A DNA stretch of 64,000 nucleotides from Thermodesulfobacteriota bacterium (GTDB lineage Bacteria; Desulfobacterota; Desulfarculia; JACQYL01). The position numbers and the translations under genes are program-made. Numbering within the stretch: position 1 is the stretch's first letter; every line of letters starts with the position of its first letter. The stretch covers positions 4,576,001-4,640,000 of the forward strand of contig CAXXLZ010000002.1 of NCBI GenBank assembly GCA_963675595.2. The letters are read 5' to 3'. Of the stretch, positions 1 to 64,000 are shown one piece after another. Below the pieces are notes generated by a model, which saw only the letters and a list, made by a program, of their open reading frames with translations, made no database searches and had not been told where the DNA came from.

Positions 1-821
1 CGAAGGTCGTTCTTCGGTCTCCGGGCCGTGCCTGGAGAGCCTCGGGCCGATATGGACGGCTCATAGGGAGAGCTACGGAGTCCGGCGTGTCGTTGGGACA
101 AGGGATTCGAGCCTGTACGGACCCCGTCGATCATGTAAAGATCGTCAACTCCGGTTTGAACAGTCTGGTGGAATTCGGCAAAGCCACGCCCCCCCAGTTC
201 GGCCTCGAGGAGCTCCGAGAGGCCGTGAACGCGGCCCGAGAAAAAGGACTCAAAACCATGGTGCACGCCAATGGTCCGTTACCGGTGAAATTGGCCTTGG
301 ATGCCGGCTGCGATTCCATTGAGCACGGCTTTTTCATGGGACGGGACAATCTCGAAAGAATGGCGGAAAACGACGCTTTCTGGGTGCCCACCGCGGTCAC
401 CATGAAATGCTACTCGGAAGAGCTTCCGGAGGATTCCGAAGAACGTGAAACGGCGCGTCGAATCCTGGATCACCAGCTGGAACAGATTGCTTGGGCTCGG
501 GAGATCGGAGTGAGGGTCGCGGCGGGCTCGGACAGCGGAAGTCTGGGCGTGCACCACGGCCGGTCTCTTTTCCAGGAGCTGGAATTGTTGATCAAGGCCG
601 GTTGGTCAATTGAAGAAGCTGTGGCGTGCGCCGCGTCCAATGCGGCGCGGCTCCTGGGACTCGAAGGCCGGTTGGGGCGCATCGCACCGGGGATGCCGGC
701 TTGTTTCGCGGCGTATCTCGGACCTCCGACGACGGCGGTGAGCGTGCCCGCATGGATTTGTCGGCAAGGGGTGTTTGAACCGGTCGAGGCCCCAGACGAG
801 GGAGGCCGTCGGGTGTCATGA
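1..821 (+). CDS. Metal-dependent amidohydrolase family protein (5' truncated by window edge)
   Basis: Frame is open from position 3; motifs MVHAN, SIEHG, AGSDSG and GRIAPG fit the amidohydrolase C-terminal half. Confidence 0.85.
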   Translation, partial: KVVLRSPGRAWRASGRYGRLIGRATESGVSLGQGIRACTDPVDHVKIVNSGLNSLVEFGKATPPQFGLEELREAVNAAREKGLKTMVHANGPLPVKLALDAGCDSIEHGFFMGRDNLERMAENDAFWVPTAVTMKCYSEELPEDSEERETARRILDHQLEQIAWAREIGVRVAAGSDSGSLGVHHGRSLFQELELLIKAGWSIEEAVACAASNAARLLGLEGRLGRIAPGMPACFAAYLGPPTTAVSVPAWICRQGVFEPVEAPDEGGRRVS

Positions 822-963
822 GCTCCCCCGGAGTGTTTGATGGACGTTACGGCTGGTGCGGGAAGCTTTGTCGGAGGGTTTTCCTTTCGGAATGAGGCTT
901 TGGTCGGGGTCCGTTCCGCCTGGATTCGCCTTTTGGCGCTCGCGGTGGACGTTCTTGCCCGCC

Positions 964-981
964 TATATCTCATGTGACATA
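964..981. promoter_or_regulatory. Candidate operator for the ModE-like regulator
   Basis: Imperfect palindrome TATATC-TCATGT-GACATA (1 mismatch) about 100 bp upstream of the moeA operon. Confidence 0.4.
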
Positions 982-1078
982 ATGCACTCCATGTTTTGAA
1001 ATTCAAGAACCTTCGGGGCGTACGGGTTTCGACCCGGCCGGCTCGTTTGTCGTTTGCTCAGGACAGGTTGATTCGGCG

Positions 1079-2332
1079 ATGAAGAGCTTTTTCAATGTTA
1101 CGACCACGGAGGACGCCCTGGAGCTGATCCGTGGATTCAAACCCCTTGGGGAAGAGACGGTCCCACTCGACTCGGCGTTGGGACGTGTTTTGAGCCGCAC
1201 CGTGGCTTCCCCCGAAGACCTGCCCCACTTCTCCCGCTCCACGATGGACGGCTACGCCGTGCGGGCACGGGACACCTTCGGGGCGTCGGAGCAGCTTCCT
1301 TCTCTCCTGAACGTGGTTGGAGAGATCCGAATGTCTCAGGCCCCCACTTTTTCGTTGAGGAAGGGCGAGGCCGCCGGAATCTCCACGGGAGGCATGCTTC
1401 CGGACGGGGCGGACGCGGTTCTCATGGTGGAGTACTCCCGTCGGGTCGACGATGGAATCATCGAGGCCTCTCGATCCGTGTCTCCCGGTGAGAACGTGAT
1501 TCAGAGGGGGGAAGACCTTGCGAAAGAGGGTCCGGCGCTCGACGCCGGGACCGTTCTCAGGCCGCAGGATTTGGGCCTCCTGGCCGGTGTGGGCATCGCG
1601 GAAGTGCGGGTCCATCGAAGACCGGTGGTGGCTCTTTTGTCCACGGGTGATGAGATCGTCTCTCCTGAAGACACTCCCGCAGCCGCCCAGGTGCGGGACG
1701 TCAACCGTACGACCTTGGCTTCTCTTGTCCGACAGGCGGGAGGCGAAACCGTCTTTTTAGGGTTGGTGAAAGACGACCTCGATGCCCTGAAGGAGAAGAC
1801 ACGAGAAGGACTTTCCAAGGCCGACGTGGTGCTTGTTTCCGGTGGAAGTTCCGTAGGGGTAAGGGATTTCAGCCTTTCGGCGTTTGAGTCTCTTCCGGGT
1901 GCCGAAATTCTGTTTCACGGCCTTACCATCAGTCCGGGCAAGCCCACGATTCTTGCCGGAGTGGGAAATCGGTCGGTCTGGGGACTGCCCGGTCATGTGA
2001 CGTCCGCCATGGTGGTATTCATGGTGTTTGTTCTTCCCATGTTGAGGGTGCTGAGCGGTATCCGCCGTTCTCGGCCCGACCCGTTCGCCGTGATTCCCGC
2101 CAGGCTGAGTCGGAATTTGGGCTCGGCGCAGGGGCGTGACGACTTCGTGCGTGTGAGGCTTGAGCGCCATGAGGACGGCTGGGTGGCTCTCCCTGTTCTG
2201 GGCAAGTCCGGACTCATTTCCACTCTGGTGGAGGCGGACGGTCTGATTCGTATCGACCGCCATTCGGAAGGGCTCTACGCAGGCGAACAAGTCTCCGTGT
2301 ATCGTTTCAATTCGGTCTTCGAGGGGATCTGA
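1079..2332 (+). CDS. moeA: Molybdopterin molybdenumtransferase MoeA
   Basis: Motifs STMDGYAV, STGGMLPDGADAV, STGDE, SGGSSVG, PGKP, GLPG. Confidence 0.95.
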   Translation: MKSFFNVTTTEDALELIRGFKPLGEETVPLDSALGRVLSRTVASPEDLPHFSRSTMDGYAVRARDTFGASEQLPSLLNVVGEIRMSQAPTFSLRKGEAAGISTGGMLPDGADAVLMVEYSRRVDDGIIEASRSVSPGENVIQRGEDLAKEGPALDAGTVLRPQDLGLLAGVGIAEVRVHRRPVVALLSTGDEIVSPEDTPAAAQVRDVNRTTLASLVRQAGGETVFLGLVKDDLDALKEKTREGLSKADVVLVSGGSSVGVRDFSLSAFESLPGAEILFHGLTISPGKPTILAGVGNRSVWGLPGHVTSAMVVFMVFVLPMLRVLSGIRRSRPDPFAVIPARLSRNLGSAQGRDDFVRVRLERHEDGWVALPVLGKSGLISTLVEADGLIRIDRHSEGLYAGEQVSVYRFNSVFEGI

Positions 2333-4266
2333 TGAAACGCAAGATTTATTTGAAGATGAAGTCCTTGAGAGAGGCGGAGGGGCTGTGGCTTGGGCGCTTC
2401 TCGGGCAAAGACTTGGTCGGGGATCGGGAGATTTCCGTATCCGAAGCGTTGGGGCGAGTGACCTCCGAGCCGGTTTATGCCGGGCTGTCGTCTCCATCCT
2501 TTCACGCCGCCGCGATGGACGGGGTGGCGGTGAAGGCGGAGGAAACCTACGGAGCGAACGAGCGAGCCCCCAAACGATTACGCATCGGTGAAAATGCCCA
2601 TTGGATTAACACGGGCCGGCCTTTGCCTCCGGGCACCGACGCGGTAATCATGGTGGAAAAACTCCACGAAACGGAGCCGGGAACGGTTGAAATCCATGCG
2701 CCGGCCTACCCATGGCGGGACGTGCGCAAGGTGGGGGAGGACGTGGTGGCCACCGAGCTTCTCTTCCCAAGAAATCATCGGATTCGTCCCTTCGACCTGG
2801 GCGCTCTTTTAGGCACGGGCGTGCTCGACCTCCGGGTGAAACGTCGTCCTCGGGTGGCGGTGATCCCCACAGGGAATGAGCTCATATCCGGAGAAAGCGC
2901 GGGCCTTGCCGGAGCGGCTTTGGAAGGCAGGGTGGTCGAGTCCAATTCAACGATTCTGGCCGGCATGGTTACTCAACACGGCGGGTTGCCGGTTGTCTTT
3001 CCCATAGTGGAAGATCGATTCGAGGCGTTGTTGGACGCGGTGCGGCGGGCCGTCGAATCGGATTGCCATATGGTGATCGTCAACGCGGGTTCTTCCTCGG
3101 GTAGTGAGGATTATACGGCCCATGTCCTGGAGAAACTTGGAGAAATCTTGGTTCACGGCGTAGCCATGATGCCCGGGAAACCCACGGTACTGGCCGAAGT
3201 GGCGGGCAAGCCGGTGATCGGGAATCCCGGCTATCCGGTTTCGGCCGTAATGTCCTTTGATTGTTTCGCGGCTCCCCTGCTGAGAATCATGCAAGGACTC
3301 CCCGAAGGGCGGAAACCTTCGGCCAAGGTTCGGCTTTCGCGGCCGGTCCCATCCAAACTGGGTATCGAGGAGTTTCTTAGGGTGCATCTGGGAAGAGTGG
3401 GGAACCGTCTGGTGGCGACGCCTTTGCCCAGAGGGGCTGGGTCCATCACAACGTTGACCCGGGCGGAGGGCATCATTCGCGTTCCCGAGCTGTCCGAAGG
3501 ACTGTCCCCGGGTGACGAAGTCGAAGCGGAACTTCTTGTGGATGAGCGGGCGTTGGAGCGGACTCTGGTCATGATCGGCAGCCACGACATGAGTATCGAT
3601 GTGTTGTCCGACTTGATGAAATGCGATCCGGGTGGATACAGGCTGAGTTCCGCCAATGCGGGGAGCATGGGGGGGCTGTTGGCTTTGAGGGACGGCACGG
3701 CGCATGCCGCCGGCAGCCACCTGCTGGATGAGGCTACGGGAGAATACAACCGGAGCTACGTCGCCCGTGTACTTGGGGACCGCAAAGCGGCGCTCTTCCA
3801 TTTGGTTAAGAGAGAGCAAGGGTTGATCTTGCCCAAGGGGAATCCCAAAGGAATTCAGGGGTTGAAGGACTTGGTTCGGGAAGACGTAACCTTCATCAAC
3901 CGCCAAGCCGGTTCGGGCACACGGATTCTTCTGGATTTCAGGTTGGGGCAGGAATCGATTGATTCCGACGGCATCCGGGGTTACGACAGGGAAGAGTACA
4001 CCCACATGGCGGTGGCGGTGGACGTGAAGAGCGGGGTAAGCGATGTGGGGCTGGGAATTTACGCGGCGGCCCGGGCCCTGGACCTCGATTTCATCCCGGT
4101 GGTGGAAGAGCAGTACGATTTGGTCATTCCGTCGGCGTTCGTCGAGGACCCAAGGGTCCGTGTGATGTTGAAGGCCGCGGCTTCAAGTGAGTTTCGTGAA
4201 CGTGTGAAGGCCATGGGAGGCTACGATCCCGGGCAAAGCGGGGAACTTTGGATGGAGATGGGCTGA
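2332..4266 (+). CDS. moeA: MoeA fused to a C-terminal periplasmic-binding-protein (PBP/LysR-substrate-like) domain
   Basis: MoeA motifs AAMDG, TGNE, PGKP, GNPGYP, then GSHD...NRQAGSGTR...THMAVA; start overlaps the upstream stop. Confidence 0.93.
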   Translation: MKRKIYLKMKSLREAEGLWLGRFSGKDLVGDREISVSEALGRVTSEPVYAGLSSPSFHAAAMDGVAVKAEETYGANERAPKRLRIGENAHWINTGRPLPPGTDAVIMVEKLHETEPGTVEIHAPAYPWRDVRKVGEDVVATELLFPRNHRIRPFDLGALLGTGVLDLRVKRRPRVAVIPTGNELISGESAGLAGAALEGRVVESNSTILAGMVTQHGGLPVVFPIVEDRFEALLDAVRRAVESDCHMVIVNAGSSSGSEDYTAHVLEKLGEILVHGVAMMPGKPTVLAEVAGKPVIGNPGYPVSAVMSFDCFAAPLLRIMQGLPEGRKPSAKVRLSRPVPSKLGIEEFLRVHLGRVGNRLVATPLPRGAGSITTLTRAEGIIRVPELSEGLSPGDEVEAELLVDERALERTLVMIGSHDMSIDVLSDLMKCDPGGYRLSSANAGSMGGLLALRDGTAHAAGSHLLDEATGEYNRSYVARVLGDRKAALFHLVKREQGLILPKGNPKGIQGLKDLVREDVTFINRQAGSGTRILLDFRLGQESIDSDGIRGYDREEYTHMAVAVDVKSGVSDVGLGIYAAARALDLDFIPVVEEQYDLVIPSAFVEDPRVRVMLKAAASSEFRERVKAMGGYDPGQSGELWMEMG

Positions 4267-4287
4267 AGGCCGTTGAGGGAGGTTCTA

Positions 4288-4650
4288 ATGGCTGGTTTCA
4301 GGATCCGTTCCAAACATTGGCTGGAGGATGAGGACGGAAACGTCGTCATGGGTGAGGGGCGGATGCAGATTTTTAAGCGGATTCGGGAGACGGGTTCCAT
4401 GAACCGTACGGCGAAGGACCTGGGAATGTCATACCGAGGCGTGTGGGCGCGGGTCAAAGCAACGGAAAGTTATCTGAATATCAAAATCGTCGAAAGCGAC
4501 AGCCGGAAAGGCTCACAACTCACCGCCCAAGGTCTACGTCTGCTCCACCGATACGAGGAAATGAAGCGTGCGTGTGTTCGGGCCGACGACGAGATCTTCG
4601 CACGTTGCTTCCCCGCCGGGGGAACCAAAGACCTTGATTCCGCCGAGTGA
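4288..4650 (+). CDS. ModE-family winged-helix transcriptional regulator (N-terminal domain only)
   Basis: MGEGRMQIFKRIRETGSMNRTAKDLGMSYRGVW...GSQLT; SD GGAGG before ATG 4288. Confidence 0.88.
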   Translation: MAGFRIRSKHWLEDEDGNVVMGEGRMQIFKRIRETGSMNRTAKDLGMSYRGVWARVKATESYLNIKIVESDSRKGSQLTAQGLRLLHRYEEMKRACVRADDEIFARCFPAGGTKDLDSAE

Positions 4651-4838
4651 GACCCGGTTACCCCGTTGGACGTCCTTTCATACGGTAAGGGTCTTGCCTA
4701 CACCCCATGTCGTGTGGTTCTCCTTCGAGAATCATCGTCCCCGGATGATTCATGAAGCGCACACGACAATAGACGAGGCTCCGGCCGTTTCCACGAGTGC
4801 CGCATAATTGATGTGATCTTATCCGGGAGAAACTCCCG

Positions 4839-5672
4839 ATGGAGGCCACCCGATCCGTGGATTCCACATCCCCTGTTTCTGAAAAAGTCCGGGCGCTTTC
4901 CTTTAAGCACGGAGAGTACACCAAGGACCGAGTCCCAGTGGTGCTTGAGAAGCCCCTGACCATCAAGCTCAACGGTAATCGGATCGTGACTCTTCTTTGT
5001 ATCGACGACGCCCCCCGCTTCCTCGCGGTGGGCTTTTTGGTGAACGAAGGGCTGATTCGGGACCCGGCCAAAATCAAAGAAGTGGTCGTGGCGTCCGACG
5101 GGGGCTCGGTGGACGTCATCTCCTCGGAGTCTCGACCCGCTCCGTCGGAGCGCGTACAGGCCGAACCGATCATCACCACGGGATGCGGCAAAGGGACCAC
5201 TTTTCATCATGCGGTGGACGAAGTCTTCTCATCGCCCGCGGGGGATGGTCCGGCCATTGACTCGGACAAGATATTCGATTTGATGAGGGAACTCACCGAC
5301 CACTCCACTATTTACAAGGAAACTCGCGGCACCCATAACTGTGCGCTGTGCGACAAGTCGAAACTCCTCGTGTTTCATTTCGACGTGGGGCGGCACAACG
5401 CGGTGGACAAAATCTGCGGGCAATGCGCCCTTGAGGGTATCTCGCTTCACGACAAAATCCTGCTCACCACGGGCCGGATCACCTCGGAAATAGTGTTGAA
5501 AATCGGTCGCATGCGCATACCCGTGCTGATTTCCCGGCACGCGGCCACCAACCTTGCTTCCGAGTTGGGTCGGAAATACCGAAAGACTCTGGTGGGCTTG
5601 GTTCGAGGACGAAAATTCGTGGTCTACTCGGGGTTTCATCGAATCTCGGATTTCACCGGTGAACCCCGCTGA
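4839..5672 (+). CDS. fdhD: Formate dehydrogenase accessory sulfurtransferase FdhD
   Basis: EKPLTI, AVGFL.NEG, TTGCG, DVGRHNAVDK, TTGRITSE. Confidence 0.93.
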   Translation: MEATRSVDSTSPVSEKVRALSFKHGEYTKDRVPVVLEKPLTIKLNGNRIVTLLCIDDAPRFLAVGFLVNEGLIRDPAKIKEVVVASDGGSVDVISSESRPAPSERVQAEPIITTGCGKGTTFHHAVDEVFSSPAGDGPAIDSDKIFDLMRELTDHSTIYKETRGTHNCALCDKSKLLVFHFDVGRHNAVDKICGQCALEGISLHDKILLTTGRITSEIVLKIGRMRIPVLISRHAATNLASELGRKYRKTLVGLVRGRKFVVYSGFHRISDFTGEPR

Positions 5673-5897
5673 AGTTGTTGATCCGTCCATCCGATAGGCA
5701 GTCGCTTCAAACAAGGTGGGCCGATCGAAGGATGCAACACATTGTTGGACCCGGTGCGACACCCTACGGCCGCAAAGACTGTCGGAACCTTCCCGCAAGA
5801 CCCTCTTCGGCATTTCTGAAGGTTTCGCCTTCCGCGTCTCGAGACGATTTTTCTTTTCGGTCAACTCATGTGCTCCCGGCCACCCATCCCCCAAAGG

Positions 5898-5926
5898 TTG
5901 ACCGCCCTTCTCACCGACAGTATTAT
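5898..5926 (+). promoter_or_regulatory. Putative sigma-70 promoter
   Basis: TTGACC-N17-TATTAT upstream of the ORF at 5989. Confidence 0.5.
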
Positions 5927-5988
5927 GATTCCTGCTTAATCGGCGGTCGGCTTGCCCGAATTCGCGGTGAACGTCGAAGGAACGAATC

Positions 5989-7065
5989 ATGACGGATATG
6001 GAAATTGCGGAAATCTCCCGGCAGGTGCAGAAGAATTGTGATATCTCCGACGCACAGTATGCCGGAGCCCTTTCCATGTGTTCGTTCCTTCTCCTCATAC
6101 GCAACTTCCTGAAGTGGGAAAACGGGAGCGAACCCTGGGAGGAGGGCGAGTCCTCCGTGGTCACCGAATGGATCGGTGAGAAGGAAGACTTGTGGTCCGA
6201 GATGACGGAAACGCCTTATGGCGCCATCACCATAAAAGGCAGTGAATGGGACGCGTTCGCCCTGGAAGAAATCAACTCCGTCCTGGCCGAAGACGGATTG
6301 CTCTATGGAGCCGGATACGCGGGCGGAATGAAGCCCACATTTTTCCTGGGTCGCCTGGAGAAGCGGGAGCGCGTGAACGGGATTTCCGTATACACTCTGG
6401 GACATGAACTGGCCAGGGACATGCTGGGCGCTCCGGCGCTCAGACAGCACCACCGGATTTACCTTCGCAGAGAATGTGCGAGGTTCTTTGTCTGGGATAG
6501 GCTTTTCGAAAAGGTCACGGCTAAAAAGCCCGCGGCCCTGTTTGCTTTGAACGAATTCGGAGTTCATGATCTGGAAGGAATGCGACGCCATCTTGACGTC
6601 GTGGTGGAACAGCAGGTCCGCTTGATGTTACACCATGAAATCGGGGAATGCGGACAGGAGGACCATGACGAGGTGTTCAAAGAACTCCTGGCGGCATATC
6701 CCTTGACTCCCATCGAACGGTTCGTCCGAGCTCTCCGAGACGTCCTGGCCGACACTCATCCCCAAGGCACTCTGGGGTATCTTGTGGAAAGTCGAAACAG
6801 TGGGGCCTTGGGGCTGTACGTATCGTTCATCGACGGTTTCGCCCGATCCCTTTTTCCTGAAATCGCCAGGGCATTCCTGGATTTTCTTTCGAATCGGGAC
6901 TGGTCGGTTGTGGCGGAAACTCGGGTCAAGGCCCGGGCCAAACTCGAAAATATGGCTCGGGACCTCTCGGATTTCGCCTCGAAACGGTCTGAGCTCGGGG
7001 ATGAAAGTGTTGGAAAAGCGATCCGGGAAACGATGATCGATCCCCTCCTGGCAGGCAAGCACTAG
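5989..7065 (+). CDS. Sfum_1244-like conserved hypothetical protein
   Basis: QVQKNCDISDA, LLYGAGY...KPTFF, HHEIGE, VRALRDVLAD pattern. Confidence 0.7.
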   Translation: MTDMEIAEISRQVQKNCDISDAQYAGALSMCSFLLLIRNFLKWENGSEPWEEGESSVVTEWIGEKEDLWSEMTETPYGAITIKGSEWDAFALEEINSVLAEDGLLYGAGYAGGMKPTFFLGRLEKRERVNGISVYTLGHELARDMLGAPALRQHHRIYLRRECARFFVWDRLFEKVTAKKPAALFALNEFGVHDLEGMRRHLDVVVEQQVRLMLHHEIGECGQEDHDEVFKELLAAYPLTPIERFVRALRDVLADTHPQGTLGYLVESRNSGALGLYVSFIDGFARSLFPEIARAFLDFLSNRDWSVVAETRVKARAKLENMARDLSDFASKRSELGDESVGKAIRETMIDPLLAGKH

Positions 7066-7256
7066 CAGAAATTTTGGAAACGCATTCGTGAAGTCCCGCA
7101 GGCGATCGGGTCACTCCGCATGGGGCGGCGTCGGCTTGAGCGTTCCGTCAAAGGGAATTTTTCTTGTATTGAAGCAATTCGGCGTTGCACTCACGGATCG
7201 GTCCCCATCTTCGATCGATTTGTGTCCGCAACGCCCCACCATACAGGGCATATCCA

Positions 7257-9734
7257 ATGCTGGACCCCTATTATCTTGATCGAGTCCGCCTCCCCGGCCA
7301 ATACCTGGGCAGGGAGGTCAACAGCGTGAAAAAGGATTGGGAAAACGTTTCATTGCGGATCGTTTTGGGTTTTCCCGATGCCTTCGAAGTCGGTATGTGT
7401 CATCTGGGCTTGGCGATTCTTTACGACGTTCTGAACCGGCGTGGGGACATCTTGGCTGAACGTGTTTTCGCCCCGGGTCTTGATCTCGAGAACATGCTGC
7501 GCGACCGAGGGGCGCCGCTGACCAGCCTCGAATCCAATGAGCCCGTGTCCCGGTTCGACATTGTGGGCTTCAGCCTCCAGACCGAACTCGGGTATACCAA
7601 TGTTCTCAATATGTTGGACCTGGGTGGAATCCCCTTGAAGGCTTCGGAAAGGGACGAGACGCATCCCCTGATCCTGGGCGGCGGTCCCTGTGCGGCCAAT
7701 CCCGAACCCATGGCCGCCTTTTTTGACGCCATTTTGGTGGGAGACGGGGAGGAAGCCGTTCTCCGCATCGCGGACCAGGTCATCCAATGGAAGGAAGCAC
7801 GAGGTGGGCGGGAGGACCTGCTGAAGAGGCTGGCCGCAATTCGGGGAGTCTATGTACCCCGTTTCTTCGAGCCGGATTACGATGAGTCGGGCGAATTTCT
7901 GGGAGTGAGACCGCTCCTGGCGGGTTACGCAAGCGTTGAGAAGTCTTTGATCGAGGACCTCGAGACGGTTGCCTACCCCGGGGCTCCGATTCTTCCCTCC
8001 GTAAAGGTGGTTCATGACCGGCTCACCGTCGAGATTGCCAGAGGATGCGGCCGAGGATGTCGGTTCTGTCAGGCCGGGATGCTGTACCGCCCGATTCGGG
8101 AGCGTTCTCCCGAGCGGGTGATGGAACTGGTGGAAAACGGACTCGCAGCCACAGGGTATGAAGACGTTTCCCTGCTTTCCCTGAGCACCGGGGACTACTC
8201 TTGTCTCGACGGTTTGCTGACCGGACTCATGGACCGCCTTCATCCTCGCAGGGTTTCTTTATCCCTTCCTTCCCTTCGGGTTGGCTCCATTTCGGGCAAA
8301 TTGATGGAGCAAATCCGTCGGGTTCGCAAGACCGGTTTTACTTTCGCGCCGGAAGCCGCAACTCAGCGCCTCCGAGACGTCATCAACAAGAACATCCGGG
8401 AGGAAGATCTGGTTCAAGCCGCGTCTCAAGCCTTCTCCCTGGGCTGGAAAGTGATCAAGCTCTACTTCATGATCGGTCTGCCTACCGAGACATGGGACGA
8501 CGTGAAGGAGATTCCCGAATTGGCTCGGCGGATTCTTCGGTCGGGAGGGAAAAAGGGCGGTCGTACCGTGAACGTAGGCTATGGTTTGTTCGTGCCCAAG
8601 CCTCAGACACCGTTTCAATGGTGCGCACAGGAAGACTTGGAGGGCGCCTTGGAGAAGATGGATTTTCTCCGGCGGACATTGAGCCGCGCGGGTCTTCAGC
8701 CCAAATGGAACAGCGCGCGTATGGCTCTGGTGGAAGGTTGCCTGGCCAGGGGAGGACGAGAGGCGGCGGAGTGGGTGATGCGGGCCTATCGACTGGGGTG
8801 CCGCTTTGACGGTTGGACCGAGCAATTCCGGTTCGAATTGTGGGAGCGGGCGCTCGAGGATTCCGGCGTTCCGGGTTGGGAGGTCATCCAGAGGGCTCGC
8901 GATCCTGAGAAGCCGTTACCTTGGGATCATATCCATCTAGGCGTGGATCGGACCTTCTTTGAATCGGAGTACCGCAAAGCCGTATCGTGCCTCACCACCC
9001 AGGATTGCCGGGTTCAATGCGGCCGGTGTGGAGTCTGCGACCACAAGCAGGTGGGTCACCGATTGGCGGAGTGTGCGGCGCCGGCGGAGACCGTCCCCAC
9101 GGAATCGGCGCCGGCAGGCGAACCCGTTCGGTACCGGTTCACTTTCGAAAAGCGGGGATCTGCACGATACTTGGGGCACCTGGACACTGCGGCGGCCTTC
9201 AAACGTGCGGCCAGGAGGGCGGGGCTGCCTCTCAAATACTCCGAAGGATTTCATCCGCAGCCCGGATTGTCTTTTCAGGACGCCCTGCCGTTGGGCATGG
9301 AGAGTCTGGAAGAAAGCGGTGAATTGGTTCTGACGAGAGCCGTGGCTCCCGATTTGATTCTCGAAAGGATAAACCTCCGGCTGCCGGAGGGATTTCGACT
9401 GCTCGAGGTAACGGAACGCTCGAAAAAACCCTCTCCTCCCAAAGGCGTGGAACTCTCGGTGTCCGGCCCCTCGGGATGGTTTGATCCCGGCAAAGTGCGG
9501 GATTTTCACTCCTCCGAGGCGTTTCCCATCACGATTGAACGAAAAAAAGGAACGGTTTGCGTGGATATCAAACCCATAGTTTCGTTTCATGAAGACGTAG
9601 GTGACTCTTTGGGTATGACTTTGGTATATTCGGGAGAGGTTCGTCTAAAACCCTGGGAAGTTATCAAAGAAGTCCTCGAACCGGCCGAATCCGTAAGACG
9701 GAACCTGCGCATGGTCAAAATTCGAAACCTCTGA
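7257..9734 (+). CDS. TIGR03960-type B12-binding radical SAM protein fused to a TIGR03936/DUF2344 domain
   Basis: RGCGRGCRFC (CX3CX2C), TFAPEA, FVPKPQTPFQW; C-terminal RYLGHLD...YSEGFHP; lies upstream of rng. Confidence 0.9.
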   Translation: MLDPYYLDRVRLPGQYLGREVNSVKKDWENVSLRIVLGFPDAFEVGMCHLGLAILYDVLNRRGDILAERVFAPGLDLENMLRDRGAPLTSLESNEPVSRFDIVGFSLQTELGYTNVLNMLDLGGIPLKASERDETHPLILGGGPCAANPEPMAAFFDAILVGDGEEAVLRIADQVIQWKEARGGREDLLKRLAAIRGVYVPRFFEPDYDESGEFLGVRPLLAGYASVEKSLIEDLETVAYPGAPILPSVKVVHDRLTVEIARGCGRGCRFCQAGMLYRPIRERSPERVMELVENGLAATGYEDVSLLSLSTGDYSCLDGLLTGLMDRLHPRRVSLSLPSLRVGSISGKLMEQIRRVRKTGFTFAPEAATQRLRDVINKNIREEDLVQAASQAFSLGWKVIKLYFMIGLPTETWDDVKEIPELARRILRSGGKKGGRTVNVGYGLFVPKPQTPFQWCAQEDLEGALEKMDFLRRTLSRAGLQPKWNSARMALVEGCLARGGREAAEWVMRAYRLGCRFDGWTEQFRFELWERALEDSGVPGWEVIQRARDPEKPLPWDHIHLGVDRTFFESEYRKAVSCLTTQDCRVQCGRCGVCDHKQVGHRLAECAAPAETVPTESAPAGEPVRYRFTFEKRGSARYLGHLDTAAAFKRAARRAGLPLKYSEGFHPQPGLSFQDALPLGMESLEESGELVLTRAVAPDLILERINLRLPEGFRLLEVTERSKKPSPPKGVELSVSGPSGWFDPGKVRDFHSSEAFPITIERKKGTVCVDIKPIVSFHEDVGDSLGMTLVYSGEVRLKPWEVIKEVLEPAESVRRNLRMVKIRNL

Positions 9735-9752
9735 GTCGGGAAAGGCCCTTTC

Positions 9753-11291
9753 ATGTCCACGGAACTGGTGATCAACTCCAGACCTTATGAAACGCGCGTG
9801 GCCCTTGTGGAAAACGGCACGGTAACCGAGTACCACGTGGAGCGGAGCAGGGAACAGGACATCACCGGGAACATTTTCAAGGGCAGGGTGATCCGCGTGC
9901 TTCCCGGAATGCAGGCGGCTTTTGTGGACATCGGGCTGGAGAAGGCCGCTTTTCTGTACGTGACGGATGTCTACGACAATCTCCGGGAATTCGAGCTGAT
10001 GATGCTGGCTTCCCAAGACGAGACACCCGAGCAGGAAGAGGATATGGCCGACGAGGAGCACTCGGAGCGTCCCATTCTTCGGGAACCTCGTTTTCAAATC
10101 CAGGACTTGTTGCACGAGGGTCAAGAGGTCTTGGTGCAGGTAGCCAAAGAGCCCCTGGGCTCGAAAGGTGCCCGGGTGACCACACATATCTCGCTTCCGG
10201 GGCGAAACCTGGTGTTGATGCCCATGATGGACCATGTGGGCGTATCGCGACGGATCGAAGATGAGCAGGAACGAAAGCGACTGCGGGACATGATCGTGGC
10301 CATGCGGCCGGACGGCATGGGATTCATAGCGCGTACGGCGGCCGAAGGCGAGGAGGAGTCCAAGGTTGCGGCTGAAATGGATTTTCTTCTCAAGCTTTGG
10401 GACAGCACGCAGGATAAGAAGCAGACCGCAAAGACGCCGTCTCTGATTCACAAGGATTTGAGCATCACCCTCCGAGCCGTTCGCGACCTGTTCACCAAGG
10501 AAGTGGACAGCTTGGTCATCGATTCTCTCGAAGAATACGAAGCGGTACTCCAATTCATCCACACGTTCATGCCCAGCCTCACACATGCCGTGGAGCTGTA
10601 CACCGATTCGGAACCCATTTTCGACCGGTACGGCATCGAGATGGAAATTTCCCGGGCGCTCCAGAAGAAGGTCTGGCTCAAATCGGGTGGTTCCATCGTG
10701 ATCGAAATGACCGAAGCTCTGGTCAGCATTGATGTGAACACAGGGCGCTACGTGGGCAAGCGCAACCTTGAAGAAACGATCCTAAAGACCAATTTAGAAG
10801 CGGTGAAGGAGATCGCTTACCAGCTTCGTCTCAGAAATATCGGAGGACTGATCGTTATCGACTTCATCGATATGGAACGGGAGTCGGACCGGGAAAAGGT
10901 GTTCAACGCGCTGAAGGAGGCCTTGAAGAAAGACAAGAGCAAGACGCACGTGCTGCGCATGAGCGAGTTGGGTTTGATCGAAATGACCCGGAAGAGGACC
11001 AGGGACAACATCAACCGGTTTCTGTCGGAGCCCTGCTTCTACTGTGAGGGAGAGGGACATCTCAAGTCCAAGCGGTCCATCTGCTACGATATCTTCCGAA
11101 ATATCGAACGGGAGGCTCGGGAGATTCAAAGCAGCAGCCTATTCGTCAGGGTCCACCCCGAGATTTCCGACATGCTTCTGGACGAAGAAAACCAACACGT
11201 CGAATACCTGGAAAGAAGAATCAAAAAAAGCGTTGTCATCCGACCCTACGAAAGCCTGCACCTCGAGCAATTCCTCATTGGAACCTACTGA
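9753..11291 (+). CDS. rng: Ribonuclease G (Rne/Rng family)
   Basis: S1 domain PGMQAAFVDIG, IDVNTG, RLRNIGGLIVIDFIDM, Zn-link CFYCEG. Confidence 0.95.
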   Translation: MSTELVINSRPYETRVALVENGTVTEYHVERSREQDITGNIFKGRVIRVLPGMQAAFVDIGLEKAAFLYVTDVYDNLREFELMMLASQDETPEQEEDMADEEHSERPILREPRFQIQDLLHEGQEVLVQVAKEPLGSKGARVTTHISLPGRNLVLMPMMDHVGVSRRIEDEQERKRLRDMIVAMRPDGMGFIARTAAEGEEESKVAAEMDFLLKLWDSTQDKKQTAKTPSLIHKDLSITLRAVRDLFTKEVDSLVIDSLEEYEAVLQFIHTFMPSLTHAVELYTDSEPIFDRYGIEMEISRALQKKVWLKSGGSIVIEMTEALVSIDVNTGRYVGKRNLEETILKTNLEAVKEIAYQLRLRNIGGLIVIDFIDMERESDREKVFNALKEALKKDKSKTHVLRMSELGLIEMTRKRTRDNINRFLSEPCFYCEGEGHLKSKRSICYDIFRNIEREAREIQSSSLFVRVHPEISDMLLDEENQHVEYLERRIKKSVVIRPYESLHLEQFLIGTY

Positions 11292-11346
11292 AGTTACCTC
11301 CGGCATCGAACCAATCCGAATAGATTTCCATAGTTGGTGCATACGG

Positions 11347-11360
11347 TTGACTTGAATCAA
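11347..11360. promoter_or_regulatory. CRP/FNR-family (HcpR/FNR-like) binding box
   Basis: TTGAC-TTGA-ATCAA; with -10 TAAGGT at 11383-11388 its centre falls near -41.5. Confidence 0.6.
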
Positions 11361-11468
11361 GGACGAACGGCGTCCCGGTGATTAAGGTATGCTTGAGTGA
11401 GGATGGGGCTGTCGATCGCAGGCCCTAATGCGAAAAGAGTTTGCACAGGATCACCGGGAGCGGACTTC

Positions 11469-12287
11469 ATGGAATGGACTGCAGATGCGAGGGAGCTTCT
11501 TTCAAAGGTTCCGTTTTTCGTTCGAAAGCGCGTGAAAAAACGGGTCGAGGAGGAAGCCGGACGCGTGGGAGCGTCCGGAGTCACCGGCGAGCATGTACGG
11601 GCCTGCCAAAGGCGCTTTCTCGATAATATGGAGGATGAGGTCAAGGGATACCAGGTCGAGACTTGTTTCGGAGCCGGTGGGTGTCCCAACCGCGCGGTGG
11701 AGGATCCGGACCTGATTGGAGAGATCACGAGCGAATTGACTTCCCGCGGCTTGAGGGAGTTCCTCAAGGCGCGAGTGGGTGGACCGCTTAAAATGCACCA
11801 TGAATTCCGTGTCTGCGTTTCCGATTGTCCCAATGCTTGCTCCAGACCCCAAATTGTGGACTTCGGACTTATTGGGGCTTGTTTGCCCGAGGTTTCAGCC
11901 GAGGAAGCATGCACTCAATGCGGAGTCTGTGTGGATATCTGTCGTGAGAAGGCCGTCGAGCTTCATCGAGTGGATGGACGAGTGCGACCGGTGGTGGACT
12001 ACTCCCGTTGCCTGGCCTGCGGACAATGCATCCGTGATTGCCCGTCCGGGACGTTACGCAAGGGTGCCCAAGGTTATCGGGTACTGCTGGGCGGCAAACT
12101 GGGTCGTCATCCCCGACTGGGCAGGGAGCTGCCGGGTGTTTATTCAGGAAAGGAAGTCCTGGGGCTGCTGGGATCATGCTTGGATCACTACACGAAGCAT
12201 TGCGTCCGAGGTGAGCGATTCGGAGAAATCCTGCAACGGAAGAGCATCGAGGCCTTACCCGACGCGAAAGGCGAAACCGTTTGTTGA
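11469..12287 (+). CDS. Sulfite/nitrite-reductase-like 4Fe-4S protein (PCP_red domain + NIR/SIR domain + 2x[4Fe-4S] ferredoxin)
   Basis: WTADA..L.KVPFFVRKRV; CFGAGGC...CPNAC; CTQCGVC..C and CLACGQC...CP; GGKLGRHP. Confidence 0.82.
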   Translation: MEWTADARELLSKVPFFVRKRVKKRVEEEAGRVGASGVTGEHVRACQRRFLDNMEDEVKGYQVETCFGAGGCPNRAVEDPDLIGEITSELTSRGLREFLKARVGGPLKMHHEFRVCVSDCPNACSRPQIVDFGLIGACLPEVSAEEACTQCGVCVDICREKAVELHRVDGRVRPVVDYSRCLACGQCIRDCPSGTLRKGAQGYRVLLGGKLGRHPRLGRELPGVYSGKEVLGLLGSCLDHYTKHCVRGERFGEILQRKSIEALPDAKGETVC

Positions 12288-12369
12288 GCGCCCCTCCGAG
12301 GAGCGACGCTTGGGTGTGCGAAAATTCCCTTCAAACCTCCATTGCGTGCTCAGAAACGGATTTGGCCGC

Positions 12370-12993
12370 CTATTTTGAAGGAATACGCACGGAATCGTCG
12401 TTGTAGCTTCCTCTTTCCGCGCCCGCATGGCACGCGGGACAGTTTGACGGCGTACCAATGGAGGGACGCGCGAATACATCGGCGGATATCTTGCGGTGTT
12501 CTTGGCGAATCTTCGGCACCTCCGTCACCCTCAAAGGGGTCCCGGAGCCGAGGCTCTCCATAATCTCTCGGGCCGTTTCGCAGTCGGACCGATCAGCCGC
12601 GTTCGCCTTGAGATACGCGGCGATTTCTTCGGCTTGTGAAGGGCTCAGCTCTATTGCCTCTCCGAAGTGATCGCCCCGCGACTCGAGGATTCGTCCCCAA
12701 GAACCGGACGGAAGGAGAGCGGGCTGGTATGCGAAATGACATCCACCGCAGTTCTCCTTGTAGGCCGCATGGTCCACCGGAGGGACCGAATCTTCTTCTG
12801 TTTCTCCGCCGTGGTGTCTCTTTCGATTTTTTCCTCCCCCGTGCCCTCGTCTTTCCCCATCGTCGTGCTCTGAGTCTCGACTCCATCCGTGACCCCACCC
12901 ATGGCCGTTTTCACGGGCAACCACCACGCCGACGGCAAGCCCCAGGCATACAAGGAATACCACGCACAAGAAGATCGCTTTGATGTATCTCAT
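12370..12993 (-). CDS. Diheme cytochrome c (DHC family)
   Basis: Signal/TM segment; CGGCHFAYQPALLP..SW; DHFGE; NCPACH. Confidence 0.9.
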   Translation of the reverse strand: MRYIKAIFLCVVFLVCLGLAVGVVVARENGHGWGHGWSRDSEHDDGERRGHGGGKNRKRHHGGETEEDSVPPVDHAAYKENCGGCHFAYQPALLPSGSWGRILESRGDHFGEAIELSPSQAEEIAAYLKANAADRSDCETAREIMESLGSGTPLRVTEVPKIRQEHRKISADVFARPSIGTPSNCPACHAGAERGSYNDDSVRIPSK

Positions 12994-13169
12994 CCCAACT
13001 CCTGCGAATATGATTATCTGTGCAACCTGTTTAGATCAGAGCGAAGTCCGAGTCAAGGAGCCCGAGGTTTCCTCCTTCCCCTGTGACCTCTTTCGTCTTG
13101 AACGGTATAGAGCATATCGGACGGCATATTCGACTCACGTTTTTCATGATCGCAACAGGGGAGGGGCCC

Positions 13170-14684
13170 ATGGCCTTTTTCAGGGAGTTGGTATGGACCA
13201 TGATGATTCTCTGCGTCGGAGTGTGCGCGGCACCTCGGACAATGAACGGCGGAGACGCTTGGGCGGCATCCTGCGGTCGGCTCTCCTTCTCCAAAATCAC
13301 CTTGGGCTATATGGAGACCGTGGACAAGGTTTATGTGGAAGCGCAGCCTCTTTGCCAATGGACCGCCGAGAGTCATGACGACTGGATCCATATTCTGGAG
13401 GGGAGCCAAGGGACCGGAAGAGGCGAGGTGGTTTTTCGGGCGGATTTCCACGGCACCGAAGGAGAGCGCACCGGGACCATGACCATTGCCGGGGAGACGT
13501 TTACCGTTCTCCAATACGACATGTGCGGAGGAACCCTCGAACCGGAAGGCGTCAGAGTGAGCGGGAACGGAGGCGAGGGTACGGTCCGAGTGATCCCGTG
13601 GCACGACGACTGCACCTGGTCCCGATCAAGCAACGACGACTGGATCTGGATCATGAACAACCCGAGTTTCTACGGAGTGCAGGATATGGAATACCAGGTC
13701 CTGTGCAATCTCGATCCTGAACCTCGGACCGGCAGCCTGACTCTGGCAGGTCAAACCTTCACGGTGGAACAGGAAGGGAGTCCTTGGATTCCCCAGGACA
13801 CCGGAACGGAGGTCTACCTCCACTCCGTGTGGGGATCGTCGGCCGACGACGTGTTCGCCGTGGGCACCTCCGGCACCATCGTACATTTCGACGGCGGCGG
13901 GTGGTCCTCCATGAGCTCGGGAACGACTCGAGATCTTTACGACATCTGGGGTTCTTCGGGCGACGATGTCTACGCAGTGGGGGGAGAGGAGGCCATCCTG
14001 CATTATGACGGAAAACAGTGGTCCCCCAATGCCGTTGGCTGCGGGGCTTCGTATCTTTACTTCGGAGTGTGGGGAAGCTCGGAAAACGATGTGTTCATCG
14101 TCGGAGGATCGCTCGATGGATCCGTCATACTCCATTACGATGGGACCACCTGGGACGTGTTCAAAGGTCTCTCCGCCTATCCGTTGATGGAGATATGGGG
14201 ATCGGCGCCCGACGATGTGTATACCATCGCGAACTATGGAGCGGTCTTTCACTATGACGGAATTCAATGGTCCCAAATCCACACGGATTTGGGACCGTGG
14301 CTTTATCATATATGGGGTGTGGCGGGCGGCGGCGTGTATTTTACGGGGAGTGATGGAGCGATCATCAGGTATGACGGACAGGAATGGGTTTTCATGGAGA
14401 GCGGAACCACTTATTGGCTGGGCGAGATTTGGGGAAGTTCGGAAAAAGATATGTACGTGGTGGCCGGCGGAGACCTTGTGTTGCATTACGACGGTCATGA
14501 GTGGACGACCATCCGCCATGACCTTTCGGGGTACGGCACAGGGCTCAGCGGAGTGTGGGGAGATGGAAAAGGGGTGGTGTATGCATGCGGGGATGCGGGC
14601 ACGGTTTACCGGGCTGAAATGGGCGTACCCCGACACAACGGGAACGCTTTGATGCATCCCCTGAGTCTTCTGTTGGAGGACTGA
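13170..14684 (+). CDS. Secreted protein with two BACON-like domains and a 7-bladed beta-propeller
   Basis: SD before ATG 13170; two W...DWI...RTG..T.AG.TFTV.Q repeats; seven (V/I)WG..DV..VG..G.I.HYDG..W repeats. Confidence 0.78.
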   Translation: MAFFRELVWTMMILCVGVCAAPRTMNGGDAWAASCGRLSFSKITLGYMETVDKVYVEAQPLCQWTAESHDDWIHILEGSQGTGRGEVVFRADFHGTEGERTGTMTIAGETFTVLQYDMCGGTLEPEGVRVSGNGGEGTVRVIPWHDDCTWSRSSNDDWIWIMNNPSFYGVQDMEYQVLCNLDPEPRTGSLTLAGQTFTVEQEGSPWIPQDTGTEVYLHSVWGSSADDVFAVGTSGTIVHFDGGGWSSMSSGTTRDLYDIWGSSGDDVYAVGGEEAILHYDGKQWSPNAVGCGASYLYFGVWGSSENDVFIVGGSLDGSVILHYDGTTWDVFKGLSAYPLMEIWGSAPDDVYTIANYGAVFHYDGIQWSQIHTDLGPWLYHIWGVAGGGVYFTGSDGAIIRYDGQEWVFMESGTTYWLGEIWGSSEKDMYVVAGGDLVLHYDGHEWTTIRHDLSGYGTGLSGVWGDGKGVVYACGDAGTVYRAEMGVPRHNGNALMHPLSLLLED

Positions 14685-14797
14685 GGGTGGACTGGGGCGA
14701 TGTCCGCGGGTGGTCCGGCGCGCCTCGCTTCAACTCGGTCGGAATTCTCTTCGGCGAGCACTCCGACCGGAGACGGATGGACCCGTCGGTCGGGTTC

Positions 14798-14992
14798 CTA
14801 ATCAATAATCTCGATGGCTTCGTTGGGACACGCCCGGGCCGCCTCGCAACACTTTCCCCGCAGAGACTCGGGAATCTTCTCCATAATGACGGCGGCTTTC
14901 TTGCTGCCCTCCTGGAAACGGAACACTTCAGGACATATCTGAACGCATTTTCCCACGGTTCCACACTTGATTTGATCGACTTTCGCTTTCAT
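14798..14992 (-). CDS. Single-cluster ferredoxin (probably [3Fe-4S])
   Basis: VDQIKCGTVGKCVQICPEVF...ACPNEAI. Confidence 0.85.
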   Translation of the reverse strand: MKAKVDQIKCGTVGKCVQICPEVFRFQEGSKKAAVIMEKIPESLRGKCCEAARACPNEAIEIID

Positions 14993-15059
14993 ATCTCGCT
15001 TTCATTCAAAAAGTTGATAGAGCCGAAACCAAACGGAGCGTACCCGCGGACGGTGCGTG

Positions 15060-15596
15060 TCATTGGGGAGTTACGCCTCCGCCTCCGAACAAGACGAAAA
15101 GCAGGAACACGAGCAGTGCCTGGGCCGTCCATCCGATAAGGCAGACCCCGACGGCACGCAAGGTACTTGTGTAGTCCAAGGCCTGCCTCACGGCGATGAC
15201 CATGGCCACCAACATCCAGGCTCCGCCTACCAGAAAGACCAGACCCGTTAGGCCGGGGATGATGCCCAGGATACGGATTAAACCGGGTGCGCTGGAGAAC
15301 CCGATGGTACGCAGCAATTCACCGTGATCCGATCGGGTTTGAGGTTCGGCAAGCCATTTGGTGCCTACGTAATAGGTCAAAAACGCCCAGACATACCAAC
15401 CGACCAGGGCGAATGCCGTGCCCATGAGCATGCCGGCGATGCCTGCGGTCCGCAAGGTGGCTATGCCGGCCGCCAGACTGGAGAGAACCACCACCAGCAT
15501 GGCCTGTCCCATGGCATTCTTGTCCGCCTCCACCTCTTCGTACAAAGCCACGTCCAGTTTGGCGGCGCGAATGATGCGAATCTTGAAGTCCGTCAT
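15060..15596 (-). CDS. YIP1-family membrane protein
   Basis: LYEEVEAD..A..QA, LLRTIGF..APG, AVRQALDY; about 5 TM segments. Confidence 0.8.
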   Translation of the reverse strand: MTDFKIRIIRAAKLDVALYEEVEADKNAMGQAMLVVVLSSLAAGIATLRTAGIAGMLMGTAFALVGWYVWAFLTYYVGTKWLAEPQTRSDHGELLRTIGFSSAPGLIRILGIIPGLTGLVFLVGGAWMLVAMVIAVRQALDYTSTLRAVGVCLIGWTAQALLVFLLFVLFGGGGVTPQ

Positions 15597-15934
15597 CGAT
15601 CCTCCCGGTAGATCGTTTTGTGGATGGCCGTTCTATTATCGGCCTTCCATACCATGCACGAAACCCGACTTTTATTGAAGACTCCCACCTTGGGTCCCCG
15701 GCTCCTCGTAGTTGGAACGGATGCGTCCCTCATGCCGTCGTCCTTCACCGGCCTTGGATGCGCGGCCTTTTCAACGAGGAAACAACACCAAGAACAGCTC
15801 TCCGAATCCCGACAAGCGTAGCCCATGATCCGGCCGACTTTCAAGCAATTACCGTTTGTTACGGAAGGGATCGTTCTATGCAAGGTCGGAACGGCGGCAC
15901 AAAAAGTGGGCTCGTCCGACGGCTTCTTTGAAAA

Positions 15935-18703
15935 ATGCCGCGGCTTCTTATACACTTTGATGTGGAATTCATCCCGCGCCCCTTTTCAGGAATGGATACG
16001 TCCATGTGTGAAAACCTCTTCAATCGAATCAAGGCAGTCAAGCCCGATTGTTTCGGAGCCGGCCGGCGATTGTTCGGTTTCCTGGTAAGGGGATGGGTGT
16101 ACGGGTTGATCCTTCTGGCGGTGGTTTCGGTTTCGGCGGGATCGCCGTCGAGTGCCGGTGCCGTCAACGGCGGCAAACACGATTCGACCCTCAAAGTACT
16201 GCCCGGAGAGCACGGAAGCGATCAAGGAAAGTCTTCGACAAAGGATGGAAGCACAGAGGCCAAGCCTGTGCGTTCCTCTTCGGAGAGCGAAGACCGAAAG
16301 CATGACGCAAGGTCGTTCGAAGCGACTCTCTCGGGTCAAGGGTGGGTGGACTTCTCGGGGGGCGGCTTTTCCCTGAAGAGCCTGAACGTGGATTTCGGCA
16401 GGTTCGGGGGGCTTACCGGAAGGCTGTCCGTGGAAGCGGGGCAAGCGCCCCAAGGCAAAGTCGATGCCCGTTTGTCGAAACCCGGCGAGCTCGTGGAGCT
16501 GTTTTCCTTCCTCATTCCCGAAGGGCTGCGGGGATTCTGCATGGATGGAGACATCCGAATTCTCGCGGAATGGGCGGATGATCCACCTCGAATGTCCGCC
16601 GAATTGAACTGCGACGGAGCACGGATCTTCCGTTCCTCCGACGGACTTGATGTTCGGTTCACGGGGAACGTCCGATGGACCCGCGCGCTTTCCGAGGACG
16701 GGGAATTCGATTTCAGGGTGGATGGTCGAGGTGATTTTCAGTGGCGAGATATCCGTTTGGCGGGTACGCGGATTTCGGGCAACTGGCGCCGAGAAGGTGG
16801 TGAAACGCGGCTGGAGCGGATGCGTCTGCAGATCGAACCGGAGAGAGTAACGTTTAAGGGGAAGCCTTTTCCTTTGGAGCGCGTCGATCTGGACACCGAT
16901 TTTCAACGACTTGAAAATGGCGCCGTGCGGGTTCGGCGTCTGATTTTTTCCGAAAAACAGTTGGGCGAGATCCAAGGGGCCTTCGTCGTGCATCCCCGAA
17001 CCTTGGAGGAAAGTTCCGGCTCTCTTCGAGCCGAGAACCTCGCGCTGGGTCGTGTCCTTCGCTGGATCGCCGCGATCACGGGGTGGGAGCTTGGTGGGGT
17101 GGAGGTCTCCGGGCGAGGCGATTTGGCCGTTCGTCTCATGCCGGACCGGAATAGTCGGAAGCTTTCCGCATCCCTGCGTTGGAAGGACCTGGCTTTCTCG
17201 TCCGCGGACGGCAACCTGATGGCGGAGGGCGCTCAAGGTGAAATCAGCGCTTCCCTTGGCCCGGGTACGGACAGGCCCTTTGCGATCGAAGCGAAGTCGT
17301 ACCGGGGGCAACTCCTGGCCGGCACCGTCTTCCTGGATTTGGCGAATGCTCCTTTCAGCTTCCGAGGAGCGGGAAATCTGTCCGCTCAGAGCTCAATGGA
17401 GGATTTCTCCGCCGAACTGAGCTTTGAGAAGCTGATCCGACTGAACCTGAGTCGTGCATCGTGCGGGAGGACGCCCGAAGGACTCAGGTATTCCGGTGAC
17501 CTGAGCATCAAGAATCCCGACCTGCCGAAGCTCCTGGACCTGCTGGTGAAACAACCCATGGCAATCAGCCGGCCCGGCGTCTCCGAATTGGAGGTCGGCG
17601 GAGACCTGGAACTCGGCTGCCGTTTTCAAGGAACACCGGAAAGCCTCAGGATTGTTGGGCGGTTGGACCTCAGCAATCTGAACGCTTCTTATCCCGCTTC
17701 GGAATTCTCCGCCCGGAACCTTCAACTGGAACTTCCCTTTCATTATGTTTTCGGGGGCTCGCCTGACGAGCCTCCCGAACTTCCGCCCGAGCGTTGGGGT
17801 AGACTGGCGTGCGACGAATTGAGCGTGGGTTCCCAGATCCGCATGCCCCTCCGTCTGTCCGTCGCCATGGTCCCGAACCTATTTTTGGTGAAAGAGGATC
17901 TCGACCTGCCCGTGATGGGCGGCAAAGTCATTTTGTCCCACATGGTAGTGAAGGAACCTCTCTCAAAAGGCTATGAGGCTTCCATGGCCGCACGGATCGA
18001 AAGTCTCGATCTCGCCCGATTCGGATCGGCGTCTTTTCCCCTGGAAGGGACTCTCAACGGAGACTTTCCCGCAACGAGCCTGAGCGCCAAGAAATTGCAG
18101 GCATTGGGTCGCGTATCCGGCCGGGTATTCGGAGGCGAATTGACGGCACGGAATTTCGAAATTGCGCGTCCCCTTTCCCAAGGGCGGGTCCTGGGAGTTG
18201 AAGAGGCCCGACTACGACTCGCGGATCTGGAACGCATGACCCAAGCCTTGCAGGTCGGCAAGGTTTTGGGTCGAGTAGACGCCCAATTACAGGGATTTCA
18301 GATGGCCTATGGTCAACCGGCGGCTTTTCAACTGAAGGTCGAATCCGTGCCTGTGGACGATGTTCCTCGCAAGATCAGCTTGGAGGCGGTGAATTCCATA
18401 TCCGTGGTGGGAACCGGGAGCGGTATCGGCAACGCGGGAGTCAATATATTCGCTTCGTTTTTTGATGAGTTCCGGTATCAGTCCATCGGAATTTCCTGCA
18501 GTCTCAAGAACGACGTTTTTCGTGTCCGAGGACTTATCCATGACGGGGGCGTCGAATATCTGGTTAAACGGCCTCCGCTGTTCGGTATCAATGTGATTAA
18601 CCGAAATCCCGATAACCGGATATCGTTTTCTGATATGATGGAACGGATCCGACGTATTCGAAGCGATTCCAAGAAGAAAGGAGCGACCGATGAAAAGGAA
18701 TAA
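15935..18703 (+). CDS. YdbH/AsmA-like intermembrane bridge protein (true start probably slightly downstream)
   Basis: N-terminal TM segment, long Gly/hydrophobic beta-rich body, C-terminal FRYQSIGISCSLKND...INVINRNP; next to a YdbL-like gene. Confidence 0.65.
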   Translation: MPRLLIHFDVEFIPRPFSGMDTSMCENLFNRIKAVKPDCFGAGRRLFGFLVRGWVYGLILLAVVSVSAGSPSSAGAVNGGKHDSTLKVLPGEHGSDQGKSSTKDGSTEAKPVRSSSESEDRKHDARSFEATLSGQGWVDFSGGGFSLKSLNVDFGRFGGLTGRLSVEAGQAPQGKVDARLSKPGELVELFSFLIPEGLRGFCMDGDIRILAEWADDPPRMSAELNCDGARIFRSSDGLDVRFTGNVRWTRALSEDGEFDFRVDGRGDFQWRDIRLAGTRISGNWRREGGETRLERMRLQIEPERVTFKGKPFPLERVDLDTDFQRLENGAVRVRRLIFSEKQLGEIQGAFVVHPRTLEESSGSLRAENLALGRVLRWIAAITGWELGGVEVSGRGDLAVRLMPDRNSRKLSASLRWKDLAFSSADGNLMAEGAQGEISASLGPGTDRPFAIEAKSYRGQLLAGTVFLDLANAPFSFRGAGNLSAQSSMEDFSAELSFEKLIRLNLSRASCGRTPEGLRYSGDLSIKNPDLPKLLDLLVKQPMAISRPGVSELEVGGDLELGCRFQGTPESLRIVGRLDLSNLNASYPASEFSARNLQLELPFHYVFGGSPDEPPELPPERWGRLACDELSVGSQIRMPLRLSVAMVPNLFLVKEDLDLPVMGGKVILSHMVVKEPLSKGYEASMAARIESLDLARFGSASFPLEGTLNGDFPATSLSAKKLQALGRVSGRVFGGELTARNFEIARPLSQGRVLGVEEARLRLADLERMTQALQVGKVLGRVDAQLQGFQMAYGQPAAFQLKVESVPVDDVPRKISLEAVNSISVVGTGSGIGNAGVNIFASFFDEFRYQSIGISCSLKNDVFRVRGLIHDGGVEYLVKRPPLFGINVINRNPDNRISFSDMMERIRRIRSDSKKKGATDEKE

Positions 18704-19283
18704 ATGGCTGTTCATGGGACTGGCGGCCCTGCTCGCGGCCTGTGTTACGGTGAATATTTATTTCCCCGCGGCGGAGGTGGAACGCGCGGCGGACAAGATC
18801 GTGGACGATGTGTATGGAGTGAAGCCCACGGGAAACGGTGACGAAAAGGGAAAACCCGATGGACCTTCCCAAGGATCCTTGATACGGCTTCTGGCCGAGT
18901 TCCTGGAACCTGCGGACGCCCATGCTCAGGAGGCCGTTAGTGTAAGCAATGCGACGATTCGGGGGCTCAAGAATCAACTTGGGGAGAACCACAGGCAACT
19001 GAGGCCATTTTACGATCAGGGTAATGTGGGGATCGATCGGAACGGGTACCTTGTCCTTCGTGACACCCAAGGCCTGCCGCTTCAGCAGCTCGCCCTGCTC
19101 AAGCGTCTCGTGAACGAAGACAATAGTCTCAGGAAACAACTTTACAGGGAAGTCGCCAAGGCTTTGAACGTTGCTTCAGACCAAGTAGACCGTATCGAAG
19201 CGATCTTCGCCGGACACTGGAGGCAAAAAGCCTTATCCGGGTGGTGGGTCCAGCGGGACGACGGTTCCTGGGTCCGCAATTAA
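18690..19283 (+). CDS. YnbE/YdbL-like (DUF1318) lipoprotein
   Basis: Lipobox LAAC-VTVNIYFPA; LVNEDN..R..LY..VA; FA..W...A..GWWVQ..DG.W. Confidence 0.82.
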   Translation: MKRNKWLFMGLAALLAACVTVNIYFPAAEVERAADKIVDDVYGVKPTGNGDEKGKPDGPSQGSLIRLLAEFLEPADAHAQEAVSVSNATIRGLKNQLGENHRQLRPFYDQGNVGIDRNGYLVLRDTQGLPLQQLALLKRLVNEDNSLRKQLYREVAKALNVASDQVDRIEAIFAGHWRQKALSGWWVQRDDGSWVRN

Positions 19284-19585
19284 CACGGGGTTGCGTAAAT
19301 GGAATACCGGGGGTGCGGACGACCCAGCGTGCCCGGGATATTCCGGAAAACTCCTGCGCATGGTGGTAACGTCCGCGGGGGAGTGCCCGGGTTGGATCGA
19401 GAGGAGGCTCTGCGGGTGTTTGCGCGCCGTTGCCTTTTTCCCAAAGGTGACCAAGTTCCGCATATGCACATCGGTGCATATCCGCATCGGTCCACCAAAT
19501 CCGGGGGCGTTGGAATGCCCTCCGCCTTGCCGGGGAGCCTTCCAAGGACGGAGTGTTTACGGACTCAACCAAGCTTGATGGGACC

Positions 19586-20848
19586 ATGTATCTCTTTCTG
19601 ATCTCTTTTCTCATCACATACGGAACTCTTCATTTATACTTTTACAGGAACTTCGTTCGTTCTCGACCTCGGAGGTTCAAGGGGCGACGTGCGTTGGTCG
19701 TCGCCTTGATCATAGGGGTCTTCTCTCCGGTATTGGTCAACCTCTCCCTTCGCTTGGAAAACCGTCTTCTGACCCAGTGCCTCGCCTATGCCGGCTACCT
19801 TTGGATGGCCGGGCTGTTTCTGCACTGCTGCCTGTATGCTTGTTACGACACGCTCCGGTTTTCCACGAGAGCGTTGTCGACGTTTTTTTCCGGGGTAAAG
19901 GGGATCGGCAACCATAACGGCCTGTTCCCGGTCGTATCTTTGACGGTGGTCTGTATCCTGGGCTTTGGGGGATTCGAAGCCCGGCACATTCGTAAGGAAA
20001 CCGTGCGTCTGGAAACCTCGAAACTGCCGCCGGGCGTGGATCGTATTCGTATCGTCCAGGTATCCGATATTCATTTCAGCACGATCAACAACGAATATTT
20101 CGCCGAAGAAGTTGCCGGGCTTCTGAAGAGTCTGAATCCGGATATACTGGTTTCCACGGGTGATCTGATCGACCGGGGCTTATTCGATCGGCGGCGTGTC
20201 GCCGATTTGTTACGGAATTTGGAGACCCCCCTGGGAAAATATGCCGTTGCTGGAAATCATGAGTTCTATGCCGGGCTTGACGACGCCTTGAATTTCACGG
20301 AAAGGGCCGGGTTCAGGGTCTTGCGGAACGAGGCGGTTCGGGTTCATGGTCTTGTGACCGTGGTGGGGGTGGACGATCCGGCCGGAGCCCGCATGGGTCT
20401 GCCTCCGCCCGATGAAAAAGGGGCTTTTTCGGAGGTGCGCGGGGATCTGTACACCTTGCTGCTGAAGCATCGGCCGCGGGTGAATTCCGACACTGTCGGG
20501 CGGTTTGATCTGCAGCTTTCCGGACACACCCACGACGGCCAGATCTTCCCATTCAAGCTTGTTACCGCGATCTTCTATCCTTACATCCGAGGCTTCTTCA
20601 GTTTGGCCGAAGGGGGGGCGCTCTACGTGAGCCGAGGCACCGGCACCTTCGGCCCGCCGGTTCGGTTCCTGGCGCCGCCCGAGGTGACGGTCATAGACCT
20701 GGAGACCGTTCAGGCGGGGGCCGCATCTCGCGACGGGAGTCACGCATGGGGGCGGAGCGTGAGCTTGGATCGAAGGTCCATGAAATCGCGTAAGGAAGGC
20801 CTGTTTGGGACCGGGGACCATCCTGCTTCATCGAACCCGCCACAATGA
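19586..20848 (+). CDS. Membrane-anchored metallophosphoesterase (YkuE/YaeI-like)
   Basis: N-terminal TM segments; SDIH, TGDLID, GNHE, SGHTHDGQ, YVSRGTG. Confidence 0.92.
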   Translation: MYLFLISFLITYGTLHLYFYRNFVRSRPRRFKGRRALVVALIIGVFSPVLVNLSLRLENRLLTQCLAYAGYLWMAGLFLHCCLYACYDTLRFSTRALSTFFSGVKGIGNHNGLFPVVSLTVVCILGFGGFEARHIRKETVRLETSKLPPGVDRIRIVQVSDIHFSTINNEYFAEEVAGLLKSLNPDILVSTGDLIDRGLFDRRRVADLLRNLETPLGKYAVAGNHEFYAGLDDALNFTERAGFRVLRNEAVRVHGLVTVVGVDDPAGARMGLPPPDEKGAFSEVRGDLYTLLLKHRPRVNSDTVGRFDLQLSGHTHDGQIFPFKLVTAIFYPYIRGFFSLAEGGALYVSRGTGTFGPPVRFLAPPEVTVIDLETVQAGAASRDGSHAWGRSVSLDRRSMKSRKEGLFGTGDHPASSNPPQ

Positions 20849-20885
20849 TTCACGATTCACCACATCGCACGGGCGCTTCTTCAAA

Positions 20886-22166
20886 TTACTTCTCGGATGG
20901 GAAAACGACCCCCAACACCTGATCGATTCTCCTGAGTGAGCCCAGAACGAGCCGTCGCCGGACCGGTTCCAGAGCTCCCCTGCGCGCGGCATCCGCCAAC
21001 CCGGAGACTTCCTCGAGGAGACCGTCGAAGGCTCCCCGCACGTCGAGATCATCGTTCATGGCGTTCTCGAAAACATCGAGCAGCGAGGTCGCTTCAGGAC
21101 AAGTCGTCTCCTCCGGGAGAGAATCGGGCTCTTCGATGCCGGCAGAGAGGATATCCACCAACCCCCTGAAATCGTCCAGTTTCTTCGCCGCCCCCTCGAG
21201 TCCCTTGCCGGTTAGGTTCTTTCGGGACCTGTAGTGTCCATAAATCAAGAAGAATCTCAGGTGCTCGGGACGGTATCCGTTCTTGGTGAAATCCTCGATG
21301 TAGACGATGTTTCCCTTGCTCTTGGACATCTTGGCGCCGTCAACGAGCAGATGCTCGCCATGAAGCCAGAACCGGGAGAAGGTTCGCTTTGAGAGCGCTT
21401 CCATTACGGCGATGGTGTAGTCGTGGTGACGGAAAAGGTTGTCCACCCCGCCGCACGCCACGTCGATCTCGAAACCCAGATATTCGGCGATGATGGCTGG
21501 ATCCTGGATGTTCCAGGAGGGCCTCCCTCTGCCGATGGAGGTGTCCCAAGCGGGTTCCCCGACCTTGGCGGAGCCGTGCCACAAAATGAAATCGCCCAGG
21601 TTCCATCGTTGTCCGGGATACGTGTCCTTGCGAAATCGGACTTTTTTCTTGGGCCAGCGAGACATGTCCAACCCAAAAAGTTTACCGAATCCCTCGAATT
21701 TCAGAGGGTCAAAAAAAATGTCCCCTTGGTGACGGTAGGCGTAACCTTCATCCATGAGCCTTTGGACCAAGCGAGCGGCTTCCTGGACGTTTGTGGAGGC
21801 TCGGTGAATCAAGCCGGGCAGTTGAATCCTCAGGCGGGAACTTTCCTCAAAGAATTTTTCTTCGACGGGGTCGACCAATTCCCGAACGGAAAGGCTCTTC
21901 TCCTTGGCTTCGGCAATAGCTTTGTCCTCAACGTCCGTGAAATTGATGACGCGATGTACCCGGTATCCAAGGTACTCGAGGTACCGTTGGAGGACATCTT
22001 CGAAAAGGAAGGTTCGATAGTTGCCCAGGTGCGGCCTGCGGTACACGGAAGGGCCGCAGGTGAACATTTTTACCGAATTGTCCTCTCTAGGGGAGAAGAG
22101 TTCCTTGGTTCGCGTCAGGGTGTTGTTCAGTCGGAGTGAAGGCCTCCGGGAGTCCGGATTCAGCAT
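20886..22166 (-). CDS. Cysteinyl-tRNA synthetase paralogue (atypical active site, no anticodon-binding domain)
   Basis: TCGPSVY..HLGN, NFTDVEDK, DFILW, GRPSW, KMSKSKGN, AMNDDLD; WHIEC is replaced by WNIQD. Confidence 0.85.
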   Translation of the reverse strand: MLNPDSRRPSLRLNNTLTRTKELFSPREDNSVKMFTCGPSVYRRPHLGNYRTFLFEDVLQRYLEYLGYRVHRVINFTDVEDKAIAEAKEKSLSVRELVDPVEEKFFEESSRLRIQLPGLIHRASTNVQEAARLVQRLMDEGYAYRHQGDIFFDPLKFEGFGKLFGLDMSRWPKKKVRFRKDTYPGQRWNLGDFILWHGSAKVGEPAWDTSIGRGRPSWNIQDPAIIAEYLGFEIDVACGGVDNLFRHHDYTIAVMEALSKRTFSRFWLHGEHLLVDGAKMSKSKGNIVYIEDFTKNGYRPEHLRFFLIYGHYRSRKNLTGKGLEGAAKKLDDFRGLVDILSAGIEEPDSLPEETTCPEATSLLDVFENAMNDDLDVRGAFDGLLEEVSGLADAARRGALEPVRRRLVLGSLRRIDQVLGVVFPSEK

Positions 22167-22775
22167 GGTTGCTCCTCATGGAGTTTGACGATGGAAATCT
22201 ATGAAACGGAGCGCCGGCTCAACAGTCCGTTTAAAAGGTCCGATTATTGCGGGCCGGTGGAAAACGATGACACGCTGGGCGCCCAAATCCCGTACAACGA
22301 GCAATACATCCAAGTGCGTCGCAGTGACGTGACGAGAGATGCGGCGCAATGAGGTAGATCGCGCCTGTATCAGTCCGTCAACACGGCCTTGGTGAAAGCC
22401 CCACCGGATTCGACGCCTGCCGCAAGTGAAAACCGCGAGAGGATGTCTTGACGTTGATGGGTAAGAAGCCCTCCGAAAAAGATTGACCACCAGTTTAGCA
22501 TACTCCCGCCGTCATGCCAGTACTTCTATGTTGGGACGTCGAATACGAGCCTCCGGTGTTAAGCACATGAACCGAGGTCGAGCCTGCGATGCACGCGTTC
22601 GGCCCGTTTCCTCAACCGACCCGGTTGCACGCGGCGGAATCCTGATCTGTTTGCTTCGAGTACAGGTTTAAGAGGCCGGATATCCGTTGGATACCCGATA
22701 TCTTCTCCGCTCGGTGTGCGTTAATTTGCAATCTATCGAAAAAGTTGATTCGTTGCCGTGAGAAAGGAAAGGGTT

Positions 22776-22967
22776 ATGCCGATTTATTCCTATGCTTGTC
22801 CGAACTGCGGATTGGAAGAGAGCCGTATCGCCGGAGTGGACGACCGTACCGTGAAATGCACCGGATGTGATCAAGATATGCGTCGAATGACCTCCGATGA
22901 GGATTTGTTTCGGGCCTACTGGGAAACCAGCGATTCCCGAATTGGACGACGGATGGAGAAAAACTGA
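22776..22967 (+). CDS. FmdB-family zinc-ribbon protein
   Basis: MPIYSYACPNCG...CTGC; SD AAGGA upstream. Confidence 0.8.
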   Translation: MPIYSYACPNCGLEESRIAGVDDRTVKCTGCDQDMRRMTSDEDLFRAYWETSDSRIGRRMEKN

Positions 22968-23163
22968 GGATATCCACGCACGGCCGGCCATAATTTCTTC
23001 CACGATTGCATCGTGATCTCCCATGATTAAAATTTTTGTGAGGGCGATGCCCTTAAGAATGCGCTTCGTTCATACGGCGGAGCCGCAGAAGAGCTAGCCG
23101 ATCCGCCTCTGTGCGGTCGGCTGTGAGTGCTGAACGGTTACATCGAGAAAGGAGGTCGTTCAA

Positions 23164-23613
23164 ATGACGGTACCATCCATCAAGAAAAGGAGACCTTTCT
23201 GGATGACGCCCTTCGGAAGGGAGCCATGGGGAGATCTTTGGACCGATCGTTTGTGGCCGGAATGGCCGAGATACGGCGGCGACGAGTTCATACCGGTTTC
23301 CAACTTCTATGAGAAAGACGGCAAGTTTTTTCTGACCGCCGAACTCCCCGGTGTGAAACGGGAGGATATCGGCATCGATATCGACAGCAACGTGGTGACC
23401 ATCTCCGGTAAGCGCCAGTCGGAAAAGGAAGAAGAAGGAGCGGACTACTATTTGAAGGAATCGGCCTACGGTTCTTTTTCCAAGTCTTACCGTCTGCCTG
23501 CGGAGATCGAGGAGGACAAGGTCGAGGCGACGTTCAAGGACGGAGTCCTGAAGGTCGTCATGCCGCATAAGGAAGCGCCGACAAGAAAGAAAATCGAGAT
23601 TACCGAGAAATAG
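23164..23613 (+). CDS. Small heat-shock protein Hsp20
   Basis: AELPGV..EDI, YGSFSKSYRLP, ATFKDGVLKV. Confidence 0.95.
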   Translation: MTVPSIKKRRPFWMTPFGREPWGDLWTDRLWPEWPRYGGDEFIPVSNFYEKDGKFFLTAELPGVKREDIGIDIDSNVVTISGKRQSEKEEEGADYYLKESAYGSFSKSYRLPAEIEEDKVEATFKDGVLKVVMPHKEAPTRKKIEITEK

Positions 23614-23616
23614 ATG

Positions 23617-23646
23617 CATTCCGCCGGGCTGAAGCCCGGCGGAATG
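23617..23646. other. Perfect GC-rich hairpin after hsp20 (transcript stabiliser or terminator-like)
   Basis: CATTCCGCCGGGC-TGAA-GCCCGGCGGAATG, 13-bp stem, no U-tract. Confidence 0.6.
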
Positions 23647-23688
23647 GTCGTCCCCCATGAATTCGTAAGATAAGGAAGGAGTCGCTTC

Positions 23689-23874
23689 ATGAAGGTAAAG
23701 GTGGACGCGAATGTATGTGCAGGCACGGGCAATTGCGAAGCTACCTGCCCAAAGGTATTCGAAGTGAAGGGAGGCGTTTCGCAGGTGATCGCCGACCCGG
23801 TACCCCGGGATCAGGAAGATTGTGCTCGTTCCGCCGTGGATGGGTGCCCCACGGGTGCCATCTCCATTGTTTAG
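23689..23874 (+). CDS. Single-cluster ferredoxin (CxxTxxC type)
   Basis: VDANVCAGTGNCEATCPKVF...GCPTGAI; SD AAGGAG. Confidence 0.9.
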   Translation: MKVKVDANVCAGTGNCEATCPKVFEVKGGVSQVIADPVPRDQEDCARSAVDGCPTGAISIV

Positions 23875-24074
23875 GCGTCCGGCCTTGAAGCGTTTCCCCT
23901 CCTTTTGATGGATTCAAAGACTCTTTCAGATCAATGGTGTATGTAGTCCCGGGGGGGGCGTCCCCCCAATCACCCCTCCGTGCTCTCTCCCTTTCTGTTT
24001 CACCCAAAGTAACGCCGCAAAAGCTTCCGCTGTTTTCAGGAGACCGAGTAACCATGGAGGTACCGGCCACCACT

Positions 24075-24103
24075 TTGACAGTGTGTGCGCGATGCATCAC
24101 AAT
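24075..24103 (+). promoter_or_regulatory. Putative sigma-70 promoter of the PAS sigma-54 activator gene
   Basis: TTGACA-N17-CACAAT. Confidence 0.5.
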
Positions 24104-24207
24104 GCTATGAGGATGTGCACGAATTCGGTTCTTGGTCGATTTCCCGCTCGGTGGGGGAGCACCGCTCCATCCAAGAGGGCGGATTGAGGCCCTGGGAGGG
24201 CGCCGTC

Positions 24208-25590
24208 ATGGCCGAAGCTTCAAAAATGACTCCAAAGACCGACGCCACTACCGAGGCCATCCTGGAAAGCATTTCGGATGGTGTTTTCACGGTGGACTCG
24301 GAGTGGCGCATTACCTCGTTCAATCGAGCGGCCGAGCAGATCACCGGAGTGGCGCGCTCCGACGCTCTGGGACGTCGCTGTTCGGAGGTGTTTCGTTCCA
24401 ACATGTGCACGACGGCCTGCGCGCTGCATGAAACATTGAAGACGGGCAAGCCGATCATCGGTAAATCCGGATTCATCATCGATTCGGAAGGAGAACGGAT
24501 TCCCATCAGCGTTTCCACGGCGGTGCTGCGAAATGCTCGAGGACAGGTCATCGGGGGAGCCGAGACCTTCCGCGATTTGAGCGAAATCGAGGCCTTGCGC
24601 AGAGAACTGGAAGGCCGGTTCCGCGTGGGCGACCTTGTAAGTCATAGTCCCTTGATGCAGAGAGTGTTCGAGGTGCTGCCCGCCGTGGCGGTGAGCCCGA
24701 GTACGGTGCTGATCCTGGGAGAGACCGGCACCGGCAAGGAATTGGTGGCCAGGACCATCCACGATCTGAGCACCCGCAGGGAAGGTCCGTTTGTGGCCGT
24801 GAACTGCGGTGCGCTTCCGGACACGCTTCTTGAATCCGAACTTTTCGGGTACAAGGCCGGAGCCTTTACGGGAGCCGGCAAAGACAAGCCCGGGCGTTTC
24901 GCGTTGGCTCAAGGGGGCACCCTCTTGCTGGATGAAATCGGCGAGGTCAGTCCCGCACTTCAGGTAAGACTCCTCCGAGTGTTGCAGGAACACAAATATG
25001 AACCGCTGGGCTCCGTTCGATCCGAGAATTCCGACGCCCGCATCATTGCGGCCACGAACAAAGACTTGTCGGAACAGGTGCGCAAAAGGGAATTTCGAGA
25101 AGACCTGTACTACCGGGTAAACGTAGTCAGGATCGAACTGCCCCCGCTGCGACGCCGAAAAGAGGATATTCCCCTCTTGGTGGAGGAGTTCATCAAACGC
25201 TTCAATCGACTGCAGGGGAAGTCCGTGGAAGGAGTATCATCCGAGGCCTTCTCTCTGCTGATGGCGCACGACTGGCCCGGAAATGTGCGTGAATTGGAAA
25301 ACGCCGTGGAGCGAGCCTTCGTGCTGTGCAAAGAAGGTTTGATCTCCGTCTCCCATCTTCCCGAGGAACTGACCGCCCACGGCGCGGTCTTGTCTCCCTC
25401 CTCCCAAATCCGTGCGGCCCATGATCTTCTGGATGCCCAGGCCATCCGCACTGCATTGGAGCGGAACCATTACAACCGCACCGCGGCGGCGAGAGAGCTG
25501 GGAATTCATAAGACTACGCTTTTTCGCAGGATCAAGAAGCTGGGCCTCACCCTGCCTCATGCGGATGGGCGTTCGACACACAGAGAGTAG
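24208..25590 (+). CDS. PAS-domain sigma-54 enhancer-binding protein (OrpR-like)
   Basis: PAS with CSEVFRSNMCTTAC (CX8CX3C); GETGTGKE, ESELFG..GAFTGA, LDEIGE, WPGNVREL, Fis-type HTH. Confidence 0.93.
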   Translation: MAEASKMTPKTDATTEAILESISDGVFTVDSEWRITSFNRAAEQITGVARSDALGRRCSEVFRSNMCTTACALHETLKTGKPIIGKSGFIIDSEGERIPISVSTAVLRNARGQVIGGAETFRDLSEIEALRRELEGRFRVGDLVSHSPLMQRVFEVLPAVAVSPSTVLILGETGTGKELVARTIHDLSTRREGPFVAVNCGALPDTLLESELFGYKAGAFTGAGKDKPGRFALAQGGTLLLDEIGEVSPALQVRLLRVLQEHKYEPLGSVRSENSDARIIAATNKDLSEQVRKREFREDLYYRVNVVRIELPPLRRRKEDIPLLVEEFIKRFNRLQGKSVEGVSSEAFSLLMAHDWPGNVRELENAVERAFVLCKEGLISVSHLPEELTAHGAVLSPSSQIRAAHDLLDAQAIRTALERNHYNRTAAARELGIHKTTLFRRIKKLGLTLPHADGRSTHRE

Positions 25591-25635
25591 CGTTATTGCT
25601 ACCATGAAGTGCTCATTAAGTAGCGGAAATGCTAC
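25587..25635. promoter_or_regulatory. Tandem upstream activating sequences (enhancer) for the sigma-54 promoter
   Basis: GTAGC-GTTATT-GCTAC (25587-25602) and GTAGC-GGAAAT-GCTAC (25620-25635), 33 bp apart. Confidence 0.75.
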
Positions 25636-25719
25636 TAATGGTCCCCCCTCGTTCCCCTGCCGATAGGAAAATTATCATCTAATTCCATGGGTTGTCAGCT
25701 TCTATGTGCTCTTCCGGCG

Positions 25720-25736
25720 CCGGCACAATAAATGCT
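25720..25736 (+). promoter_or_regulatory. Sigma-54 (-24/-12) promoter
   Basis: CCGGCACAATAAATGCT: GG(25722-3)-N10-GC(25734-5). Confidence 0.75.
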
Positions 25737-25770
25737 TCATAAGAAGGCATCATTCGGAAGGAGCGACGGG

Positions 25771-26379
25771 ATGACGACAGCGGCGTTTGCGGCCTGGAAA
25801 AATCGAGTGGCACCGGTCTTCGACGTGATTGAGGAGATTCATCTCGTGGAGGCACAAGCGGGACGAATCCTTCGGGAGACCAGAGAGTCGGCGGCGGCGT
25901 CCCTACCGGTGGAACGGGTACTGCGTCTTGTGCAACTGCGCGTGGATACGTTGGTGTGCGGGGCGATCTCCAGGGGCCTGCACGCCATGATCGCCGCTTA
26001 CGGCATCCGGGTCATCCCCTTCGTCGCCGGTGATCTGAACAAAGTGATTCACGCTTGGCTGGGGGGGAAGTTGGAGTCTCCGGCCTTTGCCATGCCGGGT
26101 TGTTTTGGGCGAGGTCCTCGCCGGCTCAGGCCCAAGAACGGCAACCGTGGGGAGGAACATTTCATGATCGGGAAAAAAGGAACGGGAAGCGGCCAGGGGG
26201 GCGGACGCGGCCAAGGCGCGGGAGGTCAAGGAATGGGCCGAATGGGAGGTCGCATGGCGGCCGGTCCGTGCGGTTTCTGTGTGTGTGCGCAATGTGGCCG
26301 CAAAGAACCCCACAAACGGGGCGTACCTTGTCAAGAATTACGGTGCTCGGAGTGCGGCGCCGTAATGGTCAGAGAATAA
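25771..26379 (+). CDS. NifB/NifX-family protein with Gly-rich linker and C-terminal Cys-rich zinc-ribbon
   Basis: RVAPVFD, LVCGAIS, IPFVAG, FAMPGC; C-terminal CVCAQCG..EPH.RGVPC...CSECG; ATG 25771 follows SD AAGGAG. Confidence 0.85.
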   Translation: MTTAAFAAWKNRVAPVFDVIEEIHLVEAQAGRILRETRESAAASLPVERVLRLVQLRVDTLVCGAISRGLHAMIAAYGIRVIPFVAGDLNKVIHAWLGGKLESPAFAMPGCFGRGPRRLRPKNGNRGEEHFMIGKKGTGSGQGGGRGQGAGGQGMGRMGGRMAAGPCGFCVCAQCGRKEPHKRGVPCQELRCSECGAVMVRE

Positions 26380-26416
26380 CCGAGTAATCGTCATCTCAAC
26401 CATGGAGGACTGAAAA

Positions 26417-26794
26417 ATGCCAAGAGGAGACGGAACGGGACCCATGGGAATGGGTTCGATGACCGGACGCGCCGCAGGGCGGTGCGCGGGTTATGGAATG
26501 CCCGGGTACGCGAGTCGTCCGTACGCGGGTGGTTTCGCCGGAGGTTTCGGACGAGGCGGGGGATTCGGCGGCGGAGGACGTGCCTGGATGTGCCGGCGCT
26601 CGGGTCCCGGCTTTTCGGGATGGGCCGGATTCGGTCGAGGTGCGGGCCCTTATGCGTATGCGGGAGCCTACGGGAGGCCGGACCCTGAGACCGAGTCGCA
26701 GGTCTTAAGGGATCAAGCCGATGCCTTGCGGGCGGAACTGGATTTCATTGAAAAGCGGCTTTCGGAAATGAGCGCTCGATCCGACCGCGACTAG
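26417..26794 (+). CDS. DUF5320-family Gly-rich protein
   Basis: MPRGDGTGPMGMGSMTGRAAGRC, Gly/Arg-rich middle, C-terminal coiled coil. Confidence 0.88.
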   Translation: MPRGDGTGPMGMGSMTGRAAGRCAGYGMPGYASRPYAGGFAGGFGRGGGFGGGGRAWMCRRSGPGFSGWAGFGRGAGPYAYAGAYGRPDPETESQVLRDQADALRAELDFIEKRLSEMSARSDRD

Positions 26795-26854
26795 CGGACG
26801 CGCGTCCCGCCGCATGCAATGCGGCGGGCGGGCAAAAGCCGGACGGAAGAAGTG

Positions 26855-27853
26855 ATGAAAACCATCGGATTTCGGCATGTGTACGGGCCCGTGCCTTCGA
26901 GGCGCCTGGGGCGATCTCTCGGGGTCGATCTGGTGCCGTACAAGACCTGCACCTTTGACTGTATTTATTGTCAACTGGGGCGGACGACGAACAGGACACT
27001 GCAACGGCGGTACTACGTGCCTGCGGAAGAGATTCTTGAAGAGCTCGATAGGAAGTTGTCCGAAGGGAATCCGCCTGATTACGTCACGCTCGCGGGTTCG
27101 GGGGAGCCCACCCTCCACAGCGGTTTGGAGGAAATCATTCGTAGAGTCAAAGCCTTAACGTCGGTTCCCGTTGTCGTGCTGACCAACGGATCACTGCTGT
27201 GGATGACCGAAGTCCGTGACGCCCTCATGGAGGCCGATGTGGTCGTGCCCTCATTGGACGCCGGGGATGAAGTGGGCTTTCGCAAAGTCAACCGACCGGT
27301 GGCCGGCATCCGATTCCATCAGATGGTGGAGGGTATGATTTCGTTCACTCGGCGCTTTTCGGGCGAGGTATGGTTGGAGGTTTTTCTCCTGGAAGGAATC
27401 AACGACTCCCCGGTCGAAGTTGGAAAGATGGCCAAAACGGCACAACGTATGGGGCCGACGAGAATTCAACTGAACACGGTGGCGAGGCCCCCCGCGGAGC
27501 GTTTTGCGCGGCCGGTTTCTTCGGATCGGTTGCAGGAGCTGAAGGCGTTGTTTCCGGGTCGGGTGGAAATCGTTTGTGATGTTGCGCCGGCCGGCTCTGC
27601 CTTATCGACCCTTTCGGGGGCGCGGGATGCGGAAATCCGAGCCTTGTTGCATCGGCGCCCCTGCACGGCCGGCGATGTTGCCGCGGGTTTGGGCATTCAC
27701 ATGGCGGAAGTGCTCAAGCACCTGAGTTGCCTGGTGGACGCCGGTGAAGTGAAGGCGGTGGATGTGAGCGGGGACACGTTCTATCTGGCCGTTGACCTCC
27801 TCGCCGGATCAGCGTTGGAGCCGGAGAAAACGGAGACGGGCAAAGAGGGGTGA
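26855..27853 (+). CDS. Radical SAM Fe-S oxidoreductase (COG0731-like) with C-terminal HTH-like region
   Basis: YGPVPSRRLGRSLGVD, CTFDCIYCQLG, GSGEPTL, LTNGSL. Confidence 0.9.
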   Translation: MKTIGFRHVYGPVPSRRLGRSLGVDLVPYKTCTFDCIYCQLGRTTNRTLQRRYYVPAEEILEELDRKLSEGNPPDYVTLAGSGEPTLHSGLEEIIRRVKALTSVPVVVLTNGSLLWMTEVRDALMEADVVVPSLDAGDEVGFRKVNRPVAGIRFHQMVEGMISFTRRFSGEVWLEVFLLEGINDSPVEVGKMAKTAQRMGPTRIQLNTVARPPAERFARPVSSDRLQELKALFPGRVEIVCDVAPAGSALSTLSGARDAEIRALLHRRPCTAGDVAAGLGIHMAEVLKHLSCLVDAGEVKAVDVSGDTFYLAVDLLAGSALEPEKTETGKEG

Positions 27854-27872
27854 CGGCCGATTGGAGAGGATT

Positions 27873-28070
27873 TTGTCGCGTCCGGAAGAGCGGTTGTTTG
27901 CGTCGACGAGTGTGGGATGCGGAACCTGCTCCGAATTTTGCCCGAGTGTATCTGAACTCGACGAGGAGGAAGGAAAGGCGGTCGCGATCCTCGCCGAAAG
28001 AAGCCCGGAGGATTTCATGAAAAAGGCCGTGACCTTATGCCGGGCGGAGTGCATTCATTGGGAAAAATGA
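27873..28070 (+). pseudogene. Frameshifted single-cluster ferredoxin
   Basis: One frame reads AVVCVDEC up to 27913; another continues VGCGTCSEFCP...ECIHWEK; consistent with loss of GT from TGTGTG. Confidence 0.6.
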
Positions 28071-29413
28071 CGTTTCCGGCGTACCGTTCGGGCCTTGATC
28101 ACGAACCTGAGGAAGGTTCCGAGGCGCCGTTGGAGCGGGGCAAAGCGGAACCATACGAATCAGAGGACATTGAGAGGGAAACCCGGCGAATTCAGAGAGT
28201 CGCTTTGATCGGGTTTCTACTCAATTTATCACTGGCTTTGATCAAGGCCGTGTTGGCGGTCTTTTCCAACAGCTTGGCCGTCACCGCCAGTTTTATCGAT
28301 TCCGGGAGCGATTGCGTCGCCTCGTTGGTGTTGTTTGCGGGGCTGAAACTATCCACGAGGAAGACGAAGACGTTTCCTCAAGGCTTGTATAAGATCGAGA
28401 ATTTCCTGTCCATTTTGGTGGCCCTCTTCATCATGTTCGCAGGATACGAGATCGCTCGTCGCATTATCGAGCCGGCTGCGGACCCCCCTCACATATCGGC
28501 GTCGGTGTTGGCGTGGCTGGCCGTGGGCGTGCCGGCGGTTCTGGGCTTCGGAATCTATGTGGGACGGGTGGCGAAGGAAACCGGTTCCCCCACACTGAGG
28601 GCCGAGAGTGGTCACCGGCGCGTGGATGTATTGTCTTCATTGGTGGTTCTGGCTTCCGCCGCCATGAATTATTTTGGAATTGAATATTCTCTGAGAGGTG
28701 TCTCCATAGATCAACTGGGAGCGGCACTGGTTTTGGTTTTCATCGCGAGTGCGGGATGGAGTCTTCTCTCGGACGGCATGCGGGTATTGCTGGATGCATC
28801 CATTGATTTTGGAACCCTGGAGCGGGTCCGGAGGATTATTGAGGGAGAACCCTCGGTTTCAGCGGTGAACTCCGTAGTGGGAAGAAACGCGGGAAGGTTC
28901 CTCTTTCTTCACGTGGACCTTGCACTGCGAATCAATGATCTTAAAAAGGCTCATCTGATCGGTGAAAGGCTTAAGGAAAGCGTAAGAAGTCAAGTTCCGA
29001 AAATCGAGCGCATTACCATCGAATATGAGCCCAAGTCCCGTGAAGTGTATCGTGTGGCCGTGCCCATTGTGGATCCCGAAGGCCGTATCGCCGACCATTT
29101 CGGAGAAGCACCCTATTTTGCGATCCTCAAGGTCCGTTTGGCGGATAAGGGAACCCAAATGGAAAAGATCCTTCCCAATCCCTTCCTCGATGTTCCTAAA
29201 GGAAAAGGCATTCGAGTGGCGGAATGGCTTGTGGATGAGAAAATCGACGAATTGGTCGTGAAGGAGTTACTGAAGCACAGAGGGCCGGGCTATGTGCTTT
29301 CCAACGCGGGGGTGCGACACCGGGAGGTTTCGTGTGAAACATTGGCGGAGCTGATGAATGAGGGCTCCGAACCGTGTCCGGAAGAAAAGAAAACGAAGGC
29401 AGTGGGAGTGTGA
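28067..29413 (+). CDS. Cation diffusion facilitator fused to a C-terminal NifB/NifX domain
   Basis: SLAVTAS.IDS.SD, FPQGLYKIE, H...D in TM5, ZT-dimer domain; then VAVP...DHFGEAPYF...GKGI. Confidence 0.9.
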   Translation: MTFPAYRSGLDHEPEEGSEAPLERGKAEPYESEDIERETRRIQRVALIGFLLNLSLALIKAVLAVFSNSLAVTASFIDSGSDCVASLVLFAGLKLSTRKTKTFPQGLYKIENFLSILVALFIMFAGYEIARRIIEPAADPPHISASVLAWLAVGVPAVLGFGIYVGRVAKETGSPTLRAESGHRRVDVLSSLVVLASAAMNYFGIEYSLRGVSIDQLGAALVLVFIASAGWSLLSDGMRVLLDASIDFGTLERVRRIIEGEPSVSAVNSVVGRNAGRFLFLHVDLALRINDLKKAHLIGERLKESVRSQVPKIERITIEYEPKSREVYRVAVPIVDPEGRIADHFGEAPYFAILKVRLADKGTQMEKILPNPFLDVPKGKGIRVAEWLVDEKIDELVVKELLKHRGPGYVLSNAGVRHREVSCETLAELMNEGSEPCPEEKKTKAVGV

Positions 29414-29515
29414 GTCCATGGAAGTATGAGAAGGGCCGATGCGCCGGCGTGGCGGGCATGGGGCTGATTCCGGACACAAATATCCCAAAATCGTGGGAGA
29501 TTGGGGGATTGGGCC

Positions 29516-30700
29516 ATGGATACGGACAAGAAGGGCGTGAGAGGGGCTGAAGGAACACGAAAAGGAAAGGCCGAAACGTCGGGAGAAGCCCGAGACTCAA
29601 TAATGATTTCGGAGACGGGAAGCGGAAACCGTGAACAGGAGTTCGATCGATTTGTAGTCGATAGCCTGCCTGTGGCGGTGGTCACCGTGGACTCGAACCT
29701 GAGAATCTCCGGATTCAACCCTTGGGCGGAAAGGATCACGGGGTATCGGGCCGGGGAAGCAAAAGGGCGGTTTTGCGGAGATATTCTTCACGGAGGCATG
29801 TGCGGCCTTCGGTGCCCCCTTAAGGCGGTCATGGGGCACAGAGAGCCGATTCTTGGGATGGATACGGTAATTCGCGGAAGGACGGGGAAGGATATCCAGG
29901 TACGGATGAGTATCGCCGGGCTGTTCGATTCGGAAGGGAGACTGCTGGGAGGAGTCGAAACCCTCCAGGACGTTTCCGCTTTGAAGGCTCTCGAACGAGA
30001 AAGATCCAATTTCATATCCATGATCGCTCATGACATGAAATCACCGGTCATCAGCATCCACGGGTTCGCTCATCGTTTGCTGAAGGGAGGCTGCGCCAAA
30101 GACGAGCAGGGCGAGAGATACCTGGAGATCATAGAGGGCGAAGCGGCCAAACTCGAAAGATTGATCAACGAGTTTCTGGAGTTTTCCCGGTACCAACCTG
30201 GAGTACTGACGCTTCACCCGAGCGCCACTTCTCTGGACAAAGAGCTTCATGAACTTCACGAAACCTATCTGCAGAGGGCCGAGGAGCGTGGCTTGACGCT
30301 GGAATTGCGCTCTGATGAGCCGCTGAGCATCATTTCCGCGGATACGGATCGTTTGCGAAGAGTATTTACCAATCTCCTGGATAACGCGATGAAGTTTTCG
30401 GAAGACGGGGGACGCATCACCATCTCGACCGAAGAGACGGCTTCGGAGATTCTAGTGATGATCAGTGATGAGGGGATCGGAATCGATCCCTCCGACCTTC
30501 CCCATGTGTTCGAGCCGTTCTACCGAGGACATGCCGGTGGGAAGAGGGAAGGATTCGGGCTGGGGCTCGCAGGGGCAAAGGCGATCGTCGAGAGCCACGG
30601 AGGATCGATTCAAGTGCAAAGCCGACCAGGGGAGGGATCCACGTTCAAGGTTGCGTTGCCGAAAGTTACGGACCCGAATCCCCAAAGACCGGCGCCGTGA
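29516..30700 (+). CDS. PAS-domain sensor histidine kinase
   Basis: PAS with CGDILHGGMCGLRC; H-box AHDMKSP, NLLDNAMKF, DEGIG, FEPF, GFGLGL. Confidence 0.93.
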   Translation: MDTDKKGVRGAEGTRKGKAETSGEARDSIMISETGSGNREQEFDRFVVDSLPVAVVTVDSNLRISGFNPWAERITGYRAGEAKGRFCGDILHGGMCGLRCPLKAVMGHREPILGMDTVIRGRTGKDIQVRMSIAGLFDSEGRLLGGVETLQDVSALKALERERSNFISMIAHDMKSPVISIHGFAHRLLKGGCAKDEQGERYLEIIEGEAAKLERLINEFLEFSRYQPGVLTLHPSATSLDKELHELHETYLQRAEERGLTLELRSDEPLSIISADTDRLRRVFTNLLDNAMKFSEDGGRITISTEETASEILVMISDEGIGIDPSDLPHVFEPFYRGHAGGKREGFGLGLAGAKAIVESHGGSIQVQSRPGEGSTFKVALPKVTDPNPQRPAP

Positions 30701-30817
30701 TTCCTACCTCGAGAGCGCGGTTCGTCCGGCTGTCACCGTTGCCGCAAGCGACCCGACCACCACGCAGATCCGGGGAATGCCTTCATTTGGTGCGAGAGCC
30801 TTACCGAAAAGTCGCTT

Positions 30818-31405
30818 TCAGGCGGACTCATCGTCCGTGGTCTTGGGGGTCTCCATAAGAAGATCTTTGAAGGCGAACAGGTACTTGTAGCCTGAGACAA
30901 TAGTGGCGAAGAGAATGGCCGCCATGATCAAATTGGAGACAATGGGCATGTGACGTCTGATGTAGACGTCATCATGGCCGAAAGGCGCCATAAAGAGCAG
31001 GATGCTCACTCCGACCATTTGAATCAGTGTCTTGGCTTTGCCCCAACGGTTGGCGTGGACTACGGTGGCGCGCTTTTGCGCCACGATGACGCGCAGCGAG
31101 GTGACGATGAGTTCTCGAGCGATCACGACAACCGCCATCCAGGCGGCCACGGTTTGGTACTTTACGAGCACCACGAACGCGGTCATCATCAGGAGTTTAT
31201 CCGCCAACGGATCCAGGATGGCGCCGAGGTCCGTAATCTCGCGCCTGGACCGGGCCAGGTAACCGTCCAAAGGGTCGGTGGCGCAGGCCAGGACAAAGAT
31301 GATCGAAGCCGCCACGCGAGTCCACGTAGTATTGGGAATCGTCAGCACCAGGAACACGGGGATCAACCCGATCCGAGCGAGGGTCACACGATTGGCAAGG
31401 GACAA
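30818..31405 (-). CDS. pgsA: CDP-diacylglycerol--glycerol-3-phosphate 3-phosphatidyltransferase
   Basis: N.VTLARI, TDPLDGYLAR...LGAILDPLADK, GKAKT..Q; TTG start at 31405 with GGAGG SD. Confidence 0.88.
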   Translation of the reverse strand: MSLANRVTLARIGLIPVFLVLTIPNTTWTRVAASIIFVLACATDPLDGYLARSRREITDLGAILDPLADKLLMMTAFVVLVKYQTVAAWMAVVVIARELIVTSLRVIVAQKRATVVHANRWGKAKTLIQMVGVSILLFMAPFGHDDVYIRRHMPIVSNLIMAAILFATIVSGYKYLFAFKDLLMETPKTTDDESA

Positions 31406-31454
31406 GATTGCCTCCGGGAAGGGAATATCTGATACGTTGTTGATGGTTTCGCAG

Positions 31455-32369
31455 TCAATCCGATGAAAGGATGGCCAGGAGCACGGAGGAGCGTTTGGCT
31501 TCCACCGGGGTTCGGTCCAGGATTTCACTCATCCTCTCGCTGTCGAGCCCCAAGTGTTTCCATACGGAATTCTCGAAGCGGGGAAGAGCGCTGCTGCCGC
31601 TGAAGCCGAACTTTCCTTTGATGCAGATGAAGTCGGCGATGTGTGTTAGGGCCACTAAGTCCGAGTGCTCTTTCGGGGCCTGCTCGGGCTCATGGTGGTA
31701 CAGGATTCCATAAAAAACGGAAGGTGGGAGGGACCATTTATAGGCAAGCCAAGCGCCCACCTGGGCGTGAGTCGCATGAAGGACTTCGCGTTCCGCCTCG
31801 GAAATGTGAATCCCTCGTTCGACGGTCAGCTCCAGGACCCGGCCGAAGGATTCGTTGAAATACTGTTCCAGGACGATTTTCCCCATGTCGTGCAACAGTC
31901 CCATGAGGTGCAACTCGTCCTTTCCATAGACACTGCTCAGCTCTCCTCCGCATACATCGTACACGATGCTGTTTATGACCCCGGTGGTAATGCAGTGCTG
32001 CCAGAACTTATTCAGGTCGAAGGAGCGAACTCGGAGACGGCCCAAAGTGGAAAACACGCTGGTCGTCAAGGCGATGTTCTTGATGGTCTTGAATCCCAGC
32101 CTGGCCACCGCCTGAGAAAGGGAGGAGATTTCCCTTCCGTCCACCGGACGATAAAAGGCGGAATTCACCACCTTTAATATCCGAGCCATAATACTCGGAT
32201 CATCTTCGATGATAGCCGCCACATCCTTGGCAGTGGTATCCGGGTTCTCGATGGCCTGCTCGATTTTCCGAATCACGATGGGGATTGTCGGCAGATCATC
32301 AATTGCCTCGAGCCCCATAAGCAAGGAATCGCCCAAGTTAAGGAGTTCTTTGGCGCTTTCAAGGCTCAT
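31455..32369 (-). CDS. Stand-alone HDOD-domain protein
   Basis: LPTIP, DPSI.ARILKVVNSAFY, GLLHDMGK, HAQVGAWL..W.LP, HHEP. Confidence 0.92.
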   Translation of the reverse strand: MSLESAKELLNLGDSLLMGLEAIDDLPTIPIVIRKIEQAIENPDTTAKDVAAIIEDDPSIMARILKVVNSAFYRPVDGREISSLSQAVARLGFKTIKNIALTTSVFSTLGRLRVRSFDLNKFWQHCITTGVINSIVYDVCGGELSSVYGKDELHLMGLLHDMGKIVLEQYFNESFGRVLELTVERGIHISEAEREVLHATHAQVGAWLAYKWSLPPSVFYGILYHHEPEQAPKEHSDLVALTHIADFICIKGKFGFSGSSALPRFENSVWKHLGLDSERMSEILDRTPVEAKRSSVLLAILSSD

Positions 32370-32541
32370 GACGTCCTCAATGGACCGGCTTTGCCTCGAT
32401 GTCGGCGAGTGAATGACCATAATTGACATTTACCTGCAATTTCGGTCTGTTATAGAAGTCACCATAGTCATGTTACAGCGTACATGTCAACCCTTTTGTG
32501 ACGGGACGCTTCCACGCGCCCCTCGCCGGTGCGTCTTGCGG

Positions 32542-33909
32542 CTAGGAGATCGAGTCCGGCGATTCGAATGCCGGTTTCAGGGGATCCAGTATTTTCTTTT
32601 CCACCCAGCCGGCGTCGAGCCACTCTACAGGGTTGACGAAAATTCCGTAGATCGCCGTTCCGAAGTGTAGATGGTCCCCTACGGCCAAGCCGCTGGTTCC
32701 GGTATGCCCGATAACTTGGCCTTTCTTCACGCTCTGGCCCGGAGTGACGGCGATGTTGGAGAGATGTGAATAAGTGGTGAACAGTCCGAATCCGTGGTCA
32801 ATGATTACAGTGTTTCCGTAAATGCCGGAATAGGAAGCGTCCGCCACAATGCCGTTGTTCGCTGCGGGCACGGGAGCCTGCGCCAGAGAGGCCAGATCGA
32901 GCCCTAAATGATACGAGTGACTGACGACTCGACCCTGGTAGAGGTAATCACGATAATCTGCGAACCCCGCCCGGGCGCCGGCGTTGGGAAGGGCCAGGAA
33001 CGCTCCCGACCAAAGCTTTTCGGCTATCGATTTGCTGCAGACTTCCCGGAAATGGTCTTCGTTGGACTTACGCATTTGGGTGTTCACGCGGACGAAGACA
33101 TCCAAAGGAGAGGCTTCGGAGGACAGTTCAGGATACTTGGAAACGAACTTCGATATGACCCGTTGGAGAAAAGAATCGGACAAGGTGATTTTGTCCTTGC
33201 TGAAGTTTTTTCCGGCGATCCGATAGGGGAAGGATGCTTCTCCGCGATTGCCTGCGCGGTCTTTCGCGACGACCTTGAGCTGAACTTCCGCAGTGTCGTA
33301 AGGCAGCGCGATCATGGACAGGAAAAGTCCGACCTTTCCTTCCAAGGGCAGGCCGTGGAAAAGTCTTTCATTGACCATCACGCCCTGCTCCAATACTTCT
33401 TTGGATATTCTATAGAGGACCGCGGCCGAACCCCCTTGATTCATATAGCGGGTGTTTGAAACCACCGTGATCATGGGCACGGCGGTGTCTACGATGATTT
33501 TCTGTTCGAGAGTCGTGCGGTTGCCGTGAAACCATTCCGCAAGAGAATAGTCCCGAACCTGAACCTTCAGCAGAGCTTCGCCGTCCTGAATCCCCAGCTT
33601 GATGGGTGTCAGCGGAATTTCATAGGTCTTGCTCCGCTCGTCGCCTCCTTCCAGGAGGCCGGCCGAAGGATACAGCTCTTCAAGGAGAACAACCGGCTTG
33701 TCGCGCTGCTCGATGGTGACCTTTATGTCTCGGAGACCGGAGGCTTCGTCCAAAGCGTCGATTCTGAGAGTGGCTTCGCGCCCCAAGTACTTGAGTTCGG
33801 ACCAAGAGACTTCGGGGGGGGTGCCTTCGAATCTGACGATGTAGAACCACACCAGGGGAATCAGGATTGCGAGGACGATGAGAAGGAGAAACAAGGGTCT
33901 TCGAAACAC
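32542..33909 (-). CDS. M23-family metallo-endopeptidase
   Basis: N-terminal TM segment; HLGLD (HxxxD), YGNTVIIDHG, YSHL, HLHF. Confidence 0.92.
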   Translation of the reverse strand: MFRRPLFLLLIVLAILIPLVWFYIVRFEGTPPEVSWSELKYLGREATLRIDALDEASGLRDIKVTIEQRDKPVVLLEELYPSAGLLEGGDERSKTYEIPLTPIKLGIQDGEALLKVQVRDYSLAEWFHGNRTTLEQKIIVDTAVPMITVVSNTRYMNQGGSAAVLYRISKEVLEQGVMVNERLFHGLPLEGKVGLFLSMIALPYDTAEVQLKVVAKDRAGNRGEASFPYRIAGKNFSKDKITLSDSFLQRVISKFVSKYPELSSEASPLDVFVRVNTQMRKSNEDHFREVCSKSIAEKLWSGAFLALPNAGARAGFADYRDYLYQGRVVSHSYHLGLDLASLAQAPVPAANNGIVADASYSGIYGNTVIIDHGFGLFTTYSHLSNIAVTPGQSVKKGQVIGHTGTSGLAVGDHLHFGTAIYGIFVNPVEWLDAGWVEKKILDPLKPAFESPDSIS

Positions 33910-34568
33910 TAGCCAACCTCCTTGAGTTTCGGTTCTTCGTGGATGGAATATCGGGCCAATCTACGAATCACAACGTTGAAAAGCGCGAATACCACATCCA
34001 ATTGAAAGTGATGTAACACGCTTCGATCCACCAGGGGAACCATCCGGGCGGCGAATTCTTCATCGCCGCAATAGAGAACGAATCCCACGGGAACCTTGGG
34101 CAGCGTGATTACGGAGAAAGCCGCATCGCCATAAGAAAGGGGTGAGCCTCCCATTCTTTCTCCCAGTTTGAGGAAAGCGTTGGGAGAGTCGCCGAATCGT
34201 TGGATCAAAGGGTGAGTGTCGATGGCGTGGGGGCCCTGAAAAAACAGGTTACCCCCCGGGAGCTCACCGGGAGTCACCATGGGGCCTATGGGTATGGCCT
34301 CCCCGGCGTGGACGAGGTAGGTGAGCAGAACCAGGCAGAGCTCAAAATTTCGGGCCGGGGGAAGGTCTCGGGTACCGAGGACGATCGATTCCGCCTCGGG
34401 GTCGAGGACATAGAGCCGGTCCATGAAGGGAAGAGAGTATCGACCGCTTGTCGACTCGAAGGAGGCTTCCGTCCTTCGCGTTACGTCCCGAGGAGCCATA
34501 CTACGTAGACGGGACCAGAGACGATCATCCAGCTGGAAAGGGAATCGTAGTTCGGTGGGGTTTCCCAT
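33909..34568 (-). CDS. DUF3786-like protein
   Basis: LLTYL, ELPGG.LFF.GPH, GDAA...LPKVP...GDEEF. Confidence 0.75.
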   Translation of the reverse strand: MGNPTELRFPFQLDDRLWSRLRSMAPRDVTRRTEASFESTSGRYSLPFMDRLYVLDPEAESIVLGTRDLPPARNFELCLVLLTYLVHAGEAIPIGPMVTPGELPGGNLFFQGPHAIDTHPLIQRFGDSPNAFLKLGERMGGSPLSYGDAAFSVITLPKVPVGFVLYCGDEEFAARMVPLVDRSVLHHFQLDVVFALFNVVIRRLARYSIHEEPKLKEVG

Positions 34569-34811
34569 GCGGTTCCTGGAGCGGTCCGATTATATCCTAC
34601 GGTCGCGGAGTTAGAGTCACAAATGAACATCAGGATAGCCCATCGCCTGAGATTTGCCAAACGGTTGTTGTGATGAATGAAGGGGGCATGCTCGAGCGAT
34701 GGATTTTGACGGGGCACGAATCCGGCGACCGTCCGAGACTCTGTTCGAATGAGAAATCGGGGAGGAGCCGGAGCCCCGCGGCCCTCCTTGCGTCACCGCG
34801 AGGATTGCAGT

Positions 34812-36560
34812 ATGTTCGCTCGAATGACGGCTCTCACAAAAGAACTCAACAGATGGCGGGTACTGAGTTCGGACTCGGCTCCCATGGAAGACTTCGCCCG
34901 CCGAACCGGCCTTTCGGCCGTTGCGGCCACAATCCTCTGGAATCGTGGAATGAGGACTTCGGAAGAGGTTCGCTGTTTTCTTCATCCTTCCTTGGCCGGG
35001 ATGGAACCGCCGTTCGGCATGCTGGATATGGGGGCGGCCGTCGAAAGGATTCTTTCTGCGCTCGAACGTCGAGAAACGGTGGCGGTTTACGGAGACTACG
35101 ACGCCGACGGAGTGACCGCGACGGCGCTGCTCCACTTGTTTCTGAAGGAGATCGGACTTCCCTCTCTGGTTTACCTGCCCAACCGCTTCAGAGATGGGTA
35201 CGGCTTGAACCGGCGGGCGTTGGAAGCCTTGGCCCGGCAAGGCGTCACCCTGGTGATCACCGTGGACTGCGGCGTCTCGGATCACCGTGAGGTGGAAACA
35301 GCGCACAGGTTGGGCATGGATGTAATCGTCACCGATCACCACGAACCACCGCCCCATAGGACATCGGCCGCAGCCGTCATTAATCCGAAGCAGTCTTCGT
35401 GCCCCTATCCCCACGAAGGCCTCGCGGGCGTTGGCGTAGCTCTCAACTTGGCGGTTGCTCTAAGAGCGGCCTTGAGGACCCATGCTCCCGCGAATCCGGG
35501 CGCCGAGACCAACCTGAAATCCTATCTCGATTTGGTGGCATTGGGAACCATCGCGGATTTGGTGCCATTAACCGGTCAGAATCGAATCCTGGCCAAGGCG
35601 GGTCTGGAAGTACTCTCAAATGGTCCGCGGCCCGGTCTGGCGGCGCTCAAACGGGTGGCCGCCGTGAACGGCCCCGCGGTCAGCGGCGAAGACGTGGCTT
35701 TCCGACTGGCTCCACGATTAAACGCTGCGGGGCGCATGGGAGACCCTATGGAGGCTTTCGAGCTGTTGGTCGCGGAAGACTCGGGGACTGCGTCCCGGTT
35801 GGCGGCGGGCCTCGAACAGAGGAATGTGGAGAGAAAGGGAGCCGAAGGGAGACTGTTTCGCGTGGCTCTGGCCCAGGCTGGAAAAAGAGGGAGGGAGCCT
35901 CAGGGTGGAATTGTGCTGGCCGGAGCCGATTGGCATCTGGGGATCATCGGCTTGATCGCCTCAAAGATCAGAGAGCATTTCAATCTACCGACCTTGGTGG
36001 TCAGTCTGAACGGGGGTATGGGGCACGGTTCCGGTCGCGGAGTACCGGGCATGAATCTGGTGGAAACTCTTCGGGCATGCAAAGATTACCTGGTTTCGTT
36101 CGGGGGCCATGCCGGCGCGGTGGGTTTTCGCGTGAAAGAGGAGCGTCTCGCCGATTTTGCCGGGGCCTTCCAGGAAGTCGCCTCCCAAAACGTCCGGGTC
36201 GAAGTCGAGGTTGCGCCCATTTGCGTGGACGCTCGAGTCCCTCTGGACAGCATGACCTATGAAACCGCCCTTGAACTGGAACGTTTAGGGCCTTTCGGCC
36301 AGGGGAATCCGGAACCCGTATTTCTTTCCGAGGGAGTCTGTGTGGTGAGCAAGAGATGGATTCGAGAAAAACATCTTGTTCTGAACCTGATGACCGAAAA
36401 GGGACGTTCCATCAGAGCCGTGGGGTTCAATATGGAGGAGGGGACTGCGGATTCCGCACCCGGCTCCCTGGATCTGGTGTACACGCCGTCGGTCAATCGT
36501 TACGGAGGCAAGGACGAACTTCAGCTTCGCATTTTGGACGTGTCCCCGTCACCGCTCTGA
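34812..36560 (+). CDS. recJ: ssDNA exonuclease RecJ
   Basis: GDYDADG, GYGLN, TVDCG, TDHH, LGTIAD, PRLNAAGR, GGHAGA, PFGQGNPEP. Confidence 0.96.
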   Translation: MFARMTALTKELNRWRVLSSDSAPMEDFARRTGLSAVAATILWNRGMRTSEEVRCFLHPSLAGMEPPFGMLDMGAAVERILSALERRETVAVYGDYDADGVTATALLHLFLKEIGLPSLVYLPNRFRDGYGLNRRALEALARQGVTLVITVDCGVSDHREVETAHRLGMDVIVTDHHEPPPHRTSAAAVINPKQSSCPYPHEGLAGVGVALNLAVALRAALRTHAPANPGAETNLKSYLDLVALGTIADLVPLTGQNRILAKAGLEVLSNGPRPGLAALKRVAAVNGPAVSGEDVAFRLAPRLNAAGRMGDPMEAFELLVAEDSGTASRLAAGLEQRNVERKGAEGRLFRVALAQAGKRGREPQGGIVLAGADWHLGIIGLIASKIREHFNLPTLVVSLNGGMGHGSGRGVPGMNLVETLRACKDYLVSFGGHAGAVGFRVKEERLADFAGAFQEVASQNVRVEVEVAPICVDARVPLDSMTYETALELERLGPFGQGNPEPVFLSEGVCVVSKRWIREKHLVLNLMTEKGRSIRAVGFNMEEGTADSAPGSLDLVYTPSVNRYGGKDELQLRILDVSPSPL

Positions 36561-36625
36561 GCCTCGATTAGCATTCCCCTCGCTCGGTCCCGGAGGCGGC
36601 GAATGAGAGTGATTTTGGGGAGGTG

Positions 36626-36663
36626 AAAAAAGGCGGGAACCTCGGAAGAGGTTGCCCGCCTTT
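36626..36663 (-). terminator. Intrinsic terminator between convergent recJ and hflC
   Basis: Hairpin AAAGGCGGG-AACCTC-GGAA-GAGGTT-G-CCCGCCTTT with an A6 run that gives a U-tract on the minus strand. Confidence 0.75.
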
Positions 36664-36688
36664 CGAAATGAGCTCGCCTTACTTGGGA

Positions 36689-37537
36689 TCAGCGCATGTA
36701 TTTGAAGAAGGGACTGTCGGTCCCGAGCACCAATGTGCTGTCGTCCTTCAGGCCGTTCTTATAGGCTTCCAAGCTTCGTTGAAACGCATAGAATTCAGGA
36801 TTCTGCTCGAACGCCTCGGCGAAGATCTTTATGGACTCGGCGTCGCCCTTGCCTTTGATTTCTTGGGACTGCCGATAAGCATCCGCGAGGATCACCGCCT
36901 TCTCCTTGTCCGCCGTGGAGCGAATTTTCTGGGCCTCTTCCATGCCTTCCGAACGGTACTTCTTGGCTTGTCGTTCGCGTTCCGCACTCATTCGTCCAAA
37001 CACCGCCCGTTCGTTTTCAACGGGGAGATCGGCTCGCTTGATGCGTACGTCCACGACCTCAATGCCGTAGTCACGGGCGACCTTGTCGCTTCGTTCGGTC
37101 ACATTGGCCATGATCCGGGCGCGGGTCTTGGAAAGAATATCGGTCAGGGTGTGGACACCCAACTCTACACGAAGTTCCGAATAGATGATGTCGTCCAGGC
37201 GTGAGACGCCCCCCGGAACCGTGCGCACCGTCTGGTAGAACTTAAGCGGATCCACGATGCGCCATTTGGAGTAATTGTCCACCACCAAGTTCTTCTTGTC
37301 CTCGGTCAGAATTTCCGCGGGGGCGGCGTCGTATTCAAGAATTCTCTTTTCGAAGAAAATCACCTGCTGGAGAAAGGGAATCTTGAAGTGAAGCCCCGGA
37401 CCGCGCACGCCTTCCACCGGCTTTCCAAGTTGGACCAGAAGGGCCTGTTGGGTCTGATCCACAATGAAGGTGGAAAGATTGACGGCAATGAGTGCGACAA
37501 CCACGGCGACGGCAAGAATTCCGGTAGTCCTGTTCAT
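36689..37537 (-). CDS. hflC: FtsH modulator HflC
   Basis: SPFH domain: PGLHFKIP, VDVRIKRADLP, RMSAER, FYAFQRSLEAY. Confidence 0.96.
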   Translation of the reverse strand: MNRTTGILAVAVVVALIAVNLSTFIVDQTQQALLVQLGKPVEGVRGPGLHFKIPFLQQVIFFEKRILEYDAAPAEILTEDKKNLVVDNYSKWRIVDPLKFYQTVRTVPGGVSRLDDIIYSELRVELGVHTLTDILSKTRARIMANVTERSDKVARDYGIEVVDVRIKRADLPVENERAVFGRMSAERERQAKKYRSEGMEEAQKIRSTADKEKAVILADAYRQSQEIKGKGDAESIKIFAEAFEQNPEFYAFQRSLEAYKNGLKDDSTLVLGTDSPFFKYMR

Positions 37538-38598
37538 GGCTTGGCCTCCTTTGACGTTGCGGAGCCCTGCAACATCCCTTTCTTGCCTAAAGGCAACAGG
37601 GGGAGGAGTTGTCGACCCACTTGTTCGCCTACGATCACCTTCGAAGAATTTCGCAAAACGTCTTCGAATGTCTCGATGTATAGCCTCTTTTCGGTGACGT
37701 CCTTGGCCTTGTTGTATTCGGCCAGGATTTGAGTGAATCGGCTGGCGTCACCCTTCGACTTGTTGATGACGGTTTCACTGTAAGCCAACGCCTGGTTCAC
37801 GATTTCGGCCGCCCGGCCTTGCGCTTTGGGCAAAATGTCGTTCTGGTAGCCCTGAGCGTCGTTGATGAACTTGTTCTTGTCCTCCTTCGCGCTGGCCACG
37901 TCCTTGAATGCGTCGATCACCGCTTGGGGCGGGTGGACGTCCTGCATCTGAACCGCCGTAACGCTGATCCCGGCCTTGTAGAGGTCCAGGGTTTCCTGAA
38001 GAAGGTCCTTGGTGTCCTGCTGAATTCGGAACTTGCCCGTGGTGAGGGTTTCGTCGATTTTGTTCTTACCCACCACCTGGCGCATGCTGGCTTCGCTGGC
38101 GTCTCGGACCGTCTTGTCCGGATCGGCCACGTTGAACAGGAACTCGGGCGCGTCTTTAACCTTGTATTGAACGATGAACTGGACGTCGACGATGTTCTCG
38201 TCACCGGTGAGCATCAGAGACTCCTGGGGAACGGACTGATACTTGGCCGGCTGGCCCTGCGAAATGGTTCTGAAACCCACCTCCAGCCTTCTCACCTGGG
38301 TCACTTTGGGTCTGAGCACGGTTTCGATAGGATAGGGGAAGTGATAATGGGGCCCGGAATCCGTGGTATAGGCCATCTGGCCGAAGCGTTTGACAACGCC
38401 CACTTCGTCCGGGGCCACAATGTAAATTCCTGAGAGAATCCAGACCGCCAATCCGAGAACGACCAGAATGGTGCCTCCCGGGAGACGGGACCTGAAGTTC
38501 CGTAGCTTCTCTACGAACTGATCCAAGTCCGGTGGAGTCGGTCCCTTCCCTCCTCCGGACTGCTGCTTACGCTGCAATTTTTCCCAATCCCAAGCCAT
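37534..38598 (-). CDS. hflK: FtsH modulator HflK
   Basis: MAWD..., PPDLD, MLTGDENIV, PP.AVIDAF.DV, RLYIET. Confidence 0.96.
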   Translation of the reverse strand: MAWDWEKLQRKQQSGGGKGPTPPDLDQFVEKLRNFRSRLPGGTILVVLGLAVWILSGIYIVAPDEVGVVKRFGQMAYTTDSGPHYHFPYPIETVLRPKVTQVRRLEVGFRTISQGQPAKYQSVPQESLMLTGDENIVDVQFIVQYKVKDAPEFLFNVADPDKTVRDASEASMRQVVGKNKIDETLTTGKFRIQQDTKDLLQETLDLYKAGISVTAVQMQDVHPPQAVIDAFKDVASAKEDKNKFINDAQGYQNDILPKAQGRAAEIVNQALAYSETVINKSKGDASRFTQILAEYNKAKDVTEKRLYIETFEDVLRNSSKVIVGEQVGRQLLPLLPLGKKGMLQGSATSKEAKP

Positions 38599-38802
38599 GA
38601 ATCCTCCGGCTGTTTCCGGTTACGTAAATAGTTGTATTCATAACGATCCGGCCCGTTATCTGTCAAGGAAATTAGGTGCGGCGCCCCGGAATCGGAGATT
38701 TCGGCGGCCCTTGATTTCGCAGGGGAAAATCGTCGACATGGCCCCCTAAGCCGGTTATGCTCAATATTCAATTAGGTAATCCATTCATAAGGAGGGCTTC
38801 CG

Positions 38803-39609
38803 ATGCGGAGCTTAGGCATCGTTGGTGGAGGAAACATGGGAGAGGCCATGGTCCGTGGAGTCGTGGAGAGCGGACTGTTGACTCCCGATCGGCTGTTCGT
38901 GACCGACGTCGTCATGAAACGTCTGGAAATGTTGAAAGAGAAGTACGGGATCAATACCGTACCGCGGCCCCGGGAGCTCCATGGGAAGGTGGACACTCTC
39001 GTGCTGGCGGTGAAACCACAGAACATGGACCAAGTCCTGGAGGAATTGCGTCCTGCGTTGTCCGTGGACACGCTCGTGATTTCCATTGCCGCCGGGGTTC
39101 CTTCAAAGAAGATCGAACGCGGGCTCAAAGAAGGTGTGCGAGTCATCCGCGTCATGCCCAACATGCCGGCATTGTACCTGCAGGGGGCCGCTGCGTTGTG
39201 TAAAGGCAGGTGGGCTCTAAACGAGGACCTGGAAACGGCCTCGAGTCTTTTCGCCGCCATGGGAACGGCTTTGGTCGTGGATGAAAAAGTGATGGACGCG
39301 GTGACCGGTTTGAGCGGCAGCGGTCCGGCTTACGTCTTCCTGTTCATTGAAGCCCTTTCCGACGGAGGAGTGCGCATGGGACTTCCCCGGGATACGGCAT
39401 TCTCTCTGGCCGTGCAGACGGTGCTGGGAGCCGCCAAGGCGTTGAGTGAATCCGGAGAGCATCCGGCGAGGATGAAGGAACTGGTCACCTCGCCCGGAGG
39501 GACGACCATTGCCGGGCTTCACGAACTGGAAAGGAATGCGTTCAGGGGTGCGGTCATGGATGCCGTGGAAGCGGCCACCTTGAGGTCACAGGCCCTTGGG
39601 GCCGACTGA
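38803..39609 (+). CDS. proC: Pyrroline-5-carboxylate reductase
   Basis: GGGNMG, LAVKPQ, RVMPN, SGSGPAY, VTSPGGTT. Confidence 0.96.
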   Translation: MRSLGIVGGGNMGEAMVRGVVESGLLTPDRLFVTDVVMKRLEMLKEKYGINTVPRPRELHGKVDTLVLAVKPQNMDQVLEELRPALSVDTLVISIAAGVPSKKIERGLKEGVRVIRVMPNMPALYLQGAAALCKGRWALNEDLETASSLFAAMGTALVVDEKVMDAVTGLSGSGPAYVFLFIEALSDGGVRMGLPRDTAFSLAVQTVLGAAKALSESGEHPARMKELVTSPGGTTIAGLHELERNAFRGAVMDAVEAATLRSQALGAD

Positions 39610-39669
39610 CGAGCCCGGCCCGGGGTCGCATTCCGTGACATTGCAGGGGACTCACGGACAAGCGACCCC

Positions 39670-40440
39670 TTAGTCTCCTTCCTGGTCCGTTTGCGCCGTG
39701 TTGCACAGCACACCGATTCCGTCGATGACCACTTCCACACGATCTCCGTGTTTCATGGGGCCGACTCCCGACGGGGTGCCCGTGGCGATGACGTCCCCCG
39801 GATCCAGAGTCATGACGTGAGAAATGAAACTTACCAGTTCCGGTACGGTGAAGATGAGGTCCGAAGTGGAGGCCGATTGCACCCGTTCTCCGTTCAGGTA
39901 GGTTCGGACCATCAGGGATGAGGGGTCAAGTTCCGTTTCAATCCAGGGGCCCACAGGGCAGAAGGTGTCGAAGCTTTTGGCACGGGTCCACTGGCCGTCC
40001 TTTTTCTGCAGGTCTCTCGCGGTTACGTCGTCCAGGCAGGTATATCCCAGTATGTGCTCCCGAGCGTCTTCGGGAAGGACTTTTCGTGCCCTTTTGCCTA
40101 TGACCACGGCCAGTTCCCCTTCGTAATCGATTCGCCGGCTCATGGAGGGAAGGATGATCTCGGCGTGCGGACCCACCACGGAACTGCGCGGCTTCATGAA
40201 GAGAATGGGTTCCTCCGGAATGGGAATCTTCATCTCTTCGGCATGGGCGCGATAGTTGAGCCCCACGGCCACAATCTTGCCCGGAGAAACCGGAGAGATG
40301 AGCCGAATATCCCGCAGGCGTTCGGTCCGATCGGCGTCGAGCTCAAGGGTAACCGCGTCGCGGACGTTGACGATTTCTTCCTCCCCGCGGAGTACACCCC
40401 ACAGTTCCTGATCTTCTTTCATAAACCTTACGATACGCAT
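39670..40440 (-). CDS. Fumarylacetoacetate hydrolase family protein
   Basis: GLNY..H..E, DYEGEL, DVTARD.Q, KSFDTF.P.GP, TGTP.GVG. Confidence 0.93.
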   Translation of the reverse strand: MRIVRFMKEDQELWGVLRGEEEIVNVRDAVTLELDADRTERLRDIRLISPVSPGKIVAVGLNYRAHAEEMKIPIPEEPILFMKPRSSVVGPHAEIILPSMSRRIDYEGELAVVIGKRARKVLPEDAREHILGYTCLDDVTARDLQKKDGQWTRAKSFDTFCPVGPWIETELDPSSLMVRTYLNGERVQSASTSDLIFTVPELVSFISHVMTLDPGDVIATGTPSGVGPMKHGDRVEVVIDGIGVLCNTAQTDQEGD

Positions 40441-40562
40441 AAAAAGTCTCCCGCAGGATTTTTTCAGGCAGGTATAGACCGGAACCCCGACGAACGTCAA
40501 TGGTGCGAGACGAGGGGAGCCGGCGTTGGATCAAAAAGGTTCCCCGGAGGTCCCCTCCCGGT

Positions 40563-43500
40563 TCAGTCTCCGACGGCGCCCGGATGAAGAGCCAGCACCT
40601 CCTTGAGCTCCTCGTCGGACAATTCGGTCAGCCAGTCCTCACCCGCCGAAACCACACGTTCGGCCAGTTCCCGTTTCGACTCGATCATCTCGTTGATTTT
40701 TTCCTCCATGGTGCCGGCACAGATGAACTTGTGCACCAGTACGTTCTTCTGTTGGCCGATACGGAAAGCCCTGTCCGTGGCCTGATTCTCCGTGGCCGGA
40801 TTCCACCAACGGTCGAAATGGAACACGTGGTTGGCACGAGTCAAATTCAGACCGGTTCCGCCCGCTTTGAGAGTGAGAATAAACACCGGCGGGCCTTCTT
40901 CCTCATTCTGGAAGCGTTCGATCATGCGATCACGGGCTTTTTTCGGTACCGCGCCGTGTAGGAAAAGGGTCTCGCGGCCCAAGGACCGCTGTAAATGTCG
41001 CCGAAGAAGCTCGCCCATTTCAGCGAACTGACTGAAAACCAGAGCTTTCTCCCCGACGGATAGAACCTCCTCGATCATCTCGGTGAGACGGGCCAGCTTT
41101 CCGGAACGTCCCGCCAAGGGAGAGTTGTCTCTGAGAAACTGCGCCGGATGGTTGCATACCTGTTTGAGGCGGGACAAAGTGGCCAATACCACACCCTTCC
41201 TCTGAATTCCTCTGGTCCCTTGTATGATCTCCTCGGCTTCGCGGAGGACTGCGGTATACAGAGAGGCCTGTTCACGCGTCAGGGAACAATAGACCTTCAT
41301 TTCCATCTTATCCGGAAGATCCGAGATAACCGTCTTGTCGGTTTTAAGCCTTCGAAGAATAAAAGGCGCGACCGTCTTCTTCAGACGCTCCCCCGCGAGT
41401 GCGTCCTGTCCGGACTGGATCGGGAGGAAAAACTTCCTCTTGAACGACGCCTGTGTGCCCAAAAGACCCGGATTCAGAAATTCCATGATGGACCACAGGT
41501 CACCCACGTTGTTTTCCACCGGTGTTCCGGTCAACGCCAACCGATAATCCGCATCGAGGAGTCTCGCGGCTCCGGCTTGTTTGGTTTCCGGGTTCTTGAT
41601 GTTCTGAGCTTCGTCCAGAATCACTCCAGCCCAGTTCACCCCACGTAGGAACTCGATGTCCCGGTGGAGCAGACCATAACTGGAAATGACGACGGCGTGT
41701 CTGTTTGCCTCATTCCGAAAATTTTCCCCGCGATTGCGGTCCGTGCCGTGGTGGACCATGACGGGTAGGTCCGGAGTGAATCGAGCGGCTTCTTTGCTCC
41801 AGTTGTTCACCAGGGAGGTGGGACAGACCAGGAGTACGGGGCGTTTTCCATTGCGATTCCAATCTCCCTGCAAGAGAGCCAGGGCCTGAATCGTCTTGCC
41901 CAGGCCCATATCATCCGCCAAGCACGCTCCGAGACCCCAGCGGCGCAGGAAAGCAAGCCAAGAATAGCCTCGAACCTGATAAGGGCGCAGAGTCCCCACA
42001 AAGCGTGCCGGAGGATCGAGGATTTCGTACGAGGATCCGTCCTCCAATTGACTCAGCAGCTTTTCGAACCAACCAGAGGCTCGAATTCCTTTGAACTCCA
42101 GCCCCTCCACTCCGTCTTGCGCGTTGAGAGCCAGGAAGAGGGCGTCTTTCAAAGGGCGATGCTTCACCGATCCCGTTCTTAAGAATTCGGAAACGGCGTG
42201 AATTTCTTCCGGGTCCAAGTGAACCCATTGACCTCTCAAACGGACCAGGGGCTGTTTCATTTCTGCGATGGCTTGCAGTTCGTCTCGGCTGAGAACTTCT
42301 TCTCCCAGAGCCACCTGCCAATCGAACCTGACCAGTGTGCTCAGGGTCAACTCGGCTTTGGATTGAATCTTGGTGCCTCCCACGGCCGCCTGGAGGGCGA
42401 GGCGCCCCCGAGTTCCCCGGCCCGCCCACCATGACGGTACCATGATACCGAAACCGCATTCTTCCAGGGTTTGAGCCTTTTCGGACAGGAACTCGTAAAC
42501 CGAGGTAAACGGCATCACACAGCCCTTGGGTTCCCGCTCTTCCATAGCCGGCGTGATCAGAGGACACAAATGAGCCGCCTGTGCGAGAGAAGCCAGAGCG
42601 AATTTGCGTAAGATCGGAAATTGGTTCCCGAAAGCGCGGTTTCGGGGCGTTGCGGGATCCCAGAGATCACTCAAGGGGATCAAGAGACTTGGATCCGAGA
42701 CGCTTTGCAGGAGAAACCGGAGAAACCAGGGACTGCTCCTAAAGGAGTCCAAGGGTTCGGAGGGTTCCTCGAGGCGTAGGCAGAGACGGAATCCGGACTG
42801 CGATTGGTGTTCGGAAGTCTCGCGACTCGATGGAACGAGGGCGACCAACTCACGGAGGTCGTCATCGGAGATATTTCGCCCGTCCCGTGGAGCCGACCGG
42901 AGGAGATGCAGCCAGGCATCGTGAATGCTGGAGAACTCCTTTTGCCTCTTGTTATGTCGTCGGGGGAGACGGCCGTCGGCAACGCCCGAGCGGAAAAGGT
43001 AATCGACCATTCGATTGAGAAATTCACGCAACGCCGGCAAAGCCGTCGTCGGCGCAATCGGGGGAGCTTCGGGGTCCGATAGGCTCCGGGCCGGCGGCGG
43101 CATTTGAGAAGCGAGGAACGTGAGTTTTCTGCTGCGTTCTTCGTCTAGTGCGGGTTCCCAGGACGTACTGTTTGGTCCCGAGTCCGAGTCCACTCTCATC
43201 CCGGCGCAGACTTGCCGGTTCGCAACAATTTCTCCGGCGAACTTGAGCACATCGGCCCAATATTGAATGTCGGAACCGATTACGATACCCGGGGCCAAAA
43301 CCTTCTTCGCCATGCAGGTGCACAGCAGCTCGACGGTTTCGGTGGGTTCGAGACGGAGAGCCTCCACTTTCCAGGGAATCTGCATCAAACGCGCCCGGGA
43401 CTTGGGCGGTTCGGCGATGAGAGGACTCGTTGCCACGGGGTCCCAGCCCTTGGTGGGAGCGAGGAGCAGCAGAGGGTGCGACTGAGCCGAACCGAAAGGA

Positions 43501-43760
43501 AAGCCGGGGGCGGCGTGGCGGAGGCACCATCGCACTCCTTCGGCGCCGGCGTCAAAAGGATATGTACGCGCCTCGGCGCGTTTCGGAGGTCTTCCTTTTT
43601 TGGTAACGGCTTGTCGCGGCTCCTCGACGGGGGTTTCCCCCCAGAGATACAATATCCCTCGAAGAACACCGGCGTGAAGCAGAATCATCCGTGCTTCCGA
43701 ATCGCCGAACGGGAGGCCCGCTTCGGTGGGGTCGGCATGGGAGTCCGTTGAAGTTTTCAA
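40563..43760 (-). CDS. SNF2/SWI2-family helicase-like ATPase (DUF3670-type N-terminus)
   Basis: LRPYQ, LADDMGLGKT, DEAQ, LTGTPVEN, RRLK, GGTGLNL, WWNPA.ENQATDRAFRIGQ. Confidence 0.94.
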   Translation of the reverse strand: MKTSTDSHADPTEAGLPFGDSEARMILLHAGVLRGILYLWGETPVEEPRQAVTKKGRPPKRAEARTYPFDAGAEGVRWCLRHAAPGFPFGSAQSHPLLLLAPTKGWDPVATSPLIAEPPKSRARLMQIPWKVEALRLEPTETVELLCTCMAKKVLAPGIVIGSDIQYWADVLKFAGEIVANRQVCAGMRVDSDSGPNSTSWEPALDEERSRKLTFLASQMPPPARSLSDPEAPPIAPTTALPALREFLNRMVDYLFRSGVADGRLPRRHNKRQKEFSSIHDAWLHLLRSAPRDGRNISDDDLRELVALVPSSRETSEHQSQSGFRLCLRLEEPSEPLDSFRSSPWFLRFLLQSVSDPSLLIPLSDLWDPATPRNRAFGNQFPILRKFALASLAQAAHLCPLITPAMEEREPKGCVMPFTSVYEFLSEKAQTLEECGFGIMVPSWWAGRGTRGRLALQAAVGGTKIQSKAELTLSTLVRFDWQVALGEEVLSRDELQAIAEMKQPLVRLRGQWVHLDPEEIHAVSEFLRTGSVKHRPLKDALFLALNAQDGVEGLEFKGIRASGWFEKLLSQLEDGSSYEILDPPARFVGTLRPYQVRGYSWLAFLRRWGLGACLADDMGLGKTIQALALLQGDWNRNGKRPVLLVCPTSLVNNWSKEAARFTPDLPVMVHHGTDRNRGENFRNEANRHAVVISSYGLLHRDIEFLRGVNWAGVILDEAQNIKNPETKQAGAARLLDADYRLALTGTPVENNVGDLWSIMEFLNPGLLGTQASFKRKFFLPIQSGQDALAGERLKKTVAPFILRRLKTDKTVISDLPDKMEMKVYCSLTREQASLYTAVLREAEEIIQGTRGIQRKGVVLATLSRLKQVCNHPAQFLRDNSPLAGRSGKLARLTEMIEEVLSVGEKALVFSQFAEMGELLRRHLQRSLGRETLFLHGAVPKKARDRMIERFQNEEEGPPVFILTLKAGGTGLNLTRANHVFHFDRWWNPATENQATDRAFRIGQQKNVLVHKFICAGTMEEKINEMIESKRELAERVVSAGEDWLTELSDEELKEVLALHPGAVGD

Positions 43761-43898
43761 ATTGGTTTTGAGAATAGGTCCTCCTCAGGGGAGTCTGTTT
43801 CGGTTCGACATACTAAGCGACCGGGAAGGTTAAACCTTAAAAGTACTCACGGAAACGGGCATGTGCAAGGTATTCTCGACGTTTTGCGGCGGGGGGCT

Positions 43899-43955
43899 TT
43901 TTCCTTGACAAGGAAAAGGCGATCTAATAACTATAATGTAGTTATATTATAGTCA
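43899..43955. promoter_or_regulatory. Promoter/operator region of the SDR-had-oah-dch cluster
   Basis: Perfect inverted repeat TTTTCCTTG-A-CAAGGAAAA containing TTGACA; second inverted repeat ACTATAAT-N8-ATTATAGT containing TATAAT. Confidence 0.6.
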
Positions 43956-43991
43956 TGTTGTAACTGCTTTTTCGCGGAAAGGACGGTCCCC

Positions 43992-44747
43992 ATGATGAGG
44001 CTTAAAGGAAAGACCGCCGTGGTCACGGGCGGCGGCCGAGGAATTGGTCGGGCCGTGGCCCTCGCCTATGCCCGGGAAGGGGCCCGTGTGCTCGTCAATT
44101 ACTCTTCCAGAGAAGACGCGGCGTTGGAAGTGCTTCGGCTTATTGAAGAGGCCGGCGGAGAAGCCCTGATCCATCGCGCCGACGTGTCCGACAAAAAAGA
44201 AGTGGAGCAGATGTTCTCCGCCGCGGAGGAGCGCTTCGGTTCGGTGGATGTCCTTGTGAACAATGCCGGATTGACCCGGCCCAACCTCTTGATGAAGATG
44301 TCCGAGGAGGAGTGGGATCGGGTGGTGGACGTTCATCTCAAAGGTGCGTTTCTCTGTACGCAGGCGGCGGCGGGTTTCATGAAGAAGCAGGGATCCGGCA
44401 AAGTAATCAATGTGACGTCCGTCGCCGGGATCGTGGGCACCGTCGGACAGGTGAACTATAGTGCGGCGAAAGGTGGAATCATTTCCTTCACCAAGAGCGT
44501 GGCTCGAGAACTGGCCCGATTCAACGTGTGCGCCAACGTGATCTCGTTGGGCATCGTGGCCACGGATATGACCGAAAAGATCCGAACGGATGAGAAACTC
44601 CGTGAAATTTATATGAATCGCATCCTGCTGAAGCGCTTTGCCGAACCCGATGATATTACTCCCGCCTTCGTCTTTCTTGCTTCAGCCGACGCCGACTACA
44701 TCACAGGCCAGTTGCTGTGTGTCGACGGCGGTTACGGGATGATATGA
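43992..44747 (+). CDS. Short-chain dehydrogenase/reductase (FabG-like)
   Basis: TGGGRGIG, NNAG, YSAAK, VDGG. Confidence 0.93.
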   Translation: MMRLKGKTAVVTGGGRGIGRAVALAYAREGARVLVNYSSREDAALEVLRLIEEAGGEALIHRADVSDKKEVEQMFSAAEERFGSVDVLVNNAGLTRPNLLMKMSEEEWDRVVDVHLKGAFLCTQAAAGFMKKQGSGKVINVTSVAGIVGTVGQVNYSAAKGGIISFTKSVARELARFNVCANVISLGIVATDMTEKIRTDEKLREIYMNRILLKRFAEPDDITPAFVFLASADADYITGQLLCVDGGYGMI

Positions 44748-44845
44748 CCTCCCTGTATGCAACGCCCTCGACTCCGGTCGGGAGCGGTTAAGATTCGGTG
44801 ATACCTTAAGAGAATCATTCCAATACAGCAATTGAGGAGGGTTTC

Positions 44846-45952
44846 ATGCCGGGTGTTCCCGAGAAGATTCAGACTTGGCGGATGGTAAGGCCTTACGGCA
44901 AAAACAAGGAAACAGGAGAAACGGTTCCCGGTGTTTTGGAAAAAGCGGAGATTCCCGTTCCGGAGTTGGGCTCGGATGATGTGCTCGTGGAGATCGCGGG
45001 CTGTGGCGTGTGTCATACCGATCTGGGATATTTCTATGACGGCGTTCCAACGGTGAATTCGCCGCCGCTGACTCTTGGACACGAAATCAGCGGCACGGTG
45101 GTGGCCGGGGACGATGCGTGGATCGGAAGGAACGTTATCATTCCGGCGGTCATGCCTTGCATGAAATGTGAGTTGTGCAAGGCGGGGAGGGGCAACCGGT
45201 GTCTGAATCAGAAAATGCCGGGCAATTCTCACGGCGCTTACGGGGGATTCTCTTCGCACATTCCGGTGCCGTCTCGCGGGCTGTGCGTCATCGAAGACCT
45301 TAAGGGTATTCCTTTGTCCCACTACGCGGTCATCGCGGACGCGGGCACCACCCCCTACCAGGCCGCCATGCGTGCGCAACTCGCGCAGGGCGATGTGGTT
45401 GTGGTTGTGGGCGCCGGAGGCGTGGGCATGAACATGATACAGATCGCCAAGGCTCTGGGCGCCGGACTGGTGATCGGATTCGAGGTCGATCAGCCGAAGA
45501 TCGAAAGAGCGCTGAAGTTCGGAGCGGACTTCATGATCGACGCAAAAGGCAAGGACATTAAATCCCTCAAAGACGAATTCAAAGCCCTATGCAAGTCACA
45601 GGGATTGCCGTCGAACTATGGGCTCAAGATTTTCGAGTGTACGGGTGCGAAGGTCGGACAGGAGATCGGACTCGCTCTTCTGACGTTCGTGAGCAAATTG
45701 ATTCTCATCGGGTACGGCATGCACACCATTGAGTTCATGTTCAGCCGTCTCATGGCCTTCGATGCGGAGATCATCGGCACATGGGCCTGTCTGCCGGAAT
45801 ACTATCCACGCATGCTTGAGCTGGTTCAGAGCGGCAAAGTCCAAATCGAGCCTTTCGTGGAGACTCGACCCATGAGCGAGATATCTCAGGTGTTCGAGGA
45901 TCAGCATGCCGGGAGATTCACTCGACGAATCGTTCTGGAACCGGATTTCTAA
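44846..45952 (+). CDS. had: 6-hydroxycyclohex-1-ene-1-carbonyl-CoA dehydrogenase (BamQ)
   Basis: Zn-ADH fold: GCGVCHTDLGYFYDGV, GHEISG, QKMPGN, SRLMAFDA; next to oah. Confidence 0.92.
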   Translation: MPGVPEKIQTWRMVRPYGKNKETGETVPGVLEKAEIPVPELGSDDVLVEIAGCGVCHTDLGYFYDGVPTVNSPPLTLGHEISGTVVAGDDAWIGRNVIIPAVMPCMKCELCKAGRGNRCLNQKMPGNSHGAYGGFSSHIPVPSRGLCVIEDLKGIPLSHYAVIADAGTTPYQAAMRAQLAQGDVVVVVGAGGVGMNMIQIAKALGAGLVIGFEVDQPKIERALKFGADFMIDAKGKDIKSLKDEFKALCKSQGLPSNYGLKIFECTGAKVGQEIGLALLTFVSKLILIGYGMHTIEFMFSRLMAFDAEIIGTWACLPEYYPRMLELVQSGKVQIEPFVETRPMSEISQVFEDQHAGRFTRRIVLEPDF

Positions 45953-46097
45953 CGGCCCGGGGAGACCGCCTCCGAAGCGGACTCTTTTCGCGCCTCGGCC
46001 TCGTCGTTCGTGCGCCGACGTATATCCGTTTCGCGGCGATCCATCCATGACCCTGTTTTCCAACCGGCTGTTGAACAGTCGGTCCAAGGAGGAGAGA

Positions 46098-47234
46098 ATG
46101 AGTCTTGAATGGCTGGGAAAGGATCACGAACTCAAGGACCATGCTTTGTTCGGAACCGACCGGTGGGGGTCGGACGCGGACGCACCTTGCGTGGTTTACG
46201 AGAAGAAACCGATTCTGGACGCCGAAGGACATCCTGTGGAGGGCCTGTACAGCGCTTGGGTCAGGCTGAACAACCCCAAACAGTACAATTCCTACACCAC
46301 CGCGATGGTGAAAGGGGTCATCGCCGGGTTTCACGCGGGTTCGGCGGACCGCAGCGTGGTGGCCATGGTGTTCACCGGCACGGGGGACAAGGCTTTCTGC
46401 ACCGGGGGCAACACCAAGGAATACGCGGAATACTACAGCAAGCGCCCCAATGAATACGGGGAATACATGGACCTGTTCAACGGCATGGTGGACGCAATCC
46501 TCAACTGCAAGAAACCAACGATCTGCCGTGTCAACGGCATGAGGGTGGCCGGGGGACAGGAGATCGGTATGGCGTGCGATCTCACCGTGTCCTCGGATCT
46601 CGCGGTCTTCGGGCAGGCCGGACCAAGGCACGGGTCCGCGCCGGACGGCGGGTCCACGGACTTTCTTCCGTGGATGCTCAGCATCGAGGACGCCATGTGG
46701 AACTGCATCTCCTGCGAGCTTTGGTCGGCCTACAAGATGAAGATGAAAGGTTTGATCACCAAAGTGGTCCCCGTGCTGAAGAAAGAGGGTCGGTTCGTTC
46801 GCAATCCTCAAATCATTACGGATACCTATATTGATGACGGCGAAATCGTCTACGGTGACTTTCGTTCCGGGGATTCGCTCAAAAAGGCGAAGGAGCTGAT
46901 CAAGGAGTGCGAGGTGGACTTCGAGCTGTTGGACGGCGAGGTCGACCGGATTCTCTGGGCATTCACCAATCTGTTCCCCGGCTGTCTGATCAAATCCATC
47001 GACGGCATTCGAGCGAAGAAGAAAGTATTCTGGGATCAGGGCAAGTTGCCCAACCGTCACTGGCTTGCCGCCAACATGATGGGCGAGGCCTTTCTGGGAT
47101 TCAACGCTTTTAACACCAAGAAGATGACCGGTCGCGACACCATCGATTTTGTGAAATTTCGACGCAAGGTCGCTCAAGGAGACCTTTTCGACGACGCTTT
47201 TTTCGAAGAGGTTCTGGGCACACCTGAGAAGTAG
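46098..47234 (+). CDS. oah: 6-oxocyclohex-1-ene-1-carbonyl-CoA hydrolase (BamA)
   Basis: LNNPKQYNSYTT, FCTGGNTKEYAEYY, GGQEIGMACD, HGSAPDGGSTDFL; SD before ATG 46098. Confidence 0.95.
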   Translation: MSLEWLGKDHELKDHALFGTDRWGSDADAPCVVYEKKPILDAEGHPVEGLYSAWVRLNNPKQYNSYTTAMVKGVIAGFHAGSADRSVVAMVFTGTGDKAFCTGGNTKEYAEYYSKRPNEYGEYMDLFNGMVDAILNCKKPTICRVNGMRVAGGQEIGMACDLTVSSDLAVFGQAGPRHGSAPDGGSTDFLPWMLSIEDAMWNCISCELWSAYKMKMKGLITKVVPVLKKEGRFVRNPQIITDTYIDDGEIVYGDFRSGDSLKKAKELIKECEVDFELLDGEVDRILWAFTNLFPGCLIKSIDGIRAKKKVFWDQGKLPNRHWLAANMMGEAFLGFNAFNTKKMTGRDTIDFVKFRRKVAQGDLFDDAFFEEVLGTPEK

Positions 47235-47350
47235 CGAACGTGGCGGGCCGGCAACCTCGCCGTGGGTAAGTCTTTGAAAACGCCGAAATCATGTTTATTG
47301 GACAGAACGCCGGAAGCGGCGTTCTGTCCAAACTGTTTCGAGGAGAGACC

Positions 47351-48115
47351 ATGAGCCAAAAGCATATCAAGACGGAACTCAAGAGCGGGCTGGCGACGAT
47401 CACCTTGGATCGTCCGCCTCTGAATGTCCTCAACATCGAGATGATGGAGGAAATCAACGAGGTGCTGGACCGTTTGACGGCAAGTCGCCCCAAGCTGCTG
47501 GTGTTTCGCGCCGAAGGCAAAGCCTTTTCCGCAGGTGTGGACGTGGGAGAGCACGTCGGCGATCTTATGCCCAAGATGATTGATTCTTTTCACGGCATGT
47601 TTCGAAGGATGGATGCTTTGGGTGTTCCGAGCATAGCCGTTGTTCAAGGGGCCGCCTTGGGCGGAGGGTGTGAGTTGGCCGTGTATTGTGATTTGGTCAT
47701 CGCTTCGGCGGCCGCGAAATTCGGCCAACCCGAAATCAAGGTTGGTGTCTTTCCCCCCATTGCCGCCTTGATTTTTCCTCGAATTATGGGGCGAAAAAAG
47801 GCCATGGAACTGATACTCTCGGGAGACGTCGTTTCGGCCGGAGAAGCGGAGCGCCTTGGACTGGTCAACAAAGTGGTGGAGCCGGAATCGCTGTCTTCCG
47901 AGGCGGAAGCTTTTATTGCACGTTTTCTGGCCAACAGCGCCGTGGTGATGCGGCTGACGCGTAAGGCCGTTTTGAACGGACTCGATGAAGATGCCGCAGC
48001 GGCGCTGCAACGCATCGAGGACGTTTACATGGATGAGCTCATGAAGACTCACGACGCGGAAGAAGGTTTGGACGCTTTCATGAACAAACGACCACCGGAA
48101 TGGCGGGACCGCTGA
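47351..48115 (+). CDS. dch: Cyclohexa-1,5-diene-1-carbonyl-CoA hydratase (BamR)
   Basis: Crotonase fold: RPPLNVL, AFSAGVDV.EH, ALGGGCEL, QPEIKVGVFPP; follows had-oah. Confidence 0.85.
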   Translation: MSQKHIKTELKSGLATITLDRPPLNVLNIEMMEEINEVLDRLTASRPKLLVFRAEGKAFSAGVDVGEHVGDLMPKMIDSFHGMFRRMDALGVPSIAVVQGAALGGGCELAVYCDLVIASAAAKFGQPEIKVGVFPPIAALIFPRIMGRKKAMELILSGDVVSAGEAERLGLVNKVVEPESLSSEAEAFIARFLANSAVVMRLTRKAVLNGLDEDAAAALQRIEDVYMDELMKTHDAEEGLDAFMNKRPPEWRDR

Positions 48116-48235
48116 TACGGGGATCGAGTTCGACACGTTGAGTGGGACGGATGATTTCGGGGGTGGAAACGGGTTACCGACATGAGATTCCGTTCTCGTT
48201 GTGTCGGACCTCACCGAACGACACCAAGGGATGCA

Positions 48236-48282
48236 ATCTCATTTTGCCATTCAGAGTCCGTCGGGCAATTGCAAAATGAAAC
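48236..48282. promoter_or_regulatory. Candidate enhancer pair for the second sigma-54 promoter
   Basis: ATCTCATTTTGCCAT (48236-50) and inverted ATTGCAAAATGAAAC (48268-82), 32 bp apart. Confidence 0.5.
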
Positions 48283-48356
48283 CTTATCGAAGGTGTATTG
48301 CCGAATGTCCGTGCCGGAATTTCCCATGGGCTCGTCGGCAAGGGCGAGTGACGAGG

Positions 48357-48373
48357 CCGGCACGGAGCTTGCC
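48357..48373 (+). promoter_or_regulatory. Sigma-54 (-24/-12) promoter
   Basis: CCGGCACGGAGCTTGCC: GG(48359-60)-N10-GC(48371-2), near consensus. Confidence 0.75.
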
Positions 48374-48480
48374 TAGTTGTCATGGGATATCGGGCGGCCC
48401 GGCGCTTCCGTCGGTTCGGCCCGGCGAACAAATCGCATTCACCGCTTGAGCGGAGAAAACAATCAGGGAGTAATATCGAT

Positions 48481-48855
48481 ATGATCAGACTTGCCATACC
48501 TTCGGTTCATCCGGGCGGGCTTGACGCGAATCGGGCCGGCCATTTCGGGCATTGCGACGCTTTCACCATTCTGGAAGTGGATGGTACGGACATTCTCAAA
48601 GTGGAAATTCTCGCCAACCAGGAGCACTCCCAGGGTGGATGTATGGTCCCGGTGAATCTGCTCCGATCCAACAATGTGAACGCAATCATAGTGGGCGGGA
48701 TCGGTATGCGCCCCCTTATGGGATTCCGGCAGGTGGGAATCGATGTATACCATGAGGCGACGGAGCCCCGGATACGACCTGTTGTGGAGCAGTGGCTCGA
48801 AGGCCGTGTGCCTTTGATCTCCGAGGACCAGGTTTGCGGCGGTGCCGCGGGATAA
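48481..48855 (+). CDS. NifB/NifX-family protein
   Basis: LAIPS, GHFGHCDAF, HSQGGC, IVGGIG.RP, terminal CGG. Confidence 0.9.
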   Translation: MIRLAIPSVHPGGLDANRAGHFGHCDAFTILEVDGTDILKVEILANQEHSQGGCMVPVNLLRSNNVNAIIVGGIGMRPLMGFRQVGIDVYHEATEPRIRPVVEQWLEGRVPLISEDQVCGGAAG

Positions 48856-48963
48856 GGCCGGTAAGTGTCAGGATCGAACGAAACTCGTGTTTCCGCGGCG
48901 AGTCCATGTGTATGGCTTCTGTGATCGCGGAGCGCGGGTGGAAGAACAGGGTAAGCGGATATT

Positions 48964-49401
48964 ATGAAAGACGCAGGTGTATTGGGTGCGGATGTGGTGG
49001 AAACCCTTTCGAGGACGGGATATTCCGACAAAGCGATTGAGCTTCTCAGGGACCGGCCCGGCATGGGAACCCTGGAGAACGCGGACCAGGTCACGGAAAT
49101 CGTGGGACCCTGCGGCGATACCATGACGATCTATCTGGCCGTGGATGACGAATGGATCCGGGACGCCCGGATTCAGGTACTCGGTTGCCCCGGTGCCGTG
49201 GCCTCAGGCTGTGCCGTGGTTTCCCTGGCCAGGGGAAAGTCGTTGGAGCAGGCTCGGAACCTCACTTTGGACGACCTCTACGCCGAAGTTCAGAAGCTGC
49301 CGGACAAAAAGGTGCATTGTGCTCGACTGGCCTTGAAGACCCTCCACAAGGCGGTCGAGGAGTACCGGAACAGCCAAGATGAGAAAGGGCGTGAGGAATG
49401 A
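48964..49401 (+). CDS. IscU/NifU-N-like Fe-S scaffold protein
   Basis: GPCGDT, GCPGAVAS, KVHCA (three conserved Cys). Confidence 0.88.
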   Translation: MKDAGVLGADVVETLSRTGYSDKAIELLRDRPGMGTLENADQVTEIVGPCGDTMTIYLAVDDEWIRDARIQVLGCPGAVASGCAVVSLARGKSLEQARNLTLDDLYAEVQKLPDKKVHCARLALKTLHKAVEEYRNSQDEKGREE

Positions 49402-49757
49402 AAATCGCAGTTTCCGCAAAAGGTACGGATTCCGCTTCGCAGGTGGATCCTCGGTTCGGGAGAGCCGCCTACATTCTCGTAGTGGATAGCGAGACCGGTG
49501 AAGTGGAAGTGATAAACAATTCCGAGAACGCGGGAGCCCTTAAGGGGGCCGGCATCCAGGCTGCGGCCCGAGTGGCGGAGAAGGAAGTCAAGGCCCTGTT
49601 GACCGGCCATTGTGGGCCCAATGCCTTTGAGGTTTTGCACAAGGCGGGAGTTCAGGTGGCGAATAACGCCTCCGGTACGGTGAAACAGGCTGTGGAAGAT
49701 TTTTTGAACGGCAAACTCCCCATTGCGGAAAAAGCCGATGTGGAAGGTCACTGGTGA
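49398..49757 (+). CDS. NifB/NifX-family protein (orange-protein-like)
   Basis: MKIAVS, VDPRFGRA, GAGIQAA, LTGHCGPNA, VEGHW. Confidence 0.92.
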   Translation: MKIAVSAKGTDSASQVDPRFGRAAYILVVDSETGEVEVINNSENAGALKGAGIQAAARVAEKEVKALLTGHCGPNAFEVLHKAGVQVANNASGTVKQAVEDFLNGKLPIAEKADVEGHW

Positions 49758-50194
49758 TTGGCAAGAGAGCGGATCAAGAAGAAGCCGGCGCGGGTGTCGG
49801 GGAGGGGATCCAGGTTCTTTTCGTGGAGCCCGATCCTAACGTAAGGGCATGGATGATTCCGGAGTTGGAGTCGCGAGGTTACCTGCTCAAGGTTGCTGAG
49901 AACGGTCCCGAGGCTTTGAGGCTGCTGGAACGGGACACGTTCCATTTGGTTTTTGTTGACGAAAACTTGGAGGGATCACCGGGAAGAGACTTGGTGGTTC
50001 ATATCGTTAGGACGGCTCCCTTCACCTCATGTGCATTCATCTCCGACTTGGACGACTCCACGATCCACGAAGTGATGGAGAGTCTGGGCATTATCGGCCA
50101 CGTGGGAAGAGAAAGGGATGAGCAGACCCTGCTCAGGCTTCTGGACCATTTCGAAAAGGTGTATCAAACAACGATCAGCGCCTCCTCGAATTGA
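49754..50194 (+). CDS. Stand-alone atypical response-regulator receiver
   Basis: VLFVE, ENGPEAL, LVFVDENL...G; the conserved Lys is not evident. Confidence 0.75.
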   Translation: MIGKRADQEEAGAGVGEGIQVLFVEPDPNVRAWMIPELESRGYLLKVAENGPEALRLLERDTFHLVFVDENLEGSPGRDLVVHIVRTAPFTSCAFISDLDDSTIHEVMESLGIIGHVGRERDEQTLLRLLDHFEKVYQTTISASSN

Positions 50195-50332
50195 TGGAGC
50201 TTACTCTGCCGATCGGCATGATCGACCATCCGGTCGGCAAAGGCGCTTTATAGGTTATTTCCGATGACCTGGAGAGATGAACGGATAAATATTTCCCCCC
50301 GGGTTGCGATGCGGTTATCCGTGGAGTTTGGT

Positions 50333-50842
50333 TCAGCGCCTTCCGAATCCGATCCGTTTCATCTCTTTTTCGGAATCCTTCCACCACTCGTTCAGTCGAT
50401 CAATGAACTCCTGCGGAGCCGGTCGCTCTCCATGCAGTATCTTGCGTAATTCGTGAACGCTGTCGGCTCCCATAATTCCGGGAAGCTCGTTGATGGACAC
50501 GCCTATGTAGTTCCCCCGCGAGAAAATTTCTCTGAAAAGCGATCGATCATGAATAAACTCACCTCCGGCCAGTCTCAGCAGAGGAGCGGGCTCCACGTTT
50601 TCCGCGGTGGGCGCGGCTTCCGTCTCCGCCCCGGGGCCGGGGTTAGGCGTCCCATCCTGCATGAGATTTGACGTTTCCTCTTCACGTTCCCATTTCAGAA
50701 TTCTCTCGAAGTCCGCCGTAGGCACCAGCACAGCCGCGTCTTTCCCCCTGCGGTGAATGACCACTCGTTGACCCGCGTAGGCGACTCGATTCAGAATATC
50801 CGCTAGGTTTTCCCTAAGTTTTCCAGCACTCATGCGTTCCAT
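50333..50842 (-). CDS. Phd/YefM-antitoxin-domain protein with C-terminal extension
   Basis: LRENLADILNRV...VVIHRRGKDAAVLVP..DFE; SD AGGAGG before ATG 50842. Confidence 0.75.
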   Translation of the reverse strand: MERMSAGKLRENLADILNRVAYAGQRVVIHRRGKDAAVLVPTADFERILKWEREEETSNLMQDGTPNPGPGAETEAAPTAENVEPAPLLRLAGGEFIHDRSLFREIFSRGNYIGVSINELPGIMGADSVHELRKILHGERPAPQEFIDRLNEWWKDSEKEMKRIGFGRR

Positions 50843-51173
50843 GAATCCCGCCTCCTTTCTTTCATGAAGTACCATAGTGCCGAGAAGCGCACTGTCAAGG
50901 GGATTCAGAACGAGAAGAGGAATTTAGGACGAATATCTTCCAGGGGCGGCGTAACAATATCCAGAGAAAGGGCTAAGACGAAATTTGAAAAATATATAAG
51001 ATATTTGGTATTCTTATTTAACTGTTTGATTTTTCCAGCGGTTTGAATTGAACTTGAAGCAGCTTCGGGAAGACGGGCGGACTTTCCTGCCCGGGCGGAG
51101 GGCTCGGTTTTTCCTCTGAACCGAGAAAGATTGCGGGTGTTTAAAACGGGAAAACCGTAAAGGGATTCTCAAA

Positions 51174-53102
51174 ATGCGACATACCGTCCTGGTGGTGGAC
51201 AACCACCGGATTATGCTGCAGTTCATGGCCAATTTACTAGAGCGCCAAGGTTGCAGGGTTCTCACGGCCGAGAACGGATTGGCGGCTCTGGATATCTTGG
51301 ACGTGGAGAAGCCGGACGTCATGTTCGTGGACTTGGTGATGCCCAACATCACCGGTCAGAAACTGTGCCGGATAATTCGGAAGATTCCTCAATTCAATGA
51401 TGTGTTCATTGTGGTGCTTTCCGCCATAGCTGCCGAAGAAACCCGTCACTTTTCGGAGTTCGGGGCCGATGCGTGCATAGCCAAAGGACCCTTCGATGTC
51501 ATGTCCGGACACGTGCTGCGCGTCCTCAAACGTCTTGAAATGCCCGCACCCAAAATCGTCGATAACGAGGTTGTAGGCTTGGACTCCGTTCATCCTCGTG
51601 AGATCACCAAGGAACTGCTGGCGGTGAATCGGCACTTCGAGGAAATCTTGGACCGCATGTGCGAGGGCATTCTGGAAATCAACGAGGAGGGTAGAATCAT
51701 CTATGCCAGTTCCGTTGCCGTCGCGTTGATCGGGTTACCCGAGGAGAAACTGCTGGGCGCCCGGTTTCTGGATCTGGTGAGAGAGCGGGACAGAGGTAAT
51801 GTATTGGAAGTTTTCATCAATCCCGGCGAGTCCGTTCGTACTCTGGGAGAAGACGAACCCGTTGAGGTGGCGGGAAAACCGGTAATCATCAAGACTCTTC
51901 CCATGGGATTTCAAGAGGGGCGCAGTGTCGCCATTCTCCATGACATGAGTGAGCGTAGACGGATAGAGGAACGGCTGCGTCGGGCCCAAAAAATGGAAGC
52001 CGTGGGAACGCTTGCAGCAGGCATCGCGCACGGTTTCAACAACCTCCTCACGGGGATTCAGGGAAACGCTTCTCTGATGTTGCTCAGCGTGGGGTCCGAC
52101 GATCCGAACTACGTCAGGCTGAAAAACATCGAGAATCAGGTGCAAAGAGCCGCCGGCATGGTGAACCAACTGCTGGGATACGCGAGAAAAGGGCGGTACG
52201 AAGTGCGACCTTTGGACCTGAATGCCGTCGTATCGGAGGTTATCACGACGTTTGCCGAGGATCACCCGGGAATCGAGGTTGAGTCGAAATTATCTCCGGA
52301 TCTGCTTCTCGTGGAAGCGGACAAAGACCAGCTGAAGCAGGTGTTGGTGAACCTTTGCAGCAACGCCTATCAAGCCATGCCCCAGGGGGGGAGAATCTCG
52401 GCGGAAACAAGAAACGTGGCACAGCAGGATATCGATTGCGTGGCGGAGGACGTCTGTGGCCGTGAATTCGTCCTCTTGACCTTTTCGGACACCGGCGCCG
52501 GCATGGATGACGAGACTCGTGAGCGTGTTTTCGACCCCTTCTTCACCACGCGGAAAATCGGGTGGGAAGCGGGCATCGGGCTGGCCTCCATTTATGGGAT
52601 CATTGCCGCGCACAAAGGCTTTGTGGAAGTGGATTCGGAACCCGGATCGGGTACCAGCTTCCGGGTTTATCTGCCCTCTTGCCGGGCCGCCCGGAAGGAG
52701 AGTTCAAGACGGGAGAAGCCCGCCGAAGGGACGGGCAGGATGCGGACGGTTCTTCTGGTGGATGACGACGAAGTGGTTCTGGATGTGGCGGGAGATATGC
52801 TCAAGGCCTTGGGGTACCGTGTACTCTGCGCGCGGGACGGCCTTGAGGCGGTGAATGTGTATTCTCGGGATCCCCGCGAAGTGGACCTTGTCATGATGGA
52901 CATGGTGATGCCCAATATGGGTGGAGGCGAGGCCTTCGATCGAATTCGCCGGATCGATCCCACGGCCAAGGTGCTTCTGTGCAGCGGATACAGCTCCGAA
53001 GGGGAAGCAACGGACATTTTGGCTCGGGGATGCAACGGCTTCATCCAGAAACCGTTTGATCTGGAGAAATTGTCGGGAACGATCAATCAGATTCTGGAAT
53101 AA
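51174..53102 (+). CDS. Hybrid sensor kinase (REC-PAS-HisKA-HATPase-REC)
   Basis: VDLVMP; QKMEAVGTLAAGIAHGFNNLL; NAYQAM; DTGAGM; FDPFFTT; MDMVMP; QKPF. Confidence 0.93.
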   Translation: MRHTVLVVDNHRIMLQFMANLLERQGCRVLTAENGLAALDILDVEKPDVMFVDLVMPNITGQKLCRIIRKIPQFNDVFIVVLSAIAAEETRHFSEFGADACIAKGPFDVMSGHVLRVLKRLEMPAPKIVDNEVVGLDSVHPREITKELLAVNRHFEEILDRMCEGILEINEEGRIIYASSVAVALIGLPEEKLLGARFLDLVRERDRGNVLEVFINPGESVRTLGEDEPVEVAGKPVIIKTLPMGFQEGRSVAILHDMSERRRIEERLRRAQKMEAVGTLAAGIAHGFNNLLTGIQGNASLMLLSVGSDDPNYVRLKNIENQVQRAAGMVNQLLGYARKGRYEVRPLDLNAVVSEVITTFAEDHPGIEVESKLSPDLLLVEADKDQLKQVLVNLCSNAYQAMPQGGRISAETRNVAQQDIDCVAEDVCGREFVLLTFSDTGAGMDDETRERVFDPFFTTRKIGWEAGIGLASIYGIIAAHKGFVEVDSEPGSGTSFRVYLPSCRAARKESSRREKPAEGTGRMRTVLLVDDDEVVLDVAGDMLKALGYRVLCARDGLEAVNVYSRDPREVDLVMMDMVMPNMGGGEAFDRIRRIDPTAKVLLCSGYSSEGEATDILARGCNGFIQKPFDLEKLSGTINQILE

Positions 53103-53199
53103 CACCAAGGGGGTGGAGTCACGGTCGAGACGAAACGGATCGTCGCAGGTTCGATCTTACGGATGCCCGAAGTTTCTATGAGCGTATGTCATTCCAGTC

Positions 53200-54153
53200 A
53201 TGACCGATGCCATGTTTGATGTCGATGTTCTTTGTGTCGGACACGCGTCCTACGACGTGTCCATGCTGCTTGACCACCATCCCGAACCCGACGAGAAATG
53301 CATCGCGGTTTCCTTGTTGGCCTGTGGAGGCGGACCCGCAGCCAATGCCGCCGTGACCGTGGCCAGACTCGGCGGAACCAGCGCGTTCATGGGATACCTT
53401 GGACTTGCAGGCTATGGCCGGTCGCACTTTGAGGAACTCATGAAAGAGGGCGTCCGCACGGATCTCATAGTGAGAGGAGATGCGGATATCCCGTTTTCGG
53501 TGATCCTGGCCAAAAAGAGCGGCGACCGGACCGTGGTGAACCATCGAAGTCGTACTCCGGTTCTGGCGAGGGATGCGGTCGACTTTTCCCTGTGTCGGCC
53601 TCGTGTCGTTCTGCTGGACGGGCATGAACCGGAGCTGTCCCTGGAGTTGGCGATTGAAGCCGGGGAACGAGGAATCCCCGTTGTGCTGGATGCCGGGTCG
53701 GTTCACGAGGGCACGCGCCGTCTCCTTTCCAAGGCAGGCGTTATCGCGGCGTCCGCTCGTTTCGCCGAGGACTTTACCGGCGAATCCGATCCGATGCGCG
53801 CTCTCGGAAACCTTGCAGCCATAAGTCCCCTGTGCGTGATCACATTGGGGCGGGAGGGGCTCGTCTATCGACGAGGAAATGAGAGCGGGCGAATCCCCGC
53901 CTTTCCCGTAGATGTGGTGGACACGACGGGAGCGGGAGATGCGTTTCATGGGGCATTTTCCCTGAGTATCGCCCGAGGGGAACCTGTCCGGAGGGCCCTC
54001 CTGAAGGCGAACGCCGTTGGCGCGCTTTGCTGCACCAAACTCGGTGCCCGTCCGGGAATCCCCCATCGTGAGGAGGTGGAGCGTTTTCTTCGCGAAAGGA
54101 GGGATTCGATCCCATCGTCCGAAGATTCCATGGACGATCCATTGACCGAGTAG
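53200..54153 (+). CDS. PfkB-family carbohydrate kinase
   Basis: GGGPAANAA...ARLG, TLGREG, DTTGAGDAFHG. Confidence 0.92.
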   Translation: MTDAMFDVDVLCVGHASYDVSMLLDHHPEPDEKCIAVSLLACGGGPAANAAVTVARLGGTSAFMGYLGLAGYGRSHFEELMKEGVRTDLIVRGDADIPFSVILAKKSGDRTVVNHRSRTPVLARDAVDFSLCRPRVVLLDGHEPELSLELAIEAGERGIPVVLDAGSVHEGTRRLLSKAGVIAASARFAEDFTGESDPMRALGNLAAISPLCVITLGREGLVYRRGNESGRIPAFPVDVVDTTGAGDAFHGAFSLSIARGEPVRRALLKANAVGALCCTKLGARPGIPHREEVERFLRERRDSIPSSEDSMDDPLTE

Positions 54154-54206
54154 GGTTTTTTGTCGCGTAGTATGGGAAAAACACTTTTTGAGGTAAGGAG
54201 TTCGAA

Positions 54207-54530
54207 ATGTCCGATAGGCCCCTGCCCAAATGGTTTGAAACGGTCAAGTCTCGTCACCCGAAAGTGATTCAGGCGGTGGACGCTTTAGGGGAAGCCGTTC
54301 GTGCCGAAGGTCCTTTGGATGAGAAGACGGTCGAGTTGATTCAGCTTGCCGCAGCCGCCGTGCTTCGTTCCGAAGGCGCGGTCCACAGTCACGCTCGAAG
54401 GGCTTTGGAGGCGGGTGCGACCATGGACGAAGTCCGCCATGCCCTGATCCTGCTTACGGGTACCATCGGGTTTCCCACGGTTTCCGCGGCGCTGAGCTGG
54501 ATCGAAGACGTGGCTAAGAAGACCCGATGA
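54207..54530 (+). CDS. Carboxymuconolactone decarboxylase (AhpD-like) family protein
   Basis: GPLDEKT.ELI.L, SEGAVHSH..RA...GA, TIGFP. Confidence 0.88.
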   Translation: MSDRPLPKWFETVKSRHPKVIQAVDALGEAVRAEGPLDEKTVELIQLAAAAVLRSEGAVHSHARRALEAGATMDEVRHALILLTGTIGFPTVSAALSWIEDVAKKTR

Positions 54531-54581
54531 AGATTCCGCGTTTCCCCAACGCACCCTCAATTGAAGTGAGTCGATCGATCC

Positions 54582-56387
54582 GTGCCGCCTGAGTTCAGTC
54601 TCGATATGGCTCTAGTCCTGGGCCTGATCGCCGTCGCGGTTTTCCTGTTTGTGGTGGAATGGGTCCGCGTCGACGTGGTGGCCGTCCTCATGATGGTTTC
54701 GTTACCATTGCTGGGGTTGGTGACCCCGTCGGAGGCCTTCAGAGGCCTGAGCAGCAATGCGGTGGTTTCGATTTTGGCGGTCATCATTATCGGCGAAGGG
54801 CTCGACAAAACGGGACTGGTCAACCGCCTGGCGGCGCCCATTGTCCGTCTCGGTCGAGGAAAGCCGTCTCGTATCACCATCTTGGTATCCGCCACCGTCG
54901 CCGTGATCTCCAGCTTCATGCAGAACATCGGCGCGGCGGCGCTCTTCCTTCCGGCGCTCCAGCGCATCAGCGAACGTTTGAGCGTTCCTCTGTCACGTCT
55001 CCTCATGCCGGTAGGCTTCTCCGCTATTTTGGGCGGTACCGTTACCCTGGTGGGCTCCAGCCCGTTGATCCTCCTCAACGACCTCGTCCGCCCCTTCGGC
55101 ATCGAACCCTTCACCTTGTTCGAAGTCACCCCCGTGGGGCTGGTTCTAGTGGCTGCCGGGATTCTGTACTTCGTTCTTTTAGGCGGTTACGTGCTTCCCG
55201 ATACTCGAGGCGAGGGTGTCGCCGATGAGCCGGGCATTCGAAAATCGGCGCACATGTACTGCCAGATGGGCAAGCTGTTCGAACTCAAAGTCGGTGAGAG
55301 CAGGGTGTCGCCCCTGGCGGTTTCCTCGTTGTCGGAACGCCATCCCGTTTCCGTACTGGGAGTTTCCAAGACCACGGATCGAGTGATAGCATCGTCCCCG
55401 CAGGCCGAGGTGTTGCGGCCCGGAGATGAGCTGGTGGTGCACGGTCTGGCTGAAGACGTCTACCGTATGGCCGAGGAATACCTGATGGAGGTGAAGGAAA
55501 GCCTCGAACGGTTCGGAGGCGATTTGTGCCCCGACGTTCCCGGGACGGCCGAGGCCGTAATCCCCCCCAATTCCCTCATGGTGGGAAAAACTTTGGGGGA
55601 TATGAACTTCCGTGAGAGATACGGCGTGCGTCCCATCGCGCTGCACCGCGGCGAGAAGGTTTTCTACTCGGGGGTCAGCCGAATGTCGCTGCGGGAAGGG
55701 GACGTGCTGGTGCTTGACGGTTCTTGGGAGCGTCTGCACATCCTTCAGAAACAGGAAAAGCTGATTTTCAACACACCCCTGACTGCCGCCGGAGGAGATC
55801 GGAAGAAGGCGTTACTCGCGGGTTTCTGGTTCTTTGCGGCGCTGTTCCTGGTCATCGTGCTTCACGTTCAGCTCTCCGTCAGCCTCATGACCGGCGCTTT
55901 GGGCATGGTGGTTACACGGGTGCTTTCCATGGACGAAGCCTACCGCAGCGTGGATTGGAGGACCGTGTTCCTGCTCGGAGGATTGATCCCCTTGAGCACG
56001 GCCTGTGAGAAGAGCGGTGCGGCGGCCTGGATTGCGCATCAGTCCCTCACCGTTATGGGCGATGTTGCTCCCGTAGTGTTTCTCACTCTGACGGCGGTAC
56101 TCACAACCGCCTTCTCATTGGTGATCTCCAACGTAGGGGCCACGGTGCTGCTCGTGCCCCTGATCATAAACGTGGCCGCTCAGGCGGGTGCGGACCCCCG
56201 TACGGCGGCGTTGGTGGTGGGCCTTGCAGCCTCCAATTCCTTTACCCTCCCGACCCATCAGGTCAATGCTCTCTACATGAGCGCCGGACGGTATCGCAGT
56301 ATCGACTTCCTTCGAGCGGGCAGCATCATGACGGTGATTTTCATCGTCGTACTCATCGGCGCCATGACCCTGTTTTTCGGGGCGTGA
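54582..56387 (+). CDS. SLC13/CitMHS-type permease with TrkA-C domains
   Basis: SSFMQNIGA, SRLLMP, LGGT.TLVGS, ISNVGAT, PTHQVNAL. Confidence 0.9.
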   Translation: MPPEFSLDMALVLGLIAVAVFLFVVEWVRVDVVAVLMMVSLPLLGLVTPSEAFRGLSSNAVVSILAVIIIGEGLDKTGLVNRLAAPIVRLGRGKPSRITILVSATVAVISSFMQNIGAAALFLPALQRISERLSVPLSRLLMPVGFSAILGGTVTLVGSSPLILLNDLVRPFGIEPFTLFEVTPVGLVLVAAGILYFVLLGGYVLPDTRGEGVADEPGIRKSAHMYCQMGKLFELKVGESRVSPLAVSSLSERHPVSVLGVSKTTDRVIASSPQAEVLRPGDELVVHGLAEDVYRMAEEYLMEVKESLERFGGDLCPDVPGTAEAVIPPNSLMVGKTLGDMNFRERYGVRPIALHRGEKVFYSGVSRMSLREGDVLVLDGSWERLHILQKQEKLIFNTPLTAAGGDRKKALLAGFWFFAALFLVIVLHVQLSVSLMTGALGMVVTRVLSMDEAYRSVDWRTVFLLGGLIPLSTACEKSGAAAWIAHQSLTVMGDVAPVVFLTLTAVLTTAFSLVISNVGATVLLVPLIINVAAQAGADPRTAALVVGLAASNSFTLPTHQVNALYMSAGRYRSIDFLRAGSIMTVIFIVVLIGAMTLFFGA

Positions 56388-56469
56388 GGAGAGGGGAAAC
56401 CGGCGTTTCGTATCCGCCCCCCTTGTCGGAAAACAAACCGTCGCAGGTGAGGTTGCCGTCCGAAACGCC

Positions 56470-57114
56470 TCACAGTCTCCAGACGAAGATGTCCTCCGCG
56501 ATCTCCTTATCCATGGCCAGTTCCGTGTTTTCAAATCGGATGATCAGGGCCGGGTAGGTCTGGTGCACTTCAATGATGGTGCCCGGATTCACGCCGAAAG
56601 AAGAGAGGCGATGCAGGCGGTTGTGGCTCTTGGGCTTGATATAGGCGATCTTTGCCTTGTCGCCGCTTTTCAACTTCAACAGGCCGACAACGGTCTTGTC
56701 CACTACTTCCTTGGATTGGCGGCAGCATTCCCCGGGTGGGATGGGAAGTCCGTGCGGGCAATGAGTGGGGTGTCCCAATAGTATACAAATGCTTTCTTCC
56801 ATTTCCGGAATGAGGAAGTGCTCCATTTCGCAACCGATCTTTTCCGCCTCCTCCGGGTTAACGTCCAGAGCGTACCTCACGAGGACCTCTCCCAGCCGAT
56901 GGCGGCGTACGATCTTGCGCGCTTCCCGTTGGCCTTTGGACGTCAACAGAACCGAATCGTCGTCGAAGGTGATGTATCCTTCGGCTTCGAGCTCCTTCAG
57001 AATCTCTTCGGTCAACTCAACGTGGCAGATACTGCGCATCTTGGAGCGAGCGGGGTTCCCTTCTTCACGGACCATCCACGCAGCTTCGAGCGCTTCTTCC
57101 AATTCACGCTTCAT
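56470..57114 (-). CDS. DtxR/MntR-family metal-dependent regulator with FeoA domain
   Basis: LTSKG..A...RRHRL.E, CEMEH, LGHP..CPHG.PIP, C-terminal FeoA-like domain. Confidence 0.9.
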   Translation of the reverse strand: MKRELEEALEAAWMVREEGNPARSKMRSICHVELTEEILKELEAEGYITFDDDSVLLTSKGQREARKIVRRHRLGEVLVRYALDVNPEEAEKIGCEMEHFLIPEMEESICILLGHPTHCPHGLPIPPGECCRQSKEVVDKTVVGLLKLKSGDKAKIAYIKPKSHNRLHRLSSFGVNPGTIIEVHQTYPALIIRFENTELAMDKEIAEDIFVWRL

Positions 57115-57119
57115 GTGTA

Positions 57120-59093
57120 TTACCCGCCGAACCGGATCTGAAAGACCCTGAATAAATAGTTCAATATGATTCCGACCACGAGAGCATAAGGGGTCACAAA
57201 CAGAAGCATCCAAGTGGCCGTTTTGAACCCGTGCTCTTTGTAGGTTACCACCAAAGCGTTGACGCAGGGAACGAGAAAGGTACAGATCAGCAAGAGCAAT
57301 ACGGTCTGGACGTCGCTGAACAACCCACGGTCGAACAACTCCTTAAGCATTGCGGCGCCCGCTTCTCGCCGAATCATAGTGGACAGCACCACACGAATAC
57401 TCTCGGGAGGCAGATCGAGAAAAGTCTCCAGAAAAGGCTTGCCGAGGTACTCTAAAAACCGCAGGAAGCCCAACTCGTTGAGCACGAAAAGAACAAAGGT
57501 GGCCAGAATGAAAACCGGAATCGCTTCTGCGGTGAAATGAGTAATCCGTTGCGTGGTTTTGACCAGAATGCTCCGCATTCTTGGAATACGCAACGGCGGA
57601 ATTTCCATGAAGAACGTGGATCGTTCACCCGGCAGCAATCGTTCCGCCGCGAGACCGGCGAGGAACATCTGGAGAAAGATCACTCCGAAAACGACGGCAT
57701 AGGCCTTCCAGTTCAAATGGGCCAGCACCACCAACATCACGCTCAGCAACGGAGCGCAGGGCATGCCCAGCAGAAGCAGGAGCGTGGCGATGATCCGCTC
57801 CTTCTTCGTTTCCAACACCCGGGTCGTCAAAATGGCCATGGTCACGCACGAAAAGCCCATGACGATGGGAAGAATGCCTTTGCCTGAGAGCCCCATCTTT
57901 TTCAGCAGGCGCCCGAAAAGAACGGACAGCCTTGCCAGGTATCCCGAATCCTCGATAATCCCAAAGGTGAAGAAGAACATGAAAAGGACGGGGGCCACCA
58001 CTCCCAAGGCGAGGTTCAACGCCACGCTCACCAATCCGAATTCCCCGACCATGAACCGCTGAAATAGGGGAAATGAAATCTTCCCGGAAATGGAGGCCAC
58101 CGTCGGGATGATGATTTGTCCGAATAGACGATCTTCCATCAAACCGACAAGAAATCGGGCACCGAAGTCTCCCACGACGAGGTACATGAGGGCGAGGACC
58201 AGCACGGCTATGGGAATGCCGGTGGTCAGGTTACGAGACCAGCAGCCGAGCTTTTCCGAAAAGGGAATATGCTTGGGCGGAGAGAGAGTCTGAACCTCCT
58301 CTGCGATCCTTTGGGCCGCTCGAGTATATGTTTCGTGAAGGAGGACTTCCGGCCGATGGTAGAATTGCCCCCTCGTGGTTTCAATGAGTGACAGCACCCG
58401 GCGGTGTGTCTCCGGGTCCAGGGTCTTAGACAGAAAGCTGAGCGCTCCCGGATCCAGGGTCAACGCCTGCAAACCGATTGCCCGCCCCGGGAGGTCCCTA
58501 TCGGAGACCAGCTTTCGGAATTCGGTTAGGAACCTTTCGATCTTGTCCGGAAGCTTCACGCCCTGTATAGGCTTACGCGCATCCGGGAGGACCCTTCTCA
58601 GACTGCGAAGGCCGATGCCCTCCACCGCGACGGAGGAGTTAACCGGTATGCCCAGTATCCCGGAAAGTCGGGATACGTCGATGGAGATTCCAAGCTGGCG
58701 CGCCTCGTCCGTCATATTCAGATCGAGCACCGCCGGAAGATCATATTCGGTGAACTGGAGGAGGAGGGAAAGGGATCTGCTCAAGTTCTTGGCGTCTCCG
58801 ACGAAGAGCAGGGATTCGGGATGAGCGTTCAGGATGCTGTCCCGGGCAATGGATTCGTCCTCGCTCAAGGTAAACACGCTGTGGACTCCGGGAGTGTCCA
58901 TAAGCGTGAAATCCGTGCCGGTGATTCGGGAAGCCTTGAATACCACGGGGGCGCCGGCGAAACTGATGTTGCCGTGTTTGCCTCGGCACAAACGCTCGAA
59001 AATCGATGACTTGCCTACGTTCAGGTTCCCGAGGAGAACGATGAGATGTTCGGGAGACTTGTCCGTGGCTGGATTTTGTTTCTGGATGCCCAT
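57120..59093 (-). CDS. feoB: Ferrous iron transport protein B (divergent switch I)
   Basis: GNLNVGKS, DTPG, NMTD, EDSGYLAR, GFSC, FFMEIP, PC gate motifs. Confidence 0.9.
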   Translation of the reverse strand: MGIQKQNPATDKSPEHLIVLLGNLNVGKSSIFERLCRGKHGNISFAGAPVVFKASRITGTDFTLMDTPGVHSVFTLSEDESIARDSILNAHPESLLFVGDAKNLSRSLSLLLQFTEYDLPAVLDLNMTDEARQLGISIDVSRLSGILGIPVNSSVAVEGIGLRSLRRVLPDARKPIQGVKLPDKIERFLTEFRKLVSDRDLPGRAIGLQALTLDPGALSFLSKTLDPETHRRVLSLIETTRGQFYHRPEVLLHETYTRAAQRIAEEVQTLSPPKHIPFSEKLGCWSRNLTTGIPIAVLVLALMYLVVGDFGARFLVGLMEDRLFGQIIIPTVASISGKISFPLFQRFMVGEFGLVSVALNLALGVVAPVLFMFFFTFGIIEDSGYLARLSVLFGRLLKKMGLSGKGILPIVMGFSCVTMAILTTRVLETKKERIIATLLLLLGMPCAPLLSVMLVVLAHLNWKAYAVVFGVIFLQMFLAGLAAERLLPGERSTFFMEIPPLRIPRMRSILVKTTQRITHFTAEAIPVFILATFVLFVLNELGFLRFLEYLGKPFLETFLDLPPESIRVVLSTMIRREAGAAMLKELFDRGLFSDVQTVLLLLICTFLVPCVNALVVTYKEHGFKTATWMLLFVTPYALVVGIILNYLFRVFQIRFGG

Positions 59094-59137
59094 GTTGTCC
59101 GGAAGAATGGAAAGGAACCCGACAAGGCCCTGCGGCT

Positions 59138-59524
59138 TCAGATGAGTCCGACCACTTTGTACTCAAGGGCCGAGAGAGACGCCCCTCGGGTCAGGATTGA
59201 GATGCGGACAAATCCCTTTTCTCCGGGGTCGAGCCGAAGGGGAGGTTTGATGATCGCGTACACCCGATTGACTACGTTTCCGTCCGCTCCTCGGGCCAGA
59301 AGGAAAACCATTACGTTCTCGACACTCACATCCGTTCGGTTTTCGATGCCGGCCTTGACGAAAAGCAGACCGGTGGCGTCTTGGCGGACGCGAACGTCCG
59401 TGAGGCGGAAACCGGTGTATTCGGATTCACGTACAACGATTTCCGCAGCGTAGCAAAGGGATGTCGACGCGAGGATTATCGCGGTCAGAAAACACAGAAT
59501 GGAATTTCGGCCTCTATAGTTCAT
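59138..59524 (-). CDS. Secreted Ig-like hypothetical protein (FxLYD-like)
   Basis: Signal peptide; G.IEN, DGNVV, LDPGE pattern; first gene of the feoB operon. Confidence 0.55.
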   Translation of the reverse strand: MNYRGRNSILCFLTAIILASTSLCYAAEIVVRESEYTGFRLTDVRVRQDATGLLFVKAGIENRTDVSVENVMVFLLARGADGNVVNRVYAIIKPPLRLDPGEKGFVRISILTRGASLSALEYKVVGLI

Positions 59525-59728
59525 TCATTCGCCCACAACGCGCCGGCAAGACATCCGGGCGTTAGTACAGATTATCGTCTGAACGCATGGCCCTCCGATA
59601 GAGTCACAACACGAAATGACTTCTTGAATCGGAAAGAAAGGCCGCCGACGGGGCGACCGGAGATAAGCACCGATACATTCTATTCTTTTAGGTCTTGATT
59701 TCAAACGCTTTTTTCCCATGGAAAAGGG

Positions 59729-60328
59729 TCAGTCATCCAGGAGAAAATCCGTGATATACGGATTGGTGCGGCATTGCCGGGCTAACGTGGTTTGGGGCTC
59801 GTCTCCGTAGTCGTGACCGGGCCAGATGACGGTTTCAGGCGGCAACGGAAGCACTTTGGTTCGAATGGATTGGAGTAAGGTTCCGAAGTCTCCGCCCGGA
59901 AGGTCCGTGCGACCCACCGCATCGACGAAAATGGTGTCGCCGGTGAAAAGATTGCCGTCCACGTAGAGGCAGATGGCTCCCGGCGTATGGCCCGGAGTAT
60001 GAATCACCCGGATTTTCAGCGAGCCCAGGACCAACTCGTCGCCGTCGTCCACCAGCAGATCGGCGCCGGGCGCCATGAAAGCGTCCGCCCTGTGCAGGAC
60101 CACTTTGGCACCCGTCGCCTGCTGGAGCGGCCAGTTGCCACAGGTGTGGTCCCCGTGGCCGTGAGTGTTGACGATATATTCCAATGTAAGGTCGTGCTCT
60201 TGAAGAAGGTTCAGAAGGCGTTGAGTATTCCCGGCGGGATCCACATAAAGGGCCTTGCGGGTTTGTTCACACCCAATGAGGTAGCAGAACACGTCCATAC
60301 TTCCAACGATAAGCTGTTCTATGATCAT
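59729..60328 (-). CDS. MBL-fold metallo-hydrolase (glyoxalase II/YcbL-like)
   Basis: THGHGDH, HTPGHTPG, TGD, PGH. Confidence 0.93.
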   Translation of the reverse strand: MIIEQLIVGSMDVFCYLIGCEQTRKALYVDPAGNTQRLLNLLQEHDLTLEYIVNTHGHGDHTCGNWPLQQATGAKVVLHRADAFMAPGADLLVDDGDELVLGSLKIRVIHTPGHTPGAICLYVDGNLFTGDTIFVDAVGRTDLPGGDFGTLLQSIRTKVLPLPPETVIWPGHDYGDEPQTTLARQCRTNPYITDFLLDD

Positions 60329-60419
60329 GGCGCCCCCCTTCTTGCGCTCGCGGATGTCGCTTGAAGCCTCGAACCCGCGCTTCCCCTCTACTGAAGAGTA
60401 TCGATTCGGAATTGGTTCG

Positions 60420-62324
60420 CTATAGACAGTTTTGCACGTTTTCCCATTCGCCGGAACGTATCTGCTCAAACTTTTCCCAGAACAAGCGGTCGCTTAAGTA
60501 GAAACGTCCGTTCTTACTGCGAGCCACGAATTTTGAGAATTGTCTCGGGCCGCCGTTATACACCGCATAGACCGCACGTGCCGCAAAATCGGAATTCATC
60601 GGATCGTCCGGGTCCACCTTATCGAGAACATAACGGCCGAGGTAAAGGGCTAATATTTGGCAACCCGCCCGGGCGTTGTACCAGATGTTCCATCGTAGAT
60701 GGTGCTGGTCGTAAATTCCTCGCCAAACCCGTTCGTTGATCTGCATGAGTCCCACGGAAGAACCGTTGTAGGAGCGGAGAACCCGGATCTTTCGGTCTCC
60801 CACCGTGAACTGTCTCCAACAGCTCTCCTGCCATGCGGTTGCCGGAATGAGAATGCGAAACAGGTCGTGGTGTTCCGCGTCCAATGGGCTTTTCTCGATG
60901 GTGTCTTCCGCTGCTTGGGTCAGGACGTTGCGAACGCGCTCGAGGTATCCCTTCTTGTTCGTGTCCGGAACGAGCCAGCGAGTCAACTCTTCCACATCGA
61001 TGCGGCGATCGGCGGAGGCTCGCTCCGGATACTCGCCGTCCGAGGCCCAAGCGCTGGAAGTAACCCAAGAGAAACCGAGCCAACGCCGAAAAAAGGCGGC
61101 GGGGGAGGAATGCTCTTGTTCCTGCAGGTCTTCGGAATCCGGAGGCGACGATACATCAGGCAGCTGTTCCAGTCCCATCAACCGTCTCAAGTCGTCGTCC
61201 ACCTTATAACGATAGACCAGCGAAGGCATCACGCCGGAGCGGTTGAGAAGTCTGGCCAAACGTCGTAATCCATCGCCGCTGATCTCAATGCCCAAAGCGG
61301 GCCCCAAGCTGTCCAAGGCTTCCAGGGCATCGGCCGCGGATAAGAACGTCAGATAGTTCAGGAGGGTCGGAGCATCCTGTTGCGCCAAATGTCTTCGAAG
61401 GATCGGCGCGGCTGTGCGCCATGCCTTGACGAACTGCTCTCTGACCAAGTCTTTGCCGCGATCTCCCTTGGTCATGGCTTCCACAAACTGGTATCGCATG
61501 TCGAGCAGCAAATCCAGGAGATCCTTCTTTTCACGGTCCGTAAGAGACAAGGCGGCAAATCCATGGATTTCATAAACCAGAAAAGCGTCCCATGTTTCCC
61601 AAAGTCGAACGAACGCCCCCATTTCCTCCCGGGTGAGTGGCTCCGCAGGGAGGATGGGAGCTTTCTTCGGCAAAGACTCCACGTCAATAAGGATTGAGGC
61701 TCGGAGTCCTCCAGGCGCGACTTCGATGGTTCCCGGGCGAAGGGTGTTGAACCATGCCTTGACCCGATCTCGGGATTCTTCATTGACCATCAGAGGGACA
61801 AATTCCTTCATTTCAGCCAGCGGCGGGGCGAAACCCACGCAAGTATCGTCCAGGTATTGGTGAACATGGGTCTTAATCAATTCCCAGATAATCTTGTTCA
61901 CCGTAGTTTCTTCTCTGTTCGAGTTGAACAGGCGGGAATCCACGGTCCGAAATTTCAGGTTCCAATCGGAGTCCAGGCTCGGCTCTCCCAATACCTCGAT
62001 GAAGCCTTCCCAAGCTTCAGGACCTCGACAATTACCCATCCAGGGCATGCCGGCTTGGACTCGAATTCGGGAACCGAGCCGCAACAGATGCCCTTCCGGA
62101 CCCAATTCCGGGCTCCAAAGCTCAATGTAGTTGCAGCCCTGGAGTTCGTTGAGCACGATCACACGCTTGCCCGGGTCCGTGTACAAGAAGTGCTCCAGAA
62201 GACGGGTGAGGGTGGGATAATCAAGGTTGGCGGGAATGGACACGGTTTCCGCTCCGGCCCGCCCGAGGAAGAGGAGCGTCACCAAGAAGGCGCATACGAT
62301 TGGACTCTTGAAAAGGCGCGACAT
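60420..62324 (-). CDS. Secreted protein with C-terminal lytic transglycosylase (SLT) domain
   Basis: Signal peptide; AWQES, GLMQIN, YNGGP. Confidence 0.82.
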   Translation of the reverse strand: MSRLFKSPIVCAFLVTLLFLGRAGAETVSIPANLDYPTLTRLLEHFLYTDPGKRVIVLNELQGCNYIELWSPELGPEGHLLRLGSRIRVQAGMPWMGNCRGPEAWEGFIEVLGEPSLDSDWNLKFRTVDSRLFNSNREETTVNKIIWELIKTHVHQYLDDTCVGFAPPLAEMKEFVPLMVNEESRDRVKAWFNTLRPGTIEVAPGGLRASILIDVESLPKKAPILPAEPLTREEMGAFVRLWETWDAFLVYEIHGFAALSLTDREKKDLLDLLLDMRYQFVEAMTKGDRGKDLVREQFVKAWRTAAPILRRHLAQQDAPTLLNYLTFLSAADALEALDSLGPALGIEISGDGLRRLARLLNRSGVMPSLVYRYKVDDDLRRLMGLEQLPDVSSPPDSEDLQEQEHSSPAAFFRRWLGFSWVTSSAWASDGEYPERASADRRIDVEELTRWLVPDTNKKGYLERVRNVLTQAAEDTIEKSPLDAEHHDLFRILIPATAWQESCWRQFTVGDRKIRVLRSYNGSSVGLMQINERVWRGIYDQHHLRWNIWYNARAGCQILALYLGRYVLDKVDPDDPMNSDFAARAVYAVYNGGPRQFSKFVARSKNGRFYLSDRLFWEKFEQIRSGEWENVQNCL

Positions 62325-62734
62325 GTTTCACCAATGGCGGGATGCGATTGCGGCCCGAGTCTTTGATCGTGAAAAAGTTTCCCTATGACGCACCCAAAAT
62401 ACCATGATCGGTTCGGCTTGGAAACTTATCATGGTCTGCAAGGACTTTCCGGGGGAGGGGCCGAATTCGGATTCCGGTTTCAGCCGACTCAGGGAACGTG
62501 TGGGGGGAGCGGGGCCGATATCGGAAACCAATGGATAATGCGGCGGTTTGCTGCTATCTTTCCTATTAGTGAATGGTGTGCCCATCGAAAGTCGGGCACG
62601 CCGGTTCTCGAAGCGTCTTGTTGTTGCCGGTCGATATGTCGGCCATGTTGACATTGCAGAAAGTCCTCATTGCGGGCTCACACGGCTCCAAGGTTTATGG
62701 AGGAGCGTGCGTCCCGCGTCGAAGGGTGTCGCTT

Positions 62735-64000
62735 ATGAACGCCGGGTGTGCCTTTGCGCGATCGAATCGAGTGGTTGGAACCTTACGACCTTTTTTCGGT
62801 CTTTGTCTGTTTCTATTTTCCGCTGTTATGGTTTGTTTTGTTGCTCCCGCTTCAGCGGAAGACACGGTGGAAATCGACGTGGTCCGGGGAGACTATCTGG
62901 TCCGTATCTGTGAGCGGTATCTCCAGGAACCGGAAGATTGGCAACGAGTAGCGGATCTGAACGGGCTGGGTAATCCCGACCTGATTCATCCCGGAGATCG
63001 CCTCCAAATTCCGGTGATTTGGCTGAAAGGGCTCCCCTTGGACGGCAGAGTCACTCATGCGCAGGGTCAGGTGCTTCTGGAACCAAAGAGCGGGGGCTTG
63101 ATTCGGCCGCTGTCCGAAGGGGATCCCATAGCAGAGGGATACCGGATCACCACCGGTGAAAACAGTGAGGCCACCATCGAATTCGAGAGTGGAGTGGTTA
63201 TACGCCTGCGTTCCAAAACCACTCTGAGAATCGATCAAGCGAATCGGAAAGACGAGCAGACTCTGCTTTTTCAGATGTTCCTGCAAATGGGGAAGGTGGT
63301 TTCCAGAATCCGGGACGCGCTGCAACGGGACAGCCGGTTCGAGCTCGAAACACCCTCCGCGGTGGCGGGGGTGAGGGGTACCCGTTTTCGTTGCGGGGTC
63401 GATGCGGAGAAAGCAGCCCGGTATGAGGTGCTGGATGGGGTGGTATCCGTTCAGGCCGAAGAACGAGAAGTCCTTCTCCCGCCCGGAACCGGGACCGTGG
63501 TTGAACTCGGAGGGCTTCCTTTGGATCCTATGCCCCTGCTCCCTTCTCCACGGGTGATTCCTCCGAGCTCTCCATGGAAGTCTCTGCCCGTCGAACTTGA
63601 ATTGGAGCCCGTGCCGGGAGCGGTATCGTATCGGGTGGTCTTGTCTCTTGATCCCAATCTGCGGCAAGTCGTCAGGGAGTCGATGGTGCCTTCCCACGAG
63701 GTAATCCGATTCGACTCGCTTCCGGACGGCGAATATTACATGGCCGCTGCCGGCATCGATGAGAAAGGTTTGGAAGGGCCTCAATCCGAGGTGGTTTCCT
63801 TGCAGGTTCGGATACATCCGTTGCCGCCCGGAATGATCAGGACATCGGGGCCGATCCAGCCGAGCGGGGAGGCCTTTTTCGGCTGGGAACCCGTTGCCGG
63901 GTCCACGGCCTACAGAATTCGGATCGAGGATTCCGCGGGCGAGGTGGCGAATATAAGGAGTGATGTACCTTCTTCAGCCGCCGTACTGATGCCCGAGACG
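62735..64000 (+). CDS. LysM + FecR (+ FN3-like) domain protein (3' truncated; absent from the ORF track)
   Basis: Manual translation: signal peptide ...APASA, VVRGDYL..I...LNGLGNPDLIHPGDRLQIP, ITTGENSEA, FELETPSAVAGVRGT.F, VLDGVVSV. Confidence 0.88.
   Translation, partial: MNAGCAFARSNRVVGTLRPFFGLCLFLFSAVMVCFVAPASAEDTVEIDVVRGDYLVRICERYLQEPEDWQRVADLNGLGNPDLIHPGDRLQIPVIWLKGLPLDGRVTHAQGQVLLEPKSGGLIRPLSEGDPIAEGYRITTGENSEATIEFESGVVIRLRSKTTLRIDQANRKDEQTLLFQMFLQMGKVVSRIRDALQRDSRFELETPSAVAGVRGTRFRCGVDAEKAARYEVLDGVVSVQAEEREVLLPPGTGTVVELGGLPLDPMPLLPSPRVIPPSSPWKSLPVELELEPVPGAVSYRVVLSLDPNLRQVVRESMVPSHEVIRFDSLPDGEYYMAAAGIDEKGLEGPQSEVVSLQVRIHPLPPGMIRTSGPIQPSGEAFFGWEPVAGSTAYRIRIEDSAGEVANIRSDVPSSAAVLMPET

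Follow-up and report, generated by a model that had tools for sequence, protein, structure and literature searches.

What does a bacterium do with a second cysteinyl-tRNA synthetase (CysRS) gene whose product keeps both ATP motifs, departs from the canonical zinc pocket and stops short of an anticodon-binding domain? The question is raised by a 426-residue reading frame in the window analysed here, by which we mean the whole 64,000-nucleotide stretch of DNA. The original prediction held that this CysRS paralogue adenylates a substrate other than free cysteine, or uses a different metal geometry, and passes it to a non-tRNA or non-canonical tRNA acceptor. Judged from its sequence, the gene probably encodes a working enzyme with a role outside ordinary protein synthesis. 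Its parts are as follows.

20886..22166, minus strand: coding sequence of the CysRS paralogue, 426 aa, ATG start, stop codon counted in (ORF list)
22172..22177, minus strand: GAGGAG, a ribosome-binding-site-like (Shine-Dalgarno-like) hexamer, 5 nt 5' of the ATG, read from the sequence
22056..22058, minus strand: codon of C37 (E. coli C28), the kept metal-ligand cysteine in TCGPS (1li5 alignment)
22020..22031, minus strand: HLGN, residues 46-49, HIGH-type ATP motif
21567..21686, minus strand: rebuilt CP1 acceptor loop, residues 161-200, GKLFGLDMSRWPKKKVRFRKDTYPGQRWNLGDFILWH
21501..21527, minus strand: GRPSWNIQD, residues 214-222, with W218 kept and H206, E208 and C209 replaced by N219, Q221 and D222 (1li5 alignment)
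21414..21464, minus strand: DVACGGVDNLFRHHDYT, residues 235-251, holding C238, R246, H247, D249, Y250 and T251
21318..21332, minus strand: KMSKS, residues 279-283
20886..21191, minus strand: C-terminal helical bundle, residues 326-426, to the protein end (AF2 helices)

A Pfam search of the protein returned PF01406 (E 2.3e-76), and the AF2 model is confident (pLDDT 92.7), with Foldseek TM scores of 0.83-0.85 to CysRS structures. The C-terminal helices of the model extend over residues 320-341, 357-370, 376-395 and 401-418; it ends in the last of these, and no α/β anticodon-binding domain follows the bundle, the protein stopping at residue 426. The predicted absence of this domain is borne out by the lack of any PF23493 or PF09190 match at E ≤ 0.1 and by a comparison with the canonical CysRS of the same genome, in which the aligned part reaches as far as residue ~426 of 495. 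Canonical CysRS forms run 55-105 residues beyond this end point. Supply of the domain in trans was rejected for this genome, where PF23493 (CysS_C) matches only the canonical cysS and a PALP fusion gene, both CysRS-like. Fused family forms were not present among the matches listed at E ≤ 1e-60, which is weak evidence owing to crowding, and longer proteins near the family are early starts or read-through tails. Upstream, an Rfam search of 18000-26000 gave no credible leader RNA, its sole match being to a snoRNA model (E 0.67), and a promoter scan of 20600-22900 gave 0 sigma-70-like sites.

The gene is a member of a discrete conserved family and not a decaying copy. The family forms one clade with 100* support in a FastTree tree that left out MshC and the D. 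biacutus CysRS* sequences, and it retains ~50 invariant columns despite an overall identity of 55-60%. Four pairs with unsaturated dS gave dN/dS values of 0.22, 0.18, 0.23 and 0.29, which indicate purifying selection and are not near 1, as decay would have it. The protein is a true paralogue rather than the sole CysRS, as proposed, since a canonical cysS lies elsewhere in the genome (565.1 bits with TIGR00435); a canonical cysS was likewise present in all five other family-holding genomes tested, and each of the six family-holding genomes of the phylum sample has at least two CysRS-like matches. Of 300 genomes sampled from the phylum, 6 carry the family, as does 1 of 40 relatives, and its named hosts belong to Desulfobacterota, Acidobacteriota, Gemmatimonadota, Spirochaetes and Bathyarchaeia. 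One copy is that of a cultured organism, Desulfoferrobacter suflitae. On plasmids the best tblastn match, at 38% identity, was to an ordinary cysS. The database entries examined name the family only as "class I tRNA ligase family protein" or "cysteinyl-tRNA synthetase". The literature search returned no published description or characterisation of the family, in keeping with the earlier view of its activity as uncharacterised.

By membership tests the protein falls outside canonical CysRS, MshC and the published CysRS*. It scores 303.6 bits with TIGR00435, under the curated equivalog cut-off of 340, and 186.8 bits with TIGR03447 (MshC), under the curated cut-off of 485.1, so that the earlier separation from MshC stands.

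Residues were paired through a HMMER alignment to E. coli CysRS (1li5), whose zinc ligands we take to be C28, C209, H234 and E238 (Newberry et al. 2002). The motif substitutions first read by eye were all reproduced: GRPSWNIQD (214-222) pairs with GRPGWHIEC (E. coli 201-209) and places D222 at C209, DVACGG (235-240) pairs with DIHGGG, and FRHHDYT (245-251) pairs with FPHHENE, so that H247 keeps H234 while T251 stands in place of E238. Within the same segment R246 occupies the canonical proline position (P233), D249 replaces Glu and Y250 occupies the canonical asparagine position (N237). Thus two of the four ligands are kept (C37 and H247) and two are replaced (D222 and T251). These substitutions are conserved family-wide, as the original prediction required of a functional pocket: N219 is present in 123 of 124 members, Q221 and D222 in 124/124, R246, H247, H248, D249 and Y250 each in 124/124, and position 251 is divided between T (64 members) and N (60 members). 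The H224 position is A, S or C in 112/124. C238, carried by 121/124 members, had been considered a new cysteine; it is not new, being found in 15 of 108 canonical CysRS representatives.

The ATP motifs are intact, as had been noted, and nearly invariant (H46, G48 and N49 in 120/120 members; K279 120/120, M280 119/120, S281 119/120, K282 120/120, S283 116/120), HxGN being also common among canonical representatives. All 124 family members and all 108 canonical representatives carry C37, and the positions conserved at 90% or more in both sets are C37, G38, H46, G48, T77, D78, W218, D242, H247, H248, K279, M280, K282 and S283. Conversely, 14 positions are fixed in the family (at least 95%) and fixed otherwise in canonical CysRS (at least 80%), including R246, D249 and Y250. 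Contrasts at H206, E208 and C209 are circular, since the canonical set was chosen by the WH.EC motif.

The most conserved region of the family is the CP1 loop (161-200), with a mean column conservation of 0.85. W171, P172 and G185 are inserted residues that canonical CysRS does not have, and the median net charge of the loop is +7 in the family versus +1 in canonical CysRS, the charge gain being concentrated there. The whole protein has a median pI of 8.86 and a net charge of +6 (family, n=123) versus 5.93 and -9 (canonical CysRS, n=100). Nine other short forms that lack the anticodon domain and carry canonical zinc motifs are likewise basic (pI 8.85). According to excerpts of PMC5389517, the CP1 loop of CysRS reads the first acceptor-stem base pair. 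A basic loop of this kind could accommodate an acidic carrier protein or a phosphorylated small molecule just as well.

No conserved partner gene accompanies the family: the best non-self neighbour cluster recurs at 10 of the 43 loci and has no fixed position, and in a Pfam census of 148 flanking proteins from 38 loci the commonest family had only 6 occurrences. Since the family has no fixed partner and extends over several bacterial phyla as well as Bathyarchaeia, its substrates are likely universal. The tRNA set of the genome looks ordinary apart from Sec and Pyl. A pyrrolysine link was discarded, the genome having tRNA-Pyl and PylS and the other family-holding genomes having PylS in 0 of 10 cases. 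A SepRS route was also discarded, the best match in the genome scoring 27.6 bits against a cut-off of 380.65.

The explanation that we favour, tentatively and with rather less than an even chance in our estimate, is an active, accessory class I adenylate-forming enzyme that would be blind to the anticodon and would pass cysteine or a close analogue to RNA or another polyanionic acceptor. What we infer of metal retention, amino acid identity and acceptor identity can be put as a sequence of steps. The enzyme would derive from an HxGN-type CysRS and hold ATP through HLGN and KMSKS. The substrate, cysteine or a thiol or selenol closely resembling it, would be bound by a metal with three protein ligands (C37, D222 and H247) in the remodelled pocket; W218 would pack against the thiolate, and the α-amino group would be held by T77 and G38. 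After formation of the aminoacyl-adenylate, the aminoacyl group would be transferred without anticodon reading to a polyanion lying on the rebuilt, strongly basic CP1 loop; a tRNA or other RNA, engaged through its acceptor stem and 3' end, is the likeliest candidate. Against an RNA acceptor stands the fact that no cognate RNA was identified, the window and the 33 scanned loci having no tRNA gene and the genome's tRNA set looking ordinary apart from Sec and Pyl.

As regards the amino acid, the pocket does not bear out the original prediction as worded. A different substrate is quite possible, given two changed ligands out of four together with H206→N, E208→Q, P233→R and N237→Y, and the corresponding alternative is that another acid, amino or otherwise and probably polar or anionic, is transferred to tRNA, other RNA or another acceptor. 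This reading invokes R246, Y250, N219, Q221, T/N251 and H272 as substrate residues. It draws on the 14 family-fixed positions, on T/N251 in place of the canonical Glu, on the loss of H224, and on H206→N and E208→Q alongside C209→D, the last contrasts carrying the circularity described above. However, invariant C37, H247, H248, W218 and T77 are hard to explain if the metal-thiolate site was abandoned, and four full-length, tail-bearing CysRS representatives (P0174, P0207, P0222 and P0223) also have Asp at the C209 position. A Cys/Asp/His triad is moreover a known thiolate-binding zinc geometry, that of protein farnesyltransferase, and the C37/D222/H247 triad with W218 is still compatible with a thiolate-binding metal site, so that "not cysteine" is unproven and does not follow from the substitutions. 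We regard this alternative as unlikely, and the same grade applies to an MshC-like, tRNA-independent ligase in which cysteine would be adenylated and joined to a small-molecule amine, giving a novel low-molecular-weight thiol or cysteinyl conjugate of anaerobes. Such a ligase would share the architecture, down to the missing anticodon domain (TM 0.78-0.80 to 8hfn, 8hfm and 3c8z; sequence match to MshC at E 2.7e-42), the family is always accessory to a canonical cysS in the genomes tested, and the rebuilt CP1 loop could form a new acceptor pocket. One spirochaete lineage has a glyoxalase/VOC gene ~25 nt downstream in 5/5 loci, with cysE-like, cysK-like, nifU and nifS genes nearby on the opposite strand. 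This synteny is nevertheless confined to that lineage, and no glycosyltransferase, deacetylase, acetyltransferase or other partner recurrently adjoins the gene. The TIGR03447 score lies far under its cut-off, the strongly basic surface is unsuited to a neutral sugar acceptor, and single-gene spread across domains fits poorly with a pathway of several enzymes. MshC is tRNA-independent, has the same fold and likewise lacks the domain; the architecture therefore cannot separate tRNA from non-tRNA readings. The earlier step from a missing domain to a non-tRNA acceptor is accordingly weak, the absence not showing tRNA independence, since the published CysRS* without the domain is proposed, in excerpts of PMC5389517, to charge a tRNA, and since the basic CP1 loop is conserved.

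Identity with CysRS* itself, the cysS* product proposed to charge a selenocysteine-like selC* tRNA(Cys)UCA and thereby to let UGA code for cysteine, is extremely improbable. The absent anticodon domain, the changed CP1 loop and the occurrence in Desulfobacterota agree with what excerpts of PMC5389517 and PMC9437257 describe. Yet tRNA genes are absent from the window and from all 33 loci scanned out of the 42 of the family, and the 25 most frequent families in the neighbour census include nothing SelB-like. The genome lacks the selC* tRNA-Cys(UCA) with A1:U72 and U73 by ARAGORN and RF01852: ARAGORN found a single tRNA-SeC, which has G73, and a single, ordinary tRNA-Cys(GCA), which has G1:C72, and RF01852 gave one strong match (77 bits), the next, at 47.9 bits, scoring higher with RF00005 (59.5 bits), so that no second selC-like gene was detected. 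The family also extends to Bathyarchaeia and Spirochaetes. A decaying or purely regulatory remnant devoid of catalysis is very improbable too: its sparse occurrence in the phylum, the in-frame stops of some copies (TAG in G234; TAA inside the match in G003) and the degenerate representatives P0126 and P0185 would suit such a remnant, and are opposed by the dN/dS values, by the persistence of the ATP motifs and invariant columns at this level of divergence, and by the confident AF2 model.

Synthetase paralogues without an anticodon domain have repeatedly been a source of unexpected chemistry, including mycothiol synthesis, queuosine glutamylation, EF-P lysylation and UGA-to-Cys recoding. We consider it somewhat short of an even prospect that the family represents either a new minimal anticodon-blind synthetase, placing a thiol or non-cysteine acid on an RNA end outside decoding, or the missing cysteine ligase of an unknown thiol. 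The former would parallel GluQRS or GenX within class I, would have a Cys/Asp/His metal site and would owe its distribution to gene transfer between anaerobic archaea and bacteria, its thiol amino acid being cysteine or an analogue (for instance homocysteine, selenocysteine or a persulfide); the latter would serve an unknown low-molecular-weight thiol of anaerobes. Carriers of the family include sulfate reducers, syntrophs, spirochaetes and Bathyarchaeia. Knowledge of the amino acid, metal and acceptor would reveal a new RNA or small-molecule aminoacylation in anaerobes, or cysteine recognition by a CysRS through Cys/Asp/His, and would also correct the systematic mis-annotation of the family as cysS.

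Compared with canonical CysRS of the HxGN / TCGPT type (8qhp, 1li5/1u0b and 3tqo), the family shares the Rossmann core, CP domain, SC-fold and helical bundle, the HIGH-type and KMSKS motifs, and the equivalents of C28, H234, H235, W205 and T68, at 32-40% identity. It differs in lacking the anticodon domain, in its remodelled pocket and inserted basic CP1 loop, and in always being a second copy. MshC (the L-cysteine:GlcN-Ins ligase of the mycothiol pathway, alongside mshA, mshB and mshD; 3c8z and 8hfm) is likewise a CysRS paralogue of ~410 aa with a similar fold and no anticodon domain. It keeps the second zinc cysteine, which is replaced (D222) in the family protein, and its hosts are Actinomycetota, in contrast with the Desulfobacterota, Spirochaetes and Bathyarchaeia that harbour the family. 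CysRS*, compared here by its description in excerpts of PMC5389517 (Mukai et al. 2017), is also an accessory Desulfobacterota CysRS paralogue without the anticodon domain and with an altered CP1 loop, encoded in a selC*-selB*-cysS* locus, where its gene follows the selC* tRNA and selB*. The family differs in having no linked tRNA or SelB, in its remodelled metal pocket and in carrying WPKK at the aligned CP1 position, where CysRS* has PTVS in place of MSGA. Short forms with canonical zinc motifs (P0137, P0139, P0141, P0151 and P0205) are better CysRS*-like candidates. Finally, GluQRS (YadB) is a truncated GluRS that glutamylates the queuosine of tRNA-Asp. It belongs to a separate synthetase family, and the analogy is one of principle only: according to excerpts of PMC9437257 (Table 1), GluQRS is a stand-alone class I paralogue with no anticodon domain and nevertheless acts on tRNA.

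The ORF list of the window places the paralogue as follows:

20886..22166, minus strand: coding sequence of the CysRS paralogue, 426 aa, ATG start

Sequence inspection located a GAGGAG hexamer 5 nt 5′ of the ATG. Residues 24-326 match the Pfam tRNA-synt_1e domain (PF01406, E 2.3e-76), and the protein scores 303.6 bits against the NCBIfam cysS model TIGR00435, below the 340-bit cut-off. Among solved structures, the best matches are to CysRS 8qhp (E 1.6e-70), 3tqo and E. coli 1li5 (E 3.1e-57). The HMMER alignment to 1li5 pairs GRPSWNIQD of the paralogue with GRPGWHIEC, DVACGG with DIHGGG, FRHHDYT with FPHHENE and TCGPS with VCGIT. Of the E. coli residues, C28 and H234 are retained (as C37 and H247), and C209 and E238 give way to D222 and T251, respectively. 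C28, C209, H234 and E238 are the residues that Newberry et al. 2002 reportedly identified as the zinc ligands of E. coli CysRS. CysRS selects cysteine through a zinc-thiol contact, according to a review (PMC7373986). The canonical CysRS of the genome runs ~70 residues past the end of the paralogue, in which the Pfam search returned no match to PF09190 or PF23493 at E≤0.1. The AF2 model (pLDDT 92.7, pTM 0.93) ends with a helix at 401-418. The 1li5 alignment, Pfam and the AF2 model thus bear out the original prediction in its description of the ORF, the motif changes and the missing anticodon domain.

A word-indexed search, in which 8000 candidates were scored, returned 4597 proteins at E≤0.001. 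The best 119 non-self matches of these (407-498 aa, 55-61% identity), named "class I tRNA ligase family protein" or "cysteinyl-tRNA synthetase" at source, were aligned with the paralogue. Across these 120 best-matching proteins, C37, H46, G48, N49, D222, R246, H247, H248, D249 and Y250 are invariant, N219 and Q221 are each found in 119 and C238 in 118, while position 251 is Thr in 63 and Asn in 57. The KMSKS motif is similarly maintained (K279 120, M280 119, S281 119, K282 120, S283 116), a DTYPGxRWNLGDFxLWH segment is nearly invariant, and all 120 proteins end within a few residues of the helical bundle. In an exhaustive search of representatives (16261 proteins at E≤0.001), the signature was all-or-none among the best 150 listed, which display either WN[IV]QD, RHHDY[TN] and a short C-terminus, or WH.EC and PHHENE. 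A FastTree phylogeny of 141 rows, excluding fragments <390 aa and proteins >620 aa, groups every signature-bearing row in a single clade (100* support) that includes two degenerate members, the representatives P0126 and P0185. Other short proteins, in which the canonical zinc motifs are kept, come out basal on the canonical side, a position that is not relied on because FastTree readily joins long branches. Estimates of dN/dS were limited to pairs of family loci with unsaturated dS, most remaining pairs being saturated, and excluded locus L023, which has a stop inside the match range.

Pairwise dN/dS between family loci (Nei-Gojobori)
L009-L021: 0.22
L009-L014: 0.18
L014-L021: 0.23
L025-L041: 0.29

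The signature bearers are a discrete, conserved family, and the paralogue is not a decaying copy.

The host genome (6.79 Mb, 3 contigs) holds three CysRS-like genes, the paralogue and the following two:

Canonical cysS, located after gltX: 495 aa, 565.1 bits, with HIGH, GWHIEC, FPHHENE, KMSKS and the anticodon domain present
Locus L002, 1468-3867, minus strand (G000:C1 about 1084101-1086500, outside the window): PALP-CysRS fusion, 799 aa

With a canonical cysS elsewhere in the genome, the gene is a paralogue. The fusion joins a PALP domain (CysK/CBS-like, PF00291) to a CysRS-like part that retains the GWHLQC and FPHHENE zinc motifs, DALR_2 and CysS_C, with HIGH changed to NLGT and KMSKS to KMSRS. 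Open frames of ~770-800 aa, 31-36% identical to the query, occur in many genomes of the phylum sample, and genome G001 also has one, of 801 aa (L100). A cysS above cut-off was found in 5/5 other family-holding genomes tested (Desulfoferrobacter suflitae, a spirochaete, two Bathyarchaeia and an acidobacterium), and in the phylum sample each of the six genomes with a family copy contains two or more CysRS-like matches. The family, at 45-59% identity, is represented in Syntrophobacteraceae, Desulfobacterales, Desulfobulbaceae, Desulfohalobiaceae, Spirochaetales and Leptospirales, as well as in Bathyarchaeia, Acidobacteriota and Gemmatimonadota. Within the phylum the family is sparse: an even draw of 300 genomes contained six with a copy (47-57% identity; next best match 39%), and among 40 relatives a single one has a copy at E≤1e-100, just 59% identical. 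No copy was found on plasmids in PLSDB. This patchy, cross-domain occurrence suggests horizontal spread of a self-sufficient gene. Two family copies contain in-frame stops inside the match, a TAG in G234:C140:52366-53580 and a TAA in G003:C3:371712-372965 (L096), for which a pseudogene, recoding or a match overrunning the stop are the alternatives.

In the window, the paralogue is convergent with a membrane metallophosphoesterase gene (19553-20848), and a divergent Zn-ribbon gene ~590 bp away is followed by Hsp20 and ferredoxin genes. Comparison of 42 family loci and the window (587 ORFs) revealed no neighbour common to different lineages; the best non-self cluster, histidine kinase/response regulator, occurs at 10/43 loci in varying positions. 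A Pfam census of 148 flanking proteins from 38 loci, with 16 proteins from four lineage-duplicating loci excluded, returned CNNM, CorC, CBS and HATPase_c as the commonest families (six times each), the first three all from a single deltaproteobacterial lineage. Synteny local to Syntrophobacteraceae comprises an HPF-CSD fusion, CorC, a small GTPase and an aminotransferase. In the spirochaete loci L045, L046, L047, L048 and L054, a 121-aa glyoxalase/VOC gene lies ~25 nt downstream of the paralogue (5/5), genes for a YbaK-like tRNA_edit editing domain, a nitrilase and a methyltransferase lie upstream, and a cysE-like, cysK-like, nifU and nifS block occupies the opposite strand; this arrangement is that of one lineage only. 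A search for longer proteins found no fused forms of the family protein at E≤1e-60. Elsewhere in the window, at 24085-27853 (+), three ORFs lie downstream of a PAS/sigma-54 activator gene (24085-25590): a 215-aa Cys-/Gly-rich one with no Pfam match, a 125-aa Gly-rich one and a radical-SAM one with a C-terminal HTH (26819-27853). At 15935-19283 (+), a DUF1318 lipoprotein-like gene starts inside a 922-aa ORF that has no Pfam match at E≤1e-4.

The family and canonical CysRS share (≥90% in each) C37-G38, H46, G48, T77-D78, W218, D242, H247-H248 and KMSKS, which make up the ATP site, the α-amino contacts and two metal ligands, W218 being the tryptophan that packs on the thiolate in CysRS. The family has fixed residues of its own at N219, Q221, D222, R246, D249, Y250 and T/N251; for the first three the contrast is circular, the canonical set having been chosen by its WH.EC motif. 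The original prediction proposed a substrate other than free cysteine or a different metal geometry; three observations temper the proposal. C238, there described as a new Cys, is not new: 15 of 108 canonical representatives also have it. Asp replaces C209 in 4 of 118 representatives of at least 445 aa (P0174, P0207, P0222 and P0223), which keep H206, E208, E238 and a 56-62-residue tail, two of them with Cys at the N237 position. Finally, zinc sites built from a Cys/Asp/His triad are well known to bind substrate thiolates, as in protein farnesyltransferase. Retention of a metal-thiolate site with three protein ligands would be the simplest reason for C37, H247 and W218 being invariant, and would make cysteine, or a near analogue with a thiol or selenol, slightly likelier than another substrate. 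The four Asp-bearing proteins form, with P0260, a clade of representatives with GWHIED, in which HHECE is found in two and HHEAE in the others, and KMSKS is degenerate in two (EMHKS, RMGKS); the clade suggests that zinc ligands may be swapped in otherwise full-length enzymes. A 405-aa representative, P0224, has an intermediate pocket (AEPAWNVQC ... CFNHHENT) with family-like N206, Q208 and T238 and a retained C209, and lies in the tree among the other short forms with canonical zinc motifs.

Family proteins are basic, with a median pI of 8.86 and a net charge of +6 (n=123), compared with 5.93 and -9 for canonical CysRS (n=100); nine short forms outside the family whose zinc motifs are canonical are just as basic. 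The charge gain falls mainly in the CP1 loop (residues 161-200; net +7 vs canonical +1), where conservation within the family is also highest (0.85), with lesser gains in the SC-fold and helical bundle. [quoted passage not shown] A conserved, Lys/Arg-rich acceptor loop, together with the lack of a partner gene and inter-domain transfer, tentatively points to a universal, polyanionic acceptor, which might most simply be an RNA 3′ end. The charge would suit a phosphorylated metabolite or an acidic carrier protein equally well. Against RNA, MshC has the same architecture and works without tRNA; moreover, no tRNA gene was found in the window or in the 33 of 42 family loci scanned, and neither these nor the host tRNA set yielded a cognate RNA.

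Other candidate identities were rejected. The host genome encodes tRNA-Pyl(CTA) (G000:C2:125847-125918) and a PylS C-terminal domain (G000:C2:161682-162401; 297.6 bits, cut-off 178.15), both outside the window, and may, having also tRNA-Sec, use both pyrrolysine and selenocysteine. None of ten other family-holding genomes has PylS, and a pyrrolysine link was discarded. Neither SepRS nor a stand-alone anticodon-binding module was found in the host genome. The ESM Atlas holds a 190-member cluster, automatically named "class I tRNA ligase family protein" and commonest in Spirochaetota, and several further clusters of ~400-aa CysRS-like proteins. MshC is ruled out by score (186.8 bits against TIGR03447, far below the cut-off of 485.1), and the match to its fold (8hfm, 3c8z; E 2.7e-42 by sequence) is slightly worse than that to CysRS. 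No published CysRS other than CysRS* lacks an anticodon domain; as described (PMC5389517; summarised in PMC9437257), CysRS* belongs to a selC*-selB*-cysS* locus in Desulfococcus biacutus, has PTVS as its CP1 motif and is confined to genomes with a selC* tRNA-Cys(UCA) bearing A1:U72. Compared with that description, the paralogue is not CysRS* because no SelB or tRNA is linked to it at its locus, the only tRNA-Sec of the host has G73 and its tRNA-Cys(GCA) is a standard one, and the aligned CP1 positions read WPKK. MshC and CysRS* were the only CysRS paralogues found by full-text literature search, which returned no description of the signature. With a signature apparently new to that literature, the protein would belong to a kind already known, that of synthetase paralogues without an anticodon domain.
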